Below, in pieces: positions 1-64,000 of a stretch of DNA of 64,000 bases; within the stretch, counting starts at the first letter, position 1; each line of letters opens with the position of its first letter. The stretch lies in the sequence record MZ234013.1; one strand, given 5' to 3'. Both the position numbers and the translations under genes were made by a program. The notes beneath the pieces are model-generated. The model had not been told where the DNA came from, searched no databases, and saw nothing but the letters and a program-made list of their open reading frames with translations. Origin of the DNA: Escherichia phage vB_EcoM-101112UKE3-1.

Positions 1-969
1 ATGAAAACTGTAACTATCAATAAGGGTATCTACTTCGGTAAAGAAATCTCTGGAACTTTTGAGCTCTTAGGTGAATGGTTCCCAGATAATGCTCCGGTAG
101 ATGCACAAGGAGATGGTAAAGTTTTTGTTGAAATTGACGGTAAGCGTCGCGGTGTTTGGGTTTACAAATCAGACATTTCATATGATGGTGTAAAAGTTGA
201 AGAAGTTAAAGAATCATATGAAGATATGAAAACCCGCATTAATAAAAGATTTAATGTTATGGGAATGATGACGAATGGTATTATTAACGGAAACATTCGT
301 TCATTAATTATCTCGGGAGCAGCAGGTATTGGTAAAACGTATTCTTTAGATAAAGCTTTAAATAAAGCAAATGATATTGGATACATTGAATATAAAAGCA
401 TTAACGGTAAAATCTCTGGTATCGGTCTTTATGAACAACTTTGGAATAATCGTGAAGAGAATTCTGTCCTTTTGATTGATGATGTGGATGTTTTCTCTGA
501 TATGGACATTCTTAATCTTCTGAAAGCTGCTCTGGACACTGGAGAGACCCGTAAAGTCTGCTGGAGCACTGCATCTTCTTACTTAGAAGAAAAAGGCATT
601 GAGCGTGAGTTTGAATTTAAAGGAACGATTGTTTTTATCACAAACGTTGATATTGACCGCGAATTAGACCGTGGTACTAAACTTGCTCCACATTTACAAG
701 CATTAGTGTCCCGCTCAGTTTATTTAGATTTGGGTGTTCACACTAATGAAGAAATTATGGTCAGGGTTGAAGATGTTATTCTTTCAACTGACATGATGCA
801 AAAGCGCGGTCTTTCTGATGAAGAAACTTATAAAGCATTATCATGGATGAAAGTCAATGTTAACCGTTTACGCAATGTTTCACTGCGTACTGCACTTTAT
901 CTTGCTGACTTTATTATGACCGACAAAAACGGTTGGCAAGAAATCGCTGAGGTTACTCTTCTGAAATAA
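1..969 (+). CDS. P-loop NTPase-like protein (conserved nrdC-distal ORF)
   Basis: 322-aa ORF beginning at window base 1; Walker A GAAGIGKT and Walker B LLIDDVD read from translation; true start may lie upstream of window. Confidence 0.6.
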   Translation: MKTVTINKGIYFGKEISGTFELLGEWFPDNAPVDAQGDGKVFVEIDGKRRGVWVYKSDISYDGVKVEEVKESYEDMKTRINKRFNVMGMMTNGIINGNIRSLIISGAAGIGKTYSLDKALNKANDIGYIEYKSINGKISGIGLYEQLWNNREENSVLLIDDVDVFSDMDILNLLKAALDTGETRKVCWSTASSYLEEKGIEREFEFKGTIVFITNVDIDRELDRGTKLAPHLQALVSRSVYLDLGVHTNEEIMVRVEDVILSTDMMQKRGLSDEETYKALSWMKVNVNRLRNVSLRTALYLADFIMTDKNGWQEIAEVTLLK

Positions 970-1059
970 ATTCATAAGAGGACTTCTATGACAAAAAGGC
1001 AGTTCAGAAATAGATTATATGGACTGCCATTAAAAAGATGACTAGAATTAAACTGGTGA

Positions 1060-1374
1060 ATGGAGGTAATGATGTTATACTCAAAGGCTCGTGAAATTTA
1101 CGAAACTAAAATTAAAGAAGCAGTATTTAAGTTCGCAACGACAATGCGATGGACAAATGACTGGGAGTATTCAAAAAATCATAAGAAGCCCATGGTGACA
1201 AGAAAGGCTCATATGTTAGTGTTAATAGACCGTGAGCAGATTAAAGCCCGAGAAGCCCTCCAGAATCATAAAAAGGCTGCCTTTGAATGGTTTATGGATA
1301 ACACTGCTCCTGAGACTAAGAAAGCGGTAAGCGCATGGTTCAGTGGAAAAAATTGTGAAAGAAGTTTCTTTTAG
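1060..1374 (+). CDS. hypothetical protein (104 aa)
   Basis: ORF track; co-directional, fills gap between neighbours; start may be an internal Met. Confidence 0.4.
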   Translation: MEVMMLYSKAREIYETKIKEAVFKFATTMRWTNDWEYSKNHKKPMVTRKAHMLVLIDREQIKAREALQNHKKAAFEWFMDNTAPETKKAVSAWFSGKNCERSFF

Positions 1375-1376
1375 TG

Positions 1377-1406
1377 GTTTACAAGACTGTTCCTCTGTGG
1401 TACTAT
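1377..1406 (+). promoter_or_regulatory. T4 early-type promoter (GTTTAC -35, TGTGG, TACTAT -10, 18-bp spacer)
   Basis: GTTTAC at 1377-1382, TACTAT at 1401-1406; followed by GGAGG and ATG 1435; near-identical cassettes at 27472 and 55797. Confidence 0.65.
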
Positions 1407-1434
1407 ACAACTATCAACTACGGAGGAACACAAA

Positions 1435-1962
1435 ATGAACGCTAAAGATATTTTCAACCTGGTAAATTACAACGATGGTAAATTTAAATCTGAAGCACAA
1501 AGCAAGTTCTTTAATGACATCTCAATCGGAGGTGAAATCACGGTTGACGGAGGACAAATTTACAAATCTCGTTGGAATTGGATCGTTATTATCGATGAGA
1601 TTGGTATTGTAGAAATTTACAAGAATACGAATAAAAAACGTACATTACACTGGTCTCGTGATACTACCGAACAGTACAAAAAGGATAAAGCATCTAAATT
1701 ATCTCGTGTAACTCAAGAAGATATTGAGTTCATCAAGAAAGATATTTTGATGTATGATAACTTAATTGCTGAAGAGCAAGCAGTTATTGATAAATTTGAC
1801 GAGATTAAAGCTTCTCGTGAAATTCCTGATTTTATGAAAGAATCAGTAAATGAACGATACACTCTCATTTCAGAGCGTATTGAAACTTACAAAAAGCAAA
1901 GAGCTGAACGCCAAAATACTCTTCGGAAGTTTGAAGAACGGTTAAAGACGGTACTCGCATAA
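1435..1962 (+). CDS. hypothetical protein (175 aa)
   Basis: ORF track; ATG 7 nt after GGAGG; preceded by early-type promoter. Confidence 0.5.
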   Translation: MNAKDIFNLVNYNDGKFKSEAQSKFFNDISIGGEITVDGGQIYKSRWNWIVIIDEIGIVEIYKNTNKKRTLHWSRDTTEQYKKDKASKLSRVTQEDIEFIKKDILMYDNLIAEEQAVIDKFDEIKASREIPDFMKESVNERYTLISERIETYKKQRAERQNTLRKFEERLKTVLA

Positions 1963-2017
1963 CCGCTTTATACCAAGGATGGTATAATGGTTCTAAGCCC
2001 TTTTAATTGAGATTATT

Positions 2018-2422
2018 ATGAAACAGTTGATAATTAAAAGATTGAATTTATTGATATGTTGTTTATGTGTAGTAGTTGCATATGGTTATTATGCAATTAA
2101 TGATTATATGCATTATAAAGATTATGATGTTACTGTAGTTAATACCCTTACAGGAACTCAAGGAAAGGGGTCTAGTTTATCGTTTATTGCCGTATATGAA
2201 CTCAAAGACGGTTATAGATTTAGTGAATATATTTCACCAGAGATGTATTCATCAATAGAAAAAGGCGATAATATTACTGTAAGTTTACGTCCTTTCGACG
2301 TAAAACAGACATTGTTTGATAATATTGTTTGGTTCTTTGGAATGGTATTAGTTCAATCTGTATGCGGTGCTTATATAGTCTTTTCCATCATATTCTGTGT
2401 ATTTAGTAAAATTGAAAATTGA
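2018..2422 (+). CDS. small membrane protein (134 aa)
   Basis: ORF track; hydrophobic N- and C-terminal segments (LLICCLCVVVAYGYYAI, IVWFFGMVLVQSVCGAYIVFSIIF). Confidence 0.5.
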   Translation: MKQLIIKRLNLLICCLCVVVAYGYYAINDYMHYKDYDVTVVNTLTGTQGKGSSLSFIAVYELKDGYRFSEYISPEMYSSIEKGDNITVSLRPFDVKQTLFDNIVWFFGMVLVQSVCGAYIVFSIIFCVFSKIEN

Positions 2423-3321
2423 GTGAGAAAAATATGTCAGTAGTAATTAATAATGTCAATGCAGTAATTAAATCTTTAGTTAATAAAAAATTAAATGAAT
2501 GGACTGTACTTCGTCGTGGAGAGCCAGATAAATTTTTTCATAGATTTAACCCAACTTTGGATTTGAATGTTATTGACAGAGATGTTCATGCTGAAATTTT
2601 AGATAAATTTAAAGTTGATATTGGGTTTGGATTAGATAAACATTTGCAACGAACAAACGGATCTGGAATGGGTTTATCTAATCGCATCATGAAAGCCCTT
2701 AATAAAATTGGAGCGTTGTCTCGTATTAATGCGAGTGAAATCCTTCGCAATTATAATAAAGGATATGACCTTTATGGTCGACTAATGCCGAAATTATCAT
2801 TTGACCAAATGATTGCGGATTTGTGGGAAAATCAACGACGATTATTAGCATTAGGCGCTCGATTAGCTAAAGGTCTAGATAAACAAATGATTTTTAAGAC
2901 CAATAATACAGAAGACCTTAAATGCTTTAAATTTAGTACTCGTGGAGATGATTATTACATCAGAGCTCGCTCTACAGATTATGTTAATATGGGGCATCAT
3001 CTCTGTTTAGCTTTTGAAGTTTTAAAAGAAGCCGGAACATTAGAATATGTGTCTGGTGCTAAATGTCCGATTGGTTCAAATTGCATTTTAATTTATCGCC
3101 CGGATGAATCCAGTTCAACTAAATTGCCTACAAAACCTGTACCAGTTCGTAGTAACGAAAAACATTCTGAACAAATTGATTATTTTAATAAACAGATTGA
3201 AGAGCTAAATATTTCTATTCAGCAATATGATGATGAAATTTTCAGACTATCTGGATTGAGTAGTAAAGCTAAATCTGAGCGTGAAAAATTAATTAAAATC
3301 GTTGATTTACTTAAATTTTAA
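2419..3321 (+). CDS. hypothetical protein, member of 4-gene tandem paralog array (C-terminal coiled coil)
   Basis: ORF track 300 aa; ATGA overlap with upstream stop; C-terminal heptad-rich tail; start could be Met at 2434. Confidence 0.5.
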   Translation: MSEKNMSVVINNVNAVIKSLVNKKLNEWTVLRRGEPDKFFHRFNPTLDLNVIDRDVHAEILDKFKVDIGFGLDKHLQRTNGSGMGLSNRIMKALNKIGALSRINASEILRNYNKGYDLYGRLMPKLSFDQMIADLWENQRRLLALGARLAKGLDKQMIFKTNNTEDLKCFKFSTRGDDYYIRARSTDYVNMGHHLCLAFEVLKEAGTLEYVSGAKCPIGSNCILIYRPDESSSTKLPTKPVPVRSNEKHSEQIDYFNKQIEELNISIQQYDDEIFRLSGLSSKAKSEREKLIKIVDLLKF

Positions 3322-3329
3322 GGAACACC

Positions 3330-4349
3330 ATGAAAACTCGTTCTCAAATTGAAGATATGGTTCGTAATGCCAGTTATACTCGTGATGTTATGACATTTTT
3401 GTGCCAAAATAATTTAGACCCTGATAAAGTTAATCGTGATATTCACTTTAAATATATGAATAGCAGTGAATGGTTACGTCATTTTAGTAAAGCGGGGTAT
3501 ATTACACAAATGACGGCTCGTGAGCAGCTCACCGATTTCTGTAAAACTATTGATTATAAAAATCCTCTATTTGTTCAAGGCGTTGGTCAGAGTAAGGTTG
3601 ATTTATCAACAGGATTTTTTAATCCAAATCATTATCGTATTGAGTGGAGATTTATTGCTCTATTCCGTAAACAATTAAAGCAAATTTTGTCGACGGCTAG
3701 TCGATTAAAAGGTTCTGATATTAACTTAAAGAATCTGAAATTTGATGGTTATACTCTTCAGATGGAAGTAAGACCATTAAAAGAAAATAACAGAACTGCA
3801 CGAATTAGCTTTAAACCTAATACAAAAAATTCTCTTTCAATTTGTGAATGCCTTAAATCACAGTTGACAGAAGCATTTAAGTATATGGATGTAGTTGCCG
3901 CGGTTCAGTCTAAGATTTTACCTCATTTTGAGCGAAATTGGGAACATACAACAACGTATGAACTTGATATGATCGTTTCATTTAAATACGATTTTTTGAG
4001 AAAGGACGAAGTCCCGCAAGAGAAAAAGCAGGAAGTGCAAGATATCTTAAATTTATCCAATTACTCATCAAACGATCCTAAATTTTGGATGTATAGTTCA
4101 GGTAATAAAGATACATGGAAATTCAATAAAGTGAATTTTCTTCCTGTTGAAAATCCGAGTCTTAAACCTGTTGAAAAATGGCACGCGGATGCGATTGAGA
4201 AGTCTATCAAGGCAGTAGATGATGAACTCGTTAAAGCAACTAATGAAGTGTTAGAAGCTGAAAAGATGCTAGAAAAAGCTCAAGAAAAAGTCAAAAATCT
4301 TACGAAGCAACGTTCTAAACTGAACAATGCACTAAATGCACTAAACTAG
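3330..4349 (+). CDS. hypothetical protein, member of 4-gene tandem paralog array (C-terminal coiled coil)
   Basis: ORF track 339 aa; shares RxEWRFIxLFRKQLKxxxSxASRLKG-type segment with next ORF. Confidence 0.55.
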   Translation: MKTRSQIEDMVRNASYTRDVMTFLCQNNLDPDKVNRDIHFKYMNSSEWLRHFSKAGYITQMTAREQLTDFCKTIDYKNPLFVQGVGQSKVDLSTGFFNPNHYRIEWRFIALFRKQLKQILSTASRLKGSDINLKNLKFDGYTLQMEVRPLKENNRTARISFKPNTKNSLSICECLKSQLTEAFKYMDVVAAVQSKILPHFERNWEHTTTYELDMIVSFKYDFLRKDEVPQEKKQEVQDILNLSNYSSNDPKFWMYSSGNKDTWKFNKVNFLPVENPSLKPVEKWHADAIEKSIKAVDDELVKATNEVLEAEKMLEKAQEKVKNLTKQRSKLNNALNALN

Positions 4350-4378
4350 TTTACTTTGCCACAAGGATGTGGTATAAT
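4349..4378 (+). promoter_or_regulatory. T4 early-type promoter
   Basis: GTTTAC 4349-4354 overlapping upstream TAG stop, TGTGG, TATAAT 4373-4378; 29/30 identical to promoter at 50954. Confidence 0.7.
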
Positions 4379-4406
4379 GTTCTTACTTTCTACTGAGGAG
4401 ATTAAT

Positions 4407-5408
4407 ATGACTCGTAACGAATATATCAAATCATTCAATAGCGTTATTGATGATAAAGTTAAACCTGTGTTTAGTCAGAATAGTGTTATTTCCATTATCA
4501 ATCAATGGCTCAATAATATTGATGCAAGTATTGTTTCTTCAAGCAAATTTATTCATGAAGTTCATAAAATTTCTAGTCGCGAATATAAAGATGATATTAA
4601 GGAAACTTTTAAAGGTTCTCGTCTTCTTTCATATTTAGTTAATCAAGATATTCTTGGTAAATTTGGGAAAGAAATTAAACGAACTAAAGATGTAGTAGGA
4701 TACAGTTGGTTCGGTGATGTTAATTCTTATCATCTTAATAATAAAGAAGACCCTGAGAATATTTTTACTCGTCGTTGGATTAGTAATTTTAGACTTTTCA
4801 AGAAGCAAATTCTAAAATCAGCTTCTAAATTATGCTATGGTGATTATCGTCAAATCCATCCTTGGGCTTCTGATATGATTATCATAAAAGAATATGAGCT
4901 TGATAAAAATAAAGCAGCTATTTTTGTGAATTATGAATTTTTTACACCAGAAGCTAATCAAAAGAACATTAATAAATTTTTCTCAATTGCTAGCGATATA
5001 ACTCGTCAGTTAGAGACCGCATTACTTTGTATGGAAACAGTAGAAAATATTCATACTTATCCTTTTAAGAATATATGCGGTTGGGAAGGATATAAAATTG
5101 TAGTTAGTCTCCGTGAAGTAAAGTGTGCGTACTCACCGACTGATAAAGAAATTTACCAACAAAAATGTGATGAAATTGTGAATACTCCTAAAGAAGAAAC
5201 TACCCTTGAGGAACTAATGGAATGTCTTGACGATTCGCCTGAACCAGTAGAAATTCGTCCAGAAGTTATTGCACTAGAAAAAGCTTATAAAGAAGTTCTA
5301 GAAATTTCTAATAAAGCGCAGAAAGAATATGAGCAGGCTAAAAAGATTTGGGAAGAATCCGTTAATCGTCTTGATCGTCTTGAACAAGCTTTACAGTTAA
5401 TTAAGTAA
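4407..5408 (+). CDS. hypothetical protein, member of 4-gene tandem paralog array (C-terminal coiled coil)
   Basis: Start moved to ATG 4407 (GAGG 8 nt upstream) because track start 4356 lies inside the promoter; 333 aa. Confidence 0.55.
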   Translation: MTRNEYIKSFNSVIDDKVKPVFSQNSVISIINQWLNNIDASIVSSSKFIHEVHKISSREYKDDIKETFKGSRLLSYLVNQDILGKFGKEIKRTKDVVGYSWFGDVNSYHLNNKEDPENIFTRRWISNFRLFKKQILKSASKLCYGDYRQIHPWASDMIIIKEYELDKNKAAIFVNYEFFTPEANQKNINKFFSIASDITRQLETALLCMETVENIHTYPFKNICGWEGYKIVVSLREVKCAYSPTDKEIYQQKCDEIVNTPKEETTLEELMECLDDSPEPVEIRPEVIALEKAYKEVLEISNKAQKEYEQAKKIWEESVNRLDRLEQALQLIK

Positions 5409-5460
5409 TTTAAAGCCAAGGATGGCTCGGAGTATAAACCATTAACCAAGTGAGAAGAAT

Positions 5461-6390
5461 ATGAAAACTCGTAAACATTATATTGATTATTTTGACAGTC
5501 TTATTACTAAACACCGTAATTATCAGATCGGACACAGAGCAGTAATCAATAATATTCTTCGTGATTTCCTTCAATATGTTGGCCAGGAAAATCATATCTG
5601 TAAAGATACTCAAAACGCTTATTCTCATTCGTTAGGCAATTTGCTTCAATGGTTTAAACGTTCTCGTCTGTTATCTTCTACTGTAGCTAGTGATAACATT
5701 AAAAACTTTATGAAGCCGAGATTCATTAAAACTGCGACATCTATAACCGATTTGGTTGAATTTACTATTGTTAACGATGTTAAAAAGACCCATTTGGCTG
5801 ATTGGTTATCTACCATTCCCGAAACTAAATTTGCTGATAAATTCGCTTGTCAATTCAATGACCAAGTGAATATGCTTTTTAAGCATGCTCGTAAACTATT
5901 TACCGCGGGCGATGACCGTACAAATACAGTTCATGTTAAGGATTGGGTTATTGCTGATGAAGTAACACACAAGCCAGGTGGTTCATCAGTATTAATTAAT
6001 ATCCAGGTTCCTTATTATTACTCACGTAATCTCGGCACCATGACAGCTAGAGAAATTAATAAGCACAACAAAATTATTCGTTCGTTGTCTTATAAACTCT
6101 GCACGATGGTGGAGATGATGGACGTAGTGGAAATGTATGACGAAACCGAAGATAATGGTTCAATGCTGTACAGTTCACGCATTCTAATTAAACTGAAGAA
6201 CCCTAATACATATAAGCAAGTTGTAAAAGAACCTAAAGTAGAAAAGGTTGATAACCTGAGTGAAGAACGTGAATATCTCAATGCTCGTTTGATTGAAGTT
6301 GAAGCCCAGATTGCCGAACACACCAAATTGTTAAAAGCTCTTAATGCAAAAGCAAATGGTTTACGTAATGCTATTGAGGTATTGAAATGA
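5461..6390 (+). CDS. hypothetical protein, member of 4-gene tandem paralog array (C-terminal coiled coil)
   Basis: ORF track 309 aa; C-terminal coiled-coil tail like the three upstream ORFs. Confidence 0.55.
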   Translation: MKTRKHYIDYFDSLITKHRNYQIGHRAVINNILRDFLQYVGQENHICKDTQNAYSHSLGNLLQWFKRSRLLSSTVASDNIKNFMKPRFIKTATSITDLVEFTIVNDVKKTHLADWLSTIPETKFADKFACQFNDQVNMLFKHARKLFTAGDDRTNTVHVKDWVIADEVTHKPGGSSVLINIQVPYYYSRNLGTMTAREINKHNKIIRSLSYKLCTMVEMMDVVEMYDETEDNGSMLYSSRILIKLKNPNTYKQVVKEPKVEKVDNLSEEREYLNARLIEVEAQIAEHTKLLKALNAKANGLRNAIEVLK

Positions 6391-6776
6391 AAAAGCGTTT
6401 ATTAGAAGACATTGCAGCTTCAAGTAATTCCAGTTTAATTAAAATTATTATGGCTGGTGAGGAAGATGATATGGAAATGCGTGGAAAGATTCACGGCTGC
6501 GACGATTTAGATTTTAAACCTCCAGCATGGGATGCTATTATGGCTATGGTTGAACGACGTGAAAGAGCTTCTAAAAACGTTCCTAATTGCCCTGAATGCG
6601 GTACTGAACAAGTTCAGTTGATTAACTGGCGTAAACCAGAGCTTGAATATAAATGCCGTCAATGTAAACATAAATTCAGTAAGCATGCTCCGGAAATGGT
6701 TAAATTGCCTGACTCTACTGAGTTCTTTAAAGAACTTGTGAGTGTTCAACCAATGCCTAATAATATTTTGGATTAA
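6387..6776 (+). CDS. zinc-ribbon protein (129 aa)
   Basis: ORF track; CPECG...CRQC four-Cys motif; ATGA overlap with upstream gene. Confidence 0.5.
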
Positions 6777-6778
6777 AA

Positions 6779-7021
6779 ATGACCAAGCGTAAAGAATATA
6801 TGGAGGCTGCTGAAAAGGCAGTCCGTGAATTAGCAATAGCTTATTATAATGAACACGGTAAATTTCCTGATAGATACAGCGTGCTTAAATCTGCTTTAAC
6901 TCGTTCATATAAAAATATGCTATCAGAAGTAAGTGATATTATATACAAACATAAAGAACAAACGGGCCAAAGTCTTGATTACGACGAGACTTTTAAACAA
7001 GTACTAGGAATTAAGGAATAA
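6779..7021 (+). CDS. hypothetical protein (80 aa)
   Basis: ORF track; tightly packed upstream of nrdC. Confidence 0.45.
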
Positions 7022-7022
7022 T

Positions 7023-7286
7023 ATGTTTAAAGTATATGGTTATGATAGCAACATTCATAAATGCGTGTATTGCGATAATGCAAAACGTCTTTTGACTGTG
7101 AAGAAACAGCCGTTTGAATTTATCAACATTATGCCGGAAAAAGGTGTTTTTGATGATGAGAAAATTGCTGAGCTTCTGACTAAACTAGGTCGTGATACTC
7201 AAATCGGCTTGACAATGCCCCAGGTATTTGCTCCTGATGGAAGTCATATTGGTGGATTTGACCAACTGCGAGAATATTTTAAATGA
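7023..7286 (+). CDS. nrdC: phage thioredoxin/glutaredoxin NrdC
   Basis: 87 aa; CVYC redox motif near N-terminus; size and sequence match recalled T4 NrdC. Confidence 0.9.
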   Translation: MFKVYGYDSNIHKCVYCDNAKRLLTVKKQPFEFINIMPEKGVFDDEKIAELLTKLGRDTQIGLTMPQVFAPDGSHIGGFDQLREYFK

Positions 7287-7498
7287 TGCTCGAAGGAACT
7301 GACTATATTCATGATTACCGCGGAAGCGCGGTATATGTAGGTGATGAAGTTGCAGTTTATTATGGGTATGGAACTTTGATGACAGCCAAGGTTATTCAAA
7401 TTAAAAATAATCGTGCTAAACTCGAAGTTTATTATTCTAATGGTGAAAAGTCTATTTCTAAGTGGAAATACGGCGATTGTATGGTTAAATTGGGGTAA
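7283..7498 (+). CDS. hypothetical protein (71 aa)
   Basis: ORF track; ATGA overlap with nrdC stop. Confidence 0.4.
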   Translation: MMLEGTDYIHDYRGSAVYVGDEVAVYYGYGTLMTAKVIQIKNNRAKLEVYYSNGEKSISKWKYGDCMVKLG

Positions 7499-7500
7499 AT

Positions 7501-7671
7501 ATGATTTACGATATTAATGTATCACGAGCTCCGTCAATGGTTACTATTCCAGCCGAAGAACTAGATCGTCTTCAGAAAATTGAAGAGCTTCTTTGGGAAA
7601 TTGAATCTGATTTGCCATCAGGATTAGAATCCTGGATTGATTATGAAGAACTTAATAAGCTTCGGGGTTAA
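7501..7671 (+). CDS. hypothetical small acidic protein (56 aa)
   Basis: ATG 7501 two nt after upstream stop; below ORF-track cutoff, read manually. Confidence 0.3.
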   Translation: MIYDINVSRAPSMVTIPAEELDRLQKIEELLWEIESDLPSGLESWIDYEELNKLRG

Positions 7672-7793
7672 ACCTTGGTGGGCGGCTAGATGGGAAACTG
7701 TAGAGCCAGAGCCGGAAGAACCGGTTTACACTGATGAAGAAACAGTATATAATGAACCAACGATAAATGACTTAATTGATATGGAGATGGGAC

Positions 7794-8279
7794 ATGATTA
7801 CAGTAGATAAGTGGTTTAGAATTAATCGTGTTGATACAGGGCTATGTAATTACTGGCCGGAACTTAGTGCAGGTACTGTCTTTAAAGTTCGTGAACTTGT
7901 AAAAGAATGTGAAGATGATATAGAGCCTGACACTGGAATTATTGAAATTGAACTTTCCGACGGAAAGATTATTAACATCTACGATAAGCCAATTACGTAT
8001 TGGTGCTTGTGGAATACTGAATCAGTCGAAAATGGCGAAATTGAAGAAGTTGTAGAGCGAACTAATCAAGTTGTTCAGAAGCCTAAAGCCGATTTTCAAG
8101 GTGAACGTATTTCATACGCATTAGCTAAATTAGCTGCACAAGAAAATAACGATGGCTATGAAGGTAACCTGATGCAAGCTGCCGCAGAGTACATTGAATG
8201 GCTTGAAACTCAAATTTCTTTTTCTGACCAAAAGATTCGGCAATATAAGCGATTGCATCAAATGTTTTATAATACTTGA
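7794..8279 (+). CDS. pin: putative Pin (Lon protease inhibitor)-like protein
   Basis: 161 aa from ATG 7794 (track ORF starts at TTG 7776); size and position between nrdC and 49 match recalled T4 pinA; sequence identity not verifiable here. Confidence 0.45.
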   Translation: MITVDKWFRINRVDTGLCNYWPELSAGTVFKVRELVKECEDDIEPDTGIIEIELSDGKIINIYDKPITYWCLWNTESVENGEIEEVVERTNQVVQKPKADFQGERISYALAKLAAQENNDGYEGNLMQAAAEYIEWLETQISFSDQKIRQYKRLHQMFYNT

Positions 8280-8283
8280 AAAA
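8230..8283. repeat. direct repeat copy 1 (3' end of pin)
   Basis: aaaagat-tcggcaatataagcgattgcatcaaatgttttataatacttgaaaaa; ~85% identical copy at 8441-8496. Confidence 0.7.
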
Positions 8284-8316
8284 AACTCAAAATTCTTTTT
8301 CTGACAGGACATTTTA

Positions 8317-8493
8317 ATGAAAACCGAATTGGTTTATACTGAAAAGTTAAATGGCGGTAAGGTTTGGAAACTTTTTATTAAAGGACATTCTACGGACCCT
8401 CATATGACCACTTGCGTAGGAACCTATTCTCGTCCTACTAAAAAGATGATTCGACAGTATAAACGATTGCATCGAATGTTTTACAATACTTAA
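8317..8493 (+). CDS. hypothetical small protein (58 aa) sharing C-terminal tail with pin
   Basis: ATG 8317; C-terminus IRQYKRLHRMFYNT duplicates the pin C-terminus IRQYKRLHQMFYNT. Confidence 0.3.
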   Translation: MKTELVYTEKLNGGKVWKLFIKGHSTDPHMTTCVGTYSRPTKKMIRQYKRLHRMFYNT

Positions 8494-8496
8494 AAA
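8441..8496. repeat. direct repeat copy 2
   Basis: Imperfect copy of 8230-8283 with a 3-nt indel. Confidence 0.7.
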
Positions 8497-8504
8497 TAAT
8501 AAAT

Positions 8505-8529
8505 ACCCTTATCTATTTAAGGTAAGGGT
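8505..8529 (+). promoter_or_regulatory. stem-loop sequestering the gene 49 Shine-Dalgarno region
   Basis: ACCCTT(A)/(T)AAGGGT inverted repeat; right arm contains the AAGGG SD 7 nt before ATG 8536; T4 gene 49 translation is known to be hairpin-controlled. Confidence 0.5.
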
Positions 8530-8535
8530 TTTATT

Positions 8536-9009
8536 ATGTTATTGACTGGCAAATTATACAAAGAAGAAAAACAAAAATTTTATAATGCACAAAACGGTAA
8601 ATGCTTAATTTGCCAACGAGAACTAAATCCTGATGTTCAAGCTAATCATCTTGATCATGACCATGAATTAAATGGACCAAAAGCAGGAAAGGTACGTGGA
8701 TTGCTTTGTAATCTATGCAATGCCGCAGAAGGTCAAATGAAGCATAAATTTAATCGTTCTGGCTTAAAGGGACAAGGTGTTGATTATCTTGAATGGTTAG
8801 AAAATTTACTTACTTATTTAAAATCCGATTACACCCAAAATAATATTCACCCTAACTTTGTTGGAGATAAATCAAAGGAATTTTCTCGTTTAGGAAAAGA
8901 GGAAATGATGGCCGAGATGCTTCAAAGAGGATTTGAATATAATGAATCTGACACTAAAACACAATTAATAGCTTCATTTAAGAAGCAGCTTAGAAAGAGT
9001 TTAAAATGA
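8536..9009 (+). CDS. 49: endonuclease VII (Holliday junction resolvase)
   Basis: 157 aa; Cys-rich zinc site (CLICQ...CNLC); size and sequence match recalled T4 gp49. Confidence 0.9.
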   Translation: MLLTGKLYKEEKQKFYNAQNGKCLICQRELNPDVQANHLDHDHELNGPKAGKVRGLLCNLCNAAEGQMKHKFNRSGLKGQGVDYLEWLENLLTYLKSDYTQNNIHPNFVGDKSKEFSRLGKEEMMAEMLQRGFEYNESDTKTQLIASFKKQLRKSLK

Positions 9010-10823
9010 CAATTGAAAAAGAAATTGAAGGATTGATTCATAAAACTAATAAAGACCTTTTAAACGAGAATGCTAATAAAGATTCTCGTGTTTTTCCAAC
9101 TCAACGGGACCTTATGGCTGGTATTGTGTCTAAACACATTGCCAAAAATATGGTCCCGTCTTTTATTATGAAAGCGCATGAAAGCGGAATTATTCATTTT
9201 CATGATATTGATTATTCCCCTGCTCTTCCATTTACTAATTGCTGTTTAGTAGATTTAAAAGGAATGCTTGAGAACGGATTTAAGCTTGGTAATGCGCAGA
9301 TTGAAACTCCTAAATCAATTGGCGTTGCTACTGCAATTATGGCACAAATTACTGCGCAAGTTGCTTCCCATCAATATGGCGGAACGACTTTTGCTAATGT
9401 AGATAAAGTACTTTCTCCTTATGTTAAACGCACCTATGCAAAACATATTGAGGATGCAGAAAAATGGCAAATCGCTGATGCGTTAAATTATGCTCAATCT
9501 AAAACAGAAAAAGATGTATACGATGCATTCCAAGCTTATGAATATGAAGTAAATACTCTCTTTAGTTCAAACGGACAGACTCCTTTTGTAACAATTACAT
9601 TTGGTACGGGAACTGACTGGACTGAACGAATGATTCAGAAAGCAATTCTGAAAAATCGTATTAAAGGTCTCGGTCGTGATGGGATAACTCCTATTTTCCC
9701 TAAGCTTGTTATGTTCGTTGAAGAAGGTGTTAATCTTTATAAAGACGATCCGAACTATGATATTAAGCAGCTTGCTCTAGAGTGTGCAAGCAAAAGGATG
9801 TATCCTGATATTATTTCAGCTAAGAACAATAAAGCTATCACCGGCTCATCTATTCCTGTTTCTCCAATGGGTTGCCGCAGTTTCTTGAGCGCGTGGAAAG
9901 ATTCAACCGGTAATGAAATTCTTGATGGACGTAATAATCTTGGTGTTGTAACACTGAATCTTCCTCGTATTGCGTTGGATTCTTATATTGGAACACAGTT
10001 CAATGAACAGAAATTTACTGAATTGTTCAATGAGCGAATGGATTTATGTTTTGAAGCTTTGATGTGTAGAATTAGTTCCTTAAAAGGAGTTAAAGCGACT
10101 GTTGCTCCTATTCTTTACCAAGAAGGTGCATTCGGGGTTCGTCTTAAGCCTGATGACGACATAATTGAGTTATTTAAAAACGGTAGAAGTTCAGTGTCTT
10201 TAGGATACATTGGTATTCATGAATTGAATATTCTTGTCGGTCGTGATATTGGACAAGAAATTTTAACTAAAATGAATGTTCGTCTTAAACAGTGGGCTGA
10301 AAGAACTGGGTTTGCTTTTAGTTTGTATTCGACTCCTGCTGAAAACCTTTGTTATCGCTTCTGTAAACTTGATACAGAAAAATATGGAAGTGTAAAAGAT
10401 GTTACCGATAAAGGATGGTACACTAACAGTTTCCATGTTTCAGTAGAAGAAAATATTACTCCGTTTGAAAAGATTTCTCGCGAAGCCCCATATCATTTCA
10501 TTGCGACAGGTGGTCACATTTCTTATGTTGAACTTCCTGATATGAAAAATAACTTGAAAGGTCTTGAGGCCGTATGGGATTATGCTGCACAACATTTAGA
10601 TTATTTTGGTGTTAATATGCCAGTGGATAAATGTTTTACATGCGGAAGTACCCATGAAATGACTCCTACTGAAAACGGATTTGTTTGTTCTATTTGTGGA
10701 GAAACTGATCCTAAAAAGATGAATACAATAAGAAGAACATGTGGTTATTTGGGAAATCCGAACGAACGCGGATTTAATCTCGGCAAAAATAAAGAAATCA
10801 TGCATAGGGTTAAGCACCAATGA
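9006..10823 (+). CDS. nrdD: anaerobic ribonucleotide reductase large subunit
   Basis: 605 aa; C-terminal glycyl-radical motif RRTCGYLG and Cys-rich zinc site; uninterrupted (no intron). Confidence 0.95.
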   Translation: MTIEKEIEGLIHKTNKDLLNENANKDSRVFPTQRDLMAGIVSKHIAKNMVPSFIMKAHESGIIHFHDIDYSPALPFTNCCLVDLKGMLENGFKLGNAQIETPKSIGVATAIMAQITAQVASHQYGGTTFANVDKVLSPYVKRTYAKHIEDAEKWQIADALNYAQSKTEKDVYDAFQAYEYEVNTLFSSNGQTPFVTITFGTGTDWTERMIQKAILKNRIKGLGRDGITPIFPKLVMFVEEGVNLYKDDPNYDIKQLALECASKRMYPDIISAKNNKAITGSSIPVSPMGCRSFLSAWKDSTGNEILDGRNNLGVVTLNLPRIALDSYIGTQFNEQKFTELFNERMDLCFEALMCRISSLKGVKATVAPILYQEGAFGVRLKPDDDIIELFKNGRSSVSLGYIGIHELNILVGRDIGQEILTKMNVRLKQWAERTGFAFSLYSTPAENLCYRFCKLDTEKYGSVKDVTDKGWYTNSFHVSVEENITPFEKISREAPYHFIATGGHISYVELPDMKNNLKGLEAVWDYAAQHLDYFGVNMPVDKCFTCGSTHEMTPTENGFVCSICGETDPKKMNTIRRTCGYLGNPNERGFNLGKNKEIMHRVKHQ

Positions 10824-11290
10824 ATTATGATAGATTTTATCCTTGCGATTTTGTTAATGGTCCTGGCTGCAGGACCGTTCTTTTCGTTACAGGTTGTTTG
10901 CATAAATGTGAAGGGTGTTATAATAAATCAACATGGAATGCTAGAAATGGTATTCCATTCACTGGTGAAACACTAGAACAATTAATTGAATGTTTGAATA
11001 ATGATTATATAGAAGGATTAACTATAACTGGAGGAGACCCTCTCTATCCTGATAATCGAGATGTTATTCATTGCATTGTTCAAACAGTAAAAAATCTTTA
11101 TCCAAATAAAAGCATTTGGTTGTGGACAGGATATAAGTTTGAAGATATTAAACAACTAGAAATGCTTAAATATGTTGATGTTATTATTGATGGGAAGTAT
11201 GAGAAAAATCTTCCGACCAAAAAGCTGTGGAGAGGATCAGATAATCAGCGGCTTTGGTCAAATACCGATGGGGTGTGGACACATGATTAA
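10820..11290 (+). CDS. nrdG: anaerobic RNR activating enzyme (radical SAM)
   Basis: 156 aa; CxxxCxxC cluster motif CLHKCEGC; ATGA overlap with nrdD. Confidence 0.9.
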   Translation: MNYDRFYPCDFVNGPGCRTVLFVTGCLHKCEGCYNKSTWNARNGIPFTGETLEQLIECLNNDYIEGLTITGGDPLYPDNRDVIHCIVQTVKNLYPNKSIWLWTGYKFEDIKQLEMLKYVDVIIDGKYEKNLPTKKLWRGSDNQRLWSNTDGVWTHD

Positions 11291-11405
11291 ATTGAATTAC
11301 ATTATGGATACTATAAATGATATGATTTTTCATTTTGGTCCAGAATTTTATTCGCAGTATAGTTTAGTGCTTATCAATGCTTGGTTAATTAATTAAGGGT
11401 AAAAT

Positions 11406-11621
11406 ATGTATAAATTTCGTAAAGGTTTAGCTGATTTTCTTACAACTGTAACATTCTTTCTGTTTATGGCAGTTGGAGCTATTTTCCTTATTCCTTTTAT
11501 TGCTATATTTTTCGTGATTAGTTTGATTTCTCCAGAAAAGGGCTTATCTTCTAGTGAGTTCAATGAGCGTCTGGATAAAATTACTAACAAGCTGAATTCT
11601 GTTCTTGATAAAAAGGCTTAA
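11406..11621 (+). CDS. small membrane protein (71 aa)
   Basis: ORF track; long hydrophobic segment FLFMAVGAIFLIPFIAIFFVISLI. Confidence 0.4.
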   Translation: MYKFRKGLADFLTTVTFFLFMAVGAIFLIPFIAIFFVISLISPEKGLSSSEFNERLDKITNKLNSVLDKKA

Positions 11622-11623
11622 TT

Positions 11624-11935
11624 ATGATTAGTTTTGAGCGGTATGTGGTAGAGAGTTGGAAGGGTTTTGACATGTTCGGTAATGACTATTATTTTTACGA
11701 ATGTAGTCTAAATCCTAGTTTTTGGGCTGGACGTGAACGAGATCTCGAAGAAATTAATGCTCGTGCCGAATTGTTAGGTGAACTGCCTACGGTTTATTTT
11801 ACCTTTGATGCATCTGGATTTGTTATCCAGGTTTATTTTCCTGAAGAAAACTCTGACGAGGATTCTGTTAATCCTCCTTATTGGGCTTACCAAGGAATTA
11901 TTTCTCGTGGAACAAAACTCGAACTTAAAGAATAA
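11624..11935 (+). CDS. hypothetical protein (103 aa)
   Basis: ORF track; co-directional, tightly packed. Confidence 0.4.
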   Translation: MISFERYVVESWKGFDMFGNDYYFYECSLNPSFWAGRERDLEEINARAELLGELPTVYFTFDASGFVIQVYFPEENSDEDSVNPPYWAYQGIISRGTKLELKE

Positions 11936-11936
11936 G

Positions 11937-12230
11937 ATTGAAGTCTATGGAATTCCAGATGAAGTAGGTCGTTGTCCTGGATGTCAATCAGTTACAAAAC
12001 TTCTAAAGGAGCTCAATGCTCCTTTTACTTTCTATAAAGTTCTTACAAATAACGGTAAGATTGAGTATGATCGTCCACTGATTGTATCTCTTGCTAAACG
12101 CGCTGGATTCACATCTCTTAACATTCGTTATCCAGTCATTTTCATTAATGATTCTAGACAAAAGAACATTAAACACTTCAAAGAAACTCTCATTTCACTT
12201 GGATATGATAGAGATATCATAGAAGACTAA
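11937..12230 (+). CDS. nrdH: glutaredoxin-like protein (NrdH-like), start uncertain
   Basis: CPGC redox motif in EVYGIPDEVGRCPGCQ; only in-frame ATG (11778) lies inside upstream ORF and gives Leu-rich junk, so start may be non-canonical near 11937. Confidence 0.5.
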   Translation: MEVYGIPDEVGRCPGCQSVTKLLKELNAPFTFYKVLTNNGKIEYDRPLIVSLAKRAGFTSLNIRYPVIFINDSRQKNIKHFKETLISLGYDRDIIED

Positions 12231-12233
12231 GAC

Positions 12234-12255
12234 GGGCCCTCTGGGTCCTTCTTTC
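12234..12255 (+). terminator. stem-loop plus U-rich tract after nrdH-like gene
   Basis: GGGCCC-TCT-GGGTCC (one G-U pair) followed by TTCTTTC. Confidence 0.45.
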
Positions 12256-12327
12256 TCACATTCTGTATATTACCATTCTAAGCTATCGTTCCCTTCTTAT
12301 CATTCCCTAAAATAATTTCACAAAGTT

Positions 12328-12357
12328 GTTTACAACAAGTTCAAACCGTGGTATTAT
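12328..12357 (+). promoter_or_regulatory. T4 early-type promoter
   Basis: GTTTAC 12328-12333, CGTGG, TATTAT 12352-12357. Confidence 0.6.
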
Positions 12358-12387
12358 TAACATATGAATTGCCTTTGAGGAATTGAT

Positions 12388-12570
12388 ATGGTTATGATTG
12401 ATAAAGAAATTAAAAAGGGACAGTATTATCTTATTAATGGTAATGCTGTTCGCGTTACTTACGTAAATGGTTATGATGTTTATTATCTTATACTTAAGTT
12501 ACATAAACACATGATTTGCGATCGTGCTGCATTTAGTTCAGTTGCTAAGGAAATTAAACTCCATGGGTAA
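12388..12570 (+). CDS. hypothetical protein (60 aa)
   Basis: ORF track; first ORF after promoter. Confidence 0.4.
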   Translation: MVMIDKEIKKGQYYLINGNAVRVTYVNGYDVYYLILKLHKHMICDRAAFSSVAKEIKLHG

Positions 12571-12856
12571 AACGTATCGTCGTAAAGACTTGAAAGTTCG
12601 TGATTATGACTATTTCGGAAAGCGTAAAGCTCCTGATGGTGTAAGTCATAAAGATATGGTTGAAAACATTTTTCGCTCAGATAAATGGCGTAGAATGAAA
12701 GGTATTGATTCAGAAGTTAAAGATGAGTTAAATCGTCAATTACGCGGTGAAGTAAGAAAGTTGAAAAAATCAGTTTACATTGACGATGATTTTGATTATA
12801 ATACTTCTCAACGAGTTGCTAAACGTAAATCAAACGAGTGTTATCGTTATAGCTGA
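12563..12856 (+). CDS. hypothetical basic protein (97 aa)
   Basis: ATG 12563 overlapping upstream stop; track ORF 12524 trimmed. Confidence 0.4.
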   Translation: MGKTYRRKDLKVRDYDYFGKRKAPDGVSHKDMVENIFRSDKWRRMKGIDSEVKDELNRQLRGEVRKLKKSVYIDDDFDYNTSQRVAKRKSNECYRYS

Positions 12857-12863
12857 GGAAAAT

Positions 12864-12995
12864 ATGAATATCAAACGAATGCTTTTTAAGCAGGGGTTAT
12901 ATACTTTAAATGTTACTCCAAAAGGCGATACAACTAAGTGGTCAGTAAATGACTGGATTAAATTTATTGATGAAAATGGCAATTGGGAAATTTAA
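12864..12995 (+). CDS. hypothetical small protein (43 aa)
   Basis: ATG 12864 preceded by TGAGGAAAAT junction. Confidence 0.35.
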   Translation: MNIKRMLFKQGLYTLNVTPKGDTTKWSVNDWIKFIDENGNWEI

Positions 12996-13196
12996 ATGAA
13001 TCCTGAATCTAAATTATCGCAGCGAATTGCTGAAGAACGCGCCAAATTTTTCCAGAACATGAAACACAATGGTATTGAGGATGAAGTTTTTCTAAATTGG
13101 TTCTGGAATAATAAGTATGCAGCATGTGAAGGAGCTTTGTCATTGTCAGTCGCAATGATGTACGAAGGCTGGAAGGGTGCCAAAAAGTTTAGCTAA
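12996..13196 (+). CDS. hypothetical protein (66 aa)
   Basis: ORF track; followed by terminator hairpin. Confidence 0.4.
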   Translation: MNPESKLSQRIAEERAKFFQNMKHNGIEDEVFLNWFWNNKYAACEGALSLSVAMMYEGWKGAKKFS

Positions 13197-13213
13197 GGGC
13201 TTCGGCCCTTTTT
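13195..13213 (+). terminator. intrinsic terminator (GGGC-UUCG-GCCC hairpin plus U tract)
   Basis: AAGGGCTTCGGCCCTTTTT overlapping the stop codon. Confidence 0.7.
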
Positions 13214-13248
13214 GGATAATAAAATTTTAACGTAATTGAGGATAATGT

Positions 13249-13575
13249 ATGACTATTCAAATTAAAAACGTCATTAATTCTTACGCATATGATAAAGTAG
13301 TTTCTTTGCTAGAAAAAGGCGATATTGTAACTCCTCAAATTTTGGATAAATGGGAAAAAGAGCTTCATCAGACGATGAAACAGAATGATCAGAAGATTGG
13401 ACGCAATACTGTCCGTGAATTGTTGGTTCAATATATCTTGTCAGAATTTGATGTTAAAGCTTTTGGTGTAGAATCTAAAGCTTATCAAAAGCATGAAATT
13501 TCCGATAAAACTATTCGTCGCATGAAAAATCAACGCAAGAAAAAATTTGCAGACCTGAAAATTACTAAGGTATAA
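13249..13575 (+). CDS. hypothetical protein (108 aa)
   Basis: ORF track. Confidence 0.45.
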   Translation: MTIQIKNVINSYAYDKVVSLLEKGDIVTPQILDKWEKELHQTMKQNDQKIGRNTVRELLVQYILSEFDVKAFGVESKAYQKHEISDKTIRRMKNQRKKKFADLKITKV

Positions 13576-13577
13576 TT

Positions 13578-13793
13578 ATGAACGAAGCTCTTATTAACGA
13601 TTTACGTCTTGCTGGGTATGAAGTAAATACAAATGGCATTGGTTTAACTCAAATTGAAGGAAACGGATTCATCCTTGAGTATGAATTTAGCCAATGGTGG
13701 TTATATGCTAATTATGGCGAATTGATTGAATATGTTGATCAATTTGATTCACTAGATGCAGCTCTTGAAGCGGCTAAGTTGATGAATGTATGA
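13578..13793 (+). CDS. hypothetical protein (71 aa)
   Basis: ORF track. Confidence 0.4.
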   Translation: MNEALINDLRLAGYEVNTNGIGLTQIEGNGFILEYEFSQWWLYANYGELIEYVDQFDSLDAALEAAKLMNV

Positions 13794-14059
13794 AATTTAT
13801 TAATATTTCTATTACTATTGAAAATTATGGCATTTTCTATGTTGACAAATACATGAAAATTTCATTTTTCCCAAATAAGACTGGTGTTGGATATTGGGAA
13901 AGCCATGTTTCTGAATTAAATGAAAGTGAATATGTTAGTACACATGAAAAGTTTTTAGACTTTTTATATCATGCTGATTTAACTAGTCATTACATAGATA
14001 TTCATGAATTTAAAAAGATGATGGAAAAAGTGTTCCAAACATACTGTTTACTTAGATAA
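13790..14059 (+). CDS. hypothetical protein (89 aa)
   Basis: ORF track; ATGA overlap. Confidence 0.4.
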   Translation: MKFINISITIENYGIFYVDKYMKISFFPNKTGVGYWESHVSELNESEYVSTHEKFLDFLYHADLTSHYIDIHEFKKMMEKVFQTYCLLR

Positions 14060-14137
14060 CTGATATCCTCTATGCTTTAAGATAGATTTTCAAATATTAT
14101 GATATAATAGATCTATGAATTGAGCTAAGAGGTGAAA

Positions 14138-14695
14138 ATGTCAGAAACTAAGCCTAAATATAATTACGTAAACAATAAAGAGCTTTTACAAGCTATTATT
14201 GATTGGAAAACAGAATTAGCAAATAATAAAGACCCAAATAAAGTAGTTCGTCAGAATGATACTATCGGATTAGCCATTATGCTTATTGCAGAAGGCTTAT
14301 CTAAACGTTTCAACTTTTCAGGATACACCCAGTCTTGGAAACAAGAAATGATTGCAGATGGTATAGAAGCTTCTATTAAGGGGCTTCACAATTTTGATGA
14401 AACGAAATATAAAAACCCGCATGCATATATAACTCAAGCTTGTTTTAATGCATTCGTCCAACGTATTAAAAAAGAACGTAAGGAAGTTGCAAAGAAATAC
14501 AGTTACTTCGTTCACAATGTCTATGACAGCCGTGACGACGATATGGTTGCGTTAGTAGATGAAACTTTTATTCAAGACATCTACGATAAAATGACGCATT
14601 ACGAAGAATCAACCTATAGAACACCGGGGGCTGAAAAGAAAAGTGTTGTAGACGATTCTCCTAGTTTGGATTTTTTATATGAGGCTAACGATTAA
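14138..14695 (+). CDS. 55: late-transcription sigma factor gp55
   Basis: 185 aa from ATG 14138 (GAGGTG upstream); sequence [18 protein letters not shown] matches recalled T4 gp55. Confidence 0.9.
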
Positions 14696-14897
14696 CCTCT
14701 CCGGATTCTTGGAAGAAATACCTGAAGTTGAAGCTATTCCCTATTTACTTAAAATGTATCTCAGGGAAGTTTTAGCTCTTGACATTGATATTGATCCAGA
14801 AAATCCGTATGATACCGCTTTTAAATCTAATGGTGTAGAATTAAATTACAGGTATCATTTAACAGATGATGATTTTTATTTTATATTAGAGAAATAA
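14679..14897 (+). CDS. hypothetical protein (72 aa)
   Basis: ORF track; overlaps 3' end of gene 55. Confidence 0.35.
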
Positions 14898-14898
14898 T

Positions 14899-15216
14899 AT
14901 GACTGATAAACCCGAAATTAATGATGAAGTGGAAAAGCTTATTTCTTCTATTGAAGAAAAGAACCGTCTTGAAGCAGAAAGAAAAGCAAATAAGTTATTG
15001 TCTAAAAACAAACGCGAACTGAATCGTCTTTATAAGCACGCTCAGATCGCAGCTGAAAACAATAATTTTGCTCAATACGAATATGCTATCAAGAAAAGTC
15101 GGGATATTCTGAAACAGCCATATAACGATGAACTCATCAGTATTCTTTGGAAGACTACTAGATCGCAGATTGAGGATATGATTGATGCTTACACACGTAA
15201 AATTCAAGCGTCTTAA
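14899..15216 (+). CDS. hypothetical protein (105 aa)
   Basis: ORF track. Confidence 0.45.
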   Translation: MTDKPEINDEVEKLISSIEEKNRLEAERKANKLLSKNKRELNRLYKHAQIAAENNNFAQYEYAIKKSRDILKQPYNDELISILWKTTRSQIEDMIDAYTRKIQAS

Positions 15217-15388
15217 AATTAATGCAGGATTTACTGAATCTTTGAATGGTCATCTTTGTGTGAAAATTTCTGAAAAAGAATACCATGATAGTTCAATTAA
15301 AGAAGTTAATCCTCCTATTGTAAGAGCAGACCCCAATATGAAAGTGTGGGTTGATTCTTATCAAGTCAAAAAATGGTGGCAGTTATGA
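15182..15388 (+). CDS. hypothetical protein (68 aa)
   Basis: ORF track; overlaps neighbours. Confidence 0.3.
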   Translation: MMLTHVKFKRLKINAGFTESLNGHLCVKISEKEYHDSSIKEVNPPIVRADPNMKVWVDSYQVKKWWQL

Positions 15389-15564
15389 AAGATGAACACC
15401 AGACTTCTGAAATAGATTATAATAAAATTCGTTCCTCTCAAGAGGAAATGATGAGACGCTTTAAAGAGTCTCATGATAAAGCTAAAGCAGAAGGAACTAT
15501 AAAATATAAGCGCATAAAATTTAAAAGTTCTAACGAGCCTCTGTATGGCGTATTATGTGGATAG
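15373..15564 (+). CDS. hypothetical protein (63 aa)
   Basis: ORF track. Confidence 0.35.
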   Translation: MVAVMKDEHQTSEIDYNKIRSSQEEMMRRFKESHDKAKAEGTIKYKRIKFKSSNEPLYGVLCG

Positions 15565-15578
15565 GAGCTTCGGCTCCT
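15563..15578 (+). other. RNA stem-loop with UUCG tetraloop (no U tract)
   Basis: AGGAGC-TTCG-GCTCCT. Confidence 0.4.
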
Positions 15579-15581
15579 ATA

Positions 15582-15606
15582 TTGCTTTATAAATTTTTGG
15601 TAAAAT
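15582..15606 (+). promoter_or_regulatory. candidate MotA-dependent middle promoter for alpha-gt
   Basis: MotA-box-like TTGCTTTA at 15582-15589, 11-bp gap, TAAAAT at 15601-15606. Confidence 0.35.
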
Positions 15607-15630
15607 AAACCAAAACAAAGAGGATATTAA

Positions 15631-16833
15631 ATGAAAGTATGTATTTTTATGGCTCGAGGTCTTGAAGGTTGTGGTGTAACAAAATTCTCACTCGAGCAAC
15701 GTGATTGGTTTATTAAAAATGGTCATGAAGTAACTTTGGTTTATGCTAAAGATAAATCATTTACTCGTAATTGCGCGCATGATTATAAATCATTTTCAAT
15801 TCCGGTTTTATTGGCAAAAGAATATGATAAAACACTTAAGCTGGTAAATGATTGTGATATTCTAATTATCAATTCAGTTCCTGCTACTTCGGTTGAAGAA
15901 GACACTATTAATAACTATAAAAAAATTATTGATAACATTAAACCTTCTGTTCGTGTTGTAGTTTATCAACATGACCATTCTTCTCTTTCTTTGCGTCGAA
16001 ATTTGGGATTAGAAGAAACTGTTCGTCGAGCTGATGTTATTTTTAGTCATTCTGATAATGGTGATTTTAATAAAGTTCTGATGAAAGAATGGTATCCAGA
16101 AACTGTTTCTCTGTTTGATGATATTGAAGAAGCACCGACAGTATATAACTTTCAGCCTCCTATGGATATTGCGAAGGTTCGGTCAACCTACTGGAAAGAT
16201 GTTTCTGAAATTAACATGAATATCAACCGTTGGATTGGTCGTACGACTACATGGAAAGGTTTTTATCAGATGTTTGATTTTCATGAAAAACATCTTAAAC
16301 CTGCAGGACTAAGTACTATTATGGAAGGTCTGGAACGTTCTCCAGCGTTCATTCCTATTAAAGAAAAGGGAATTCCATACGAGTATTATCGTCTTCATCA
16401 AGTAGACCAAATTAAAATTGCTCCTAATTTGCCAACGCAAATTCTTGACCGTTATGTAAATAGCGAAATGCTTGAACGCATGAGTAAATCCGGTTTTGGT
16501 TATCAGCTGAGTAAGTTGGACAAAAAATATCTACAACGTTCTTTAGAATATACTCATCTCGAGCTTGGTGCATGTGGAACAATTCCGGTATTTTGGAAAT
16601 CTACTGGCGAAAATTTAAAATTCCGTGTTGATAATACTCCTTTGACCTCGCATGATAGCGGTATCATTTGGTTTGATGAAAATGATATGGAATCAACGTT
16701 TGAACGTATTAAAGAACTGTCATCTGACCGAGCTCTTTATGACCGTGAGCGAGAAAAAGCATATGAATTTTTGTATCAGCATCAAGATTCAAGCTTCTGC
16801 TTTAAAGAACAGTTTGACATTATTACAAAATAA
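15631..16833 (+). CDS. a-gt: DNA alpha-glucosyltransferase
   Basis: 400 aa; size, position downstream of 55 and recalled T4 alpha-gt N-terminus. Confidence 0.85.
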   Translation: MKVCIFMARGLEGCGVTKFSLEQRDWFIKNGHEVTLVYAKDKSFTRNCAHDYKSFSIPVLLAKEYDKTLKLVNDCDILIINSVPATSVEEDTINNYKKIIDNIKPSVRVVVYQHDHSSLSLRRNLGLEETVRRADVIFSHSDNGDFNKVLMKEWYPETVSLFDDIEEAPTVYNFQPPMDIAKVRSTYWKDVSEINMNINRWIGRTTTWKGFYQMFDFHEKHLKPAGLSTIMEGLERSPAFIPIKEKGIPYEYYRLHQVDQIKIAPNLPTQILDRYVNSEMLERMSKSGFGYQLSKLDKKYLQRSLEYTHLELGACGTIPVFWKSTGENLKFRVDNTPLTSHDSGIIWFDENDMESTFERIKELSSDRALYDREREKAYEFLYQHQDSSFCFKEQFDIITK

Positions 16834-16850
16834 AGGGCTTCGGCCCTTTA
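16833..16850 (+). terminator. intrinsic terminator-like hairpin
   Basis: AAGGGC-TTCG-GCCCTT directly after alpha-gt stop. Confidence 0.6.
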
Positions 16851-16872
16851 GCTTTATACGGAGTTTGATATA

Positions 16873-17013
16873 ATGATATTTCTTGGATATGTGATACTTT
16901 TTCTTGCATTTTATCTATTCACTAGAGCATGCTGGATTGGTTTCTTTAGCACACCAGATGGGTTTATTTCAATAATTTTATTTTGCATTTCAATGACGGT
17001 TCTTGATATATGA
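16873..17013 (+). CDS. small membrane protein (46 aa)
   Basis: ATG 16873; hydrophobic; ATGA overlap with gene 47 start. Confidence 0.35.
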   Translation: MIFLGYVILFLAFYLFTRACWIGFFSTPDGFISIILFCISMTVLDI

Positions 17014-18029
17014 AAATTTTAAATTTAGGTGATTGGCATTTAGGCGTTAAAGCTGATGATGAGTGGGTTCAATCCATTCAGTTGGATGGAATTAAACAAG
17101 CAATAGAATATTCTAAGAAAAATGGAATTACTACCTGGATTCAATACGGCGATATTTTTGATGTGCGAAAAGCAATCACGCATAAAACTATGGAGTTTGC
17201 TCGTGAAATAGTTCAAATGCTTGATGATGCTGGTATTACCCTACATACTGTTGTAGGAAACCATGATATGCACTTTAAAAATACTTTAACTCCAAATGCC
17301 TCTACTGAGCTTTTGGCTAAATATCCTAATGTTAAAGTATATGATAAGCCTACTACAGTAGATTTTGACGGATGTTTAATTGATTTAATTCCTTGGATGT
17401 GTGAAGAAAATACTGGTGAAATTCTTGAACACATCAAAACTTCATCTGCTTCTTTTTGCGTTGGTCACTGGGAACTGAATGGATTTTATTTTTATAAAGG
17501 AATGAAATCTCATGGTCTTGAACCTGATTTCCTTAAGACTTATAAAGAGGTGTGGTCTGGTCACTTCCATACTATCTCTGAGGCTGCTAACGTCAGATAT
17601 ATTGGGACACCATGGACACTAACTGCAGGTGACGAGAATGACCCTCGCGGGTTCTGGATGTTTGATACAGAAACAGAACGAATGGAATTTATTCCAAACA
17701 ATACTACCTGGCATCGTAGAATTCATTATCCATTTAAAGGAAAAATTGACTATAAAGATTTTACAAATCTATCAGTACGTGTTATAGTAACTGAAGTAGA
17801 CAAAAATCTGACGAAGTTCGAATCTGAACTAGAAAAAGTTGTGCATTCATTACGAGTTGTGTCAAAAATTGATAACTCTGTCGAGTCAGATGAAAGTGAA
17901 GAAGTTGAAGTTCAATCTCTTCAGACGTTGATGGAAGAATACATTAATGCAATTCCAGACATCACTGATTCTGATCGCGAAGCACTTATTCAATATGCAA
18001 ACCAGCTATATGTAGAGGCAACACAATGA
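17010..18029 (+). CDS. 47: recombination nuclease subunit gp47 (Mre11-like)
   Basis: 339 aa; phosphoesterase motifs GDWHLG, GDIFD, GNHD. Confidence 0.95.
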   Translation: MKILNLGDWHLGVKADDEWVQSIQLDGIKQAIEYSKKNGITTWIQYGDIFDVRKAITHKTMEFAREIVQMLDDAGITLHTVVGNHDMHFKNTLTPNASTELLAKYPNVKVYDKPTTVDFDGCLIDLIPWMCEENTGEILEHIKTSSASFCVGHWELNGFYFYKGMKSHGLEPDFLKTYKEVWSGHFHTISEAANVRYIGTPWTLTAGDENDPRGFWMFDTETERMEFIPNNTTWHRRIHYPFKGKIDYKDFTNLSVRVIVTEVDKNLTKFESELEKVVHSLRVVSKIDNSVESDESEEVEVQSLQTLMEEYINAIPDITDSDREALIQYANQLYVEATQ

Positions 18030-18289
18030 CTTTTGATGAATTTAAAAATGTTATGATGAGTAAGCATTTTGAATGCGAAGTAAAAGATGATATTGGTCAT
18101 AAAGAAATTATTGAATATTGGTTTGAACCGTTAGAGGTTGAAGATAATTGTATTAAAAAGGTTACGGTCTGTACAGATTGGGCTGTATCTTTTAACTTCA
18201 ACATTTTAGATAATGACACACCTAAATCATTACGAGATATGGCTGTATCTTGTATTAAGGATGCATACTGTGAAGTTTTCGACATTTGA
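18026..18289 (+). CDS. hypothetical protein (87 aa)
   Basis: ORF track; ATGA overlap with gene 47. Confidence 0.4.
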   Translation: MTFDEFKNVMMSKHFECEVKDDIGHKEIIEYWFEPLEVEDNCIKKVTVCTDWAVSFNFNILDNDTPKSLRDMAVSCIKDAYCEVFDI

Positions 18290-18476
18290 CATTAATGATG
18301 AATTCATAGCAAATATTGATTACACCGAAGAAGATTCTAGATATGTTGGAATAATTTATATCACATCAAAAGCAGCACAAGGTGTTGTTTGCATGGCTGA
18401 ATTTGATGAATACTTTTTAGATTATGATGATATGATAGAATGGTCTAAAAGATACATTAAAAGGAATCTTTTGTGA
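18270..18476 (+). CDS. hypothetical protein (68 aa, GTG start) whose 5' end is duplicated in the next gene
   Basis: GTG 18270; N-terminus VKFSTFDINDEF mirrors VKNFKLDINDEF of the HNH ORF. Confidence 0.3.
   Translation: MKFSTFDINDEFIANIDYTEEDSRYVGIIYITSKAAQGVVCMAEFDEYFLDYDDMIEWSKRYIKRNLL
18286..18304. repeat. 19-bp exact direct repeat copy 1
   Basis: ttgacattaatgatgaatt; second copy at 18489-18507. Confidence 0.8.
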
Positions 18477-19327
18477 AGAATTTTAAACTTGACATTAATG
18501 ATGAATTTTTAATAAAGGAATTAGTTGAAAAATTAGCGTTGAGTGAAGAAGACGCCAAGTCTTACATTAATTTTATTTCTATGAATTCAACTGTTAAAAC
18601 TCCAGGTAAAACGGAAGCACACCACGTGCTTCCTAAATCAATATTTCCTGAATATTTAAAATCTACATGGAATTTAGTTAATTTAAGTCATTTTAATCAT
18701 TTTAAAGCACACTTCTTATTAGCAAAAGGTAAAAATGGAAAAATGCTAAATGCTTTAAATAGAATGATGTCAGGAAAAACATATAAAAATTTATCTTTAG
18801 CCGAAGTTGATTTAATAGCTGCTGAATATAGTTTTATAAAACAAGATGTAAGTGACACAATATCAAAAAGGCTTCAACAGTATTATTCAAATCCGCAAAA
18901 TAGAAATGCTGCTAGAGAAAGGGCATTAAAATATTTTTCAGTAGCAAAAAATAGGAAAGATAACAAAGAAAGATTAAATAATTTTAAAACAAAACAAAAA
19001 ATTTCAATGGCTTCAAGGGAATGGTTTAATAACGAAGAAAATAAAATTAAACACCAAAAGGCTGTTCGTGCTGCTTTATCAAAACCTGAATATAAAATAG
19101 CTATATCAAATTCAGTAGCTGCTAGTTGGAAAAATCCGGAGATTAGAAAAGCTCATATAGCGTCTCGACGAAAAGGCTATCATTGGGATAATAAAGATAA
19201 ATTGTATGAATTGTGGATATCATATAATCGTCCTAAACATGTGATGTTTAGAAAAATGTTAGTTAAGAATGGATATCCAATAGAGGCTTCATTACAGGCT
19301 TTAGTTAAAGAATTTTCTTCATTGTGA
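18473..19327 (+). CDS. HNH-family homing-endonuclease-like protein
   Basis: 284 aa, GTG start; HNH core EAHHVLPKS...NLVNLS...HFKAH; basic C-terminal half with repeated NP-x-x-R motifs. Confidence 0.6.
   Translation: MKNFKLDINDEFLIKELVEKLALSEEDAKSYINFISMNSTVKTPGKTEAHHVLPKSIFPEYLKSTWNLVNLSHFNHFKAHFLLAKGKNGKMLNALNRMMSGKTYKNLSLAEVDLIAAEYSFIKQDVSDTISKRLQQYYSNPQNRNAARERALKYFSVAKNRKDNKERLNNFKTKQKISMASREWFNNEENKIKHQKAVRAALSKPEYKIAISNSVAASWKNPEIRKAHIASRRKGYHWDNKDKLYELWISYNRPKHVMFRKMLVKNGYPIEASLQALVKEFSSL
18473..19327 (+). mobile_element. candidate free-standing homing endonuclease gene insertion between 47 and 46
   Basis: HNH ORF flanked by duplicated start segment. Confidence 0.4.
18489..18507. repeat. 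19-bp exact direct repeat copy 2
   Basis: ttgacattaatgatgaatt at 5' end of HNH ORF. Confidence 0.8.
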
Positions 19328-19342
19328 ACAATTGGATACAAA

Positions 19343-21025
19343 ATGAAATCATTTAAACTTAATAGAGTAAAATATAAAAATATAATGTCAGTTGGTCAAA
19401 ATGGAGTTGACATTCAATTAGATAAGGTTCAAAAAACTCTTATTACTGGACGAAATGGCGGTGGTAAGTCTACTATGTTAGAAGCCATCACATTTGGGCT
19501 TTTTGGCAAGCCATTTCGTGATGTAAAGAAAGGTCAATTAATAAACAGCACAAATAAGAAAGAACTTTTAGTTGAACTGTGGATGGAATATGATGAGAAA
19601 AAGTACTATATCAAAAGAGGACAAAAACCGAACGTTTTTGAAATCACCGTTAACGGTACACGTCTTAATGAATCTGCCAGCAGTAAAGATTTCCAAGCAG
19701 AATTTGAACAGCTTATCGGAATGTCATATGCCAGTTTCAAGCAGATTGTTGTCCTTGGTACAGCAGGGTATACCCCTTTCATGGGTTTGTCGACCCCTGC
19801 GCGAAGAAAGCTTGTGGAAGACCTGCTTGAGGTAGGAACATTAGCTGAAATGGATAAGCTTAATAAAGCACTAATACGTGAATTAAACTCACAGAACCAA
19901 GTGCTTGATGTTAAAAAAGATAGTATTATCCAACAAATTAAAATATATAATGATAACGTTGAACGCCAGAAAAAATTGTCTGGTGACAATCTTACTCGTC
20001 TTCAAAATATGTATGATGATTTGGCAAAAGAAGCTAGAACGCTAAAATCGGAAATAGAAGAAGCTAATGAAAGATTAGTTAATATTGTTTTAGATGAAGA
20101 CCCGACTGATGCATTTAATAAAATCGGTCAAGAAGCAGTTTTAATTAAATCAAAAATTGACTCGTATAATAAAGTCATTAATATGTATCACGAAGGTGGA
20201 TTATGTCCAACCTGTTTGTCACAATTAAGTTCCGGTGATAAAGTTGTTTCTAAAATTAAAGATAAAGTTTCTGAATGTACGCATTCGTTTGAACAGCTTT
20301 CAACACACCGTGATAATTTAAAAGTTCTTGCTGATGAATACCGAGATAATATTAAAACCCAGCAGTCGTTGGCAAATGATATTCGCAATAAAAAGCAATC
20401 TCTAATCACGACAGTAGATAAAGCTAAAAAAGTTAAAGCAGCTATAGAAAAAGCATCATCCGAGTTTATTGACCATGCTGATGAAATAGCATTGCTTCAA
20501 GAAGAACTTGATAAAATTGTTAAGACAAAAACTAATTTAGTAATGGAAAAATACCACCGAGGAATTTTGACTGATATGCTCAAAGATTCTGGTATTAAAG
20601 GTGCTATTATTAAAAAGTACATTCCATTATTTAATAAGCAGATTAACCATTATCTTAAAATAATGGAAGCGGATTATGTGTTTACATTAGATGAAGAATT
20701 TAATGAGACAATTAAATCCCGTGGTCGTGAAGATTTTAGTTATGCTTCATTCAGTCAAGGTGAAAAAGCACGAATTGATATTGCTCTTTTATTTACTTGG
20801 CGTGATATTGCTGAAAAAGTTTCAGGTGTTAAAATAAACACACTGATTCTTGATGAAGTTTTTGATTCAGCGACCGACGTTGAAGGTGTAAAAGCTATTT
20901 CAACTATTTTAGATAGTTTAAAAAATACTAATGTTTTTGTTATTTCGCATAGAGACCATGACCCGCAAGCATACGGTCAGCATCTTCAAATGAAGAAAGT
21001 TGGTCGATTTACTGTAATGGTTTAA
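19343..21025 (+). CDS. 46: recombination ATPase gp46 (Rad50/SbcC-like)
   Basis: 560 aa; Walker A GRNGGGKST, central coiled coil with CPTC zinc hook, C-terminal LILDEVFDS. Confidence 0.95.
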   Translation: MKSFKLNRVKYKNIMSVGQNGVDIQLDKVQKTLITGRNGGGKSTMLEAITFGLFGKPFRDVKKGQLINSTNKKELLVELWMEYDEKKYYIKRGQKPNVFEITVNGTRLNESASSKDFQAEFEQLIGMSYASFKQIVVLGTAGYTPFMGLSTPARRKLVEDLLEVGTLAEMDKLNKALIRELNSQNQVLDVKKDSIIQQIKIYNDNVERQKKLSGDNLTRLQNMYDDLAKEARTLKSEIEEANERLVNIVLDEDPTDAFNKIGQEAVLIKSKIDSYNKVINMYHEGGLCPTCLSQLSSGDKVVSKIKDKVSECTHSFEQLSTHRDNLKVLADEYRDNIKTQQSLANDIRNKKQSLITTVDKAKKVKAAIEKASSEFIDHADEIALLQEELDKIVKTKTNLVMEKYHRGILTDMLKDSGIKGAIIKKYIPLFNKQINHYLKIMEADYVFTLDEEFNETIKSRGREDFSYASFSQGEKARIDIALLFTWRDIAEKVSGVKINTLILDEVFDSATDVEGVKAISTILDSLKNTNVFVISHRDHDPQAYGQHLQMKKVGRFTVMV

Positions 21026-21080
21026 TTTATAAGAGATTATGCTTTAATTTATTAGAGTATAATCTCTATGGAGGAAAAAC

Positions 21081-21269
21081 ATGGAATATTCAACCGGACA
21101 GCATCTATTAACTATTCCTGAAATAAAACGATATATTCTGAGAAATAATTTTTCTAATGAAGAGCATATAGTTACTGAATCTATGCTTAGGAATGCATTT
21201 AAAGCAGAATATACAAAAATAATGTCCAATAGAAATGAAGCTTGGACTGTTACTGATTATTATGACTAA
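21081..21269 (+). CDS. hypothetical protein (62 aa)
   Basis: ORF track. Confidence 0.4.
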   Translation: MEYSTGQHLLTIPEIKRYILRNNFSNEEHIVTESMLRNAFKAEYTKIMSNRNEAWTVTDYYD

Positions 21270-21278
21270 AGGTGTATT

Positions 21279-21668
21279 ATGACTAAAATTACTGTGAATT
21301 ATACTGTTGATGTAAAAGATATTCAGCCAAAACACGTGCGTTCTGAATCAAATCCACAAAACCAAAATAAAATTCGTCGAGCATGGGTTTTGTCTCTTTC
21401 TGATAACGCAATGGAAGTTATTCAGAACAAAATTAAATCTGCACCTGCTCGTCATGCGTATTATGAAGCTATCGATCGTGAAGTAAGTAATAAATGGATT
21501 GAACTAATGCGCAAACATACTACAGAATCCCTAAACGCCGGTGCTAAATTTATTATGACTTCATGTGGTGAACGCCTTGAAGATGAATATTGCGGCAATG
21601 CAGATGAACGTCTGATTGTTGCTGCTCAAATTGTTGCCGAAACAATCGCAGCTGATTTTAATCGTTAA
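21279..21668 (+). CDS. rpbA: RNA polymerase-binding protein RpbA
   Basis: 129 aa; size and position between 46 and 45 as in T4. Confidence 0.8.
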
Positions 21669-21692
21669 TTGCTTTATTTAATTAGTTATAAA
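21669..21692 (+). promoter_or_regulatory. candidate MotA-dependent middle promoter for gene 45
   Basis: TTGCTTTA at 21669-21676, 10-bp gap, TATAAA at 21687-21692. Confidence 0.4.
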
Positions 21693-21723
21693 ATTAAATC
21701 TCATTTGAATTGAAGGAAATTAC

Positions 21724-22410
21724 ATGAAACTGTCTAAAGATACTACTGCTCTGCTTAAAAATTTCGCTACTATTAACTCTGGCATTATGCTTAAATCCGG
21801 TCAATTTATTATGACTCGTGCAGTTAATGGTACAACTTATGCGGAAGCAAATATTTCTGACGTTATTGATTTTGATGTAGCAATTTACGATTTGAACGGT
21901 TTTCTCGGTATTCTGTCTCTAGTTAATGATGACGCAGAAATTTCCCAGTCAGAAGATGGAAATATTAAAATTGCTGATGCTCGTTCAACAATTTTTTGGC
22001 CAGCAGCCGATCCGAGTACAGTAGTTGCTCCTAATAAACCAATTCCATTCCCGGTAGCATCTGTTGTTACTGAAATTAAAGCTGAAGACCTTCAACAACT
22101 GTTGCGTGTATCTCGTGGTCTGCAAATTGATACAATTGCTATCACAGTAAAAGAAGGTAAAATCGTAATTAACGGTTTTAATAAAGTAGAAGATTCTGCT
22201 TTGACTCGTGTTAAATATTCTTTGACTCTTGGTGATTATGATGGTGAAAACACATTTAATTTCATTATCAATATGGCAAATATGAAAATGCAACCAGGAA
22301 ATTATAAACTTCTGCTCTGGGCAAAAGGTAAACAAGGTGCTGCTAAATTTGAAGGTGAACATGCGAATTATGTAGTAGCTCTTGAAGCTGATTCTACCCA
22401 TGATTTTTAA
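21724..22410 (+). CDS. 45: sliding clamp gp45
   Basis: 228 aa; size and sequence match recalled T4 gp45. Confidence 0.95.
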   Translation: MKLSKDTTALLKNFATINSGIMLKSGQFIMTRAVNGTTYAEANISDVIDFDVAIYDLNGFLGILSLVNDDAEISQSEDGNIKIADARSTIFWPAADPSTVVAPNKPIPFPVASVVTEIKAEDLQQLLRVSRGLQIDTIAITVKEGKIVINGFNKVEDSALTRVKYSLTLGDYDGENTFNFIINMANMKMQPGNYKLLLWAKGKQGAAKFEGEHANYVVALEADSTHDF

Positions 22411-22412
22411 TA

Positions 22413-22430
22413 GAGGGCTTCGGCCCTTTA
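22413..22430 (+). terminator. stem-loop (GGGC-UUCG-GCCC) after gene 45
   Basis: GAGGGCTTCGGCCCTTTATAA. Confidence 0.55.
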
Positions 22431-22461
22431 TAATTTACACTAAAACTTGAATGAGGAAATT

Positions 22462-23421
22462 ATGATTACCGTAAATGAAAAAGAACACATTCTTGAACAG
22501 AAATATCGTCCATCTACTATCGATGAATGTATTCTTCCCGCCTTTGATAAAGAAACCTTTAAATCTATTACAAGTAAAGGTAAGATTCCACATATTATTC
22601 TTCATTCTCCTTCTCCAGGAACAGGTAAAACAACTGTAGCAAAAGCATTGTGTCATGATGTAAATGCTGATATGATGTTTGTGAATGGTTCAGATTGTAA
22701 AATTGATTTCGTTCGTGGTCCTTTGACTAATTTTGCCAGCGCCGCTTCATTTGATGGTCGTCAAAAAGTAATCGTTATTGATGAATTTGACCGTTCAGGT
22801 TTAGCAGAATCTCAGCGACATCTTCGTTCCTTTATGGAAGCTTATAGTTCAAACTGTAGTATTATTATTACTGCTAACAATATTGATGGTATTATTAAAC
22901 CACTTCAGTCACGCTGCCGAGTTATTACGTTCGGTCAACCGACCGATGAAGATAAAATTGAAATGATGAAGCAGATGATTCGTCGATTGACTGAAATCTG
23001 TAAGCATGAAGGAATTGCTATAGCTGATATGAAAGTTGTAGCAGCTTTGGTTAAAAAGAATTTTCCTGATTTTCGTAAAACTATTGGCGAGCTCGATAGT
23101 TATTCATCTAAAGGTGTTTTGGATGCTGGTATTTTATCACTGGTTACTAACGATCGTGGTGCTATTGATGATGTTCTTGAGTCTCTCAAAAATAAAGATG
23201 TTAAACAACTCAGAGCTTTAGCACCAAAATATGCAGCTGATTATTCGTGGTTCGTTGGTAAACTTGCCGAAGAAATCTATTCACGTGTAACTCCGCAGAG
23301 TATTATTCGTATGTACGAAATTGTAGGCGAAAATAATCAGTATCATGGTATTGCAGCTAATACTGAATTGCATTTAGCTTATCTTTTCATTCAATTAGCA
23401 TGCGAAATGCAGTGGAAGTGA
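22462..23421 (+). CDS. 44: clamp loader large subunit gp44 (AAA+)
   Basis: 319 aa from ATG 22462 (GAGGAAATT upstream); Walker [11 protein letters not shown]. Confidence 0.95.
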
Positions 23422-23422
23422 T

Positions 23423-23986
23423 ATGAGCTTATTTGAAGATGATATTCAATTAAACGAGCATCAAGTTGCTTGGTATTCAAAAGATTGGACAGCTGTCCAA
23501 TCCGCTGCTGATTCTTTTAAAGAAAAAGCTGAAAATGAATTTTTTGAAATAATTGGAGCTATTAATAATAAAACTAAATGCTCTATTGCTCAAAAAGATT
23601 ATTCAAAATTCATGGTTGAAAATGCATTATCACAATTTCCAGAGTGCATGCCAGCTGTATATGCTATGAATTTAATCGGTTCTGGATTAAGTGATGAAGC
23701 TCATTTTAATTATCTAATGGCTGCAGTTCCTCGTGGTAAAAGATATGGTAAATGGGCAAAACTGGTTGAAGATTCCACCGAAGTATTGATTATTAAGTTA
23801 CTTGCTAAGCGGTATCAAGTTAATACAAATGATGCAATTAACTATAAATCAATTCTTACTAAAAATGGAAAACTACCTTTAGTATTAAAAGAACTTAAAG
23901 GATTAGTCACGGATGATTTTTTGAAAGAAGTGACTAAGAACGTAAAAGAACAGAAACAACTCAAAAAACTAGCATTGGAATGGTAA
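23423..23986 (+). CDS. 62: clamp loader small subunit gp62
   Basis: 187 aa; immediately follows 44. Confidence 0.9.
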
Positions 23987-23987
23987 A

Positions 23988-24356
23988 ATGATTGAAATTA
24001 CTCTTAAAAAACCTGAAGATTTTCTGAAAGTAAAAGAAACTTTGACTCGTATGGGAATTGCTAATAATAAAGATAAAGTTCTGTATCAGTCCTGTCATAT
24101 TCTTCAGAAAAAAGGACTATACTATATCGTTCATTTTAAAGAAATGCTTCGTATGGATGGTCGCCAGGTTGAAATGACAGAAGAAGATGAAGTTCGTCGT
24201 GATTCGATTGCATGGCTATTAGAAGATTGGGGACTGATTGAAATCGTTCCTGGTCAAAGAACTTTTATGAAAGATTTAACTAATAACTTCCGAGTTATTT
24301 CTTTTAAACAAAAACATGAATGGAAACTCGTTCCTAAATATACGATTGGTAATTAA
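23988..24356 (+). CDS. regA: translational repressor RegA
   Basis: 122 aa; position between 62 and 43. Confidence 0.9.
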   Translation: MIEITLKKPEDFLKVKETLTRMGIANNKDKVLYQSCHILQKKGLYYIVHFKEMLRMDGRQVEMTEEDEVRRDSIAWLLEDWGLIEIVPGQRTFMKDLTNNFRVISFKQKHEWKLVPKYTIGN

Positions 24357-24357
24357 T

Positions 24358-24579
24358 ATGACTGCTATAACTCCGCAAGAATACATGGCGTCTCTTAAAG
24401 AAAAATATAATCTTTCTGCAACAGAAACACTTTTCGATTTACCAGAAAACCTTCAACTAAAATTTCAGGTAGAATTTCAAAAATTAGTTCACCCAGAACA
24501 AAAACACTTTACTGCAGTCGTTAAGTCAATTAATGCAGATGGATTGACAATTTTCACCCGACAAATAGTACTAATTTAA
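24358..24579 (+). CDS. hypothetical protein (73 aa)
   Basis: ATG 24358 two nt after regA stop. Confidence 0.4.
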   Translation: MTAITPQEYMASLKEKYNLSATETLFDLPENLQLKFQVEFQKLVHPEQKHFTAVVKSINADGLTIFTRQIVLI

Positions 24580-24582
24580 GCA

Positions 24583-24604
24583 AGGGGCTTCGGCCCCTTA
24601 TTTG
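24583..24604 (+). terminator. intrinsic terminator upstream of gene 43
   Basis: AGGGGC-TTCG-GCCCCT followed by TATTTGG. Confidence 0.6.
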
Positions 24605-24657
24605 GAGTATAATATATCAAGAGCCTAATAACTCGGGCTATAAACTAAGGAATATCT

Positions 24658-27354
24658 ATGAAAGAATTTTATATCTCTATCGAAACAGTCGGAAATAACA
24701 TTGTTGAACGTTATATTGATGAAAATGGAAAGGAACGTACTCGCGAAGTAGAATATCTTCCAACTATGTTTAGACATTGTAAGGAAGAGTCAAAGTACAA
24801 AGACATCTATGGTAAAAATTGCGCTCCTCAAAAATTTCCATCAATGAAAGATGCTCGAGATTGGATGAAGCGAATGGAAGACATCGGTCTCGAAGCTCTT
24901 GGTATGAACGATTTTAAACTCGCTTATATCAGTGATACGTATGGTTCAGAAATTGTTTATGACCGAAAATTTGTTCGTGTAGCTAACTGTGACATTGAGG
25001 TTACTGGTGATAAATTTCCTGATCCAATGAAAGCTGAATATGAAATTGATGCTATCACTCATTATGATTCAATTGATGATCGTTTTTATGTTTTCGACCT
25101 TTTGAATTCAATGTACGGTTCAGTATCAAAATGGGATGCAAAGTTAGCTGCTAAGCTTGACTGTGAAGGTGGTGATGAAGTTCCTCAAGAAATTCTTGAC
25201 CGAGTAATTTATATGCCATTCGATAATGAGCGTGATATGCTCATGGAATATATCAATCTCTGGGAACAGAAACGACCTGCTATTTTTACTGGTTGGAATA
25301 TTGAGGGATTTGACGTTCCGTATATCATGAATCGTGTTAAAATGGTTCTCGGTGAACGTAGTATGAAACGCTTCTCTCCAATCGGTCGAGTAAAATCTAA
25401 ACTAATTCAAAATATGTACGGTAGCAAAGAAATTTATTCTATTGATGGCGTATCTATTCTTGATTATTTAGATTTGTACAAGAAATTCGCTTTTACTAAT
25501 TTGCCGTCATTCTCTTTGGAATCAGTTGCTCAACATGAAACCAAAAAAGGTAAATTACCGTATGATGGTCCTATTAATAAACTTCGTGAGACTAATCATC
25601 AACGATACATTAGTTATAACATCATTGACGTAGAATCAGTTCAAGCAATTGATAAAATTCGCGGGTTTATCGATCTAGTTTTAAGTATGTCTTATTATGC
25701 TAAAATGCCTTTTTCTGGTGTAATGAGTCCTATTAAAACTTGGGATGCTATTATTTTTAACTCATTGAAAGGTGAACATAAGGTTATTCCTCAACAGGGT
25801 TCGCACGTTAAACAGAGTTTTCCGGGTGCATTCGTATTTGAACCTAAACCAATTGCTCGTCGATATATTATGAGTTTTGACTTGACGTCTCTGTATCCGA
25901 GCATTATTCGTCAGGTTAACATTAGTCCTGAGACTATTCGTGGTCAGTTTAAAGTTCATCCAATTCATGAATATATTGCAGGAACAGCTCCTAAACCGAG
26001 TGATGAATATTCTTGTTCTCCGAATGGATGGATGTATGATAAGCATCAAGAAGGTATCATTCCAAAGGAAATCGCTAAAGTATTTTTCCAGCGTAAAGAC
26101 TGGAAAAAGAAAATGTTCGCTGAAGAAATGAATGCCGAAGCTATTAAAAAGATTATTATGAAAGGCGCAGGGTCTTGTTCAACTAAACCAGAAGTTGAAC
26201 GATATGTTAAGTTCAGTGATGATTTCTTAAATGAACTGTCGAATTATACTGAATCTGTTCTCAATAGTCTGATTGAGGAATGTGAAAAAGCTGCTACACT
26301 TGCTAATACAAATCAGCTGAACCGTAAAATTCTTATTAACAGTCTTTATGGTGCTCTTGGTAATATTCATTTCCGTTACTATGATTTGCGAAATGCTACT
26401 GCTATCACAATTTTCGGCCAAGTTGGTATTCAGTGGATTGCTCGTAAAATTAATGAGTATCTGAATAAAGTATGTGGAACTAATGGCGAAGATTTCATCG
26501 CAGCAGGTGATACTGATTCGGTATATGTTTGTGTAGATAAAGTTATTGAAAAAGTTGGTCTTGACCGATTCAAAGAGCAGAACGATTTGGTTGAATTTAT
26601 GAATCAGTTCGGTAAGAAAAAGATGGAACCTATGATTGATGTTGCATATCGTGAGTTATGTGATTATATGAATAACCGCGAGCATCTGATGCATATGGAC
26701 CGTGAAGCTATTTCTTGCCCTCCACTTGGTTCAAAGGGTATTGGTGGATTTTGGAAAGCGAAAAAGCGTTATGCTCTGAACGTTTATGATATGGAAGATA
26801 AACGATTTGCTGAACCGCATCTAAAAATCATGGGTATGGAAACTCAGCAGAGTTCAACGCCTAAAGCGGTCCAAGAAGCTCTCGAAGAAAGTATTCGTCG
26901 TATTCTTCAGGAAGGTGAAGAGTCTGTCCAAGAATATTACAAAAACTTCGAGAAAGAATATCGTCAACTTGACTATAAAGTTATTGCTGAAGTAAAAACT
27001 GCGAACGATATAGCGAAATATGATGATAAAGGTTGGCCAGGATTTAAATGCCCGTTCCATATTCGTGGGGTGCTAACTTATCGTCGAGCTGTTAACGGTT
27101 TAGGTGTAGCTCCAATTTTGGATGGAAATAAGGTAATGGTTCTTCCATTACGTGAGGGAAATCCATTTGGTGACAAGTGCATTGCTTGGCCGTCGGGCAC
27201 AGAACTTCCAAAAGAAATTCGTTCTGACGTACTGTCTTGGATTGACTACTCAACTTTGTTCCAAAAATCGTTTGTTAAACCGCTTGCAGGCATGTGTGAA
27301 TCGGCTGGTATGGACTATGAAGAAAAAGCTTCGTTAGACTTCCTGTTTGGCTGA
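24658..27354 (+). CDS. 43: DNA polymerase gp43 (family B)
   Basis: 898 aa; exonuclease motif CDIEVTG, polymerase motifs FDLTSLYPSII and AAGDTDSVYV. Confidence 0.97.
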   Translation: MKEFYISIETVGNNIVERYIDENGKERTREVEYLPTMFRHCKEESKYKDIYGKNCAPQKFPSMKDARDWMKRMEDIGLEALGMNDFKLAYISDTYGSEIVYDRKFVRVANCDIEVTGDKFPDPMKAEYEIDAITHYDSIDDRFYVFDLLNSMYGSVSKWDAKLAAKLDCEGGDEVPQEILDRVIYMPFDNERDMLMEYINLWEQKRPAIFTGWNIEGFDVPYIMNRVKMVLGERSMKRFSPIGRVKSKLIQNMYGSKEIYSIDGVSILDYLDLYKKFAFTNLPSFSLESVAQHETKKGKLPYDGPINKLRETNHQRYISYNIIDVESVQAIDKIRGFIDLVLSMSYYAKMPFSGVMSPIKTWDAIIFNSLKGEHKVIPQQGSHVKQSFPGAFVFEPKPIARRYIMSFDLTSLYPSIIRQVNISPETIRGQFKVHPIHEYIAGTAPKPSDEYSCSPNGWMYDKHQEGIIPKEIAKVFFQRKDWKKKMFAEEMNAEAIKKIIMKGAGSCSTKPEVERYVKFSDDFLNELSNYTESVLNSLIEECEKAATLANTNQLNRKILINSLYGALGNIHFRYYDLRNATAITIFGQVGIQWIARKINEYLNKVCGTNGEDFIAAGDTDSVYVCVDKVIEKVGLDRFKEQNDLVEFMNQFGKKKMEPMIDVAYRELCDYMNNREHLMHMDREAISCPPLGSKGIGGFWKAKKRYALNVYDMEDKRFAEPHLKIMGMETQQSSTPKAVQEALEESIRRILQEGEESVQEYYKNFEKEYRQLDYKVIAEVKTANDIAKYDDKGWPGFKCPFHIRGVLTYRRAVNGLGVAPILDGNKVMVLPLREGNPFGDKCIAWPSGTELPKEIRSDVLSWIDYSTLFQKSFVKPLAGMCESAGMDYEEKASLDFLFG

Positions 27355-27366
27355 TAGAATAAATCT

Positions 27367-27388
27367 AGGGACCTCCGGGTCCCTTTTT
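27367..27388 (+). terminator. intrinsic terminator after gene 43
   Basis: AGGGACC-TCCG-GGTCCCT followed by TTTTT. Confidence 0.8.
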
Positions 27389-27471
27389 CATACAAGTAAT
27401 ATAAATCTATACTTATGAAAAAACAGATGATTCTGGACCTTTAGAATTCCCTAAAAAATTTTCACAAAACT

Positions 27472-27501
27472 GTTTACAAGACTGTTCTTCCATGGTACTA
27501 T
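27472..27501 (+). promoter_or_regulatory. T4 early-type promoter (cassette family with 1377 and 55797)
   Basis: AT-rich TTTTCACAAAAC upstream, GTTTAC 27472-27477, TACTAT 27496-27501. Confidence 0.65.
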
Positions 27502-27538
27502 ACAACTATCAACTACTGATACAGATTTGGAGAATAAA

Positions 27539-27775
27539 ATGAAAATTGTTATGGGATGCTTAGCAGTTTGTTTAGTTGCATTAGCAGCAGTTCCATTTGT
27601 TAGTGTTGAAAATGATACTCAACCTGTGATTGAATCTAGCACCATTATTCACACTAATGGTAAAATATCAGTTAAAATTGATGATAATCTTCATGTGAAT
27701 ACAAATGGATCTTTAGGTGTGCAAATGGGTAATATCTGCATAAGCACTACTGGAGTAATTACTACTTGCATTTGA
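27539..27775 (+). CDS. small secreted/membrane protein (78 aa)
   Basis: ATG 27539 after GGAGA; N-terminal signal-like segment MKIVMGCLAVCLVALAAVPFVSV. Confidence 0.45.
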   Translation: MKIVMGCLAVCLVALAAVPFVSVENDTQPVIESSTIIHTNGKISVKIDDNLHVNTNGSLGVQMGNICISTTGVITTCI

Positions 27776-27785
27776 GGAAATTATT

Positions 27786-28166
27786 ATGAAAATCGCTATT
27801 TTGGTTATTGCATTAGGTCTTACTGGTTGTGTAGATCAAGGACCGGTAGTAAATCAGTCTGATGCAGGAAAAATTGTAAACTGTTCAAGCAAGTTTTATA
27901 ATCCTAATGTCAAGTGTTATAAAGAAGCTCCAAAGCAAACAGTCGAACAAATGCAGGCGAATTTTGACGAAGCTATTCGTCCAGATGAATCTGCTCAAGC
28001 ATATCGTAATTCGGATGTAATTACACGCGAAGAAAAAATTGAAAACTACTGCGCCGAGCTTTGGGCTAATTGGGCTAATAATTACCAATGGCGTACTGAT
28101 AAAAATGCTCCGATGGAGTATGTAGTGAATTCTTATAATTCATGTGTAAAAAATTTGACTAAGTGA
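27786..28166 (+). CDS. putative lipoprotein (126 aa)
   Basis: Signal peptide with lipobox-like LTGC (MKIAILVIALGLTGCVDQ). Confidence 0.5.
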   Translation: MKIAILVIALGLTGCVDQGPVVNQSDAGKIVNCSSKFYNPNVKCYKEAPKQTVEQMQANFDEAIRPDESAQAYRNSDVITREEKIENYCAELWANWANNYQWRTDKNAPMEYVVNSYNSCVKNLTK

Positions 28167-28173
28167 GGAAAAC

Positions 28174-28425
28174 ATGGAAACTTTAGTAGCAGGTTCAATT
28201 TTTATGGTTTTAGTTTCAGGTGTGTTGGCTATTATTATATACATGCTTCCATGGTTTATCGCCTTGATGCGTGGGTCAAAATCGACAGTAGGAATCTTTT
28301 TCACATCTTTACTGTTTAATTGGTCAATTATTGGTTGGTTTATTACATTCATTTGGTCAATTGCGGGTGAAACCAAAAAGTCTGCACATCCAAATCAGGT
28401 AATTATCATCAGAGAGAAAGAATGA
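28174..28425 (+). CDS. imm: superinfection immunity protein Imm
   Basis: 83 aa, two hydrophobic helices; size, sequence and position upstream of gene 42. Confidence 0.85.
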   Translation: METLVAGSIFMVLVSGVLAIIIYMLPWFIALMRGSKSTVGIFFTSLLFNWSIIGWFITFIWSIAGETKKSAHPNQVIIIREKE

Positions 28426-28571
28426 AAAGCAAAATTATAGCAGTGTTGCTTTTAATCTTGATGGTTATAATAAGTATATACTATAGTGTAACGGTTCCTC
28501 TTATGATTCCAACTATTATTTTAGGTTGGGGTTTATTACTGTTACAAGTTAAATATGAATGTATCAATTGA
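28422..28571 (+). CDS. small membrane protein (49 aa)
   Basis: ATG 28422 overlapping imm stop; hydrophobic. Confidence 0.35.
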   Translation: MKSKIIAVLLLILMVIISIYYSVTVPLMIPTIILGWGLLLLQVKYECIN

Positions 28572-28578
28572 GGTTTAA

Positions 28579-29319
28579 ATGATTAGTGACTCTATGACAG
28601 TTGAAGAAATCCGTCTTCATTTGGGGCTTGCATTAAAAGAAAAAGATTTCGTAGTTGATAAAACTGGCGTTAAAACTATTGAAATTATTGGCGCATCATT
28701 TATAGCAGATGAACCGTTTATTTTTGGCGCTCTTAATGATGAATACATTCAGCGTGAACTTGAATGGTATAAATCTAAGAGCTTGTTCGTTAAAGATATT
28801 CCGGGTGAAACACCAAAGATTTGGCAGCAGGTAGCATCTTCTAAAGGCGAAATTAACTCGAATTATGGTTGGGCTATTTGGTCAGAAGATAACTATGCCC
28901 AGTATGATATGTGTTTAGCTGAACTTGGTCAAAATCCTGATTCTCGACGTGGTATCATGATTTATACTCGTCCATCCATGCAATTTGACTACAATAAAGA
29001 TGGTATGTCAGATTTCATGTGTACGAATACAGTACAGTATCTGATTCGTGATAAGAAAGTCAATGCAGTAGTAAGCATGCGCTCAAATGACGTGGTCTTC
29101 GGATTCCGTAATGATTATGCATGGCAAAAATACGTATTAGATAAATTAGTATCTGATTTGAATGCAGGCGATTCAACTCGTCAGTATAAAGCAGGTTCTA
29201 TTATATGGAATGTTGGAAGTCTTCATGTATATTCTCGTCATTTTTACTTGGTTGATCATTGGTGGAATACTGGCGAAACTCATATTGTGAAAAAAGATTA
29301 TAACGGTGAGTGGAAATGA
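28579..29319 (+). CDS. 42: dCMP hydroxymethylase gp42
   Basis: 246 aa; size and sequence match recalled T4 gp42. Confidence 0.95.
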   Translation: MISDSMTVEEIRLHLGLALKEKDFVVDKTGVKTIEIIGASFIADEPFIFGALNDEYIQRELEWYKSKSLFVKDIPGETPKIWQQVASSKGEINSNYGWAIWSEDNYAQYDMCLAELGQNPDSRRGIMIYTRPSMQFDYNKDGMSDFMCTNTVQYLIRDKKVNAVVSMRSNDVVFGFRNDYAWQKYVLDKLVSDLNAGDSTRQYKAGSIIWNVGSLHVYSRHFYLVDHWWNTGETHIVKKDYNGEWK

Positions 29320-30158
29320 TTCAATTCGTAATTCCAAGTTATCAGCGTGTCGGGGCAGTTTCTGCCCTTGATATGTTTCCGACTGATTATGAACCCCATA
29401 TTGTAGTGCGTGAACATGAAGAAAAAGCTTATCATGACGCTTATGGGTCTAGAGCTAAAATTATAACTATTCCTGATGATGTAAACGGAATTGCCGGTAC
29501 TCGTAAAGCAATTACTGATATGTATGCAGGTCAACGAATCTGGATGATTGACGATGATACTACTATTCGTATGAGCTCAATGCGAAAAAGAGATGATCGT
29601 CGTTGTGTAGATAAAATTAATCAATTAACTCGTGAACAGTTCTATGAATTGATTCAATATGTTGAGGATGCCATGGATTGCGGGTATTATCATGGTCATG
29701 CTCGTCTACCTATTTTTAAAATTACTTCATCTTGGGGTAATTATCGTGAAAATTCATATGGATTCACGAATACATGGTATGACCTCGGAAAACTTACGAC
29801 AGAACAAATTGGGTATGGAAAAATTGATTTGTGCGAAGATATGTATGCATTTCTCAATTTAATTAATCAAGGTTATCCGCATTTGGCCTTGTTCAAATAT
29901 CTGGTTGTATCTGGAAAAGCACAAGCTCCTGGAGGGTGCAGTTCAATTCGTAGTAATTCTAAACATAATAGAGCGCTTGAGCAAATCAATAGAGAGTTTC
30001 CAGAGCAAGCTCGTTGGAAAACTTCTAATATTGAAAAACGAAAATCGTTGGGTGAAGAAGACGAGCCATTAAAGGTTCTTCGCATGTGTGTTTCACGTAA
30101 AGAAAAATCAGAAGCATTTCATAAGTTTAATGCTATTCATCCGATAGCAGTTGATTAA
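29316..30158 (+). CDS. DxD-type (GT-A-like) glycosyltransferase at the locus occupied by beta-gt in T4
   Basis: 280 aa from ATG 29316 (ATGA overlap with 42); IWMIDDDTTIRM DxD motif; size differs from T4 beta-gt (351 aa). Confidence 0.6.
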   Translation: MIQFVIPSYQRVGAVSALDMFPTDYEPHIVVREHEEKAYHDAYGSRAKIITIPDDVNGIAGTRKAITDMYAGQRIWMIDDDTTIRMSSMRKRDDRRCVDKINQLTREQFYELIQYVEDAMDCGYYHGHARLPIFKITSSWGNYRENSYGFTNTWYDLGKLTTEQIGYGKIDLCEDMYAFLNLINQGYPHLALFKYLVVSGKAQAPGGCSSIRSNSKHNRALEQINREFPEQARWKTSNIEKRKSLGEEDEPLKVLRMCVSRKEKSEAFHKFNAIHPIAVD

Positions 30159-30235
30159 TGCCTAAATTTATTGTGTTATAATTACTTTATCTTTAACCAG
30201 TGAGGAAAATATAATGATGCCTATGGAAAAAATGA

Positions 30236-31417
30236 ATGTCTATTGCAGATTTAAAATCCCGTTTGATTAAAGCTTCCACTTCTAAAATGACTGCTGAACT
30301 GACTACATCTAAATTCTTTAATGAAAAAGATGTAATCCGTACAAAAATTCCAATGCTTAATATCGCTATTTCTGGTGCGATTGATGGCGGTATGCAGTCT
30401 GGTTTAACTATTTTCGCAGGGCCTTCTAAACACTTTAAATCAAATATGTCTTTGACTATGGTTGCGGCATATTTGAACAAATATCCTGACGCGGTTTGTC
30501 TATTCTATGATAGTGAATTTGGTATTACTCCAGCTTATTTGCGATCCATGGGAGTTGACCCGGAACGAGTAATTCATACGCCAATCCAGTCAGTTGAACA
30601 GCTGAAAATTGATATGGTGAACCAGCTTGAAGCTATTGAGCGTGGTGAAAAGGTTATTGTATTCATCGACTCAATTGGTAATATGGCTTCTAAGAAAGAA
30701 ACGGAAGATGCCTTAAATGAAAAATCTGTGGCAGATATGACTCGTGCTAAATCACTGAAGTCATTATTCCGTATTGTTACTCCTTATTTTAGTATTAAAA
30801 ACATTCCATGTGTTGCGGTTAACCACACAATTGAAACAATTGAAATGTTTAGTAAAACCGTGATGACAGGTGGTACAGGCGTAATGTATTCGGCTGATAC
30901 TGTATTCATTATCGGTAAGCGCCAGATTAAAGATGGTTCTGATCTTCAGGGGTATCAATTTGTTCTAAATGTAGAAAAATCTCGTACCGTTAAAGAAAAA
31001 AGTAAATTCTTTATTGATGTTAAATTTGACGGGGGTATCGATCCTTATTCTGGATTGTTAGATATGGCTCTAGAATTAGGATTTGTAGTAAAACCTAAAA
31101 ATGGCTGGTATGCTCGTGAATTTCTTGACGAAGAAACCGGCGAGATGATTCGCGAAGAAAAATCTTGGCGTGCAAAAGATACTAACTGCACTACATTCTG
31201 GGGTCCTTTATTTAAGCATCAACCATTCCGAGATGCTATTAAACGTGCTTATCAGTTAGGTGCTATTGATAGTAATGAAATTGTTGAAGCTGAAGTTGAT
31301 GAATTGATTAACTCAAAGGTTGAAAAATTTAAATCCCCAGAAAGTAAAAGTAAATCAGCTGCTGATTTAGAAACTGACCTTGAGCAGTTAAGTGATATGG
31401 AAGAATTTAATGAATAA
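30236..31417 (+). CDS. uvsX: RecA-like recombinase UvsX
   Basis: 393 aa; Walker A GPSKHFKS; N-terminus MSIADLKSRLIKAS. Confidence 0.95.
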   Translation: MSIADLKSRLIKASTSKMTAELTTSKFFNEKDVIRTKIPMLNIAISGAIDGGMQSGLTIFAGPSKHFKSNMSLTMVAAYLNKYPDAVCLFYDSEFGITPAYLRSMGVDPERVIHTPIQSVEQLKIDMVNQLEAIERGEKVIVFIDSIGNMASKKETEDALNEKSVADMTRAKSLKSLFRIVTPYFSIKNIPCVAVNHTIETIEMFSKTVMTGGTGVMYSADTVFIIGKRQIKDGSDLQGYQFVLNVEKSRTVKEKSKFFIDVKFDGGIDPYSGLLDMALELGFVVKPKNGWYAREFLDEETGEMIREEKSWRAKDTNCTTFWGPLFKHQPFRDAIKRAYQLGAIDSNEIVEAEVDELINSKVEKFKSPESKSKSAADLETDLEQLSDMEEFNE

Positions 31418-31754
31418 AGATGATTTAGATTTAGATCTAGAAATTATCGATGAATCCCCCTCTTCGGAGGGGGAAGAAGAAAGAAAAGAACGTCTTTTTA
31501 ATGAGTCTCTTAAGATAATTAAATCTGCCATGGAAAATGTTATCCAGGAGATTGTCATTAAACTAGAAGATGGTTCTACACACATTGTGTATGTGACAAA
31601 ATTAGATTGGGTTGATGGAAAAGTCGTAATGGACTTTGCTGTTCTTGACCAAGAAAGAAAAGCTGAGTTAGCTCCTCATGTAGAAAAATGTATTACAATG
31701 CAATTACAAGATGCATTTAATAAAAGGTCAAAGAAAAAATTTAAATTCTTTTAA
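31410..31754 (+). CDS. 40: gp40 head assembly protein
   Basis: ATG 31410 overlapping uvsX 3' end (track ORF begins at GTG 31392); ~114 aa; position between uvsX and 41. Confidence 0.65.
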   Translation: MNKDDLDLDLEIIDESPSSEGEEERKERLFNESLKIIKSAMENVIQEIVIKLEDGSTHIVYVTKLDWVDGKVVMDFAVLDQERKAELAPHVEKCITMQLQDAFNKRSKKKFKFF

Positions 31755-31763
31755 GGAGTAAGT

Positions 31764-33191
31764 GTGGTAGAAATTATTCTTTCTCATCTCATATTTGATC
31801 AAGCTTATTTTTCAAAAGTTTGGCCATATATGGATTCAGAATATTTTGAAAGTGGTCCAGCTAAAAATACATTCAAATTAATTAAATCTCATGTTAATGA
31901 GTATCATAGCGTTCCATCTATTAATGCGTTAAATGTTGCATTAGAAAATAGTTCATTTACTGAAACAGAATATTCTGGTGTAAAAACACTTATTTCAAAA
32001 CTGGCTGATTCTCCAGAAGACCACAGCTGGTTAGTAAAAGAAACAGAAAAATATGTTCAGCAAAGGGCGATGTTTAATGCTACGTCTAAAATAATTGAAA
32101 TTCAAACTAATGCTGAGCTTCCTCCAGAAAAACGAAATAAGAAAATGCCGGATGTTGGTGCTATTCCTGACATCATGCGTCAAGCATTATCAATTTCATT
32201 TGATAGCTACGTTGGTCATGATTGGATGGATGACTACGAAGCACGCTGGCTATCTTATATGAATAAAGCTCGTAAGGTTCCATTTAGACTCAAAATTCTA
32301 AATAAAATTACTAAAGGCGGAGCTGAAACAGGAACACTGAACGTTTTAATGGCTGGCGTTAACGTTGGTAAATCATTAGGACTTTGTTCATTAGCAGCAG
32401 ATTATTTGCAGCTTGGTCATAACGTTCTTTATATCTCCATGGAAATGGCAGAAGAAGTCTGTGCTAAACGTATTGATGCTAACATGCTCGATGTTTCTCT
32501 TGATGACATTGATGATGGACATATTTCTTATGCCGAGTATAAAGGAAAAATGGAAAAATGGCGTGAGAAATCTACTCTCGGTCGTTTAATCGTTAAGCAA
32601 TATCCTACTGGTGGAGCAGACGCTAATACATTTCGATCACTTTTAAATGAATTAAAGCTCAAGAAGAATTTTGTTCCAACAATCATTATTGTCGACTATC
32701 TAGGTATTTGTAAATCTTGTCGCATTAGAGTTTATTCAGAAAATAGTTACACAACTGTTAAAGCCATTGCAGAGGAATTACGTGCTCTGGCTGTTGAAAC
32801 CGAAACTGTTCTTTGGACTGCAGCACAGGTTGGTAAACAAGCTTGGGATTCTTCTGATGTTAACATGAGTGATATCGCAGAATCTGCCGGTCTTCCAGCA
32901 ACAGCTGATTTTATGCTTGCGGTCATTGAAACCGAGGAGCTAGCAGCTGCTGAACAACAACTCATTAAGCAAATCAAATCACGATATGGTGATAAGAATA
33001 AGTGGAATAAGTTTTTGATGGGTGTTCAAAAAGGAAATCAGAAATGGGTAGAAATTGAACAAGATTCTACTCCAACTGAAGTGAGTGAGGTAGCAGGTTC
33101 ACAACAGATACAAGCTGAGCAGAATCGCTATCAAAGAAACGAATCGACTCGAGCTCAGTTAGATGCTTTGGCAAATGAATTAAAATTTTAG
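31764..33191 (+). CDS. 41: replicative DNA helicase gp41 (DnaB family)
   Basis: 475 aa, GTG start after AAGGAG; Walker A GVNVGKS. Confidence 0.95.
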   Translation: MVEIILSHLIFDQAYFSKVWPYMDSEYFESGPAKNTFKLIKSHVNEYHSVPSINALNVALENSSFTETEYSGVKTLISKLADSPEDHSWLVKETEKYVQQRAMFNATSKIIEIQTNAELPPEKRNKKMPDVGAIPDIMRQALSISFDSYVGHDWMDDYEARWLSYMNKARKVPFRLKILNKITKGGAETGTLNVLMAGVNVGKSLGLCSLAADYLQLGHNVLYISMEMAEEVCAKRIDANMLDVSLDDIDDGHISYAEYKGKMEKWREKSTLGRLIVKQYPTGGADANTFRSLLNELKLKKNFVPTIIIVDYLGICKSCRIRVYSENSYTTVKAIAEELRALAVETETVLWTAAQVGKQAWDSSDVNMSDIAESAGLPATADFMLAVIETEELAAAEQQLIKQIKSRYGDKNKWNKFLMGVQKGNQKWVEIEQDSTPTEVSEVAGSQQIQAEQNRYQRNESTRAQLDALANELKF

Positions 33192-33220
33192 TTTACAAGC
33201 TGACAAGACTATGGTATAGT
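33191..33220 (+). promoter_or_regulatory. T4 early-type promoter for dmd
   Basis: GTTTAC 33191-33196, TATAGT 33215-33220; -10 sits inside 8-bp inverted repeat ACAAGACT/AGTCTTGT. Confidence 0.6.
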
Positions 33221-33249
33221 AGTCTTGTTGGTTAAATGAGGAGATTGTT

Positions 33250-33432
33250 ATGGAATTGGTAAAGGTAGTTTTTATGGGGTGGTTTAAGAATGAAAGTATG
33301 TTTACTAAAGAAATCACAATGATGAAAGATGACGTTCAATGGGCTACTACTCAATATGCTGAAGTTAATAAAGCATTAGTTAAAGCTTTCATTGATGACA
33401 AGAAAGTATGTGAAGTAGATTGCCGAGGATAA
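33250..33432 (+). CDS. dmd: Dmd (antitoxin against RnlA/LsoA RNases)
   Basis: 60 aa; size and position immediately downstream of 41. Confidence 0.75.
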   Translation: MELVKVVFMGWFKNESMFTKEITMMKDDVQWATTQYAEVNKALVKAFIDDKKVCEVDCRG

Positions 33433-33433
33433 T

Positions 33434-33691
33434 ATGCATATTGTTTTATTTAAACCTACTCCGTATAACGTCAGGAAAAATACTCAATTCAAAGCACTTA
33501 TTGCAGATACGTGGGAATTGGTGCTAGATATTCCAGCAGAAGAAAGTCCTCCATTTGGTCGAGTGGAATTTATTAAGTTTGCTGTACGTCCTACGAAGCG
33601 ACAGATTCGTCAGTGTAAAAGGTATTTTCGTAAAATCGTCAAGTTAGAGAAACAGTTTGTAACATGTGATTACGCAGAAGTTTTAAAATAA
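33434..33691 (+). CDS. hypothetical protein (85 aa)
   Basis: ORF track. Confidence 0.45.
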   Translation: MHIVLFKPTPYNVRKNTQFKALIADTWELVLDIPAEESPPFGRVEFIKFAVRPTKRQIRQCKRYFRKIVKLEKQFVTCDYAEVLK

Positions 33692-33693
33692 CT

Positions 33694-33723
33694 GTTTACT
33701 TTTGTTGGAAATTGAGATACTAT
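33694..33723 (+). promoter_or_regulatory. T4 early-type promoter for sp
   Basis: GTTTAC 33694-33699, TACTAT 33718-33723, then GAGGAG and ATG 33752. Confidence 0.6.
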
Positions 33724-33751
33724 ATAAACATAAACTACTGAGGAGATTATC

Positions 33752-34045
33752 ATGAAAAAATTTATCTTTGCTACAATTTTTGCTTTAGCTTCTTGTGCTG
33801 CTCAGCCTGCTATGGCAGGTTATGATAAAGATTTATGTGAATGGTCTATGACTGCAGATCAGACTGAAGTTGAAACTCAAATTGAAGCGGATATTATGAA
33901 TATCGTTGAGCGTGATCGTCCTGAAATGAAAGCTGAAGTACAAAAACAGCTTAAATCAGGTGGTGTGATGCAGTATAACTATGTTTTGTATTGCGATAAA
34001 AACTTTAATAACAAAAATATCGTAACCGAAATCACAGGTGAATAA
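33752..34045 (+). CDS. sp: Spackle (periplasmic superinfection exclusion protein)
   Basis: 97 aa with cleavable signal peptide MKKFIFATIFALASCAAQPAMA; position upstream of 61. Confidence 0.8.
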   Translation: MKKFIFATIFALASCAAQPAMAGYDKDLCEWSMTADQTEVETQIEADIMNIVERDRPEMKAEVQKQLKSGGVMQYNYVLYCDKNFNNKNIVTEITGE

Positions 34046-34046
34046 T

Positions 34047-34685
34047 ATGATTTATTACATGCACAAAAACGCGCCGTTTAAATATGGTAAATTTCCTAAT
34101 GCGCAATGTTATAATATAACGCCGAATGAAAATAATAATGGATACCATATCGGTGTAATTTTTGTAATTGTTAAAGATAACGAAATCGTTGCCTGGGCAG
34201 ATTTTAAAGGTACAACACATGATGTTAATCCGGTGCCTTTCACATATTACAATATAATGGATTTGGCATATGATTATAATTGGTTTAATCATGACACGTT
34301 GGCTCATATTCATATTGAAGGTGTAGGATTTGACATCTCTTATTCTAGCTACTCATTGTGTCCTATGAGTCGGGCTCATAAAGAACCTGAATATTTTTCA
34401 TTTAGGAAACGTGTAAACTTTAAACGCAGCACAGAGTATGTCGGTGGAATATTTGTTAAAGATAATCGAATTATTCGTATTAATTATCCTTTGGGCTGTG
34501 GTCAAAAAGATATTGATGTTGATTTAGATTTCACTGAAAATAATATTAATCATATTGCTTCTGTGTATTTTGGTATCGATCACAAAATTGTAATATGTGG
34601 ATATGAATTACCGTTTGAAGAACAGCCTAAAGTAAAAGTTTCTATTGACGATCAAATTTTTAATGCTTTTATGAATAGAGGTTAA
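34047..34685 (+). CDS. hypothetical protein (212 aa) at the T4 61.2 position
   Basis: ATG 34047 two nt after sp stop; identity not verifiable. Confidence 0.5.
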   Translation: MIYYMHKNAPFKYGKFPNAQCYNITPNENNNGYHIGVIFVIVKDNEIVAWADFKGTTHDVNPVPFTYYNIMDLAYDYNWFNHDTLAHIHIEGVGFDISYSSYSLCPMSRAHKEPEYFSFRKRVNFKRSTEYVGGIFVKDNRIIRINYPLGCGQKDIDVDLDFTENNINHIASVYFGIDHKIVICGYELPFEEQPKVKVSIDDQIFNAFMNRG

Positions 34686-34686
34686 T

Positions 34687-34851
34687 ATGAAAACATATAA
34701 AGAATTTATTAAAGAAGATATGGTTGCTGGAGATTCAGGTGGTAATCCTGAAAATATCTCTACTGGAACAACATCAGGTGCTGTAGTAAATAAAGGTCCT
34801 GAACAGATTCCTAAAAAGAAAAAAGAGGAATCTAAAGAAAAAGAAGAGTAA
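34687..34851 (+). CDS. hypothetical small protein (54 aa)
   Basis: ATG 34687; Lys/Glu-rich tail. Confidence 0.35.
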   Translation: MKTYKEFIKEDMVAGDSGGNPENISTGTTSGAVVNKGPEQIPKKKKEESKEKEE

Positions 34852-34854
34852 AGA

Positions 34855-35883
34855 ATGTCATCAATAGCTTGGATTGATAATGAGTTTGCATATCGTGCAT
34901 TAGCTCATTTACCTAAATTCACACAAGTAAATAATAGTTCAACTTTTAAATTACGGTTTAGATGCCCAGTTTGTGGAGATTCAAAAACCGACCAAAATAA
35001 AGCGCGTGGATGGTATTATGGTGATAATAATGAAGGAAATATTCATTGTTATAACTGTAACTATCATGCGCCAATCGGAATATATTTAAAGGAGTTTGAA
35101 CCTGATTTATATCGTGAGTATATCTTTGAAATAAGAAAAGAAAAAGGTAAAAGTCGTCCAGTAGAAAAACCTAAAGAACTTCCTAAACATCCTGAGAAGA
35201 AAATAATTAAATCTCTTCCGTCATGTGTTAGATTAGATAAACTGGCGGAAGACCATCCAATTATAAAATATGTAAAAGCTCGTTGTATTCCAAAGGATAA
35301 ATGGAAATATCTTTGGTTTACAACCGAATGGCCTAAATTAGTTAATAGCATAGCACCGGGAACATACAAAAAGGAAATTTCTGAGCCTCGTCTTGTTATT
35401 CCAATTTATAATGCTAATGGAAAAGCTGAGTCTTTTCAAGGACGTGCATTAAAGAAAGATGCTCCTCAAAAATATATCACCATCAAAGCTTATCCTGAGG
35501 CAACAAAAATATATGGAGTCGAACGAGTTAAAGATGGTGATGTATATGTTCTAGAAGGACCTATAGATTCACTTTTTATTGAAAATGGTATAGCTATTAC
35601 GGGTGGTCAATTAGACCTAGAAGTTGTTCCATTTAAAGATAGACGAGTGTGGGTTTTAGATAATGAGCCTCGTCACCCTGACACTATCAAGCGAATGACT
35701 AAATTAGTTGATGCAGGAGAAAGGGTTATGTTTTGGGATAAATCTCCCTGGAAATCAAAAGATGTTAATGATATGATTAGAAAGGAAGGTGCAACCCCTG
35801 AACAAATTATGGAATATATGAAAAATAATATTGCCCAGGGGTTAATGGCTAAAATGCGGTTATCTAAATATGCCAAGATTTAA
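34855..35883 (+). CDS. 61: DNA primase gp61
   Basis: 342 aa; zinc ribbon CPVCGDS...CYNC followed by TOPRIM-like region. Confidence 0.95.
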   Translation: MSSIAWIDNEFAYRALAHLPKFTQVNNSSTFKLRFRCPVCGDSKTDQNKARGWYYGDNNEGNIHCYNCNYHAPIGIYLKEFEPDLYREYIFEIRKEKGKSRPVEKPKELPKHPEKKIIKSLPSCVRLDKLAEDHPIIKYVKARCIPKDKWKYLWFTTEWPKLVNSIAPGTYKKEISEPRLVIPIYNANGKAESFQGRALKKDAPQKYITIKAYPEATKIYGVERVKDGDVYVLEGPIDSLFIENGIAITGGQLDLEVVPFKDRRVWVLDNEPRHPDTIKRMTKLVDAGERVMFWDKSPWKSKDVNDMIRKEGATPEQIMEYMKNNIAQGLMAKMRLSKYAKI

Positions 35884-36080
35884 ATTAACCCAACTAAAGC
35901 AAATGCTAGATCTACGAATGTATCAAGAGTAACTACTGGAATATTAACACCATGCGCAATTGCAATTGGTGATAAAATAAAGTTCCAGAGTAAAATTCCT
36001 ACCATAGCAGAAATAGTAAAAGCTATACGTTTTTTATTACCTTTTATGGCATTAACAAGTGCCATTAATTTTTGTGCCAT
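35880..36080 (-). CDS. small hydrophobic protein (66 aa), convergent with gene 61
   Basis: Minus-strand ORF with strong SD (AAGGAGGA 5 nt before ATG 36080); two predicted TM segments. Confidence 0.4.
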   Translation of the reverse strand: MAQKLMALVNAIKGNKKRIAFTISAMVGILLWNFILSPIAIAHGVNIPVVTLDTFVDLAFALVGLI

Positions 36081-36124
36081 ATGTCCTCCTTTAAATTAAT
36101 ATTTATCACAAATTTCATAAATTT

Positions 36125-36154
36125 GTTTACTTTCTCAGCTTGTTATGGTATTAT
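36125..36154 (+). promoter_or_regulatory. T4 early-type promoter
   Basis: GTTTAC 36125-36130, TATTAT 36149-36154; drives ORF 36180 and dam. Confidence 0.6.
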
Positions 36155-36179
36155 AAAATAAATTGCTGAGGATGATATA

Positions 36180-37519
<1,340 letters not shown>

Positions 37520-37579
37520 TTGCTTACATACTCAAATGATATAATTATTTAACTTATTGATGAATTGAAAGGAAAAATA

Positions 37580-38098
37580 ATGGCTTACTTTAACGAATGT
37601 AGTCAACTGATCGAAGGCGCTGATAAAGCTCAAAATGAATATTGGGATATTCTCGGTGATGAAAAAGACCCGCTGCAGGTAATGCTTGACATGCAGAAAT
37701 CTCTGCAGATTCGTTTAGCTAAAGATAAACCTGAATATAACCGTCATCCTGATGATTTGGCTACTGCAGGTGAAGTTGTTGATTGGCTGCGTAATCAGAA
37801 AGATTATATTGATGATGAATTCCGCGAACTTCTGACTTCTCTTGGTGGTATGAGCAATGGTGAAAAAGATGCATCTGCTGTATGGAAGCCTTGGAAAGCT
37901 CAACATGGTGAACGACGTGAAACTCTGATTACTGATTTGTCTCCACAAGACCAGTTGGAAATTAAATTCGAAATGATTGATATTCTTCATTTCGTTCTGA
38001 ACATGTTCCAAGGCCTCGGTCTTACGGCTGAAGAAATCTTTAAACTTTATTATCTGAAAAATGCTGAAAATTTCGCTCGTCAAGACCGAGGTTATTAA
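37580..38098 (+). CDS. 56: dCTP/dCDP pyrophosphatase gp56
   Basis: 172 aa from ATG 37580 (AAAGGA upstream); position after dam. Confidence 0.85.
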   Translation: MAYFNECSQLIEGADKAQNEYWDILGDEKDPLQVMLDMQKSLQIRLAKDKPEYNRHPDDLATAGEVVDWLRNQKDYIDDEFRELLTSLGGMSNGEKDASAVWKPWKAQHGERRETLITDLSPQDQLEIKFEMIDILHFVLNMFQGLGLTAEEIFKLYYLKNAENFARQDRGY

Positions 38099-38128
38099 CA
38101 GCTCGTCTTAAAAGCCGCGAGAATTTAT

Positions 38129-38136
38129 TATAAATA
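38129..38136 (+). promoter_or_regulatory. late promoter (TATAAATA) for soc
   Basis: Exact TATAAATA 31 nt upstream of soc ATG. Confidence 0.6.
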
Positions 38137-38166
38137 ATCATGTAATTTAAATAAAAGGAGAATTAC

Positions 38167-38412
38167 ATGGCTAGTACTCGCGGTTATGTTAATATCAAAA
38201 CATTTGAGCAGAAATTAGATGGAAATAAGAAAATTGAAGGAAAGGAAATTTCAGTAGCTTTCCCTCTTTATTCTGACGTTCACAAAATTTCTGGTGCTCA
38301 TTACCAGACGTTCCCTTCAGAAAAAGCAGCATATACTACTGTATATGAAGAAAATCAGCGTACTGAATGGATTGCTGCAAACGAAGATTTGTGGAAAGTA
38401 ACTGGTGGTTAA
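38167..38412 (+). CDS. soc: small outer capsid protein Soc
   Basis: 81 aa; N-terminus MASTRGYVNIKTFEQ matches recalled T4 Soc. Confidence 0.9.
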   Translation: MASTRGYVNIKTFEQKLDGNKKIEGKEISVAFPLYSDVHKISGAHYQTFPSEKAAYTTVYEENQRTEWIAANEDLWKVTGG

Positions 38413-38419
38413 TAATTCA

Positions 38420-38445
38420 AGGACTCCTTCGGGAGTCCTTTTTTC
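38420..38445 (+). terminator. intrinsic terminator after soc
   Basis: AGGACTCC-TTCG-GGAGTCCT followed by TTTTT. Confidence 0.8.
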
Positions 38446-38454
38446 ATTTAAATG

Positions 38455-38484
38455 GTTTACTTTCCAAAATGAGTATGGTATAAT
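38455..38484 (+). promoter_or_regulatory. T4 early-type promoter
   Basis: GTTTAC 38455-38460, TATGG, TATAAT 38479-38484. Confidence 0.65.
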
Positions 38485-38510
38485 AGAATTATCTTATAGA
38501 GGAGAGCGCT

Positions 38511-38717
38511 ATGTTAAATCGTTGGATTAAACCGAATGAAGATTTAGATATTATCATTTCACGGCATGTAATGAAGAAATATGAACTACAGCCATGGTCT
38601 ACAGAAGTTGTTGTGCATTCATTTATGATGTACGCAGATGGTTCTGTTGAATTTAATGCAGAGATTCGATATGATTATGGCGAGAAGCAAGTTGAATTCA
38701 AAAGAGGCTTTTTGTAA
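38511..38717 (+). CDS. hypothetical protein (68 aa)
   Basis: ORF track. Confidence 0.4.
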   Translation: MLNRWIKPNEDLDIIISRHVMKKYELQPWSTEVVVHSFMMYADGSVEFNAEIRYDYGEKQVEFKRGFL

Positions 38718-39058
38718 TGTTTATCTTTAATTGGTTTAAAAGTTTCTTTACGGATTTTTTCTCTACAACTCCCGGAGAAGGTGTAGTTCCTATTTCAAAT
38801 GACTACCTTCCTTTAACTGTAGTTGAATATGTTTATATGGGAGATGGAACAGTAGAAGCAGTTACTATGACTTATGAAGAAGCCCAAGAATATTATAAAA
38901 ATCCTTGGCGCTGGTCAACACCTACTACATCATCTAATGCACAGAAAACACAGTCTAGTTCTGATTCATATGATACAAATGTTCCTGTTCACGTATGGGC
39001 AGGTGATTCATGTGGAAGTTCTTGTGATTCTAGTTGTTCATCTACATCTTGTGATTGA
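38717..39058 (+). CDS. hypothetical protein (113 aa) with Ser/Cys-rich C-terminal tail
   Basis: C-terminus [20 protein letters not shown]. Confidence 0.4.
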
Positions 39059-39066
39059 GGAAAATT

Positions 39067-39552
39067 ATGGAAGCAATTTTGTTTGAAATGTTTATCAATA
39101 GTATTAGTATGGCGTTTGTCAAGGATGTTCCAATTACCGTAGCAGTAATGATTGATAAAAGATATGACAATAACATGTATCTAGTAGAAGATTTTATTTC
39201 AATGCCAATTCCAGAAGATGTTGAAATAAAACTTAAAAAGATCGGAATTATTGAAACTGTACAAAATTCTCCATTTATGGCAATTCAAGCATTTACTAAA
39301 TCTAACTATATTGATGTTAGTGAAGCATATTATAATAATAAACCGTTATCCTTCTATTCATATGATTCAATATATGATTGGAAAATAGATAAAGGAAATA
39401 AATTTATAATTACGGACGAAAGTGCGCTATCATATTTTATTACCTCTTTATGGAATAAGTTAAATCCAAATTTACTAAAAATTCATAAATTTGACGATGC
39501 TCCTACTATTGTTTTAGGTAAAATAAATGAAAGCTCCCAAGAAGATTCTTGA
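39067..39552 (+). CDS. hypothetical protein (161 aa; size/position compatible with T4 mrh)
   Basis: ATG 39067 after TGAGGAAAATT; identity tentative. Confidence 0.4.
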
Positions 39553-39730
39553 ATGGTTCAATAGACCAAACTCAATGTATATTGACGATGGTTGGGTTGA
39601 ACAAGCAAATAAAGAAATGCAGAACGAATCGGAAGAATGGATGAAATCAATGATTAGTGCTGAGAAAGAAAAGAAATTAGAACGCTCAGCGCTTAAATTG
39701 ATGAGAGACATCTATGGTGATAAATCATGA
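39527..39730 (+). CDS. hypothetical protein (67 aa)
   Basis: ORF track. Confidence 0.3.
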
Positions 39731-39891
39731 ACAAAGATATAACGTTAGAAGAGGCTAAAGCAAAAGCAAATGAAGCACTGGATTTGCTTCTTAAAATTGG
39801 CAGTAAAATGATGGAAGAAAATGAGAAATATATCCAGGAAAACAAAATTCCCGATGGTCCATTAGTAGGCAAAAGGAAATCACATGATTGA
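39727..39891 (+). CDS. hypothetical protein (54 aa)
   Basis: ATG 39727 overlapping upstream stop. Confidence 0.3.
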
Positions 39892-40366
39892 AGTAGCAAA
39901 ACATTATTCAGTAGAATTCATGTCTAAAGAAGGTAAATCAGTAAATACTCTTGGTAAAAAATGCTCATTAATTATTCCTTTAGCAGAAAATCCGGATTTT
40001 TTAATTAAAGATATAAAAGAAAGAAAATATCCAGAAAATGTTATTCTAATTATAAAGCATACTGAAGATATTTTACAGAATACTGATTCACCGTTTTCTT
40101 CTTCTGAAGCTTTAACTATTAAAGGCTATAAAAGAGCTCATGAATATGGTCTTTTTGCCCTGTTTGAAGACGATAAAGTTAAATTAGCACTTAATTTAGC
40201 AGGTCAACCTTCTAAAAGTAAAACATTCATTATTGAAGATATTAAAGATATAAATGCATTTGTTAAGATGGTCTGGGCTCATTTTGATGTTGGACTACGC
40301 TGGAGAATATCTGAAGAAGAAAGAAAGATTATTGAAGCTAATCGTTATTTTGGTTTTTATCGCTAG
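39884..40366 (+). CDS. hypothetical protein (160 aa)
   Basis: ORF track. Confidence 0.45.
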
Positions 40367-40374
40367 GAATTAAT

Positions 40375-40557
40375 ATGGATTTATTTGAGATGTTAGAAGA
40401 TAATCATTCTACGAATATCCAGAATGATTCTAGTGATTATAAGAAAGAGTACCGTATAGTATTACAGAATTATGGAATTGAAGCCCCAGATGCTCTTCTA
40501 GAAGAACTAGCTTCATACCATCTTGACCCTCCGCCTTGGGCTCCCTGGGCAAAATAA
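40375..40557 (+). CDS. hypothetical acidic protein (60 aa)
   Basis: ORF track. Confidence 0.35.
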   Translation: MDLFEMLEDNHSTNIQNDSSDYKKEYRIVLQNYGIEAPDALLEELASYHLDPPPWAPWAK

Positions 40558-40568
40558 TTCAAAAAGTT

Positions 40569-40598
40569 GTTTACTTTCCTTCCTAACAATGATATGAT
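40569..40598 (+). promoter_or_regulatory. T4 early-type promoter
   Basis: GTTTAC 40569-40574, TATGAT 40593-40598. Confidence 0.55.
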
Positions 40599-40624
40599 AG
40601 CTTCTGAAGTATATGGAGGCTATC

Positions 40625-41248
40625 ATGATTATTAATCTCGCAGATGTTGAACAGTTATCTATAAAAGCTGAAAGTGTCGATTTTCAATATGATATGTACA
40701 AAAAGGTCTGTGAAAAATTTACTGACTTTGAACAGTCAGTTCTTTGGCAGTGTATGGAAGCCAAAAAGAATGAAGCTCTTCATCGGCAGTTGAATAAAAT
40801 CGTTAAAAAGCATTTAACTAAATCGCCTTATCAGCTATATCGTGGTATATCAAAATCGACAAAAGAACTCATTAAAGATTTACAAGTTGGAGAAGTGTTT
40901 TCAACGAACAGAGTAGATTCATTTACTACTAGTTTGCACACAGCATGTGGTTTTTCTTATGTTGAGTATTTCACTGAAATAATATTTCGCTTAAAAACTG
41001 ATAAAGCTTTTAATTATTCTGACCATATCAGCGATATTATACTTTCTTCTCCTAATACTGAATTTAAGTATACATATGAAGATACTGATGGATTAGATTC
41101 AGAACGTACTGATAACTTAATGATGATTGTACGTGAACAAGAATGGATGATTCCAATTGGAAAGTATAAAATAACTTCTATTTCAAAAGAAAAATTACAC
41201 GATTCATTTGGAACATTTAAAGTGTATGATATTGAGGTAGTTGAATGA
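40625..41248 (+). CDS. modB: ADP-ribosyltransferase ModB
   Basis: 207 aa from ATG 40625 (GGAGG 5 nt upstream); R-S-E-type motifs (LYRG, STNR, EQEWMIP). Confidence 0.7.
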   Translation: MIINLADVEQLSIKAESVDFQYDMYKKVCEKFTDFEQSVLWQCMEAKKNEALHRQLNKIVKKHLTKSPYQLYRGISKSTKELIKDLQVGEVFSTNRVDSFTTSLHTACGFSYVEYFTEIIFRLKTDKAFNYSDHISDIILSSPNTEFKYTYEDTDGLDSERTDNLMMIVREQEWMIPIGKYKITSISKEKLHDSFGTFKVYDIEVVE

Positions 41249-41847
41249 AATATTCAGCAATGCAATTAAAAGATTTTAAAATCAAATCAATGGATGCATC
41301 TGTGCGTGCTTCTATTCGTGAAGAATTACTTTCCGAAGGATTTAATTTATCTGAAATTGAACTTTTAATTCATTGTATTACTAATAAACCAGACGATCAT
41401 TCTTGGTTAAATGAAATAGTCAAATCTCGTTTGGTTCCAAACGATAAACCTCTTTGGAGAGGTGTTCCAGTTGAGACTAAACAGGTGTTAAATCAAGGAA
41501 TTGATATTATTACATTTGATAAAGTAGTATCAGCTTCATATGATAAAAATATAGCTCTACATTTTGCTTCTGGATTAGAATACAACACACAAGTTATTTT
41601 TGAATTCAAAGCTCCTATGGTGTTTAATTTCCAGGAGTATGCTATAAAAGCTCTACGCTGTAAAGAATACAATCCAAACTTTAAGTTTCCGGATAGTCAT
41701 CGTTATCGTAATATGGAATTAGTTTCAGATGAACAAGAAGTAATGATACCAGCTGGAAGTGTATTTAGAATTGCAGATAGATATGAGTATAAAAAGTGTT
41801 CAACATACACTATCTATACTCTTGATTTTGAAGGATTTAATCTATAA
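41245..41847 (+). CDS. modA: ADP-ribosyltransferase ModA
   Basis: 200 aa; motifs PLWRG, SASYD, EQEVMIP; ATGA overlap with modB. Confidence 0.7.
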   Translation: MKYSAMQLKDFKIKSMDASVRASIREELLSEGFNLSEIELLIHCITNKPDDHSWLNEIVKSRLVPNDKPLWRGVPVETKQVLNQGIDIITFDKVVSASYDKNIALHFASGLEYNTQVIFEFKAPMVFNFQEYAIKALRCKEYNPNFKFPDSHRYRNMELVSDEQEVMIPAGSVFRIADRYEYKKCSTYTIYTLDFEGFNL

Positions 41848-41904
41848 TGGAAGGACTTAGATTCATTATACCATGAAATTTTTAAAGCATTTTTACATAA
41901 AGTT

Positions 41905-41934
41905 GTTTACAATCTGAAGTAAAAATGTTATAGT
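41905..41934 (+). promoter_or_regulatory. T4 early-type promoter
   Basis: GTTTAC 41905-41910, TATAGT 41929-41934. Confidence 0.55.
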
Positions 41935-41972
41935 AATAAAGTATTAAATCGTCCGTAAGATGTGAGAAAAAT

Positions 41973-42719
41973 ATGAAGCTGTCTAATAACCAAATTCGTA
42001 AAATTAAACGTCGTCTAGAGCATACTCAGGCATCTGCAAAAAGACGTTCTAAAGATTTTAACTTAGACTTCAATTACATTAAGAACATTTTAGATCAGAA
42101 AGTTTGTGCTTACTCAGGAGAACCTTTTGATAATCGTGTTGAAGGAGAGAAATTATCATTAGAACGTTTTGATAATAACGTTGGATACATTAAAGGGAAT
42201 GTTATTGCAGTAAAGAAAAAGTATAATACATTTCGTTCTGATTATACTTTAGAAGAGTTGATTGAAAAGCGTGATTTATTTGCTTTGCGAATTGGTCGTT
42301 CATCTGCGAAAAAAGTTCATAAACTAAATTTAGATGAAAAGAAATGGGCTAAAATCAAAAAGACTTATAATCAAATTAAAGCTATACAGAAAAAACGTGA
42401 AAACCGAATTGAACACATTTCTCAGCTTTCTAAATCAAAACAGACCTCTGACATTAAGCTAAGGATTATAGCACTTAAAGCTCGTATTGATGGTTCTCAC
42501 ATAGCAGAAGGCGCTGAAGTTGTTAAATTGAACGTTCTTCTTAAAGGCTCGGATTGGAAAATTGTGAAAAAGTTGTCAGAAGCAGAAATGCAATATGATA
42601 TGTGTGATAAAATTATTCAAGGTGTAGAGCGGTATCAAAATTTGTCTTTTATTGATAAACTTAAACTGAAAAGAGGATACCCGCTAAATTGTTCAATTTT
42701 TAAACTTATCCGAGGATAA
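41973..42719 (+). CDS. basic protein (248 aa), possibly Srd
   Basis: Position between modA and dda where T4 carries srd; Lys/Arg-rich; identity tentative. Confidence 0.45.
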   Translation: MKLSNNQIRKIKRRLEHTQASAKRRSKDFNLDFNYIKNILDQKVCAYSGEPFDNRVEGEKLSLERFDNNVGYIKGNVIAVKKKYNTFRSDYTLEELIEKRDLFALRIGRSSAKKVHKLNLDEKKWAKIKKTYNQIKAIQKKRENRIEHISQLSKSKQTSDIKLRIIALKARIDGSHIAEGAEVVKLNVLLKGSDWKIVKKLSEAEMQYDMCDKIIQGVERYQNLSFIDKLKLKRGYPLNCSIFKLIRG

Positions 42720-42720
42720 T

Positions 42721-43032
42721 ATGGTTTATGTATATGCGATAGTTTACCGAGACAAAGACGGATTTACGGCGCCAGTTCCGCTTGATGAACATCGTCCTGC
42801 TGTATTTTTTGAAAGGGAGATTGCTGATAAAGTATTTACTACTCTTAAAGAGCAGTATCGACTAGCTTTAGGTATGGGAATTCCGAGATTAGTTGAGACT
42901 CCACGCAAGTTTTGGTTTAATAAAATAGAAGTTAAACATGTTAAGCCTGATGTAGACACACAAAGATTATATCGGCGAATTTTAGATACTGGGCGTATTG
43001 TTAGTATACCAATTGCAGGGAATTTACGATGA
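42721..43032 (+). CDS. hypothetical protein (103 aa)
   Basis: ORF track; overlaps dda start. Confidence 0.4.
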   Translation: MVYVYAIVYRDKDGFTAPVPLDEHRPAVFFEREIADKVFTTLKEQYRLALGMGIPRLVETPRKFWFNKIEVKHVKPDVDTQRLYRRILDTGRIVSIPIAGNLR

Positions 43033-44348
43033 CATTTGATGATTTGACCGAAGGCCAGAAAAATGCCTTTAACATTGTTATGAAGGCTATTAAAGAAAAG
43101 AAACATCATGTAACTATTAATGGACCTGCTGGTACCGGTAAGACTACTCTTACTAAGTTCATCATTGAAGCTTTAATATCTACGGGTGAAACTGGTATTA
43201 TTTTAGCAGCTCCTACTCATGCGGCTAAAAAGATTCTTTCAAAACTATCAGGGAAAGAAGCAAGTACTATTCATAGCATTCTTAAAATTAACCCAGTAAC
43301 ATATGAAGAAAACGTTCTTTTTGAACAAAAAGAAGTACCGGATTTAGCTAAATGCAGAGTATTAATCTGCGACGAAGTGTCAATGTATGATAGAAAGCTA
43401 TTTAAAATTCTGCTTTCAACTATCCCGCCGTGGTGTACTATAATTGGAATAGGTGATAATAAGCAGATTAGACCTGTTGACCCAGGAGAAAACACTGCTT
43501 ATATCAGTCCATTCTTTACACACAAAGATTTTTATCAGTGTGAACTCACTGAAGTTAAACGCAGTAATGCTCCTATTATTGATGTAGCTACTGACGTTCG
43601 TAACGGTAAGTGGATTTATGATAAAATTGTTGACGGGCATGGAGTACGTGGATTTACAGGTGATACCGCTTTACGCGATTTTATGGTAAATTATTTTTCA
43701 ATCGTAAAATCACTAGATGATTTGTTTGAAAATCGCGTAATGGCATTTACGAATAAATCTGTTGATAAGTTAAATAGCATCATTCGTAAAAAGATTTTTG
43801 AAACTGATAAAGATTTTATTGTCGGTGAAATTATTGTAATGCAGGAACCATTAATTAAAACATATAAAATTGATGGAAAGCCTGTGTCAGAAATTATTTT
43901 TAATAACGGACAATTAGTTCGTATTATAGAAGCAGAGTATACATCGACGTTTGTTAAAGCTCGTGGTGTTCCTGGAGAATATCTAATTCGTCATTGGGAT
44001 TTAACAGTAGAAACTTATGGCGATGATGAATATTATCGTGAAAAGATTAAAATAATTTCATCTGATGAAGAACTGTATAAGTTTAACCTATTTTTAGGTA
44101 AAACGGCAGAAACTTATAAAAATTGGAACAAAGGCGGAAAAGCTCCATGGAGTGATTTTTGGGATGCTAAATCACAGTTTAGTAAAGTGAAAGCACTTCC
44201 TGCATCAACATTCCATAAAGCACAGGGCATGTCTGTAGACCGTGCTTTCATTTATACGCCTTGTATTCATTACGCAGATGCTGAATTGGCTCAACAACTT
44301 CTTTATGTTGGTGTCACCCGTGGTCGTTATGATGTATTTTATGTGTGA
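43029..44348 (+). CDS. dda: DNA helicase Dda (SF1B)
   Basis: 439 aa; Walker A GPAGTGKT. Confidence 0.95.
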   Translation: MTFDDLTEGQKNAFNIVMKAIKEKKHHVTINGPAGTGKTTLTKFIIEALISTGETGIILAAPTHAAKKILSKLSGKEASTIHSILKINPVTYEENVLFEQKEVPDLAKCRVLICDEVSMYDRKLFKILLSTIPPWCTIIGIGDNKQIRPVDPGENTAYISPFFTHKDFYQCELTEVKRSNAPIIDVATDVRNGKWIYDKIVDGHGVRGFTGDTALRDFMVNYFSIVKSLDDLFENRVMAFTNKSVDKLNSIIRKKIFETDKDFIVGEIIVMQEPLIKTYKIDGKPVSEIIFNNGQLVRIIEAEYTSTFVKARGVPGEYLIRHWDLTVETYGDDEYYREKIKIISSDEELYKFNLFLGKTAETYKNWNKGGKAPWSDFWDAKSQFSKVKALPASTFHKAQGMSVDRAFIYTPCIHYADAELAQQLLYVGVTRGRYDVFYV

Positions 44349-44354
44349 GGATAT

Positions 44355-44615
44355 ATGATTAACATCAATTCAAAATATTTAAATCGTCTAATAGATGGTA
44401 TAAGGAAGCATACTAATAAGCAAGATAATCTTAATGTTATGGTAACAGGAGCTGAGCTCCTTCATAAGCTTTATCTTATAAGTGATACTATATTAGCAAT
44501 TAAACGAATTGAAAAACAATCATATCACAGTAATACAGATACGGTAATTACACTAGATGAAAGTGTCTGTAAATTACTAATTAAATTTGAGGAAGCTATT
44601 CGTGGAAATAACTAA
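44355..44615 (+). CDS. hypothetical protein (86 aa)
   Basis: ORF track. Confidence 0.4.
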   Translation: MININSKYLNRLIDGIRKHTNKQDNLNVMVTGAELLHKLYLISDTILAIKRIEKQSYHSNTDTVITLDESVCKLLIKFEEAIRGNN

Positions 44616-44847
44616 AGATCAGTTTTATCTTCTTCAGGATAAAGTTAGCGAAATTTATGAAATAGCTTATAGCAAAAATCGCAAAAATGTGAAAACTGAA
44701 TCAGGCAAGTTAATGCTTCAATTAGAAGAAATTGAACGAGATTTAATTGCGTTAGAATTCTTTTGTGGTGAAGTGAAAACTGTTACAATCAGTGATTATG
44801 TTTTAGGCGAAATTAGCCATCTTTATAAGGCGATTATTAATGATTGA
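44587..44847 (+). CDS. hypothetical protein (86 aa), paralog of next ORF
   Basis: Shares LEEIxxDLxxxxxF...DYxxGxI pattern with 44840 ORF. Confidence 0.4.
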   Translation: MRKLFVEITKDQFYLLQDKVSEIYEIAYSKNRKNVKTESGKLMLQLEEIERDLIALEFFCGEVKTVTISDYVLGEISHLYKAIIND

Positions 44848-45082
44848 ATTAAGTTGGTATCAGTTTAAATCTCTTATGGCAAATGTTAAAGCTGTCATTG
44901 AAGAAAATCAGGGTCCTGAAAATATTACTATTCGCGAAAAAGCTTTAAAGATAGTATACAGTCTTGAAGAAATACAAAAAGATATTGAATCTATGGCAAA
45001 ATTTATTGATGAACCTATTAATAAAGTTTATATTCAAGATTATACTGTAGGTCAAATTCGCGATTTAGCAAGGAAAATTTAA
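44840..45082 (+). CDS. hypothetical protein (80 aa), paralog of previous ORF
   Basis: ORF track. Confidence 0.4.
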   Translation: MIELSWYQFKSLMANVKAVIEENQGPENITIREKALKIVYSLEEIQKDIESMAKFIDEPINKVYIQDYTVGQIRDLARKI

Positions 45083-45765
45083 TGTTTGATTTTATTATAG
45101 ATTTTGAAACAATGGGAAGCGGCGAAAAGGCAGCTGTTATTGATTTAGCTGTAATTGCTTTTGACCCTAACCCAGAAGTAGTTGAAACATTTGATGAATT
45201 AGTTTCACGCGGCATTAAAATCAAATTTGATTTAAAAAGCCAAAAAGGACATCGTCTTTTTACTAAAAGCACTATTGAATGGTGGAAGAACCAATCTCCT
45301 GAAGCTAGAAAAAATATTGCACCATCAGATGAAGATGTAAGCACTATCGATGGTATTGCAAAATTTAATGATTACATCAATGCACATAATATCGATCCTT
45401 GGAAATCTCAAGGCTGGTGCCGTGGAATGTCGTTTGATTTTCCAATTTTAGTCGATCTCATTCGTGATATTCAACGTCTTAATGGTGTTTCTGAGAATGA
45501 ACTTGACACATTTAAGTTAGAACCATGTAAATTCTGGAATCAGCGTGATATTCGTACCAGAATTGAAGCACTTCTGCTTGTTCGTGATATGACCACGTGT
45601 CCTCTTCCAAAAGGAACTTTAGATGGATTCGTTGCGCATGATTCTATTCATGACTGTGCGAAAGACATCCTGATGATGAAGTACGCTTTGCGATATGCTA
45701 TGGGTCTTGAAGATGCTCCATCAGAGGAAGATTGCGATCCTCTATCTCTTCCAACAAAACGATAA
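45082..45765 (+). CDS. dexA: exonuclease A (DexA)
   Basis: 227 aa; size and position downstream of dda. Confidence 0.85.
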   Translation: MFDFIIDFETMGSGEKAAVIDLAVIAFDPNPEVVETFDELVSRGIKIKFDLKSQKGHRLFTKSTIEWWKNQSPEARKNIAPSDEDVSTIDGIAKFNDYINAHNIDPWKSQGWCRGMSFDFPILVDLIRDIQRLNGVSENELDTFKLEPCKFWNQRDIRTRIEALLLVRDMTTCPLPKGTLDGFVAHDSIHDCAKDILMMKYALRYAMGLEDAPSEEDCDPLSLPTKR

Positions 45766-45771
45766 AAAGTT

Positions 45772-45801
45772 GTTTACTTCCTCGGTTAGTTGTGGTATTA
45801 T
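45772..45801 (+). promoter_or_regulatory. T4 early-type promoter
   Basis: GTTTAC 45772-45777, TGTGG, TATTAT 45796-45801. Confidence 0.6.
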
Positions 45802-45828
45802 AACACCATAGCTACTGAGGATAATAAA

Positions 45829-46329
45829 ATGAAAATTTATCGTGTTGAATCATCGTTTAGTATTCTTGATTATGAAGATGCTATAACAATACGTCGAAAT
45901 CTTTGTGTTCAAATAACGCCGTACAGGAGTATAATAGATTCATGGAGCGAAGAGTGGCTATTACACGTAGGTTATGACAGACCTAATTTTATGCATCATA
46001 GCGATAATAATAAAAGAATTCCTTTACCACACGAAGATAAACTATTAGTTAAAAACGCTAATATAGTAATTAATACTAAGTTCAAGAAAGATTATGTTGG
46101 AGTAGAATATCATATTCCAGGATGGTTTATAGGTCTTTATCATTTTGCTTTCGCTAGTGAATATGATATGATGAGATGGTTCACACGAGAAGAGCGGGAA
46201 GAATTATCTTCTAAAGGATTTTATCTCGCTGTATACGAAGTTCCTGAAGATGAAGTTATCATTGGTGGGCACCAAGTAATGTTCCGCAAATCGCATGCTG
46301 AACTCGTAGATTTTATTGAAATGAGATAA
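45829..46329 (+). CDS. hypothetical protein (166 aa)
   Basis: ATG 45829 downstream of promoter. Confidence 0.45.
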   Translation: MKIYRVESSFSILDYEDAITIRRNLCVQITPYRSIIDSWSEEWLLHVGYDRPNFMHHSDNNKRIPLPHEDKLLVKNANIVINTKFKKDYVGVEYHIPGWFIGLYHFAFASEYDMMRWFTREEREELSSKGFYLAVYEVPEDEVIIGGHQVMFRKSHAELVDFIEMR

Positions 46330-46331
46330 TT

Positions 46332-46880
46332 ATGAAATTTAATTATAATCCTGAATACATACCAAATCCGGTAGCTAAACTGATTGATTTTGATGTTGTA
46401 AGCACTTATGTATGCCCTGTTAAACCACTGGAAATTAAGGAACCTACTATGACTACCGCTATTGAAATCGGCAAAACCTACAAACTGGTTGAACCTAAAA
46501 TTAAAACTAATGCCTTGATTTCTGGTCATAAAACTCTGACTGATGTTTTTGGCGAAGGCGAATTTATTGTTGAAGAATTTGCCAAAAGTGAGTGGTTTGA
46601 CAAATCTTACGTCATCCACGGTCGCCGGTTAGATAATAACAAAATAAAGAAAAACCTGGTTTATGAAGATGAGTTCATCCTGTTCCAAGAAGTTGAAGAA
46701 CAAGACCCTACAGACCTGTTGTGTGCTGCTGTGTCTATCCGTCGTCCTTTTGATAATCCTATCTGTGGTTGGGTAACAGACCAGTGGATTGAAGATGGCG
46801 TTGAACTTCTGAACGTAGTTCATGCTGGAGAATACTCTGTAGTTCCTCGTAGCGCAGTGATTAATGTTCGTGTAAGCTAG
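46332..46880 (+). CDS. hypothetical protein (182 aa), paralog pair member
   Basis: C-terminal CGWVTDQWIEDGVEL motif shared with 46954 ORF. Confidence 0.45.
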   Translation: MKFNYNPEYIPNPVAKLIDFDVVSTYVCPVKPLEIKEPTMTTAIEIGKTYKLVEPKIKTNALISGHKTLTDVFGEGEFIVEEFAKSEWFDKSYVIHGRRLDNNKIKKNLVYEDEFILFQEVEEQDPTDLLCAAVSIRRPFDNPICGWVTDQWIEDGVELLNVVHAGEYSVVPRSAVINVRVS

Positions 46881-46909
46881 TTTACAAACTCTTGGGACCA
46901 GAGTATAAT
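46880..46909 (+). promoter_or_regulatory. T4 early-type promoter with inverted repeat around -10
   Basis: GTTTAC 46880-46885, TATAAT 46904-46909, flanked by GGACCA/TGGTCC. Confidence 0.6.
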
Positions 46910-46953
46910 GGTCCTGTGGAGTATAAAATCTTTTTAACAAGTGAGAGATAATT

Positions 46954-47445
46954 ATGAATATTAATATCGGTGAAATTGCTCGTGTATCTGATAAATCCCG
47001 TTCTAAAGCAGCAGGAAAATTGGTCGAAGTTGTAAGCATTCAGCTTAAACACGGTGTTAAAGATGAAGATTCTGAAGTAAAAGTACGTATCATTGCTAAA
47101 GATGGAATGTCTAAGCCCCAGTTTGGTTATGTTCGATGGAAATTTCTTGAGCCTGCGTTTTTGAAAGCTGTTCCTGCTAAAGGAATTGAAACGATTGATA
47201 CTTCGCATGTAGGTGTAGACTTTAAGTGGAAACTTGGTCAAGCTATCAAGTTCATTGCTCCTTATGAGTTTGAATTTATCGAAGGTGGACAACCACTTCC
47301 TCGGCGTACTCGCGCTATGTGTGCATACATTACTGATCAATGGGTAGAAGATGGCGTTAAGTTATACAACGCGGTATTTTTAGGAACATACAAAGTCATT
47401 CCTGAAAGTTGGATTAAACACTACAGCAAAGCTCGCTATGCATAA
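46954..47445 (+). CDS. hypothetical protein (163 aa), paralog pair member
   Basis: C-terminal CAYITDQWVEDGVKL motif. Confidence 0.45.
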   Translation: MNINIGEIARVSDKSRSKAAGKLVEVVSIQLKHGVKDEDSEVKVRIIAKDGMSKPQFGYVRWKFLEPAFLKAVPAKGIETIDTSHVGVDFKWKLGQAIKFIAPYEFEFIEGGQPLPRRTRAMCAYITDQWVEDGVKLYNAVFLGTYKVIPESWIKHYSKARYA

Positions 47446-47616
47446 AGTTTAAAATTTTTTCATAAAACTATATACATCAGTAGTTGATTATGGTACTATA
47501 TCAATATCAACTACTGATACAGAAAACAACTTGAAGAATAAAATGGATAATTCGTTAAAGGTGCGCTGATACTCTTCTGAAACGCATCGCTCCAATGTTC
47601 AATTAATGAGGAAATT

Positions 47617-47835
47617 ATGATGAAACGTAAAATTGTTCAGAATTGCACTAATGATGAATTTGAAGATGTATTATTCGATCCAGATTTGGTAGTAGTTCAA
47701 AAGGAACACACTATCAAGTTTACTCACTTGACTTCGGTTTATGTATATGAGAAAGTCGGTGATAAACAACCAATTTACGGTGTATTTCGTGAAATCACTG
47801 AAGATGGTACAACTTACTGGAAGGAAATTTATTAA
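47617..47835 (+). CDS. hypothetical protein (72 aa)
   Basis: ORF track; preceded by TGAGGAAATT junction. Confidence 0.4.
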
Positions 47836-48248
47836 TGGCTATTAAATTTGAAGTTAATAAATGGTATCAATTTAAAAATAAACAAGCTCAAGAAAATTTT
47901 ATTAAAGACCATACTGATAACGGAATCTATGCACGCCGTTTAGGTATGCATCCTTTTAAAATTTTAGATGTGGATGCTCTTGGGCGTCCTATTAAAATTA
48001 TGTCATTTGCTGGAAATTTAGTACTATCTTCTGGTAAAGATATTTTGGATGAAGATTTTATTTGGCTTTCATCGAATGAAGCTGAATTCTTTAATGAAGT
48101 TGAAAATCCATACCAGGCAGCTGAAGAGCAGGAAGAATCTGCACCGATAACTGATCAATCTAAATTCCCTGTAATGAAAGTTACTATTGAAAATGATGAA
48201 CAGGCATGGTCCTTGTATCAGATGTTGAAAGCTCACTTTAAGGAATAA
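47835..48248 (+). CDS. hypothetical protein (137 aa)
   Basis: ORF track. Confidence 0.45.
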
Positions 48249-48250
48249 TT

Positions 48251-48427
48251 ATGCCGCTTTATGATTATAAATGTCAATCAAAAGACTGCGCAAAAGAATA
48301 CGAAAAAATCAAGAAAATTTCTGAAAGAGATACTGATGTATGTCATGATTGTCATCGGATTGCTATTCGGTTAGTCTCTGCCCCTAAGCATGTGAATGGC
48401 GGATTTTACGACTTACTTAAAGGGTAA
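48251..48427 (+). CDS. small zinc-ribbon protein (58 aa)
   Basis: ATG 48251; CxxxxC...CHDC motif. Confidence 0.35.
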   Translation: MPLYDYKCQSKDCAKEYEKIKKISERDTDVCHDCHRIAIRLVSAPKHVNGGFYDLLKG

Positions 48428-48429
48428 TT

Positions 48430-48801
48430 ATGTTTAAAATCGGTAAGAAATATCGCATTCGCGAAGGTGAAGAAAAGAAATATCTATTTTCTGCTATTTA
48501 TAGGAATGGTTCTATTAATGCTGTAATATCTACAAGCGAATTTATCGTTGAAGATATGAAAGGTAATAACGTTACAATGATTAGTACAGCATCTGGAAAT
48601 GACGGAAAAATTCTTCACAGTTTTCAGAGTAATGTTCTAATATATGATGAAGAATTTGACTTCTTCGAAGAAGTTCCCGAAGATTTTGATTTTGAATGCG
48701 CTATTACTATGAAGTCTGGTGACCCTCTTTCTTTTACAGTTAAAGATGAAAGAAGTCGCTTGAGAGTTATTAGTCTTCTTCAAGTCATTAAATTTAAGTG
48801 A
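48430..48801 (+). CDS. hypothetical protein (123 aa)
   Basis: ORF track. Confidence 0.4.
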   Translation: MFKIGKKYRIREGEEKKYLFSAIYRNGSINAVISTSEFIVEDMKGNNVTMISTASGNDGKILHSFQSNVLIYDEEFDFFEEVPEDFDFECAITMKSGDPLSFTVKDERSRLRVISLLQVIKFK

Positions 48802-49067
48802 AAATTATGAAATATATTAATCGTTCTATCGCAGCATTAGTATTAGCAGTGTCTTTAATAGGATGTACTGATGCTGATAATGCAACCAAAGTTTTGTCTT
48901 CAAGTGGTTTTACTAATATTGAAATCACTGGATATAATTGGTTCGGTTGCTCTGAAAATGATTTCCAGCATACTGGATTTCGTGCTATTGGACCTACTGG
49001 GCAGAAAGTAGAAGGAACAGTATGTTCTGGACTATTCTTCAAGGATTCGACTATTCGTTTTAAATAA
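48798..49067 (+). CDS. putative lipoprotein (89 aa)
   Basis: Signal peptide with lipobox-like LIGC. Confidence 0.45.
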   Translation: MKIMKYINRSIAALVLAVSLIGCTDADNATKVLSSSGFTNIEITGYNWFGCSENDFQHTGFRAIGPTGQKVEGTVCSGLFFKDSTIRFK

Positions 49068-49086
49068 AAGGCCTTCGGGCCTTTAG
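49067..49086 (+). terminator. intrinsic terminator-like hairpin
   Basis: AAAGGCC-TTCG-GGCCTTT. Confidence 0.6.
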
Positions 49087-49136
49087 CTTTATGATTACCG
49101 GAGTATAATATTCCCGAAACCAAACGAGGATAAGTG

Positions 49137-50954
49137 ATGATTAAGAATGAAATTAAAATTCTGAGCGATATTGAGCATATCAAAAAGCGTAGTGGCATGT
49201 ATATTGGCTCTTCTGCTAATGAAATGCATGAGCGCTTTCTGTTTGGTAAATGGGAAAGTGTTCAGTATGTACCTGGTCTTGTTAAGCTTATTGATGAAAT
49301 TATCGATAACTCAGTAGATGAAGGTATTCGTACTAAGTTTAAATTCGCAAATAAAATTAATGTTACTATTAAAAACAATCAAGTAACAGTTGAAGATAAC
49401 GGTCGTGGTATTCCGCAGGCGATGGTTAAAACACCTACCGGTGAAGAAATTCCTGGTCCTGTTGCTGCATGGACTATTCCAAAAGCAGGTGGTAACTTCG
49501 GTGATGATAAAGAACGCGTCACTGGCGGTATGAATGGTGTTGGTTCTAGTTTGACAAACATTTTTTCTGTGATGTTTGTCGGTGAAACTGGTGATGGTCA
49601 AAATAATATTGTAGTTCGTTGTTCAAATGGCATGGAAAATAAATCATGGGAAACTATTCCTGGAAAATGGAAAGGAACTCGTGTTACTTTCATTCCTGAT
49701 TTTATGTCATTTGAAACTAATGAGCTGTCCCAAGTTTATCTTGACATTACACTAGATCGTCTCCAGACACTTGCAGTAGTTTATCCTGATATTCAATTTA
49801 CCTTTAATGGTAAAAAGGTTCAGGGCAATTTTAAGAAATATGCACGCCAATATGATGAGCATGCTATCGTTCAAGAACAAGAAAATTGTTCTATTGCGGT
49901 TGGTCGTTCACCGGATGGTTTTCGTCAATTAACATACGTCAATAACATTCACACTAAGAATGGTGGCCATCACATTGACTGTGTTATGGATGATATTTGT
50001 GAAGACCTTATTCCACAAATCAAACGTAAGTTCAAAATTGATGTAACTAAAGCGCGTGTTAAAGAATGTTTGACTATCGTTATGTTTGTTCGTGATATGA
50101 AAAACATGCGATTTGATTCTCAAACTAAAGAGCGTTTGACTTCTCCATTTGGCGAAATTCGTAGTCATATTCAACTTGATGCTAAAAAGATTTCACGCGC
50201 TATTCTAAATAATGAAGCAATTCTAATGCCGATTATTGAAGCTGCTTTGGCTCGTAAATTGGCGGCAGAAAAAGCAGCAGAAACTAAAGCAGCTAAAAAG
50301 GCTTCTAAAGCTAAGGTTCATAAACATATCAAAGCGAATCTTTGTGGTAAAGATGCTGACACTACTCTTTTCTTGACTGAGGGTGATTCGGCTATCGGAT
50401 ATCTTATTGATGTTCGTGATAAAGAACTTCACGGTGGTTATCCATTGCGCGGTAAAGTTCTCAACAGTTGGGGTATGTCTTATGCAGATATGCTTAAAAA
50501 CAAAGAACTATTTGATATTTGCGCAATCACTGGATTAGTTCTCGGTGAAAAAGCTGAAAACTTGAATTATCATAATATTGCTATTATGACTGATGCTGAC
50601 CATGATGGTCTAGGAAGCATTTATCCTTCTCTGCTCGGGTTTTTTAGTAATTGGCCAGAACTGTTTGAGCAAGGAAGAATTCGTTTTGTCAAAACTCCTG
50701 TAATCATCGCTCAGGTCGGTAAAAAACAAGAATGGTTTTATACAGTCGCTGAATATGAGAGTGCTAAAGATGCTCTACCTAAACATAGCATCCGTTATAT
50801 TAAAGGACTTGGCTCTTTGGAAAAATCTGAATATCGTGAGATGATTCAAAATCCAGTATATGATGTTGTTAAACTTCCTGAGAACTGGAAAGAGCTTTTT
50901 GAAATGCTCATGGGAGATAATGCTGACCTTCGTAAAGAATGGATGAGCCAGTAG
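49137..50954 (+). CDS. 39: DNA topoisomerase II large subunit gp39 (uninterrupted form)
   Basis: 605 aa from ATG 49137; GHKL ATPase plus TOPRIM region in one ORF. Confidence 0.95.
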   Translation: MIKNEIKILSDIEHIKKRSGMYIGSSANEMHERFLFGKWESVQYVPGLVKLIDEIIDNSVDEGIRTKFKFANKINVTIKNNQVTVEDNGRGIPQAMVKTPTGEEIPGPVAAWTIPKAGGNFGDDKERVTGGMNGVGSSLTNIFSVMFVGETGDGQNNIVVRCSNGMENKSWETIPGKWKGTRVTFIPDFMSFETNELSQVYLDITLDRLQTLAVVYPDIQFTFNGKKVQGNFKKYARQYDEHAIVQEQENCSIAVGRSPDGFRQLTYVNNIHTKNGGHHIDCVMDDICEDLIPQIKRKFKIDVTKARVKECLTIVMFVRDMKNMRFDSQTKERLTSPFGEIRSHIQLDAKKISRAILNNEAILMPIIEAALARKLAAEKAAETKAAKKASKAKVHKHIKANLCGKDADTTLFLTEGDSAIGYLIDVRDKELHGGYPLRGKVLNSWGMSYADMLKNKELFDICAITGLVLGEKAENLNYHNIAIMTDADHDGLGSIYPSLLGFFSNWPELFEQGRIRFVKTPVIIAQVGKKQEWFYTVAEYESAKDALPKHSIRYIKGLGSLEKSEYREMIQNPVYDVVKLPENWKELFEMLMGDNADLRKEWMSQ

Positions 50955-50983
50955 TTTACTTTACCACAAGGATGTGGTATAAT
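50954..50983 (+). promoter_or_regulatory. T4 early-type promoter (near-identical copy of 4349)
   Basis: GTTTAC 50954-50959 overlapping gene 39 TAG stop, TATAAT 50978-50983. Confidence 0.7.
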
Positions 50984-51008
50984 TAATTGGGCAAATGAGG
51001 ATATTGAA

Positions 51009-51212
51009 ATGAAATCATATAAAGTAAATTTAGAACTTTTTGATAAAGCAGTTCATCGAGAATATAGAATCATTCAACGCTTTTTCGATATGGGAGAAGC
51101 CGAAGAATTTAAAAACCGCTTTAAAGATATTAGAGATAAAATTCAATCCGACACTGCAACTAAAGATGAATTACTAGAAGTTGCTGAAGTTATTAAGCGT
51201 AATATGAATTAA
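51009..51212 (+). CDS. hypothetical protein (67 aa)
   Basis: ORF track; upstream of rIIA. Confidence 0.4.
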
Positions 51213-51222
51213 TGAGGAAATT

Positions 51223-53400
51223 ATGATTATCACCACTGAAAAAGAAACAATTCTTGGCAATGGTTCTAAATCAAAAGCATTTAGCATCACAGCATCTCCT
51301 AAAGTATTTAAAATTCTGTCATCTGATTTGTATACAAACAAGATTCGTGCAGTAGTCCGTGAATTAATTACTAATATGATTGATGCCCATGCACTTAATG
51401 GAAATCCTGAAAAATTTATCATACAAGTTCCAGGACGATTAGATCCGCGATTTGTTTGTCGAGATTTTGGTCCGGGTATGAGTGATTTTGATATTCAGGG
51501 TGATGATAATTCTCCTGGGTTATATAATTCATACTTCAGTTCATCTAAGGCTGAATCTAATGACTTTATTGGCGGGTTTGGTTTAGGTTCTAAATCTCCG
51601 TTTAGTTATACTGATACATTTAGTATTACTTCGTATCATAAAGGTGAAATTCGTGGTTATGTAGCTTACATGGATGGTGATGGTCCACAAATTAAACCTA
51701 CATTCGTAAAAGAAATGGGTCCAGATGATAAAACTGGTATTGAAATCGTAGTTCCAGTTGAAGAAAAAGACTTTAGAAACTTTGCTTATGAAGTTTCTTA
51801 TATCATGCGACCATTCAAAGATTTGGCTATCATTAATGGTCTTGACCGCGAAATTGATTATTTTCCGGATTTTGATGACTATTACGGTGTAAATCCAGAA
51901 AGATACTGGCCTGATCGTGGTGGATTATATGCTATCTATGGCGGTATTGTTTATCCTATCGATGGTGTTATTAGAGACCGTAACTGGCTAAGCATTCGCA
52001 ATGAAGTGAATTACATTAAGTTTCCAATGGGTTCACTTGATATTGCTCCATCTCGCGAGGCTCTTTCACTGGATGATCGTACTCGTAAAAATATTATTGA
52101 ACGAGTTAAAGAACTCAGTGAGAAAGCATTTAATGAAGATGTAAAACGATTTAAAGAATCCACATCTCCCCGTCATACATATCGTGAATTGATGAAGATG
52201 GGGTATTCTGCTCGAGATTATATGATTAGTAATTCAGTCAAATTTACGACTAAAAATCTGTCATATAAGAAGATGCAAAGCATGTTTGAACCTGATAGTA
52301 AGTTATGCAATGCAGGAGTTGTGTATGAAGTAAATCTTGACCCTCGACTGAAACGCATTAAGCAAAGCCATGAAACTTCAGCCGTTGCATCAAGTTATCG
52401 TCTGTTTGGTATTAATACAACAAAAATTAATATCGTTATTGATAATATTAAAAATCGTGTTAATATTGTCCGTGGATTAGCACATGCGTTAGATGATAGT
52501 GAATTTAATAACACTTTGAATATTCATCACAACGAACGCCTTCTGTTTATTAATCCAGAAGTAGAATCGCAGATTGATTTGCTTCCTGATATTATGGCGA
52601 TGTTTGAAAGTGATGAAGTTAACATTCATTATTTGTCAGAAATTGAAGCTTTAGTTAAAAGCTATATTCCAAAGGTAGTTAAAAGTAAAGCTCCTCGTCC
52701 TAAAGCTGCTACAGCATTTAAGTTTGAAATTAAAGACGGGCGCTGGGAAAAAGAGGAATTATTTACGCTCACATCAGAAGCAGATGAAATTACTGGGTAT
52801 GTAGCGTATATGCATCGTTCTGATATTTTCTCTATGGATGGTACTACATCTCTTTGTCATCCATCTATGAATATTTTGATTCGTATGGCTAATCTTATTG
52901 GCATTAATGAGTTTTATGTTATTCGTCCGCTTTTGCAGAAAAAGGTAAAAGAACTCGGTCAGTGCCAATGTATTTTTGAAACTCTGCGTGATTTATATGT
53001 AGATGCTTTTGATGATGTAGATTATGATAAGTACGTAGGTTATTCAAGTTCAGCTCAACGATATATTGATAAAATTATCAAGTATCCTGAACTAGATTTT
53101 ATGATGAAGTACTTCAGTACAGATGAAGTTTCTGAAGAATATACACGACTCGCTAATATAGTTAGTTCATTGCGCGGTGTATATTTTAATGGTGGAAAAG
53201 ATACCATCGGTCATGACATCTGGACAGTAACTAATCTCTTTGATGAATTATCACGTAATGCTTCAAAAAATAGTGATAAAATGGTTGCTGAGTTTACCAA
53301 GAAATTCCGTATTGTTTCCGACTTCATCGGTTATCGTAACTCTTTGAGTGATGATGAAGTTTCCCAAATCGCTAAAACTATGAAGGCCCTTGCGGCCTAA
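51223..53400 (+). CDS. rIIA: rIIA protein
   Basis: 725 aa; size and order rIIA-rIIB. Confidence 0.95.
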
Positions 53401-53411
53401 TAAGGAAAATT

Positions 53412-54350
53412 ATGTACAATATTAAATGCCTGACCAAAAACGAACAAGCTGAAATTGTTAAATTGTATTCAAGTGGTAATTACACCCAACAGGAATTGGC
53501 TGATTGGCAAGGTGTATCGGTTGACACAATTCGTCGTGTTTTGAAAAATGCTGAAGAAGCTAAACGCTCTAAAGTTACTATTAGCGGTGATATTACAGTT
53601 AAAGTTAATAGCGATGCAGTTATTGCTCCAGTTGCTAAATCTGACATTATTTGGAATGCATCTAAAAAATTCATTTCAATTACTGTTGACGGTGTAACTT
53701 ATAACGCAACTCCTAATACTCATTCAAACTTCCAGGAAATTCTTAATCTGCTTGTAGCGGATAAGTTGGAAGAAGCGGCACAAAAAATTAATGTTCGTCG
53801 CGCTGTTGAAAAATATATTTCAGGCGATGTTCGAATTGAAGGTGGAAGCTTATTCTATCAAAATATTGAATTGCGATCTGGTTTGGTTGATCGTATTCTT
53901 GACTCGATGGAAAAAGGCGAAAACTTTGAATTTTATTTTCCGTTCTTGGAAAATCTGTTGGAAAACCCAAGCCAGAAAGCGGTATCTCGACTCTTTGATT
54001 TCTTGGTAGCAAACGATATTGAAATTACAGAAGATGGTTACTTCTATGCTTGGAAAGTAGTTCGCAGTAATTACTTTGACTGTCATTCAAATACTTTTGA
54101 TAACAGTCCTGGTAAAGTAGTTAAAATGCCACGTACTCGTGTGAATGACGATGATACACAAACTTGTTCTCGTGGTCTGCATGTGTGTTCTAAATCTTAT
54201 ATTCGTCACTTTGGTAGTTCAACCAGTCGAGTTGTAAAAGTTAAAGTGCATCCTCGCGATGTGGTATCAATTCCGATTGATTACAACGACGCTAAAATGC
54301 GTACCTGCCAATACGAAGTAGTTGAAGACGTTACTGAACAATTTAAATAA
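53412..54350 (+). CDS. rIIB: rIIB protein
   Basis: 312 aa; start AAGGAAAATTATGTACAAT. Confidence 0.95.
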   Translation: MYNIKCLTKNEQAEIVKLYSSGNYTQQELADWQGVSVDTIRRVLKNAEEAKRSKVTISGDITVKVNSDAVIAPVAKSDIIWNASKKFISITVDGVTYNATPNTHSNFQEILNLLVADKLEEAAQKINVRRAVEKYISGDVRIEGGSLFYQNIELRSGLVDRILDSMEKGENFEFYFPFLENLLENPSQKAVSRLFDFLVANDIEITEDGYFYAWKVVRSNYFDCHSNTFDNSPGKVVKMPRTRVNDDDTQTCSRGLHVCSKSYIRHFGSSTSRVVKVKVHPRDVVSIPIDYNDAKMRTCQYEVVEDVTEQFK

Positions 54351-54366
54351 GGGCTTCGGCCCTTAA
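54349..54366 (+). terminator. stem-loop after rIIB
   Basis: AAGGGC-TTCG-GCCCTT. Confidence 0.55.
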
Positions 54367-54378
54367 CTGAGGAAAATT

Positions 54379-54573
54379 ATGTTAGGTTATCAAGCACGAG
54401 TAAAAGAAGAATACGATCAATTAATGCTCAAAATTAATGCACTGAGCAAATTTTTAGAAAGCGCAAAGTTTCTAACAGTTAATGCAGTTGAGCAAGAACT
54501 GTTACTTTCGCAGTTTATCTCAATGAAATCTTATGCTGAATGTCTAGAGAAAAGAATTGCACAATTCAAATAA
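54379..54573 (+). CDS. hypothetical protein (64 aa)
   Basis: ORF track; bracketed by two hairpins. Confidence 0.4.
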   Translation: MLGYQARVKEEYDQLMLKINALSKFLESAKFLTVNAVEQELLLSQFISMKSYAECLEKRIAQFK

Positions 54574-54576
54574 AAT

Positions 54577-54598
54577 AAGGGCTTCGGCCCTTTTGTTT
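54577..54598 (+). terminator. intrinsic terminator
   Basis: AAGGGC-TTCG-GCCCTT followed by TTGTTTT. Confidence 0.7.
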
Positions 54599-54659
54599 TA
54601 AGAGAAATTATGATTTATTATATGAATACCAGTGATTCAGACATAAAAGGAAAGTTTAA

Positions 54660-55217
54660 ATGCAGAAAACGAATCCGGGGTTACAGAGACTATTTCAGAT
54701 TCCGACATTTACCCTATCGAACAGTGACTTGACTAGTGAAATGAAGGTCAAAATTGCTGATACTGCAAGATACTCTTTAAAACAAAACCCGAACCAGGAT
54801 AAAGCAGAAGTTATTGAAAGATGTCGTATTGCTGTATACGCAGAGTTTTTTGTAGCAGATTGGCTAAGCGGGTATGTTAATAAAGGTCAAGAAGATGTCG
54901 ATGATCCATATACATACGCGTGGGATGTTTTAGCACATCCAAAATACTGTGGGCTTCGTGTAGAAGTTAAGACACATCAAACTGGCTCACGTTGGATTTC
55001 TGTAACAACAGGATGCAGCGGAGAGTATCCATACGGTTCTGGAATAAATCTAGGGCCCATTCTAAATCATCAAGTCGCTGACTGTATAATTATATTCAAC
55101 ACTAAAGAAATTCATCCAGGTGTTATCCAGTACACTCCGAAGTTCATCGGTGACAGAGAAGACCTTCGTAAGGTTGTAAGAAAAAGCAACTACAATGGAT
55201 GGTATCTTTCCATTTAA
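54660..55217 (+). CDS. denB: endonuclease IV (DenB)
   Basis: 185 aa; size and position after rIIB. Confidence 0.8.
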   Translation: MQKTNPGLQRLFQIPTFTLSNSDLTSEMKVKIADTARYSLKQNPNQDKAEVIERCRIAVYAEFFVADWLSGYVNKGQEDVDDPYTYAWDVLAHPKYCGLRVEVKTHQTGSRWISVTTGCSGEYPYGSGINLGPILNHQVADCIIIFNTKEIHPGVIQYTPKFIGDREDLRKVVRKSNYNGWYLSI

Positions 55218-55235
55218 AAAAATTTTCACAAAACA

Positions 55236-55265
55236 GTTTACATACCACAAGGACCGTGGTACTAT
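55236..55265 (+). promoter_or_regulatory. T4 early-type promoter
   Basis: TTTTCACAAAAC upstream, GTTTAC 55236-55241, TACTAT 55260-55265. Confidence 0.65.
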
Positions 55266-55292
55266 ACAACTATCAGCTACGGAGGAGTAAAA

Positions 55293-55556
55293 ATGAAATT
55301 TAAATTTTATTATGCTAAACATAAAATTACCGGTGAATTTATTGCATTTACGACTTCAACTACAGATGAAGGAGATATTTTTACTGCAGTATTTTTATCA
55401 AAATGGGAATCAGATCAACCTTACTTATCATCACGTGAAGATCTCCAACGATTAGTTAATGGAGAATATAATGATTCATGGTCATATTTAGTCCATGATT
55501 GTGTTAAAAAGGCAATAAAACAAAAACACTTGGAAATCGTTGAGATTGAACTATGA
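55293..55556 (+). CDS. hypothetical protein (87 aa)
   Basis: ORF track; GGAGG then ATG. Confidence 0.4.
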   Translation: MKFKFYYAKHKITGEFIAFTTSTTDEGDIFTAVFLSKWESDQPYLSSREDLQRLVNGEYNDSWSYLVHDCVKKAIKQKHLEIVEIEL

Positions 55557-55589
55557 GTTCATTATGTTGGTGTTTTGTTTGGTTAATTA

Positions 55590-55699
55590 GTATTCCAGTA
55601 ATTTGTTTAACATTTACTTTTGTGATGAGGTTATTATGAAAATTGTATTCCAGTAATTTGTTTAACATTTACTTTTGTGATGAGGTTATTATGAAAATT
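55590..55699. repeat. perfect tandem duplication, 2 x 55 bp
   Basis: gtattccagtaatttgtttaacatttacttttgtgatgaggttattatgaaaatt at 55590-55644 and 55645-55699. Confidence 0.95.
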
Positions 55700-55789
55700 T
55701 TGAATTCTGTACTTATTGCGTGTGCATGGTGGGTTGCACAAGTTTCGGCAGTAGTGATTGGTATTCACATTTATTACGAATATTTTTAA
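55691..55789 (+). CDS. small hydrophobic protein (32 aa) starting inside repeat copy 2
   Basis: ATG 55691 with GAGG upstream; copy 1 start gives only MKIVFQ. Confidence 0.25.
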   Translation: MKILNSVLIACAWWVAQVSAVVIGIHIYYEYF

Positions 55790-55796
55790 AAAAGTT

Positions 55797-55826
55797 GTTT
55801 ACAAGACTGTTCTTCCGTGGTACTAT
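55797..55826 (+). promoter_or_regulatory. T4 early-type promoter (cassette family)
   Basis: GTTTAC 55797-55802, TACTAT 55821-55826, then CTATCAACTACGGAGGAAC leader. Confidence 0.65.
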
Positions 55827-55854
55827 TACCCTATCAACTACGGAGGAACAGAAA

Positions 55855-55968
55855 ATGAAAAAGATTGTTAAAGCTATATGGAATGTAGTTATAATACTAA
55901 TAGTTTTGAGTATATTCCCAATCGTTTTAATGATTGATGTATTAAACGTTTACTTTGGATTTATGTGA
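55855..55968 (+). CDS. small membrane protein (37 aa)
   Basis: ATG 55855 after GGAGG; hydrophobic. Confidence 0.3.
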   Translation: MKKIVKAIWNVVIILIVLSIFPIVLMIDVLNVYFGFM

Positions 55969-55975
55969 GGAAAAT

Positions 55976-56173
55976 ATGAAGCGTAAACGCAGTGCTTTTA
56001 CATTTATTGAATGGTTTTTCGATAATATTTTTCCGGCTTTATTCATTTTCATGCTGATTTTTGCCTTAGGTTCAGTTGTAGTTGGAATTTATTTGATGAC
56101 GGTAGTCGGAATGGATATTCATCAAAATGGTTTAAAATCCGTGGTTGAAACAATTTGGAATGGTGTAAAATGA
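55976..56173 (+). CDS. small membrane protein (65 aa)
   Basis: ATG 55976 after GAGGAAAAT; hydrophobic core. Confidence 0.4.
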   Translation: MKRKRSAFTFIEWFFDNIFPALFIFMLIFALGSVVVGIYLMTVVGMDIHQNGLKSVVETIWNGVK

Positions 56174-56280
56174 TGAATTTGATGAGTGGTTGGTTTTATA
56201 TTCTTATGTTTTACATTGGCGCAAATTTTCCATATTGGATGGGATGGTCAACAACTGCATTTGGATTTTATACTCCTTGA
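56170..56280 (+). CDS. small membrane protein (36 aa)
   Basis: ATGA overlap; aromatic/hydrophobic. Confidence 0.3.
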   Translation: MMNLMSGWFYILMFYIGANFPYWMGWSTTAFGFYTP

Positions 56281-56288
56281 GGTGAATT

Positions 56289-56504
56289 ATGAAAATCTTT
56301 AAAGATGTAAAAGTTGGTGAAATTTTTTGCTTGGATAGTGGTGATCAGTTAATTCGTATTTCACCTCTTAAGAGCACTAGCGAAAAAATGACAGTTAATG
56401 CTACTTTAGCAAATAACAGTAATGAACGTTTCTGTATTGAAAATGATACTGAAACTTATACCGTAGAAGAGTTTTGGGAATTGAGCGTCGACTGCGACGA
56501 TTAA
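56289..56504 (+). CDS. hypothetical protein (71 aa)
   Basis: ORF track. Confidence 0.4.
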   Translation: MKIFKDVKVGEIFCLDSGDQLIRISPLKSTSEKMTVNATLANNSNERFCIENDTETYTVEEFWELSVDCDD

Positions 56505-56564
56505 TTTAATGGCCGCGTGTATTCATGCGGCCTTGGAGTAGAAAATAATTTAGAGGAAATTAAT

Positions 56565-57023
56565 ATGAAATACATGACTGTTACTGATCTGAATAATGCA
56601 GGCGCTACTGTTATTGGTACAATCAAGGGTGGTGAGTGGTTTTTGGGAACTCCGCATAAAGATATTTTATCTAAACCTGGATTTTATTTTTTAGTAAGTA
56701 AATTAGATGGTCGTCCATTTAGTAATCCATGTGTGTCTGCACGATTTTATGTAGGTAATCAGCGTTCTAAGCAAGGATTCAGTGCAGTTCTAAGTCATAT
56801 TCGTCAACGTCGGTCTCAGCTTGCACGTACTATTGCAAATAACAATATGGTATACACAGTATTTTATCTGCCTGCTTCTAAGATGAAACCTCTGACGACG
56901 GGATTTGGAAAAGGACAGTTAGCTTTAGCGTTTACTCGTAATCATCATTCTGAGTATCAAACACTTGAAGAAATGAACCGTATGTTGGCTGATAATTTTA
57001 AATTCGTTTTGCAGGCGTATTAA
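56565..57023 (+). CDS. ndd: nucleoid disruption protein Ndd
   Basis: 152 aa from ATG 56565 (AGAGGAAAT upstream); sequence [19 protein letters not shown] matches recalled T4 Ndd. Confidence 0.85.
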
Positions 57024-57103
57024 TGAGTAATTTCCACAACGAACACGTGATGCAGTTCTATCGTAATAATCTTAAAACTAAAGGCGTCTTCGGACGCCAG
57101 TGA
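57023..57103 (+). CDS. stp: Stp peptide (activator of host PrrC/EcoprrI system)
   Basis: 26 aa [26 protein letters not shown]; ATG overlaps ndd stop; contains GGCGTC-TTCG-GACGCC hairpin. Confidence 0.8.
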
Positions 57104-57110
57104 GGAAAAT

Positions 57111-57269
57111 ATGAATATCGCAAAATTATTAGGAGTTATTTCATTTATTTGTTGGATAGTAGCATGTGTTTTAACTATCTGTATTGATGCCAGCAGTGTG
57201 TTTTCGCAAGCTTTAGCTCAGGGTATGTGTGCATATTTAACATTTGTGTTGTTATCTACTAATGATTAA
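57111..57269 (+). CDS. ac: Ac (acridine sensitivity) small membrane protein
   Basis: 52 aa hydrophobic; position between stp and 52. Confidence 0.75.
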   Translation: MNIAKLLGVISFICWIVACVLTICIDASSVFSQALAQGMCAYLTFVLLSTND

Positions 57270-57402
57270 GAAAATCTTGGGCTATTCATTAGCCCTTGCT
57301 ATTTTATTGATAGCATTATATTACGGAATAATGTTCGGATTAATTCAAGTCGTGCTTTTCATTTCTGATGTTATTATGGCACTACATTCACTAGTATGGT
57401 AA
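57262..57402 (+). CDS. small membrane protein (46 aa)
   Basis: ATG 57262 overlapping ac 3' end. Confidence 0.3.
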   Translation: MIKKILGYSLALAILLIALYYGIMFGLIQVVLFISDVIMALHSLVW

Positions 57403-57406
57403 ATTT

Positions 57407-58735
57407 ATGCAACTGAATAATCGTGATTTAAAAAGTATCATTGATAATGAAGCATTGGCTTATGCTATGTACACGGTTGAAAATCGTGCCATTCCAAATA
57501 TGATTGACGGATTTAAGCCAGTTCAACGATTTGTTATTGCTCGAGCTCTTGATTTGGCACGAGGAAATAAAGATAAGTTTCACAAACTCGCTTCTATCGC
57601 AGGCGGTGTAGCGGACCTTGGATATCATCATGGTGAAAACTCTGCGCAAGACGCAGGTGCTTTGATGGCTAACACTTGGAATAATAACTTTCCTCTGTTA
57701 GACGGTCAAGGAAACTTTGGTTCTCGTACTGTCCAAAAGGCAGCAGCAAGTCGTTATATTTTTGCTCGTGTAAGTAAAAATTTCTATAACGTATATAAAG
57801 ATACTGAATATGCTCCAGTACATCAAGATAAAGAACACATTCCGCCTGCTTTCTATTTGCCTATTATTCCTACTGTTCTTCTTAATGGCGTTTCCGGTAT
57901 TGCAACTGGTTATGCAACTTACATTCTTCCTCATAGTGTTTCTTCTGTCAAGAAAGCTGTACTGCAAGCTCTTCAAGGAAAGAAAGTAACTAAACCGAAG
58001 GTAGAATTCCCAGAATTTCGTGGTGAAGTCGTTGAAATTGATGGGCAATATGAAATTCGTGGAACATATAAGTTTACTTCACGAACTCAAATGCATATCA
58101 CTGAGATTCCATATAAGTATGATCGTGAAACTTATGTGAGTAAAATCTTAGACCCGCTTGAAGATAAAGGCTTCATTACATGGGATGATGCTTGTGGTGA
58201 GCATGGCTTTGGCTTCAAAGTTAAATTCCGAAAAGAATACTCTTTGAGCGATAATGAAGAAGAACGCCATGCAAAAATTATGAAAGACTTCGGGTTGATT
58301 GAGCGTCGTTCCCAGAATATTACCGTCATTAATGAGAAAGGAAAGCTGCAAGTTTACGATAATGTAGTTGATTTAATCAAAGACTTCGTTGAAGTTCGTA
58401 AAACTTATGTCCAAAAACGAATTGATAACAAAATCAAAGAAACTGAATCAGCATTTCGTTTAGCTTTTGCCAAGGCACATTTCATTAAGAAAGTAATTTC
58501 AGGTGAAATTGTTGTACAAGGTAAAACTCGCAAAGAACTGACCGAAGAACTTTCTAAAATTGATATGTATTCTTCTTATGTTGATAAACTAGTTGGAATG
58601 AACATTTTTCATATGACTTCCGACGAAGCAAAGAAACTTGCTGAAGAAGCTAAAGCCAAAAAAGAAGAAAACGAATATTGGAAAACTACTGATGTAGTTA
58701 CAGAATACACCAAAGATTTAGAGGAAATCAAATGA
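57407..58735 (+). CDS. 52: DNA topoisomerase II medium subunit gp52
   Basis: 442 aa; GyrA-like N-terminal domain; size and position. Confidence 0.95.
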   Translation: MQLNNRDLKSIIDNEALAYAMYTVENRAIPNMIDGFKPVQRFVIARALDLARGNKDKFHKLASIAGGVADLGYHHGENSAQDAGALMANTWNNNFPLLDGQGNFGSRTVQKAAASRYIFARVSKNFYNVYKDTEYAPVHQDKEHIPPAFYLPIIPTVLLNGVSGIATGYATYILPHSVSSVKKAVLQALQGKKVTKPKVEFPEFRGEVVEIDGQYEIRGTYKFTSRTQMHITEIPYKYDRETYVSKILDPLEDKGFITWDDACGEHGFGFKVKFRKEYSLSDNEEERHAKIMKDFGLIERRSQNITVINEKGKLQVYDNVVDLIKDFVEVRKTYVQKRIDNKIKETESAFRLAFAKAHFIKKVISGEIVVQGKTRKELTEELSKIDMYSSYVDKLVGMNIFHMTSDEAKKLAEEAKAKKEENEYWKTTDVVTEYTKDLEEIK

Positions 58736-58881
58736 GTCCATTCATTGGTATCACAAGCGCTGCACTAGTATCTGGTGGCATTTTACTGGCGGGTTTAGGT
58801 GTTGTTCCTGCCGTAGCAGGAGGTCTTCTTGCGTTCGGAATTCAACGTGTTATCATGACAGTTATCACAGTCATGCAGTAA
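58732..58881 (+). CDS. small membrane protein (49 aa)
   Basis: ATGA overlap with gene 52 stop; Gly/Ala-rich hydrophobic. Confidence 0.35.
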   Translation: MSPFIGITSAALVSGGILLAGLGVVPAVAGGLLAFGIQRVIMTVITVMQ

Positions 58882-58886
58882 TTTTA

Positions 58887-58912
58887 GGGAGAGCCTCGGC
58901 TCTCCCTTTTTT
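58887..58912 (+). terminator. intrinsic terminator
   Basis: GGGAGAGCC-TCG-GCTCTCCC followed by TTTTTT. Confidence 0.8.
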
Positions 58913-58937
58913 ATTTCAAAAATTTTTTCACAAAACG

Positions 58938-58967
58938 GTTTACAACCAAAGCATACTGTGGTACTAT
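58938..58967 (+). promoter_or_regulatory. T4 early-type promoter
   Basis: GTTTAC 58938-58943, TGTGG, TACTAT 58962-58967. Confidence 0.65.
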
Positions 58968-59016
58968 ACAACTATCAAATAAATGAACTGAAACAAACAA
59001 CCCGGAGATACAAAAA

Positions 59017-59244
59017 ATGAAATTTAAAATCGAAAACGAAATCGTTAAAGCTAAAAATGCTCTGACTGCTAACAAACTGGTTGTAGATGGTATTGAATAT
59101 GATATCTGTGGAGTTCGTGAAGAAAAACCTGGTGTTCTGACTTTCTTCACAATGATTTTTAAATTTAAAGGTGACACAGAATTCAAACAGTTTGATTTTG
59201 CCCATGAAGACGAAATCGAAGTTCGTAATCTGAACATTAAGTAA
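59017..59244 (+). CDS. hypothetical protein (75 aa)
   Basis: ORF track; SD CCGGAGA. Confidence 0.45.
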   Translation: MKFKIENEIVKAKNALTANKLVVDGIEYDICGVREEKPGVLTFFTMIFKFKGDTEFKQFDFAHEDEIEVRNLNIK

Positions 59245-59283
59245 GTACTTTATTAGAGCTCTTGAAAAAGAGTGCAAAAAAGT

Positions 59284-59312
59284 GTTTACTTCTGCTTTAA
59301 ACATGATACTAT
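59284..59312 (+). promoter_or_regulatory. T4 early-type promoter for motA
   Basis: GTTTAC 59284-59289, TACTAT 59307-59312 (17-bp spacer). Confidence 0.6.
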
Positions 59313-59349
59313 AGACCTATCAAATAAATGAACTGAAACGGAGATTAAA

Positions 59350-59985
59350 ATGTCTAAAGTAACTTACATCATCAAAGCTTCTAACGATGTTCTGAATGAA
59401 AAAACTGCTGCGATTTTAATTACCATTGCTAAGAAAGATTTCATTACAGCTGCAGAAGTTCGTGAGGTGCATCCAGATTTAGGTAACGCAGTAGTTAATA
59501 GTAATATTGGGGTATTGATTAAAAAAGGCCTGGTGGAGAAATCTGGTGATGGATTAATCATTACAGGTGAAGCTCAAGATATTATTTCAAACGCAGCAAC
59601 TTTATACGCGCAGGAAAATGCTCCGGAACTACTGAAAAAACGAGCAACTCGTAAAGCTCGTGAGATTACTTCTGATATGGAAGAAGATAAAGACCTCATG
59701 TTAAAACTTTTAGATGAAAATGGATTTGTTCTTAAAAAGGTTGAAACTTATCGTAGTAATTATCTTGCCATTTTAGAAAAACGCACTCACGGAATTCGTA
59801 ATTTTGAAATTAACAATAATGGAAATATGCGAATTTTTGGATACAAAATGATGGAACATCATATTCAGAAATTTACTGATATCGGAATGTCATGTAAAAT
59901 CGCTAAAAACGGTAATGTGTATCTTGACATTAAACGCTCGGCAGAAAACATTGAAGCTGTAATCACTGTAGCATCTGAACTGTGA
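59350..59985 (+). CDS. motA: middle-transcription activator MotA
   Basis: 211 aa; N-terminus MSKVTYIIKASNDVLNEKTAAILITIAKKDF matches recalled T4 MotA. Confidence 0.95.
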   Translation: MSKVTYIIKASNDVLNEKTAAILITIAKKDFITAAEVREVHPDLGNAVVNSNIGVLIKKGLVEKSGDGLIITGEAQDIISNAATLYAQENAPELLKKRATRKAREITSDMEEDKDLMLKLLDENGFVLKKVETYRSNYLAILEKRTHGIRNFEINNNGNMRIFGYKMMEHHIQKFTDIGMSCKIAKNGNVYLDIKRSAENIEAVITVASEL

Positions 59986-59995
59986 GGAATAAATA

Positions 59996-60325
59996 ATGAA
60001 CAAGTTAGAAATTGTCAATGAACTTCGTCGTTGTGTAGAACCTACTCAAGAGGGTTGGGACATCTGGTACCATGGAGCTTATCTTGGAACTATCGTAAAG
60101 ATTAAGACTGGTAAATACATGATTATTCGTGAAAGTAAAGATGCTCCAGTAGGTATTCGCAATAATTTTATGGCAGCGATAAGTTCATTTACGGATGCAG
60201 CTTACGAAATTTACCTTGCTGATTATAAAGAATTTCAGGAATCTCAACCAGTTATTCGTTCAATTGGTGTTAACAAAGCTCAACAGAAAACTTTATGGCA
60301 ACGTATTAAAGGATGGTTTAAATGA
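59996..60325 (+). CDS. hypothetical protein (109 aa)
   Basis: ORF track. Confidence 0.45.
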
Positions 60326-60783
60326 ACCCATTTATTAATCGTTTAAAAATGCTGAATGTTCCTTTATGTCGTGAAACTCCAGAAAGTCTTGTTGAAAAAT
60401 TTAAAGCGCATGGTTATAAATGCACAGAAGAAGATATTCTAAAAGAAGTTCCTGAAATCTGTTGGCAGACCGCATACTGGGATGAAAACCAAAAGTATCA
60501 ACGACGAATTGTTTGTGCCGCCAACCGTTTTAAATTAAAAGATGGACGAACTCTTGTTATTCCAGGTGCTCGTCATTATTCTAAAGATATGGCAGAAGTT
60601 TTAGATGTAGTTAAACCCCAATTAGTTACTCAGCAAGTTTGTGATGATGACCAAGGGTTTATTGATCAGTATAGCAATTACTGGACACGTGAAGAAGCAA
60701 TGATTATTGCAACTTACGCCGGACAAGTACGTATTGAACGTGGTGGTAGTGAAAAAGAACTTTACTCTGAGGACCTTTACTAA
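60322..60783 (+). CDS. hypothetical protein (153 aa)
   Basis: ORF track; ATGA overlap. Confidence 0.45.
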
Positions 60784-61079
60784 TGAATATTAAAAAGTTT
60801 CAAATTGATGGAATTAAGAATCAAATCCAGGCGTTGGAATATGCCAATAAAATGATGTCAACTAATTGGGGAATTTATGCCAATGAACCGGCATTTCAGT
60901 TCTGTGATATGGAATTCACCAAAAAGCTCGTAGGAAAAGATTATGTATGTCCATTTAGTTCTCCAGTAAATGGAATGTTAAAACCTGCTTTACGCGATCT
61001 TTATATTGCGATGAACGAAGAAATGATAAAAGAACTAAAACGTCAACTGAAGGTGATTCAATTTGGCCAGGGAAATTAA
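60783..61079 (+). CDS. hypothetical protein (98 aa)
   Basis: ORF track. Confidence 0.4.
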   Translation: MNIKKFQIDGIKNQIQALEYANKMMSTNWGIYANEPAFQFCDMEFTKKLVGKDYVCPFSSPVNGMLKPALRDLYIAMNEEMIKELKRQLKVIQFGQGN

Positions 61080-61281
61080 TTCAAAATCCGATTATTTTAA
61101 TTCTCTCAATGATAAAGATAAAAATCTAATAAGACATTTTATTGTTGAGATGGGATATACTGACACACGCGATTTAAGAGAACATATATTTGAATGTGGT
61201 GTAGCTAAAAAGTTTTCATTCACGTGCAAATGTTTGAGAGAGGTAATTCAGCACTATGAACAATTTAGTCGCAAAACATAA
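61063..61281 (+). CDS. hypothetical protein (72 aa)
   Basis: ORF track; overlaps upstream ORF by 17 nt. Confidence 0.35.
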   Translation: MAREINSKSDYFNSLNDKDKNLIRHFIVEMGYTDTRDLREHIFECGVAKKFSFTCKCLREVIQHYEQFSRKT

Positions 61282-61364
61282 TTTTAATAGAGCTTCTGTC
61301 CATAAAGATAAGAAGAAAGCGTTTAAAGAATCTAATCGCAAACAGAAACATAAGGGGAAGGTTT

Positions 61365-61643
61365 ATGATTATTGATTCTCAGTCTGTGGTTCAATATACA
61401 ATCAAAATTGATATTCTAGAAAAGCTATATAAGTTTCTACCAAATTTATACCACTCAATTGTCGATGAATTAGTTGAAGAACTACATCTTGAAAATAATG
61501 ATTTCTTGGTTGGAACTTATAAAGATAACTCAAAGGCGGGATATTTTTACGTAATTCCAGCTCCAGGAAAAAGTATTGATGATGTATTAAAAACTATAAT
61601 GATTTATATCCATGATTACGAAATTGAAGATTATTTTGAATGA
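61365..61643 (+). CDS. arn: Arn (anti-restriction, McrBC inhibitor; acidic DNA mimic)
   Basis: 92 aa, strongly acidic; position two ORFs upstream of asiA. Confidence 0.75.
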   Translation: MIIDSQSVVQYTIKIDILEKLYKFLPNLYHSIVDELVEELHLENNDFLVGTYKDNSKAGYFYVIPAPGKSIDDVLKTIMIYIHDYEIEDYFE

Positions 61644-61792
61644 GTCATAATCTTGAAAAGGTAATCGAGCATAATGTAGCTCAGGAACGTGAGTCGTTCA
61701 AGGAATTCGTAGAAAAAATTTTTGAAGAAAATAACACAGACCAGTTTACAAATCAAGCGTCTGATGATATTATAACAAAGTCAACTAATTGA
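61640..61792 (+). CDS. hypothetical small protein (50 aa)
   Basis: ATGA overlap with arn stop. Confidence 0.3.
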   Translation: MSHNLEKVIEHNVAQERESFKEFVEKIFEENNTDQFTNQASDDIITKSTN

Positions 61793-61804
61793 GTGGTATA
61801 GTTA

Positions 61805-62077
61805 ATGAATAAAAACATTGATACAGTTCGTGAAATTATTACTGTTGCATCTATTTTGATTAAATTTTCTAGAGAAGATATTGTTGAAAATCGTGCTAAT
61901 TTTATTGCATTTCTGAATGAGATTGGAGTAACGCATGAAGGTAGAAAGTTAAATCAGAATTCATTCCGTAAAATTGTTTCTGAATTAACTCAAGAAGATA
62001 AGAAAACCCTCATCGACGAATTCAACGAGGGTTTTGAGGGTGTATATCGATATCTAGAGATGTATACAAACAAATAA
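61805..62077 (+). CDS. asiA: anti-sigma70 factor AsiA
   Basis: 90 aa; sequence MNKNIDTVREIITVASILIKFSREDIVENRANF matches recalled T4 AsiA. Confidence 0.95.
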   Translation: MNKNIDTVREIITVASILIKFSREDIVENRANFIAFLNEIGVTHEGRKLNQNSFRKIVSELTQEDKKTLIDEFNEGFEGVYRYLEMYTNK

Positions 62078-62734
62078 TTATTTAGCCCTTCCTAATATTC
62101 TGGCCGCCTGAGAACATATTGATTCAAGGCGGTCATTACTTATATGATCATTTCTATACCAGTACATGGTTATTGTTCCAGCATAGATATTATCCAAATT
62201 GAAATATGGACAACTGTACATGTAATTTATTTCGGGAGTAGGCTTTTTGGTTGGTAAAAAAGCAAATTTTGAGTCGGAATAATAATGACGTCCATTTAAA
62301 TGAACTGTATATTCATCCATAGTTTTATCAACAGGATATCCTCCAAGTGATTTTTCACTTATTGTTGAAGGTAATTTTCCTTCATATGCTATAATATCAA
62401 CAAAGTAGTTTAAGTTTTTAGGGCGGAAAGAATACACCGCACTAAAGTCTGCCTCAGATGATATATGAACTATCTGGAGTTGTTCCAGGGCGACAGATTC
62501 AAAGCGTGCATTTCTTTCCTTTTCAATAATTTCACTGTATGTTTCATACTTTGATTGCTTATAGTACTCAAAGAAACTATCTCCCCTATACCAAACAATC
62601 GCCATTATAAACAAAAGAATTACGACAGCCACTCGGGAAGCAAGAACCTTCCCGGTAGCGTTATCTTTGAACAAGCGATCTAGAACACCAAATAGAATAT
62701 CAGAGGGCGAAAATGATATTCTAGGTGCTGCCAT
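62078..62734 (-). CDS. t: holin T
   Basis: 218 aa on minus strand; strong SD AAGGAGG; single N-proximal TM segment; stop abuts asiA stop. Confidence 0.9.
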   Translation of the reverse strand: MAAPRISFSPSDILFGVLDRLFKDNATGKVLASRVAVVILLFIMAIVWYRGDSFFEYYKQSKYETYSEIIEKERNARFESVALEQLQIVHISSEADFSAVYSFRPKNLNYFVDIIAYEGKLPSTISEKSLGGYPVDKTMDEYTVHLNGRHYYSDSKFAFLPTKKPTPEINYMYSCPYFNLDNIYAGTITMYWYRNDHISNDRLESICSQAARILGRAK

Positions 62735-62764
62735 AGACCCTCCTTTTAAGGATATTTATTCAAA

Positions 62765-63544
62765 TTATACTCTTGGACCGTATATTGCTCCAACATTTTG
62801 CCATGTTGGAGCGGACCCTATGACAGCATAACCAGCAGCTCCGCCGTTATATTCTGCACCGTTACCATGAGTATTACATCTTCCTCCAGCAGCACCAACG
62901 TTACCGCCCGCACCGCCTGTATATGCACTAAGAGACCCATTACCGACAGATCCTGCACCCGGAGCGTAAATGGTGCCAGCGGTTGCGCCTGTATTCATAC
63001 CAATAGATCCGCCAGGTGCACCAAACGGACGCCCACCGCCGCCGCCAAATACTAGTCGACCCCTGTTACCGCCGCCACCGCCGCCACCGCCGCCTGCAAT
63101 AGCTCCACCATTATTAATTCTTAGTCTCCCACCAATATCGTTTTGAATACAATGACCTCCAGCTGAGCCAGGACTATCCATACCGCCATTACCGCCACGT
63201 CCATACATCGTTACGCCGTGTATATTCAGCTGAACATATTCATTCGGTGTATCTCCATACATGAAGAATAAAGGAACATCTCTAGAATATGATACTAAAT
63301 CACCTGTAATATTAAACACTATAGGTGCATTACCTGCCTCAAAACATCTATCTCGGAACCATTGACCATTGAAGTTATGGTCTGCTCCAAGCGTGTGAAT
63401 AATTTCTCGTGAGCGACCTGCAAATTGACTCATCCAGCAAGGAACACCCAATCTTAATTGACCAGCCGCTTGACTCATCCAGCGCTGACCCGTTTCATTT
63501 ACGGATGAACTTCCAATCCAACCGGGAACACCAACTACTGCCAT
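62765..63544 (-). CDS. 38: long tail fiber adhesin gp38 (T2-type)
   Basis: 259 aa from ATG (complement 63542-63544; track ORF starts at TTG 63556); glycine-rich motifs including a 9-Gly run. Confidence 0.85.
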
Positions 63545-63555
63545 AATTATCTCCA

Positions 63556-63572
63556 AAGGGGCAAAGCCCCTT
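63556..63572 (-). other. stem-loop in the gene 37-38 intergenic region
   Basis: AAGGGGC-AAA-GCCCCTT between gene 37 stop and gene 38 SD. Confidence 0.45.
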
Positions 63573-63576
63573 GTTG

Positions 63577-64000
63577 TTAGAATTTAAAATAATTACTAAT
63601 TTTGCGAGCAATTTTAGTGAAGAAAGGCGTTTTTAATTCTTTAATTTCTTCGCTCATTTCTTGGATAGCCTTAATTAAAAGAGCATTTACAGCGGAGTTA
63701 GAAATTGTCAGAACATCAGAACCATCAACTTCAACTTTAGACACAGCTTCCGGTAATTCCTTTTCAAGGTCCTGAGCAATAATACCAACTTCGCGTTTAA
63801 TAACACTACGGTCTTTAATAGACTTAACCTTATCGTAAATATAAACTTTCAGTCGGCATACTTTTTCAAGTGCTCCGTTTTCTAGCTCTTTTTTATTAAT
63901 CTTAAGACGACCATCGGAACGAATATACACATCGTTAAAGTTACCATTACCAGGAGAATAGAAAGTACCGTCGTAATGAAATTCAAATACCGCGTTAGGG
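63577..64000 (-). CDS. 37: long tail fiber distal subunit gp37, 3' end (partial)
   Basis: Minus-strand frame open from window edge to stop at 63577-63579; lies upstream of 38 and t as in T-even phages. Confidence 0.8.

Follow-up and report, generated by a model that had tools for sequence, protein, structure and literature searches.

Why does a unit of about 55 bp, in which promoter-like boxes run into a short leader with a Shine-Dalgarno sequence (SD) and an ATG, recur almost unchanged at several loci of one phage genome, and what might its copies do there? The unit was noticed at positions 1377-1434 of the window, by which we mean the whole stretch analysed, 64,000 nucleotides of Escherichia phage vB_EcoM-101112UKE3-1 (MZ234013.1), and an earlier note had likened it to the promoter-early stem-loop (PeSL) cassettes of T4-type phages. 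We consider it very likely that the copies are paralogous immediate-early promoter-leader cassettes that act as recombination patches, some of them with a RegB-type leader or a predicted promoter-spanning hairpin.

To judge by its matches, the source of the window is a Tequatrovirus and T4-like: several hundred genomes of this genus match over the first 8 kb, and the top matches, at 99% identity, are Yersinia phage PYps14T and Shigella phage JK08. Aligned to T4 (AF158101), the + strand of the window is the T4 minus (early) strand. The gene order starts with nrdC.10, 49, 55, 47-46, 45-44-62, 43, imm and 42, continues with uvsX, 41, 61, dam, 56, soc, mod, dda, dexA, motB and cef, and ends with 39, rIIA, rIIB, denB, ndd, 52, motA, asiA and the late-gene start; between T4 and the window this order is broken by about 20 indels or replacements. 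No Rfam family matched anywhere in the window at gathering thresholds.

We found the unit, over about 55-90 bp, at seven sites of the window (1377, 27472, 47470, 55236, 55797, 58938 and 59284). The earlier note had counted four or more loci; the units that it placed at 1377, 27472 and 55797 and the relatives at 55236 and 58938 are all present, and the motA promoter at 59284 was missing from its list. The unit is a sigma-70 early promoter followed by a short mRNA leader and belongs to a subfamily of strong T4-like early promoters. Its blocks come in the order UP element (A/T-rich, AAAAATTTTTTCACAAAAC), -35 (GTTTACA), spacer (17 bp, types A-E), TG-extended -10 (TGGTACTAT), core (ACAACTATCAACTAC, the discriminator and start region), leader with SD, and ATG. 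The leader is of type 1 (GGAGGAAC..ATG), type 2 (TGATACRGATTTGGAGAATAAAATG) or type 3 (AATAAATGAACTGAAAC..GGAG..ATG). The copies and the variable genes behind some of them lie as follows.

1377..1437, + strand: cassette copy 1, upstream of nrdC.8 (T4 orthologue at 53943); -35 GTTTACA 1377-1383, spacer A, -10 TGGTACTAT 1398-1406, core ACAACTATCAACTAC 1407-1421, SD GGAGG 1422-1426, ATG 1435; inverted-repeat arms 1388-1401 and 1417-1430
27450..27541, + strand: cassette copy 2, after gene 43; UP element 27453-27470, -35 at 27472, spacer A, -10 27496-27501, core 27502-27516, leader type 2 27517-27538 including GGAGAATAAAA, ATG 27539
27539..27775, + strand: orf78, variable slot between cassette 2 and imm.1
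47451..47569, + strand: cassette copy 3, between motB and cef, cassette at about 47451-47545 plus an 8-codon relic ORF; UP element, -35 ATATACA at 47470, -10 47494-47499, core variant ATCAATATCAACTAC, leader 2b; 20-nt inverted repeat 47476-47495 and 47499-47518, either side of the -10
55217..55295, + strand: cassette copy 4, after denB; UP element, -35 at 55236, spacer B, -10 55260-55265, core ACAACTATCAGCTAC, leader 1, ATG of orf87 at 55293
55293..55556, + strand: orf87, PHROG 2390, a variable gene with the position and length of PST ORF268
55797..55857, + strand: cassette copy 5, upstream of the ndd.4 homologue; -35 at 55797, spacer A, -10 55821-55826, core variant TACCCTATCAACTAC, SD GGAGG 55842-55846, ATG 55855; inverted-repeat arms 55807-55821 and 55837-55851
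58886..59019, + strand: cassette copy 6, the sole complete PeSL-type composite; terminator hairpin 58886-58907 and T-run, UP element 58919-58936, -35 at 58938, spacer C, -10 58962-58967, core, leader type 3 58978-58994, ATG of orf75 at 59017
59017..59244, + strand: orf75, PHROG 10955, polymorphic, with a promoter on either side, both carrying the same 23-bp leader repeat
59284..59352, + strand: cassette copy 7, the motA promoter; GTTTACT, 16-bp spacer, TGATACTAT, AGACCTATCAA, leader type 3 59323-59339, GGAG, ATG 59350

The copies have GTTTAC(A/T) at -35, a spacer of 17 +/- 1 bp (16 bp at 59284) and a TGn-extended -10 of the form TAnnnT, with ATATACA as the -35 of the 47470 copy. The UP element reads AAAA(A/T)TTTTTCA(C/T)AAAAC at 27453, 47451, 55217 and 58919 and is weaker or atypical at 1377, 55797 and 59284. 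The upstream UP part of 27472 also recurs at a further site, 12328. As in PeSLs, each copy leads into an SD and the start codon of the gene behind it, the SD being of GGAG type and standing 7-9 nt before the ATG. From these sequence features we infer that the units would be immediate-early promoters, each with a short 5' leader attached and read by unmodified host sigma-70 RNA polymerase. The usual promoter spacing puts the probable start at the A of ATCAACTAC, and counted from this putative start the leaders would be 19-43 nt long; a search for mapped T4 early 5' ends or start sites found nothing usable in the searchable literature.

The pattern GTTTACA-N14-TGGTACTAT, allowing up to 3 mismatches, matches 15 times in the window, always on the + strand, where 0.84 matches are expected, and none of 100 shuffles reached this number. 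With the same tolerance the 24-mer TGGTACTATACAACTATCAACTAC, which extends from the TG-extended -10 into transcribed sequence, matches five times (at 1398, 27493, 47491, 55257 and 58959) against an expectation of 0.00. The 55797 copy differs from this 24-mer at 4 positions, reading TATTACCCTATCAACTAC, and has the entire spacer of 27472 and the leader of 1377. Furthermore, a spacer of the form AAGACTGTTC(C/T)TC(T/C)(G/A) is common to 1377, 27472 and 55797, a 23-bp leader (CTATCAAATAAATGAACTGAAAC) is common to 58938 and the motA promoter at 59284, and the longest exact matches between window copies span 19-24 bp. Only in part did the near-identical units conform to the single GGAGG leader described for them, which is present at 1377 and 55797 and replaced at 27472 by GGAGA in a different leader, TGATACAGATTTGGAGAATAAAATG.

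Could the copies simply have converged under selection for maximal promoter strength, without any role in recombination? We compared 17 early-promoter-like sites of the window, anchored on the -10 box. All 17 share GTTTAC, a 16-17 bp spacer and TGnTAnnnT, and T4 early promoters share an extended consensus as a class (PMC2988021), as convergence would have it. The identity between cassettes, however, covers spacer and leader bases that are free to vary elsewhere. Over the 15 nt downstream of the -10, mean pairwise identity is 79% within the cassette family versus 34% among the other early promoters, this being the main difference between the two groups; the other 10 window promoters lack both TACTAT and the ACAACTATCAACTAC start region, and cassette spacers are up to 95% identical. 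Because non-contacted spacers and leaders are identical between copies, the cassettes are best explained as paralogues and not as convergent look-alikes. Given the contrast in downstream identity and the common spacers and leaders, the similarity is not confined to the -35 and -10 hexamers; spacer, core and leader are alike too. Convergence also has to contend with discrete blocks (spacers A-E, leaders 1-3) that recombine across loci and phages with sharp breakpoints, and with one locus of phage TB004 that has switched wholesale to the variant of another locus. We consider it quite improbable.

The same family is found throughout T4 and its relatives. The window sites have T4 orthologues ahead of nrdC.8, imm.1, cef, ndd.6, ndd.4 and motA. 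T4 has units before nrdC.8, nrdC.10, imm.1, cef, motA, ndd.6 and ndd.4 and additional family members before frd.3, trna.4, e.8, denV and mobD.5, all of them on the early strand. A 92-bp query found 4220 places in 548 phage records, usually 8-9 per Tequatrovirus genome, and in a small number of other T-even relatives, Shigella phage phi25-307 among them, a single place only. Existing records already mark some copies: the nrdC.10 copy in a GenBank T4 fragment is annotated with terminator, -35 and -10 signals, and the fPS-65 record has a 'predicted early promoter' at its denB and motA copies.

We then asked how the copies differ between phages, the comparison including T4, T2, PST, a48, fPS-65, TadeuszReichstein, CM8 and Sf24. 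Spacers, leaders and downstream ORFs reassort between these phages, and the breakpoints fall inside the cassette. At the motA locus, T4 equals the window in terminator, UP element, spacer C and the core as far as CTATCAA and diverges after it; in T4, leader 2' and motA follow, and in the window motA comes only after leader 3, orf75, a second promoter and another leader 3. Phage a48 has one cassette there, in which spacer D, the type of the T4 nrdC.10 and frd.3 promoters, is joined to leader 3 and motA; this is what one would expect to see if orf75 had been lost between the two leader-3 repeats. The orf75 gene itself is carried by a minority of relatives and is absent from T4 and most others.

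At the imm.1 slot, no difference separates the window, TadeuszReichstein and T4 between gene 43 and ...CTATCAACTAC, beyond which the window has leader 2 and orf78, TadeuszReichstein has leader 1 and the unrelated orf83, and T4 has leader 2 fused straight to imm.1, without orf78; the three converge again at the imm.1 ribosome site. At the denB slot, leader 1 precedes orf87 in the window, Paracelsus, TB004 and Sf25, leader 2 precedes orf87 in fPS-65, and PST, T2 and UFV09 have leader 2 with ORF269. T4 has leader 2 and an 8-codon stub made of the first 2 and the last ~6 codons of orf87; as both gene ends are kept, the stub reflects an internal deletion, and loss of orf87 by cassette-by-cassette excision was rejected. 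Between motB and cef, a cassette identical to the window copy, including its ATATACA -35, stands before an intact 89-codon ORF in CM8 and Sf24, and in Sf24 the homology to the window starts exactly at the 5' edge of the cassette. In the window and in T4 a deletion of about 205 bp inside this ORF leaves a short ORF.

This last comparison bears on the degenerate copy that had been reported at about 47494-47616. An ATG at 47543 does open an 8-codon ORF that ends at 47569, as described, but the promoter has not decayed: a decayed promoter was rejected, the same sequence driving the intact ORF in CM8 and Sf24. What has decayed, as the alignment reads, is the ORF, via the internal deletion. The relic has GAAG in the window versus GGAG in T4.

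Exchange also appears to reach between distant loci. The leader of the 47470 copy through ATGGATAA is found again in the T4 e.8 cassette, 64 kb away, and in TB004 the ndd.4 cassette shows, between -35 and core, each of the six differences typical of nrdC.8, which suggests that it was converted to the nrdC.8 type by non-allelic conversion. Such mosaics are, in our reading of the alignments, hard to explain without recombination inside the cassettes. The copies would then serve as homology patches of 20-75 bp for the phage's own recombination system, and therefore promoter halves, leaders and small accessory ORFs could be exchanged, inserted and lost as self-expressing modules; T4 recombination is reported, in a statement cited by Arbiol et al., to need only small homology patches, of <50 bp.

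These comparisons agree with the earlier proposal that such cassettes flank plastic regions of T4-type phages and mediate modular exchange. Gene modules are swapped with breakpoints inside the cassettes, and the genes downstream do vary between relatives, with internal exchange points as in PeSLs, at the motA, imm.1, denB and motB-cef loci. At the 1377 locus, no polymorphism was seen among the relatives except in some of them a seg-type homing endonuclease gene, inserted between nrdC.9 and nrdC.8 beside copy 1. That breakpoints coincide with cassettes is a confounded observation: an indel of a whole gene has to end in intergenic DNA, and cassettes take up most of that DNA. An 8-bp microhomology, ATGAAAAT, flanks orf78, and another, ATCACAAA, lies at the ends of a 540-bp insertion of promoter and ORF at 36113. 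Several cassette-adjacent indels, the T4 orf87 stub and orf78 among them, are by their sequence microhomology deletions and not cassette exchange.

The sequence similarity might instead be maintained by a phage protein, if the core ACAACTATCAACTAC, the palindromes at the -10, or both were sites for an early shut-off factor, a site-specific recombinase or a nuclease. Across 18 copies from T4 and the window the core hardly varies, a near-palindrome of 20 nt is centred on the -10 of the 47470 copy, and the homing endonuclease gene adjoins copy 1 in some relatives. Furthermore, no mechanism has yet been assigned to the shut-off of T4 early promoters (PMC2988021), and Arbiol et al. speculated on a specific DNA-binding protein for PeSL recombination. 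Shut-off, however, is class-wide, yet the core is confined to a subset of early promoters. No recombinase gene travels with the modules: the variable ORFs behind the cassettes belong to PHROG families without assigned function, and a Pfam search with them gave no matches. The breakpoints, moreover, lie at several places in the cassette and not at one site. We therefore regard protein sites as a highly improbable cause of the similarity and retain paralogous promoter-leader cassettes as the explanation.

Next we examined whether a stem-loop is part of the unit, as the PeSL label implies. We folded the 60 nt upstream of each -35 and compared them with shuffles. Upstream of 58938 lies a hairpin of -18.9 kcal/mol (z -5.6), with a 9-bp stem containing 6 GC pairs and a T-run; at the other six copies the upstream fold is like that of shuffles (z -1.1 to +0.4), with no terminator-like hairpin. 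A terminator-pattern scan found an upstream terminator at 3 of the 17 window early promoters, namely 36125, 38455 and 58938, so that among the cassettes the stem-loop terminator directly upstream that defines PeSLs is present only at 58938. Weak AGNA-loop-TCNT stems in the window were indistinguishable from chance. An upstream stem-loop as a general component of the unit was accordingly rejected for 6 of the 7 copies. The likeness to PeSLs thus stands for the early promoter and leader, for the plastic loci and for the PST/T4 precedent (PMC4122927), but not for the stem-loop, which is missing in six of the seven copies.

The leaders may also set the lifetime of the message. The consensus of strong RegB/S1 sites is GG*AGRAYARAA (PMC3014915), and the SD and leader of the motA mRNA are a documented RegB target in T4. 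Leader 2 (GGAGAATAAAA) matches this consensus at every position and the motA leaders match it closely; by comparison, leader 1 (GGAGGAACAC) and the orf75 leader have the GGAG core only and differ from the extended consensus beyond it. Since leader 2 fits the optimal RegB/S1 site, messages with this leader type are probably inactivated within minutes by RegB.

A different feature distinguishes the copies at 1377 and 55797. Their spacer and TGTGGT are complementary to ACTAC and GGAGGAACA, and a repeat tool detected these inverted repeats independently. For an RNA that reads through the whole cassette, the predicted fold is -22.7 kcal/mol at both copies (z -5.0 and -4.2). In such read-through RNA a hairpin of 14-15 bp would form, with the -10 box in its loop and the ribosome site buried, and the RNA started at the cassette's own promoter would lack the 5' arm and be translatable. 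The SD is predicted to be free with a probability of 0.00 in read-through RNA and of 0.85-0.89 in own-promoter RNA. The terminator-pattern scan found no terminator upstream of 1377 and 55797, and read-through from the next upstream promoter is therefore expected. Elsewhere in the family, predicted folds do not sequester the ribosome site at 27472, 55236, 58938 and 59284, four of the seven copies, which have no significant promoter-spanning fold; the 47470 copy has a predicted hairpin that leaves the SD free.

The tendency extends beyond the cassettes. Among 31 T4 early promoters, the 70 nt around the -10 fold with z < -2 in 17, versus 8.7% of random segments (Mann-Whitney p = 2e-5 for the fold z), and 10 have a perfect spacer/leader inverted repeat of at least 7 bp, where shuffles lead one to expect 0.6. 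In 24 of the 31 cases the sense strand folds better than the antisense strand, by 3.7 kcal/mol, which points to RNA and not to duplex DNA; the markedly greater stability of the inverted repeats on the sense strand also counts against protein sites at the palindromes. In the window, 7 of 16 folded early-promoter sites fall below z -2, and at 36125 and 45772 the SD is predicted to be paired in read-through RNA only. RB69 has strong hairpins at 3 of 7 sites (p = 0.2), an underpowered comparison, the promoter pattern having found 7 sites only.

Is this complementarity a by-product of a promoter that needs pyrimidine-rich spacers (TTCCTC) and of ribosome sites that are purine-rich? TTTCC or TTCCTC does stand right after the -35 in many T4 early promoters, and the orthologue comparison revealed no compensatory changes: double substitutions of this kind occurred in 0 of 15 pairs, like shuffles. 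Because divergence is low, this comparison is uninformative; 95.6% of its cells are paired, and 5 of the 15 pairs have a one-sided change (G.U wobble). What speaks for the structure is its enrichment over promoters unrelated to each other, together with the strand asymmetry. An IMG/VR scan with an exact 28-mer gave 4 stretches only, too few for covariation. On the other side, a spacer/leader match of at least 7 bp is found in 32% of cognate T4 pairs but in only 1.5% of pairs with swapped, non-cognate partners. Several stem arms are unrelated to SD and anti-SD, for example the 13-bp AGTTGACAAGATT stem at T4 57990, and stems reach beyond the SD through TGTGGT/ACTAC. A mere by-product is thus unlikely, if far from negligible.

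We therefore put forward, tentatively, that many T4-type early promoter spacers may double as an anti-SD arm, with the gene translated from its own transcript only; this we find quite possible, while stopping short of calling it probable. With a spacer complementary to the SD, a read-through RNA would hide the ribosome site and the promoter's own transcript would expose it. If true, the cassette would be a self-insulating expression unit, which would account for how cassettes without a terminator can move around and leave their neighbours unaffected. It would also supply a simple rule for telling which T4 accessory genes are confined in their expression to the first minutes of infection, and it would explain the RegB resistance of middle-mode transcripts, in which the read-through hairpin would hide the GGAG of RegB. 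Portable phage expression modules that insulate themselves could be designed on the same principle.

Taken as a whole, the finding is not new, because the promoter class is known and the evolutionary model, PeSL-type shuffling in T-even phages, has been published. T4 early promoters form a class described as 'UP/-35/TGn/-10', with a consensus extending beyond -35 and -10 (Hinton review, PMC2988021). The window sites have the same elements, strand and downstream genes as these promoters (Pe) and show no essential difference from them, the cassette being a subfamily marked by TACTAT and ACAACTATCAACTAC. The value of the present analysis lies in confirmation and in new examples of spacer, leader and ORF reassortment at motA, imm.1, denB and motB-cef.

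PeSLs were defined in RB49 and phi1 as strong early promoters with terminator stem-loops that shuffle in a modular way, form mini-circles and have crossovers between the -10 and the ATG; the same authors mention analogous elements built on T4 early promoters (Arbiol et al. 2010). PeSLs were later described for Yersinia phage PST versus T4 (Comeau, Arbiol & Krisch 2014, PMC4122927), with the consensus TTTACW-N17-TAYWAT, an AT-rich upstream region and a 3' SD and ATG; their stems are weak and variable, AGNA-loop-TCNT stems being accepted by the authors (PMC4122927). Like the PeSLs of RB49/phi1, PST/T4 and nt-1/KVP40, the cassettes are composite units that end in SD and ATG, are concentrated in plastic regions beside genes that differ between close relatives, and have exchange points between the -10 and the ATG. 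The window cassettes fit the published PST/T4 consensus, and the worked PST/T4 example, the denB-ndd locus with ORF268/269 (PMC4122927), is the window locus 55236-55797; as that paper covers this locus, the earlier reading of our sequence is essentially the published one. The cassettes differ from PeSLs in that the defining upstream terminator stem-loop is significant in only one of the seven window copies, and in that mini-circles were demonstrated for RB49/phi1 only.

If anything here may be new, it is the promoter-spanning hairpin alone, a supported prediction of which the novelty is uncertain. We did not find an anti-SD promoter spacer in the searchable literature and reviews. The nearest precedents are T4 e, soc, 49 and I-TevI, in which a late promoter lies inside a hairpin that sequesters the ribosome site, the only such cases listed in a review. 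The geometry predicted at 1377 and 55797 is the same, with the promoter within the hairpin and the own transcript without its 5' arm. The promoters of e, soc, 49 and I-TevI are late and expression is delayed, whereas those at 1377 and 55797 are early and translation would be limited to the immediate-early burst; if the prediction is true, the principle of e, soc, 49 and I-TevI would extend from late to early promoters.

We found that the spacer of the motB-cef cassette, the copy at 47470 of the repeated early promoter-leader unit, is an inverted copy of the cassette family's own core and leader sequence. The cassette contains a 20-nt near-palindrome (window 47476-47518), with arms ATCAGTAGTTGATTATGGTA and TATCAATATCAACTACTGAT that are 85% complementary and separated by 3 nt, and its centre is the -10 box. 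This near-palindrome is kept in T4, CM8 and Sf24. As RNA, it has a predicted folding energy of -20.2 kcal/mol, with z between about -4 and -5, and the SD stays unpaired in this fold.

Promoter parts are also shared outside the cassette family. Near-identical spacers, TTT(G/A)CCACAAGGATG, occur in the 4349 and 50954 promoters, and ACCACAAGGA is common to both of them and to the copy at 55236, downstream of denB. The 55236 promoter carries the block shared with 4349 and 50954, yet has the -10 and core of the cassette family. The promoters 4349, 50954 and 55236 therefore show a further, second group of blocks held in common.

We also observed promoter changes in two relatives. In the compared segment of phage T2 (L006; 4577, 5065 and 8214), all three cassette-family copies have TAATAT or TATTAT as the -10, whereas the corresponding -10 in T4, PST and the window is TACTAT. 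This pattern suggests either a concerted change among the copies or parallel selection. In that of Shigella phage TB004 (L012, 5090-5140), the motA early promoter is hit by a deletion of ~41 bp, with a junction joining ...GGCTCT to ACCAAAGCATACTGTGGTACTAT..., which removed the terminator 3′ arm, the UP element and the -35, so that the extended -10 alone remains.

At 55585-55699, a 55-bp unit is tandemly duplicated (2.1 copies, 98% match), reaching from the last part of the ndd.6 homologue into the beginning of ndd.5; an extra 6-codon ORF arises from it, and both genes stay intact. The duplication was absent from all relatives sampled across the ranking, including the 99.5% identical Paracelsus, and their corresponding span is ~55 bp shorter and aligned as two pieces. 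It is either private to the window genome or an assembly artefact.

Large differences from T4, including 18491-19351, 29302-30247 and other gaps, are unconnected with the cassettes; among the changes, the region of gene 46/46.1 carries an insertion of 861 bp, and the b-gt/segA segment is replaced. By alignment, the window is without the T4 segments bearing mobB, mobC and segF, the nrdD intron with I-TevII, and mobA with gene 60.1. The topoisomerase subunit, which in T4 is split between genes 39 and 60, may be unsplit in the window. Some relatives (AR1, RB6 and 303Ecol101PP) carry a ~695-bp insertion between nrdC.9 and nrdC.8, opposite window ~1376, which is annotated as a segE-like homing endonuclease and adjoins the cassette copy at 1377.

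At 36113-36740, a further 540-bp insertion relative to T4 brings an early promoter of its own (36125) together with the greater part of one ORF:

36180-36740, ORF of 186 aa, adjoining the dam methylase gene

T4 retains just the last ~27 codons of this ORF. Searches of PDB and NCBIfam gave no matches to the 186-aa product; in Pfam it has sub-threshold matches to BanI and to the restriction endonuclease DpnII (16.9 bits, cut-off 23). The specificity of DpnII is GATC, the same site that is methylated by Dam.

Follow-up and report, generated by a model that had tools for sequence, protein, structure and literature searches.

The window analysed here, a stretch of 64,000 nucleotides of Escherichia phage vB_EcoM-101112UKE3-1 (record MZ234013.1), comes from a phage of the T6/RB51-like Tequatrovirus type. 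The locus under study comprises genes 46.2 and 46.1, an ORF for an HNH protein (hereafter the HNH ORF) and gene 46, all on the same strand (Table 1). The 3' end of gene 46.2 overlaps the start of gene 46.1 by 20 nt, an AAGGA motif lies 8 nt upstream of the gene 46.1 GTG, and the TGA stop codon of gene 46.1 overlaps the GTG of the HNH ORF as GTGA. A previous sequence-only reading had described a 284-aa ORF between genes 47 and 46; the ORF is found as described in the ORF list, but the interval was given too coarsely, the precise one being that between genes 46.1 and 46. When the locus was scanned for sigma-70 promoters and terminators, the signal was no higher than background.

Table 1. Features of the gene 46.2 to gene 46 region, in window coordinates.
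Feature	Position	Strand	Basis or remark
Gene 46.2, 87 aa	18026..18289	+	ORF list; Pfam T4_Y03C 2.8e-43; T4 annotation
Gene 46.1, 68 aa, GTG start	18270..18476	+	Pfam DUF5487, E 2e-49; T4 annotation
Repeat copy 1, TTGACATTAATGATGAATT, gene 46.1 codons 6-12	18286..18304	+	native copy
HNH ORF, intact, 284 aa, GTG start, putative free-standing homing endonuclease gene	18473..19327	+	
First 6 HNH codons, GTGAAGAATTTTAAACTT, native gene 46 start	18473..18490	+	identical in T4, 17/18 in RB3
Left 9-bp direct repeat, TTTAAACTT	18482..18490	+	alignment
Repeat copy 2	18489..18507	+	18491-18507 (HNH codons 7-12) read as 46.1-derived
870-bp segment missing in T4	18491..19360	+	three-way alignment window/T4/T6
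HNH catalytic core, residues 47-84 (TEAHHVLPKS...WNLVNLSHFNHFKAH)	18611..18724	+	alignments, AlphaFold2
Basic all-helical C-terminal half, presumed DNA-binding, degenerate NUMOD3-like repeats	18863..19324	+	pI, AlphaFold2, Pfam matches of relatives
15-nt spacer ACAATTGGATACAAA and substitute gene 46 ATG	19328..19345	+	alignment
Gene 46, Rad50/SbcC-like recombination nuclease subunit, invaded at its start	19343..21025	+	
Right 9-bp direct repeat, TTTAAACTT, gene 46 codons 4-6	19352..19360	+	alignment
HNH-linked divergence patch, 47 nt, also in T4	19360..19406	+	proposed target/immunity region

By its sequence, the HNH ORF is an intact Mob-type HNH gene and a putative homing endonuclease gene. 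The HNH core motifs that the sequence-only reading had named are all in place (EAHHVLPKS at residues 48-56, NLVNLS at 67-72 and HFKAH at 76-80). Residues H50, H51, N67, H76 and H80 are invariant in an alignment of 49 sequences and at least 90% conserved in an alignment of 80 sequences, and the protein carries the catalytic H-(H)...N...H motif of the HNH (His-Me finger) superfamily. The AlphaFold2 model (pLDDT 94) predicts beta strands at residues 47-51 and 68-72 and a helix at residues 73-84, which suggests a beta-beta-alpha topology at the motif. Residues 1-10, which are borrowed as described below, are unstructured in this model, and most relatives start ~6-10 residues later than the window ORF. 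The proposed kinship with free-standing Mob-type endonucleases is upheld by a tblastn match to T4 mobD (30% identity over residues 47-281, i.e. 235 aa; E 3e-11) and by a match to PHROG 655, 'homing endonuclease' (8e-45); tblastn also returned many genes annotated 'Mob-like'. The number of relatives found depended on the method: 975 by HMMER and only 6 by a word-indexed protein search. As expected of a Mob gene, the HNH ORF is a separate reading frame with its own stop codon, is free-standing and is optional among close relatives.

The expectation that profile searches would reveal HNH and NUMOD domains was not borne out for the protein itself, in which Pfam finds neither: for HNH, Pfam gave only noise at E <= 1 and NCBIfam gave no match, and the NUMOD3 repeats of PF07460 were not matched. 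Among 49 relatives, Pfam recognises PF01844 (HNH) in 4, HNH_4 in 2, HNH_5 in 2, NUMOD3 in 14 and an I-HmuI NUMOD-like domain in 4. Because the curated profiles match few of the relatives and not the HNH ORF, membership of the HNH superfamily is assigned by transitive homology. Searches of PDB sequences by phmmer and with profiles, using the HNH ORF or its family, returned nothing significant; the family profile aligns TEaHHILPK...N.v.L...H..AH in canonical register to the HNH domain of 6me0, a group II intron maturase, with a weak E value of 0.59. As had been noted from the sequence, the protein is basic in its C-terminal half (residues 131-284), which has a pI of 10.35 and 35 K+R; the repeated NP-x-x-R motifs ascribed to this half come down to two exact copies (NPQNR at 140 and NPEIR at 221), the others being degenerate. 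As this half is basic and helical and has two NPxxR motifs without a PF07460 match, it represents at most a degenerate version of NUMOD3.

Alignment with T4 and T6 agrees with the suspicion that the HNH ORF is an insertion, in the sense that it is one relative to T4. Since T6 and T2 both carry the ORF, the T2 copy being frameshifted, T4 is the sole 'empty' comparator among T4, T2 and T6. The bounds of the insert are defined by the pair of 9-bp direct repeats, owing to which the 870-bp segment can equivalently be placed at 18482-19351. The Shine-Dalgarno sequence of gene 46, AAGGA at 18461-18465, now stands ahead of the HNH ORF, with coupling to the gene 46.1 stop codon. The alignments show directly that the HNH ORF would be read from the original initiation region of gene 46, composed of AAGGA, 7 nt and the GTG overlapping the gene 46.1 stop. 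They likewise show directly that the cassette supplies gene 46 with a replacement start, made of the 15-nt spacer, ATGAAATCA and the second copy of TTTAAACTT. The substitute ATG is located 15 nt past the HNH stop codon, and the first 15 nt of the window gene 46 correspond to a Mosigvirus-type start at 15/15 positions. Neither the pair of 9-bp repeats nor the substitute start figures in the sequence-only reading.

The 5' end of the HNH ORF had been described as a duplication of the start of the preceding small ORF, and the 19-nt repeat reported there is exact. Its two copies are in the same register relative to their respective GTG codons and lie in a stretch of 45 nt with 78% identity (18269-18313 versus 18472-18516). 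The duplication is real, and is a recombination footprint, but it does not extend to the first 18 nt; comparison with T4 and RB3 shows these to be the native gene 46 start. As only codons 7-12 (GACATTAATGATGAATT), a copy of gene 46.1 codons 7-12, are 46.1-like, the 5' end of the ORF is a chimera of three parts: 46(1-6), 46.1(7-12) and HNH. Copy 1 of the repeat is taken as the native one because genera without the HNH gene also conserve its [D/H]EF motif in their 46.1 homologues. Positions 18491-18507 are read as what is left of a 46.1(1-12)::HNH fusion that existed earlier. In Mosigvirus F2, which has no gene 46.1, the HNH gene has kept ~7 codons from the beginning of the 46.1 that it replaced and has 22 nt in common with the 46.1 start of p000v. 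The N-terminus of the Gelderlandvirus SEA1 homologue, MIDAETILK, is weakly like INDEFLIK and has no obvious 46.1 origin, so that the direction from 46.1 to HNH is favoured, not proven. A contiguous 46.2-[46.1(1-12)::HNH]-46 intermediate was not found in Tequatrovirus, the search of the phage collection giving only two-piece matches. The opposite reading, by which gene 46.1 would derive from a tandem copy of the HNH N-terminus that has since decayed, was discarded, as (i) the DNA similarity ends at 45 nt, (ii) BLASTP similarity is limited to the first ~35 residues and (iii) 46.1 homologues bearing [D/H]EF occur in genera without the HNH gene.

The HNH gene is patchily distributed. In the phage collection, 70-71 of ~518 Tequatrovirus records are HNH+; ~74 records, including that of T4, are without the HNH gene and have the 47-nt divergent patch (T4-type), and ~367 have neither the gene nor the patch (RB3-type). 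The possibility that the ORF occurs in all relatives with identical boundaries is contradicted by its absence from ~86% of the Tequatrovirus records. In Mosigvirus, a homologue is found in 10 of 156 records, ~94% being without it. The homologues of Mosigvirus F2 and Gelderlandvirus SEA1 show 42-43% identity along the full length and are located directly 5' of gene 46. No HNH+ case was present among 80 gp46 loci from IMG/VR; exact-pattern scans of IMG/VR were uninformative, because even a real existing junction gave no match. Several copies are shortened: a 2-nt deletion leaves 204 aa in T2, with loss of the C-terminal basic half, the RB68 copy has 208 aa, and the RB51 copy appears likewise truncated, as it gives a two-piece tblastn match.

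The HNH gene is accompanied by a patch of divergence at the 5' end of gene 46, which is the same in all 70 HNH+ records. Compared to the RB3-type allele, it has 14 substitutions, against only 6 differences in the next ~580 nt; compared to the T4-type allele, it is identical at 49/51 positions. Between HNH+ and HNH-less congeners, nt 16-66 of gene 46 are 73% identical in Tequatrovirus, 76% in Mosigvirus and 73% in Gelderlandvirus, whereas nt 67-600 of the same pairs are 99%, 98% and 96% identical, respectively. The RB3 patch is 82% identical to the HNH-less Mosigvirus patch (78% downstream); the patch of the window stands out as an outlier in this comparison (61%), and it is 80% identical to the patch of HNH+ SEA1. 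Residue Q19 of gp46 was rejected as a cross-genus marker of HNH+ alleles: patch residues K12 and Q19 are native in many HNH-less genera, and for this reason only within-genus comparisons of the patch were used. Instead of determining immunity, the patch could simply be donor DNA that was imported along with the gene.

Taken together, these sequence comparisons lead us to favour, with a probability of about 0.7, a reading in which the HNH ORF would be a Mob-type HNH homing-endonuclease gene, free-standing and promoterless, that sits in frame behind codon 6 of gene 46, an essential gene, with a probable target at the 5' end of gene 46 and with a scar in T4. On this reading the gene is selfish and optional, an element of a kind already known. 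Cleavage and homing by its product are inferred, the signatures of homing being indirect: a linked divergent patch in three genera, decayed copies and the T4-type scar allele. The target is probably the 5' end of gene 46, and the T4 gene 46 allele suggests a resistant scar of a lost HNH element. The endonuclease gene would first have replaced the body of gene 46.1 while retaining its start, a state still extant in Mosigvirus F2; recombination at the level of microhomology would then have shifted HNH onto the gene 46 start, in a genome that still had gene 46.1. During mixed infection, the enzyme would cut HNH-less RB3-type genomes in or near nt 17-64 of gene 46, and double-strand-break repair would copy the HNH gene together with the resistant 47-nt patch. 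Recombination between the two copies of TTTAAACTT in an HNH+ allele may have given rise to the T4-type alleles, with native start and patch and no HNH gene; immunity to the enzyme is expected of them. The T2 and RB68 copies would be decaying, and apparently that of RB51 as well.

Other explanations bear on single parts of this reading. A chance origin of the 19-nt repeat might be envisaged, as the region is AT-rich and holds several other short two-copy repeats; it is effectively refuted by simulation of the 1.6-kb region with a first-order Markov model, as the longest exact direct repeat in 500 runs reached 16 nt at most and 19 nt in none (0/500). Both copies, moreover, follow a GTGAAG start and keep the same codon register. 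It is rather unlikely that the 19-nt identity, instead of going back to a former 46.1::HNH fusion, was produced by a recent gene conversion over a short tract, or by a shared functional constraint such as a translational operator or mRNA element, acting on two neighbouring initiation regions that were similar beforehand and lie 203 bp apart. AAGGA, 7-8 nt and GTGAAG are found at both starts, T4-type phages recombine very actively, and similarity at the protein level possibly came first, because HNH relatives natively start with a D/E-F-L-I-K-like sequence. However, the 19-mer does not match a known operator, the similarity ends abruptly at 45 nt, and the F2 HNH gene kept the first codons of 46.1 when it replaced it.

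The order of events could also be the reverse of that proposed for T4: the T4-type allele would be ancestral and without scar, the cassette having been inserted with an 18-bp target-site duplication of which the right copy diverged. The junctions alone do not separate insertion from deletion, the two starts are identical at 14/18 positions, including 9 exact nt, and the patch is common to T4-type and HNH+ alleles. We nevertheless consider this order improbable, as the right copy differs at 4/18 positions while the flanking DNA is ~98-99% identical, its first 15 nt are those of the Mosigvirus gene 46 start, the patch departs from HNH-less relatives and is nearest to the HNH+ SEA1 allele, and HNH genes of two other genera have equivalent patches. 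Finally, the gene might have been domesticated and not be selfish at all, its product serving the gp46/gp47 recombination nuclease as an accessory nuclease or as a partner that binds DNA, since the gene is always directly upstream of gene 46 in three genera and is translationally linked to the 46.1/46 cluster. Such a role is highly improbable for a gene that is missing from most Tequatrovirus and Mosigvirus records, is frameshifted in the viable laboratory phages T2 and RB68 and apparently in RB51, and belongs with the Mob homing endonucleases.

By sequence, the closest relative in a characterised family is T4 MobD (nrdC.11/mobD.1 interval), which shows the same HH...N...H core ahead of a helical tail of basic character and is likewise free-standing and promoterless (PMC2988022), and whose activity and target are listed as 'ND' (PMC2988022, Table 1). 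It lies at another locus, and a fusion to the first codons of a neighbour is not known for MobD. T4 MobE (nrdA/nrdB interval), a free-standing homing endonuclease of the HNH type that has been shown to be active and cleaves nrdB (PMC2988022), resembles the HNH ORF in having no translation initiation region of its own, in being translationally coupled to the preceding gene by an overlap of stop and start codon, and in targeting an adjacent conserved gene of an essential pathway (PMC2988022), a target that is only predicted for the HNH ORF. In contrast to the HNH ORF, with which it shares only distant similarity, MobE lies between two genes and leaves downstream start codons alone. In the F2 and SEA1 MobD-like genes (the F2 copy is annotated 'MobD-like homing endonuclease'), the site 5' of gene 46 is the same and each has a ~50-nt divergent patch. 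There, however, HNH replaces a 46.1-like ORF and its 3' end shares 14 nt with the start of gene 46, whereas in the window gene 46.1 is kept, HNH occupies the gene 46 start and a new one, separate from it, serves gene 46.

Those free-standing endonucleases of T4 that have been characterised usually cleave at a distance of hundreds of bp from their own gene, and intron-encoded enzymes cut <=25 bp from the insertion site (PMC2988022). A target <70 bp from the insertion would be atypical for a free-standing T4 endonuclease; if the patch is the target, the cut at <~70 bp and the splitting of the native sequence by the insertion would recall I-TevI-type enzymes, with the difference that the HNH ORF is without intron or intein and that gene 46 is preserved by a new start instead of splicing. 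More tentatively, and with less confidence than in the reading as a whole, the locus might exemplify a distinct insertion strategy, in which the element enters in frame within the first codons of its target, seizes the RBS and start, brings a spare start and a resistant 5' segment, and cuts within <~70 bp; T4 would, as a corollary, be a former carrier. One locus would then display a whole life cycle, from naive (RB3) through invaded (T6) and decaying (T2, RB68) to lost (T4).

The gene itself is ordinary, a further uncharacterised Mob-like homing endonuclease gene. As a clean and experimentally tractable example, the locus illustrates how a selfish gene with neither promoter nor RBS can settle in an essential operon and leave the host alive, through fusion to the first codons and provision of a substitute start, and stages of gain, decay and loss at one site are apparently all present among classic laboratory phages. 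If the target does lie in codons 6-22 of gene 46, crosses of T6 with RB3-type phages should show marker exclusion near gene 46, T4 should be immune to the enzyme, and a new HNH specificity would become mappable. Our literature searches returned no study on this HNH gene. In RefSeq it is already annotated as 'homing endonuclease' for T6, RB68, PP01 and others, and the one 'other HNH' that Petrov et al. 2010 list for each of T2, T6 and RB51 (PMC2993671, Table 5) may be the same gene.

The window is a T-even (Tequatrovirus) segment, 98–99% identical to T6, RB51, RB68, PP01 and many recent isolates. The local gene order was based on the ORF list and on the T4 and T6 annotations.

Gene order around the HNH ORF in the window
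Feature	Position	Strand	Basis
a-gt	15631–16833	+	ORF list, T4/T6 annotations
47.1	between a-gt and gene 47	+	ORF list, T4/T6 annotations
gene 47	17010–18029	+	ORF list, T4/T6 annotations
46.2	18026–18289	+	Pfam T4_Y03C
46.1	18270–18476	+	Pfam DUF5487
284-aa HNH ORF	18473–19327	+	ORF list
gene 46	19343–21025	+	ORF list, T4/T6 annotations

The sequence-only reading had described a 284-aa ORF with HNH-like motifs and a duplicated 5' segment; all three were found where it had placed them, and the resemblance to Mob-type enzymes was borne out. The protein is matched by PHROG 655 'homing endonuclease' (8e-45), shares 30% identity with T4 MobD across residues 47–281 (tblastn, E 3e-11), and matches dozens of other genes annotated as Mob-like (tblastn). 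An exhaustive HMMER search returned 975 relatives; alignments of 49 and of 80 of these show little or no variation at H50, H51, N67, H76 and H80. Pfam and NCBIfam scans of the protein itself gave no match; the Pfam scan of individual relatives identified NUMOD3 in 14/49, HNH in 4/49 and an I-HmuI NUMOD-like domain in 4/49. In an AlphaFold2 model built from the 80-sequence alignment (pLDDT 94.1), beta-strands 47–51 and 68–72 and helix 73–84 surround the HNH motif, and a long helical tail comes after them; residues 1–10 are unstructured and form the lowest-confidence part. Fold searches using the whole model yielded no informative match. With a pI of 10.35, the C-terminal half is basic, as had been proposed, but the repeated NPxxR motifs amount to two exact copies, not a regular array. 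By sequence homology, the ORF is classed as a Mob-type HNH protein and predicted endonuclease. An inverted repeat at 18613–18633 (9-bp stem, GGAAGCAC...GTGCTTCC, the ninth pair flanking a 3-nt loop) directly covers its catalytic TEAHHVLP codons and was flagged by the scan as a terminator-like hairpin on the minus strand.

The suggested alignment of the 47–46 interval, made with T4 and T6, and inspection of the junctions showed that the HNH ORF is an insert relative to T4. T4 gene 46 begins with GTGAAGAATTTTAAACTT followed by AATAGAGTA, its GTG overlapping the 46.1 stop; in the window the same 18 nt open the HNH ORF instead (GTGAAGAATTTTAAACTT followed by GACATTAATGATGAATT). Downstream of the HNH stop are 15 nt (ACAATTGGATACAAA) and then a new gene 46 start, ATGAAATCATTTAAACTT, running into AATAGAGTA. 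The insert measures 870 bp and is flanked by a 9-bp direct repeat, TTTAAACTT, at 18482–18490 and 19352–19360. On this alignment, the Shine-Dalgarno, start codon, first six codons and 46.1 coupling of gene 46 have been taken over by the endonuclease ORF, and gene 46 is now supplied with a substitute start. This start, ATGAAATCATTTAAA, matches the Mosigvirus start at 15/15 positions. As no in-frame start other than the captured GTG precedes the conserved N-terminal helix of the HNH protein, its expression would depend on the captured initiation region. Half of the free-standing T4 endonucleases likewise have no initiation region of their own and overlap upstream ORFs (Edgell, Gibb and Belfort review, PMC2988022), as the HNH ORF overlaps 46.1. 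The RB3 GenBank record (KM606994; L007 position 843) puts the gene 46 start at an internal ATG, codon 15, and thus disagrees with the T4 annotation exactly at the invaded site.

A repeat search aligned 18269–18313 with 18472–18516 at 78% identity across 45 nt, with an exact 19-mer, TTGACATTAATGATGAATT, at 18286–18304 and 18489–18507; each copy follows a GTGAAG start in the same codon register. The repeat is not due to chance: when the surrounding 1.6 kb was simulated 500 times with a first-order Markov model, exact direct repeats reached at most 16 nt. The earlier proposal that the HNH ORF duplicates the 46.1 start holds for codons 7–12 only (18491–18507); the first 18 nt are the T4 gene 46 start. 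Both repeat copies also contain an out-of-frame mini-ORF, ATGATGAATT(C/T)(A/T)TA(G/A), at 18298–18312 and 18501–18515 (M-M-N-S/F-stop).

Three observations point to 46.1 as the origin of the 46.1-like stretch: [D/H]-E-F is native at the equivalent position in 46.1 homologues of genera without the endonuclease (DK-13 LDDEFVANIDY, p000v HRHEFSIG, and VKLHEFNLG in L023, the HNH-less congener of SEA1); the majority of HNH relatives start ~6–10 residues downstream of this ORF's start; and Mosigvirus offers a parallel. There, p000v has the order 46.2-46.1-46 with the 46.1 start ATGACGAAGACTGACTATGAAATC, and F2 has 46.2-HNH-46, no 46.1, and an HNH gene (42% identical) starting ATGACGAAGACTGATTATGAAACT. 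In F2 the 46.1 body has, from this comparison, apparently been replaced by the endonuclease with the 46.1 start retained, a state present in 10/156 Mosigvirus records. The earlier Tequatrovirus state would have been 46.1(1-12)::HNH, and short-homology recombination would then have set HNH onto the gene 46 start in a genome still carrying 46.1. The two starts have TGTGAAG in common and are identical at 12/18 of their first nucleotides; a search of the phage collection for the intermediate gave two-piece matches only. Alternatively, the stretch may have arisen by gene conversion, a possibility sustained by the weak similarity between INDEFLIK and the unrelated-looking N-terminus of the SEA1 HNH protein (Gelderlandvirus), MIDAETILK. 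In F2, a further gene annotated as a homing endonuclease directly follows gene 46 on the other strand (L005 4976–5692, minus), so that gene 46 has mobile endonuclease genes at both ends there.

Tequatrovirus records fall into three allele classes: HNH+ (~70–71 records), found in several species as it includes T6, RB51, RB68, PP01, T2 and a Hafnia phage; T4-type (~74; no HNH, native GTG start); and RB3-type (~367; no HNH). The T2 copy (L008 1601–2215) is shortened by a 2-nt deletion to 204 aa, keeping the HNH core and losing the basic tail, the RB68 copy (P0002) is 208 aa, and those of RB51 and Ac3 match in two pieces. RB3-type and window alleles show 14 differences confined to gene 46 nt 17–64 (window 19360–19406) and only 6 in the next ~580 nt. 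The window's version of this patch is present in 70/70 HNH+ records and is shared by T4 (49/51), which lacks HNH. The 8-mer TTGACATT, with 7 occurrences in the 64-kb window, lies exactly at the patch's right edge (19407–19414) and in both repeat copies (18286–18293 and 18489–18496); it may be recombination microhomology or coincidence.

Because HNH-less phages of other genera can have K12 or Q19 too, only within-genus contrasts were used, each HNH+ phage being compared with an HNH-less congener over gene 46 nt 16–66 and nt 67–600. Identities were 73% and 99% for the window and RB3, 76% and 98% for F2 and p000v, and 73% and 96% for SEA1 and L023; the divergent 5' end with conserved downstream sequence therefore recurs in two genera besides Tequatrovirus. 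In 3/3 pairs a glutamine codon (CAA/CAG) at position 12 is replaced by AAA (K) or TCT (S). The RB3 patch, 82% identical to p000v (78% downstream), behaves like vertically inherited sequence. The window patch is the outlier, 61% identical to p000v and nearest to the HNH+ SEA1 allele (80%, with a 24/24 run).

The simplest account of these sequences is that the endonuclease gene carries along ~65 nt of 5' gene 46 sequence of foreign or variant type, and that the patch would be, or include, a cleavage-resistant version of the enzyme's putative target. RB3-type genomes would represent the naive, presumably sensitive state, and recombination at the TTTAAACTT repeats would have turned HNH+ alleles into T4-type ones, through deletion or short-tract repair ending at the repeat, either of which would join the native start to the variant patch. 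T4 looks like a former carrier, because it shares the HNH-linked patch while the majority RB3-type differs. It would be less parsimonious for HNH to have entered an allele that was already T4-type, duplicating 18 bp, since the right-hand copy has diverged at 4/18 positions and looks foreign. Under the travelling-patch account, the proposed target would lie <70 bp from the insertion, which is unusual, as free-standing T4 endonucleases generally cut hundreds of bp away (PMC2988022).

In many phages the ORF already carries the RefSeq label 'homing endonuclease', and the F2 copy is called MobD-like; T2, T6 and RB51 each have one entry under 'other HNH' in a 2010 census (PMC2993671), which may be this gene. 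No functional study of it was found in the literature searched, where, as far as our searches show, the chimeric 5' end, start-codon capture and putative T4 scar are undescribed; these features are of moderate interest and can readily be tested with classic phages. The gene itself is an uncharacterised addition to the known Mob-like endonucleases. In the Shigella phage ESh25 (L006 2492–3331), a Mob-like HNH gene, 33–36% identical, lies between nrdD and nrdG and overlaps both neighbours at its start and end, the same wedge between two genes of one pathway.

Follow-up and report, generated by a model that had tools for sequence, protein, structure and literature searches.

A conserved small membrane-protein gene convergent with gene 61 in T4-like phages carries late-type expression signals

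The window analysed here, a 64-kb stretch of Escherichia phage vB_EcoM-101112UKE3-1, is part of a Tequatrovirus (T4-like) genome and contains a minus-strand mini-gene for a small membrane protein at the 3′ end of gene 61. We consider it almost certain that this is a genuine gene, conserved across T4-like phages. The best explanation is that it already belonged to the Tevenvirinae backbone, tail-to-tail with gene 61, before the genera split and has remained there. The variable nuclease-like/dam insert beside it in this phage is independent of it.

Conservation of the mini-gene at the 3′ end of gene 61

Over the 601 bases that surround the mini-gene, the sequence is 100% identical to that of fFiEco06, JB75, YUEEL01 and other Tequatrovirus genomes. 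An initial annotation of this DNA had described a minus-strand ORF of 66 codons between gene 61 and a nuclease-like ORF, in a region with almost every gene on the + strand. The ORF is present (Table 1), and all of its neighbours are indeed on the + strand, which is therefore the early/middle sense here. The minus strand of the window is the late-gene sense, as exemplified by holin t and gp38. The stop codon had been said to abut that of gene 61; the two are adjacent, but they overlap in a shared palindrome rather than merely abutting, and the same 4-nt tail-to-tail overlap with gene 61 was found in ST0, VR25, Marfa, Moon, S16 and RB69.

Table 1 Features of the mini-gene locus and of other genes in the window
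Feature	Position	Strand	Remarks
Gene 41, helicase	31764-33191	+	Local gene order
dmd, 61.4, sp, 61.2, 61.1	Between gene 41 and gene 61	+	
sp	33752-34045	+	2 kb from the mini-gene
Gene 61, primase	34855-35883	+	
Overlapping convergent stops, gene 61 (+) and mini-gene (-)	35880-35883		Palindrome TTAA, 4 nt
Mini-gene, small membrane protein of 66 aa	35880-36080	-	ATG, 66 codons, TAA
Terminator-like hairpin ATGGCATTAACAAGTGCCAT and T-run	36046-36075	+	Within codons 6-12 of the mini-gene
Shine-Dalgarno (SD) AAGGAGGA	36084-36091	-	3 nt (CAT) before the ATG
T4 late-promoter-like box GATAAATA	36100-36107	-	Consensus TATAAATA, -13 to -6
Sigma-70-like promoter TTTACT-17-TATTAT with TG	36126-36154	+	Serves the 186-aa ORF and dam
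186-aa ORF (nuclease-like)	36180-36740	+	
dam	36740-37519	+	
Gene 56	37565-38098	+	
soc	38167-38412	+	
Holin t	62078-62734	-	Pfam PF11031, E 6e-118
gp38	62765-63544	-	Confirmed by Pfam

With tblastn, we found the mini-gene encoded in 692 phage records. Its orthologues are 61–69 aa long, share 20–55% identity and occur in eight genera, always convergent with gene 61. Besides Tequatrovirus, these genera are Mosigvirus, Gaprivervirus, Dhakavirus, Marfavirus, Kanagawavirus, Moonvirus and Gelderlandvirus, and the 4-nt stop overlap is usual among them; the convergent arrangement was found in T4, T2, T6, RB55, RB69, ST0, VR25, JS98, Marfa, Q7622, Moon, PEi26 and S16. In an alignment of 11 sequences, residues W32, N33, P38, G44, P48 and G64 were invariant. 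W32, N33 and P38 remained so across 27 sequences, with G44 and P48 nearly invariant across the family. The protein matches phrog_2024 (E 1.6e-31), its residues 3–66 aligning to positions 2–65 of the 65-position profile. By size, position and the W-N...P...G...P motif it is a member of this family together with RB69ORF029w and ‘dam.1’ of the T4-species phage RB55, and we found no difference of substance between it and the family, a set of conserved hypothetical proteins of T4-like phages without an assigned function. Close relatives annotate the mini-gene as a hypothetical, putative membrane or transmembrane protein. The family is small: it forms 114 clusters at 90% identity, and a set of 1.84 billion proteins contains 22 representatives of it at 50% identity; a single-protein scan of IMG/VR yielded 5 close loci.

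The pattern of substitution is that of a coding sequence. Among 14 distinct Tequatrovirus alleles, pN/pS was 0.205 in the mini-gene frame, the lowest of the six frames, and of 31 variable sites 16 fell at third and 4 at second codon positions. The initial annotation had stressed that random ORFs of 66 codons are uncommon, which is weak as evidence from length: on the minus strand of the window, 31 ATG ORFs reach 66 codons or more, and most of these run antisense to genes. Shuffles of the 301-nt gap do bear the statement out locally, with an ORF of at least 60 aa in only 1.6% of them. That the ORF is beyond chance rests on conservation, not on length. The same annotation had allowed that the ORF might be spurious, an idea that is effectively ruled out by the pN/pS ratio, the orthologues in eight genera and the phrog_2024 match; what it had proposed as a small membrane-protein gene running against the early genes has turned out to be conserved and genuine.

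T4 itself retains the ORF intact (NC_000866, 17738–17938) with three conservative substitutions, yet it is unannotated there: the T4 RefSeq record has 309 bp between dam and gene 61 without any feature. Our literature searches found no paper on this mini-gene. As a feature it is already known, being annotated in hundreds of genomes and catalogued as phrog_2024. We found no earlier description of the argument for a late promoter, of the gene's independence from dam, of the remote signal to holin families or of the T4 annotation gap.

Several loci depart from the common form. T6 (AP018814; locus L008, 1492–1692) has ATT where the mini-gene has ATG, and its annotated start corresponds to Met6; T6 is either a natural start-codon variant or a user of a rare initiator. 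The T6 label ‘putative head morphogenesis protein’ was rejected as a clue, the similarity-transferred names of that record being unreliable (gene 56, for example, is called ‘ferredoxin’). In Gaprivervirus (VR25; locus L006, 2495–2901) there are two tandem paralogues of 65 and 66 aa that are ~25% identical; Dhakavirus, Marfavirus and Kanagawavirus have only a gene of the copy 2 type. TH40 (L007) has lost copy 2, and in phage RZ a homing endonuclease is annotated at that spot.

Expression signals and neighbouring elements

The signals upstream of the start codon suggest that the mini-gene is probably transcribed late. The box GATAAATA matches the late-promoter consensus at 7 of 8 positions, its sole difference lying at the variable position −13 (G, not T or A). 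The predicted transcription start is at ~36094, with a leader of ~14 nt. Late promoters of T4 consist of just the 8-bp box, and of 50 listed T4 late sites 32 are perfect and 9 have A at −13, most of the others showing different single deviations (PMC2988020); in related phages, T at −13 is poorly conserved (PMC1524935). The G in the mini-gene box is an uncommon variant. Its layout, GATAAATA-N19-ATG, is nearly identical to that of holin t in the window, which reads AATAAATA TCCTTAAAAGGAGGGTCT ATG, or AATAAATA-N18-ATG.

The box recurs across the family. In 13 of 16 loci (8 genera), NATAAATA precedes the ATG by 22–30 nt, in lineages with differing flanks, including every Tequatrovirus, Mosigvirus, Gaprivervirus (copy 1) and Dhakavirus locus as well as PEi26. 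Marfa and Q7622 have a perfect TATAAATA box upstream of the mini-gene, and Moon and S16 have ATTAAATA at the promoter position. The second Gaprivervirus paralogue lacks a late-promoter box and is presumably co-transcribed. The HMM of Nolan et al. called no late promoter before RB69ORF029w, although AATAAATA is present there. A GGAGG-type SD occupies the same place in all 16 loci compared, so that both the ORF and its SD are conserved among relatives. For the phage studied here, the initial annotation had reported a strong SD 5 nt before the ATG; the SD is there, but the spacing is shorter (Table 1), and T4 has 2 more nt at this point.

The core motif of the box is rare in the window. ATAAATA is ~8-fold depleted, occurring 3 times per strand in 64 kb against 24–29 expected (second-order Markov expectation: mean 24.6, minimum 12). 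The sites are at 8498(+), 38129(+), 59988(+), 62760(-), 48502(-) and, at the mini-gene, 36107(-). Three of the five others precede soc, holin t and gene 49 (8536–9009), which are known late-transcribed genes. Of the remaining two, site 59988 abuts the ATG of a 109-aa ORF, and site 48502 lies antisense within the + strand ORF 48430–48801, has no ORF downstream and may drive a late antisense transcript.

On the dam side, the mini-gene's late box lies back-to-back with the sigma-70-like promoter of the 186-aa ORF within a 99-nt intergenic region, and JB75 and fPS-65 annotate the latter as an early promoter. The 186-aa ORF immediately precedes dam, overlapping the start of that gene. It is a member of phrog_8706 (unknown function) and has weak Pfam matches to the DpnII (E 0.0045) and BanI restriction endonucleases; its counterpart in phage Shinka is labelled ‘putative restriction endonuclease’. 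The pairing of a GATC-type nuclease-like gene with dam in T-even phages may merit separate study.

The initial annotation had tied the mini-gene to this nuclease/dam pair. The gene, however, stays beside the 3′ end of gene 61 where one or both of these are missing. In T4, dam is present and the 186-aa ORF is deleted, with a C-terminal remnant left upstream of dam, and the mini-gene is kept; T6, teqskov and Pu-Krd-SF5 have neither dam nor the 186-aa ORF and retain it. Mosigvirus, Gaprivervirus, Dhakavirus, Marfavirus, Kanagawavirus, Moonvirus and Gelderlandvirus all have the mini-gene without dam, and in these other genera gene 56 or unrelated small ORFs lie on its dam side. Through all of these flank rearrangements the ORF, the SD and ~30 nt upstream were kept. 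Since its position is unchanged with or without dam and the nuclease-like ORF, a reading of the mini-gene as a partner in that module fails.

A terminator-like hairpin lies on the early strand within the mini-gene (Table 1): an 8-bp stem at 36046–36065 followed by a T-run, of which 1 was found against 0.3 expected. fPS-65 annotates it as a terminator, and it may end gene 61 transcripts. Its location inside the coding sequence of the opposite strand amounts to dual use of the same bases. On the minus strand we found no terminator after the mini-gene, so late transcription would continue into gene 61 in the antisense direction.

Two readings would deny the mini-gene an independent role as a protein-coding gene of the phage backbone. 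In one, the ORF is incidental, and the stretch matters as the 3′ UTR or terminator of gene 61, as a promoter spacer, or as the source of a late antisense RNA that damps primase mRNA. The early-strand hairpin and the missing minus-strand terminator speak for it, as does the transcription of both strands at some sites known for T4 (PMC2988020). The hairpin, however, is limited to Tequatrovirus loci and absent from the other genera, and therefore cannot account for conservation of the ORF across genera; an explanation by the terminator alone was rejected on this ground. Frame, length and specific residues persist down to 20–30% identity across genera, substitutions are biased to synonymous sites in the mini-gene frame, the SD is conserved, and an Rfam search of 35700–36300 gave no match, all of which makes this reading very improbable. 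The other, raised by the initial annotation, sees in the product a peptide, toxin-like or for exclusion, that cooperates with the neighbouring nuclease-like/dam pair or guards it. The genes are physically adjacent in vB_EcoM-101112UKE3-1, their promoters stand back-to-back, and the product is small and hydrophobic, as are many type I toxins. The distribution of the gene contradicts the idea, as the mini-gene stays in place in phages that lack dam, the 186-aa ORF or both. Toxin and defence models of Pfam, NCBIfam and PADLOC gave no match, no antisense RNA or Rfam element is present, and the expression signals are late-type rather than early or constitutive, a poor fit for an early-acting exclusion factor. 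The T4 superinfection exclusion proteins Imm and Sp are likewise small envelope proteins of the same phage, with sp nearby, but they are encoded by early + strand genes and share no sequence similarity with the mini-gene product. A toxin or exclusion partner of dam is thus poorly supported, and we regard it as the least probable of the readings considered here.

Membrane topology and remote similarity to holin families

For the independently conserved gene, a single-pass N-in topology of the product appears the likelier arrangement, on the basis of hydropathy, charge, an AlphaFold2 model and a published TMHMM prediction. Of the two transmembrane (TM) segments proposed in the initial annotation, one is firm, at residues ~19–42 (KD 1.8–2.0); the C-terminal stretch is too short and too polar across the family to be a conserved second one. 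In the window's subfamily the last 18 residues are hydrophobic (mean KD 2.05), yet D53 and D57 are among them. Among 36 family members the tail after P48 is 14–27 residues long (median 18) and, outside two subfamilies, of only mild hydrophobicity; a second full TM is therefore not characteristic of the family. TMHMM likewise gave one TM in RB69ORF029w (PMC1524935, Additional File 2). The N-terminal 18 residues include five Lys/Arg and no acidic residue, and the mean net charge of the 36 members is +2.6 before and −1.0 after the TM; by the positive-inside rule, this bias indicates the N-in orientation. The AlphaFold2 model, built with the family alignment, has helices at residues 2–12, 16–42 and 52–63 (mean pLDDT 77). 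A Foldseek search of the model against BFVD returned family members only, and a profile search of the PDB chance TM matches only. The name ‘Holin’ on one BFVD match, OE5505, was set aside as an unreviewed database label.

The protein and sets of 11 to 36 family members were scanned against Pfam, NCBIfam and PADLOC, with nothing above threshold. The window protein matched nothing in Pfam, with no match to PF11351 (GTA_holin_3TM) even at E 10. Five family members do match PF11351 at E 0.03–0.1, always at positions 66–117 of its 123, the best of them scoring 13.6–15.3 bits, below the gathering threshold of 24.8 bits. Only the C-terminal part of this three-TM profile aligns, and the mini-gene protein has one firm TM and a short C-terminal helix. 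Three distant members match phrog_3427 ‘holin’ (E 5e-4 to 0.15), and tblastn with one distant member picked up the ‘GTA-like holin’ of Pseudanabaena phage Pan1. When the family profile was aligned to that of the Pan1 family with hhalign, the probability was 92% and the score 37, compared with 13 for reversed controls and 10.6 ± 2.6 (maximum 23) for 100 column shuffles; the match is therefore order-dependent and not merely compositional. The ‘holin’ label of the Pan1 family rests on the same weak PF11351 match, which 19 of its 23 members show (best E 0.0017, all below threshold). Pan1-family contexts are small ORFs upstream of terminase, with no lysin, and a profile search of genome contigs with this family gave 2 uninformative MAG loci.

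PF11351 includes the experimentally supported ICP1 holin TeaA (PMC7182436). We dropped TeaA as an anchor for the holin lead, ICP1 ORF136–139 having no PF11351 match by hmmscan. Like the GTA/TeaA-type holins (PF11351, phrog_3427, Pan1), the mini-gene product would be a small inner-membrane protein of a phage, and the similarity recurs at the C-terminal part of their profiles. It differs in being half their length with one firm TM instead of three, and in its gene not lying beside a lysin in T4-like phages, which already have holin T. With T it would share the N-in single-pass topology, but it has no match to PF11031 (Phage_holin_T), which the real t of the phage matches. It shows no sequence similarity to T or to the antiholins RI and RIII, and it lacks a large periplasmic domain.

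In T4-like genomes the mini-gene stands well away from t, e, rI, rIII and the spanin genes. The contexts of distant members are mixed. In prophage-like metagenomic contigs these members are found most constantly beside an Endonuclease VII gene, a J-like tail-tip gene and tail-type ORFs, not lysis genes, and are followed by proteins with weak PHROG matches to ‘minor tail protein’ and ‘tail assembly chaperone’. In contigs L031 and L032, the distant member heads a same-strand cluster with a lysozyme gene at its end; the distance to a lysozyme gene is 1–5 genes in L036 and L040. Five distant members (L034, L039, L041, L042 and L043) lie immediately 3′ of the Endonuclease VII gene, often with a 4–8-nt overlap, those of L031 and L032 are divergent from it, and the members lie after the J-like tail-tip gene.

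Possible roles at the inner membrane

We tentatively propose, with somewhat less than even confidence in the account as a whole, that the mini-gene encodes a late-made, N-in small inner-membrane protein with an end-of-cycle role in the envelope as a holin-derived accessory. The gene would be silent while the surrounding early/middle genes are read on the + strand. Late in infection, RNA polymerase with gp55 would start at GATAAATA and produce a short-leader mRNA with a strong SD. The protein would then insert into the inner membrane, its Lys/Arg-rich N-terminus remaining cytoplasmic and its one TM holding the conserved W-N-x4-P core. A conserved periplasmic turn, G-x3-P-x-V-x-[LIM]-[DE], would follow, and then a short C-terminal helix, both acidic and hydrophobic, lying within or upon the outer leaflet. 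As an accessory derived from a holin family it might influence membrane permeabilization or the timing of lysis, which we suggest with low confidence. The primary holin would be T and not the mini-gene protein. T is indispensable for lysis in T4, whose t mutants do not lyse, and the mini-gene protein therefore cannot substitute for it.

Taken alone, a role related to lysis is rather doubtful. Every holin-family match is below the curated threshold, and the protein lacks the charged cytoplasmic C-tail usual in holins. We know of no genetic link between the mini-gene and lysis, and to our knowledge the genetics of T4 lysis has never pointed to its locus. This last point also favours a late small membrane protein with a role outside lysis, be it a virion-assembly helper for head or tail-fibre steps at the inner membrane, a late function in envelope protection or exclusion, or a dispensable niche function. 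All the evidence that the gene is real and expressed late applies equally to such a protein, and the distant members in prophage-like contigs stand at the end of tail-gene blocks. Set against this, no morphogenesis or exclusion family proved similar, such remote similarity as recurs is to holin families alone, and the T4 exclusion proteins Imm and Sp are made early, not late. We regard a non-lysis membrane role as roughly as likely as that of a holin-derived accessory, and neither as probable in itself. More specifically, and with correspondingly less confidence, T-even phages including T4 might possess an overlooked late miniature holin-family protein, a truncated relative of the GTA/TeaA type, that tunes T-holin triggering, lysis inhibition or membrane energization; we consider this unlikely.

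T4 is the reference for its subfamily, and because of the 309-bp gap in its RefSeq record, omics data mapped to the annotation cannot see this gene. Recording a conserved, probably late membrane-protein gene there corrects the map and does away with an attractive but mistaken connection to dam and the nuclease-like ORF. If the mini-gene proves dispensable and without phenotype, it is one more small accessory ORF. It could also reveal whether T-even lysis has an unrecognized accessory, and a miniature holin-family protein, if that is what it encodes, would be a new component of the best-studied phage lysis system.

Follow-up and report, generated by a model that had tools for sequence, protein, structure and literature searches.

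The stretch of DNA analysed here, called the window throughout, is 64,000 nucleotides long and belongs to a T4-like (Tequatrovirus) genome. Along its plus strand, rIIB (53412–54350) is followed by denB.1, denB (54660–55217), an ORF of 87 amino acids (55293–55556), a group of small ORFs, ndd, stp, ac and topoisomerase gene 52 (57407–58735), and the T4 synteny denB ... ndd.6, ndd.5, ndd.4 ... ndd is kept. Two of the small ORFs, both intact, both predicted to be membrane peptides and both named from the T4 annotation, lie at the site of interest: ndd.6 (55553–55639, plus strand) encodes 28 amino acids, of which 27 are identical to T4 ndd.6, and matches phrog_8851 over its full length; ndd.5 (55691–55789, plus strand) encodes 32 amino acids (MKILNSVLIACAWWVAQVSAVVIGIHIYYEYF), of which 31 are identical to T4 ndd.5, and matches phrog_5011 over its full length. 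A Pfam search of ndd.6, ndd.5 and ndd.4 gave no match, and PHROGs alone recognises these small ORFs. Annotation of the small genes near ndd.6 is inconsistent across records; ndd.6 itself is unannotated in the records of many relatives (for example JK08 and G3G7) despite a conserved ORF and a phrog_8851 match.

The 87-aa ORF (plus strand; phrog_2390) has a stop codon that overlaps the start of ndd.6, and it served as our anchor for retrieving independent contigs. It lies between denB and ndd.6 in the window and in most relatives and is deleted in T4, where an 8-codon piece joining its start to its end remains (ATGAAAATCGCTGAGATTGAACTATGA). The neighbouring denB locus is dimorphic: some genomes, including the window, carry a denB of 185 amino acids, and others carry a denB of 158 amino acids after a DUF7418 ORF of 109 amino acids. 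A consensus scan returned two early-promoter-like sites on the plus strand as pattern matches, one at 55237–55265, of the T4 type and placed for a transcript of the 87-aa ORF, ndd.6 and ndd.5, and the other at 55798–55826, directly 3′ of ndd.5.

A perfect 55-bp tandem at the ndd.6/ndd.5 overlap

Where ndd.6 adjoins ndd.5 lie two 55-bp units, head to tail and identical at 55 of 55 positions (55590–55644 and 55645–55699, plus strand). The exact period-55 run measures precisely 110 bp (55590–55699) and extends by 0 bases into either flank. It is the sole exact repeat of at least 25 nt in the 64-kb window, and no third copy of the unit was found anywhere in the window; Tandem Repeats Finder (TRF) gave it a score of 223, against 54 for the runner-up array. 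An identity of 55 nt within 64 kb is beyond chance.

Within each unit are the final 50 nt of ndd.6 with the TGA, a GAGG Shine-Dalgarno (SD) sequence and the first nine nt of ndd.5, and the unit terminates in TGAGGTTATTATGAAAATT; no complete gene lies inside it. The TGA of ndd.6 overlaps the ATG of ndd.5 as ATGA, and the same overlap is present in T4. Copy 1 stands in its native context, with the ndd.6 3′ end, the SD and the nine nt ATGAAAATT of ndd.5, and in alignment it pairs with the one copy of T4 and of Shigella phage JK08. Copy 2 is 55 bp extra with respect to every relative; it holds the tail of ndd.6 without a promoter or a start and gives the SD and ATG used by the intact ndd.5 ORF. 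At the junction between them (55639–55650) AAAATT meets GTATTC with 0 bp of microhomology, the flanks being TTATGAAAATT on the copy-1 side and GTATTCCAGTA on the copy-2 side, and it is here that we propose the ends of a raw circular contig were joined.

These observations bear out what a sequence-only reading of the window had described: a perfect head-to-tail tandem of 55 bp, units that end in SD and start codon, and a position in the plastic small-ORF region upstream of ndd. The translational outcome was also as it had claimed, with the start in copy 1 (55636) giving MKIVFQ-stop and the start in copy 2 (55691) giving the 32-aa peptide. What that reading had missed is the upstream 28-aa ndd.6, whose 3′ end makes up most of the unit. 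The MKIVFQ mini-ORF (55636–55656, plus strand) is spurious: in translation, it is the copy-1 start of ndd.5 running into copy 2, and it owes its existence solely to the junction. Folding of the single and duplicated forms with ViennaRNA gave an unpaired probability of 0.41 for the copy-2 SD versus 0.29 in the single-copy form. Strong sequestration of the SD by the duplication was considered as a mechanism and set aside, the folding changes being modest and uninterpretable.

Relatives and sibling records

Base-level alignment to T4 and to JK08 showed that the window differs from both by one clean 55-bp insertion that copies the adjacent sequence. When a 751-base query was compared with the phage collection, all of the 60 best matches listed covered 693–697 bases of the record, ~55 fewer than the query. 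We then searched 50,697 phage records for the junction itself by megablast and blastn. An 80-base query centred on the junction matched in one piece in none of the 493 phage records that hold the locus (0/493), and in every case it aligned as two overlapping pieces. A single-copy version, for which the sequence-only reading had looked to related genomes, is thus what all 493 records carry, some of them 99.9% identical to the window in the flanks. The same holds for 10 of 10 independent contigs from GenBank genomes and ENA metagenome assemblies that encode an identical 87-aa ORF: each has the unit once and lacks the junction, and the distance from the 87-aa ORF to the next anchor gene is 628 nt in these contigs vs 683 in the window. 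Finally, an exact search for a 34-mer across the junction in viral, genome and metagenome contig collections found it absent from all three. Across these collections, the duplication is private to a single sequence.

The identity of the two copies had been taken as a sign that the duplication is very recent. That argument does not hold by itself: because relatives differ by only 1–2% at this locus, zero divergence says little about age, and we rejected it as a clock, since 55 bp at 1–2% divergence predicts about 0–1 differences anyway. The best overall relatives of the window are ~98.4% identical to it. Stronger evidence than zero divergence comes from three features of the sequence, namely the lack of the duplication in all relatives, the exact 55-bp size of the unit and a junction devoid of microhomology.

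The start of the window is informative about how its record was prepared. The first ORF (1–969, plus strand; 322 aa) has its ATG at base 1, and more than 20 GenBank Tequatrovirus records, namely the MZ2340xx series and UPWr_E2, begin at the same base; UPWr_E4 is offset by one base. A first base that is a conventional gene ATG common to so many records means that the assembly was rotated, and therefore that its raw ends have become internal to the genome. UPWr_E1 (PP418985), which we considered alongside these, is a Krischvirus and unrelated to the window. In the MZ2340xx records the first ten CDSs (nrdC.x region; 1–7023 in G3G7) are named 'thioredoxin', which looks like annotation spill-over, and the ATG of the first CDS so labelled coincides with base 1 of the window.

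The MZ2340xx genomes are SPAdes 3.13/3.14 assemblies of MiSeq reads, and the methods of the series include manual work in Geneious (PMC8614997). Three records of this kind differ in length: G3G6 has 168,522 bp, CHD2BS1 168,577 bp (+55) and G3G7 168,649 bp (+127). These increments of +55 and +127 prompted a test of the siblings for tandems. MZ234040.1 (vB_EcoM-G3G7) contains one perfect tandem in the whole record, with a period of 127, at 66463/66590 (66463–66716). It falls inside the long-tail-fibre gene 37, for which this record annotates two CDSs that overlap and together span 3,115 nt; the same gene in CHD2BS1 is a single CDS of 2,988 nt, and 3,115 − 2,988 = 127. Because the insertion frameshifts the essential gene 37, a phage that forms plaques cannot truly carry the tandem. 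Just one copy is present at this site in the clone records G3G6, G3F6 and CHD2BS1, in which gene 37 is intact, and among the matches listed G3G7 alone has the 127-bp tandem in one piece. The G3G7 tandem is an untrimmed k = 127 overlap.

MZ234027.1 (vB_EcoM-CHD2BS1) in turn carries a perfect period-55 tandem at 18015/18070 (18015–18124), where the stop of gene 47 meets the start of the next gene. With one copy removed, CHD2BS1 shows 0 mismatches to G3G7 over 44.9 kb, and among the matches listed no relative, not even a clone, has more than one copy at the site of the CHD2BS1 tandem. One phage is thus represented by two records with differing perfect tandems (55 and 127 bp) at unrelated sites. 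These sibling tandems extend beyond the repeat by just 1 and 2 bases, as chance gives.

The likeness of the two sibling tandems to that in the window is close: all three are in Tequatrovirus records with the same base 1, and each is a perfect tandem of two copies, private to its record, with a unit of exactly 55 or 127 bp. CHD2BS1 shares a further feature, in that its tandem also covers an overlap of gene end and gene start and duplicates an SD plus ATG. Because this second tandem hits such an overlap too, the apparent duplication of SD and start codon in the window is a coincidence of gene density. The siblings differ from the window in locus, and the G3G7 tandem breaks an essential gene and is a self-evident artefact, whereas that of the window is not.

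Origin of the second copy

Taken together, the sequence evidence points to an untrimmed assembler overlap: at a probability of about 0.9, we read the second 55-bp copy as the end-overlap of a circular SPAdes contig, assembled at k = 55, that was kept when the contig was rotated. By default SPAdes uses k values of 21, 33, 55, 77, 99 and 127, the largest being 55 for shorter reads and 127 for long reads, and when a de Bruijn assembler outputs a circular path in linear form, the first and last k bases of the contig coincide. Repeats of ~55 bp on circular contigs from SPAdes have been documented (PMC12509680), and the terminal k-mer overlap is widely used as a signal of a 'circular contig' and is meant to be trimmed.

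Applied to the window, the route would be as follows. A T4-like genome is circularly permuted, so a short-read assembler would close it into a circle, which SPAdes would output as a linear contig whose first k bases equal its last k bases; the first and last 55 nt of the raw contig would both have been GTATTCCAGTAATTTGTTTAACATTTACTTTTGTGATGAGGTTATTATGAAAATT. The submitter would then have rotated the contig to the ATG of a chosen gene, and joining its ends without trimming one copy of the overlap would yield K+K, an exact two-copy tandem of 55 bp. Such a tandem would fall at an arbitrary interior site, in this instance by chance the ndd.6/ndd.5 overlap, so that SD and start codon would seem to be duplicated. 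We infer that the window stems from the same SPAdes pipeline as its siblings; its record was presumably made at k = 55 from a raw contig that ended at the repeat.

What we found is consistent with this account: the two copies are 100% identical, the unit length equals an assembler k value (55), the sequence was rotated after assembly to place a gene ATG at base 1, as in more than 20 records, the tandem is private to one record (0/493 records, 0/10 contigs and 0 matches in three collections), and like defects occur in the MZ2340xx pipeline (55 bp in CHD2BS1, 127 bp in G3G7). The window resembles documented SPAdes and metaSPAdes circular-contig overlaps in having two exact copies, a unit of the length of a default k (55), a genome that is circularly permuted and a site that is arbitrary with respect to the genes. 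It differs in that the known copies sit at both contig ends and those in the window are adjacent and internal, as rotation of an untrimmed contig yields.

The principal rival is a genuine and very recent duplication, (nearly) neutral, that arose in the phage stock by illegitimate recombination or by template switching during T4-type replication. Several observations would accommodate it: with the ndd.6 and ndd.5 ORFs both intact the phage would tolerate the event, the predicted folds leave the copy-2 SD without dramatic occlusion, and the region is variable in T4-like phages (T4 lacks the 87-aa ORF, and denB occurs in two forms). Both small genes survive, so viability provides no argument against a real event here, unlike in the case of the 127-bp tandem of G3G7. 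T4 forms duplications readily, and its tandem amplifications join at microhomologies of 6–10 bp, or of 2–10 bp in rII (PMC9391042). The well-known T4 cases (rII, Hp17 and the dmd-tifA amplification) are like the window in being head to tail, in a T4-type genome and in a non-essential early region; they are unlike it in their microhomology of 2–10 bp, in being usually gene- to kilobase-sized, in often having more than two copies and in arising under selection, as against 0 bp of microhomology, a 55-bp unit and exactly two copies in the window. The endpoints here share no 2–10 bp stretch of which one copy is kept at the junction, and some illegitimate events, such as those mediated by topoisomerase, do not require one. 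Against a real event also stand the exact 55-bp unit, which would be a coincidence where an untrimmed overlap leads one to expect 55, the lack of the duplication in every record, contig and collection searched, and the siblings with a common start convention that bear k-sized artefacts, one of which would be lethal if real. We therefore regard a genuine duplication as improbable. Thus, where the sequence-only reading had offered either a very recent duplication or a sequencing or assembly artefact, the second half of that choice is the one that the evidence favours, in the specific form of a k = 55 overlap retained after rotation.

The remaining explanations appear less probable still. The extra copy might have come from another technical source, with contigs or reads that overlap by 55 bp merged uncollapsed, whether manually or by a scaffolder (in Geneious, for instance), or from a different assembler run at k = 55. 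This would leave the same signature as an untrimmed SPAdes overlap, so that sequence alone gives no distinction between the two, and the manual Geneious work in the series would fit it; we nevertheless consider it a slim prospect, as the common route on record is the circular-contig overlap, which explains the exact 127 of the sibling. A functional repeat, whether a regulatory RNA, a leader peptide (MKIVFQ) or a selected variable-number tandem repeat, has in its favour the SD and ATG in each copy and nothing further. Relatives never have more than one copy, so the repeat is neither conserved nor variable in number among them; a search of 54500–57500 against Rfam at E ≤ 1 found no family; and the candidate leader peptide arises only from the junction. 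A functional role is accordingly a negligible possibility.

Were the improbable case of a real event true, it would be a de novo, microhomology-independent duplication of 55 bp in the phage stock that uncouples the ATGA-linked translation of ndd.6 and ndd.5. The loss of direct termination-reinitiation coupling at the ATGA is the only effect predicted: ribosomes would end the mini-ORF ~35 nt before reaching the start of ndd.5, whose translation would depend on its own GAGG SD. With a 6-codon mini-ORF inserted between ndd.6 and ndd.5, such a duplication would amount to a natural experiment on how translation is coupled among the small ORFs of this T4 region.

With an untrimmed assembler overlap as the preferred reading, the 55-bp tandem is almost certainly not a real feature of the phage and of no biological importance. 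The record probably overstates the length of the genome by 55 bp, which matters as data hygiene: the spurious junction invites false gene calls (a 48-aa ORF with a TTG start and the 6-aa mini-ORF) and false evolutionary stories. A check for exact two-copy tandems with units of 55, 77, 99 or 127 bp brought two more faulty GenBank records to light, of which that of G3G7 falsely splits gene 37, a tail-fibre gene that determines host range. Scanning databases for perfect k-sized tandems would be a cheap quality filter for phage genomes.

Other observations in the window

Two further features of the window were recorded in the course of this analysis. The early-promoter-like sites described above each belong to a cassette of early promoter plus 5′ leader, and the two near-alike cassettes, at 55237–55292 and 55798–55854, bracket the ndd.6/ndd.5 pair. 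Both follow the pattern gtttaca...gtggtactat...ctatca[ag]ctacggagga...atg, and they resemble the repeated promoter modules that are thought to drive small-ORF shuffling in T4-type phages. The other feature concerns the hypervariable gp38 adhesin, encoded on the minus strand (62765–63544). Exact look-up of its sequence in a large protein collection, with two alternative starts, returned no match, which suggests a novel adhesin variant; within the gene, three consecutive copies of ACCGCCGCC at 63068–63094 encode part of a poly-glycine motif.
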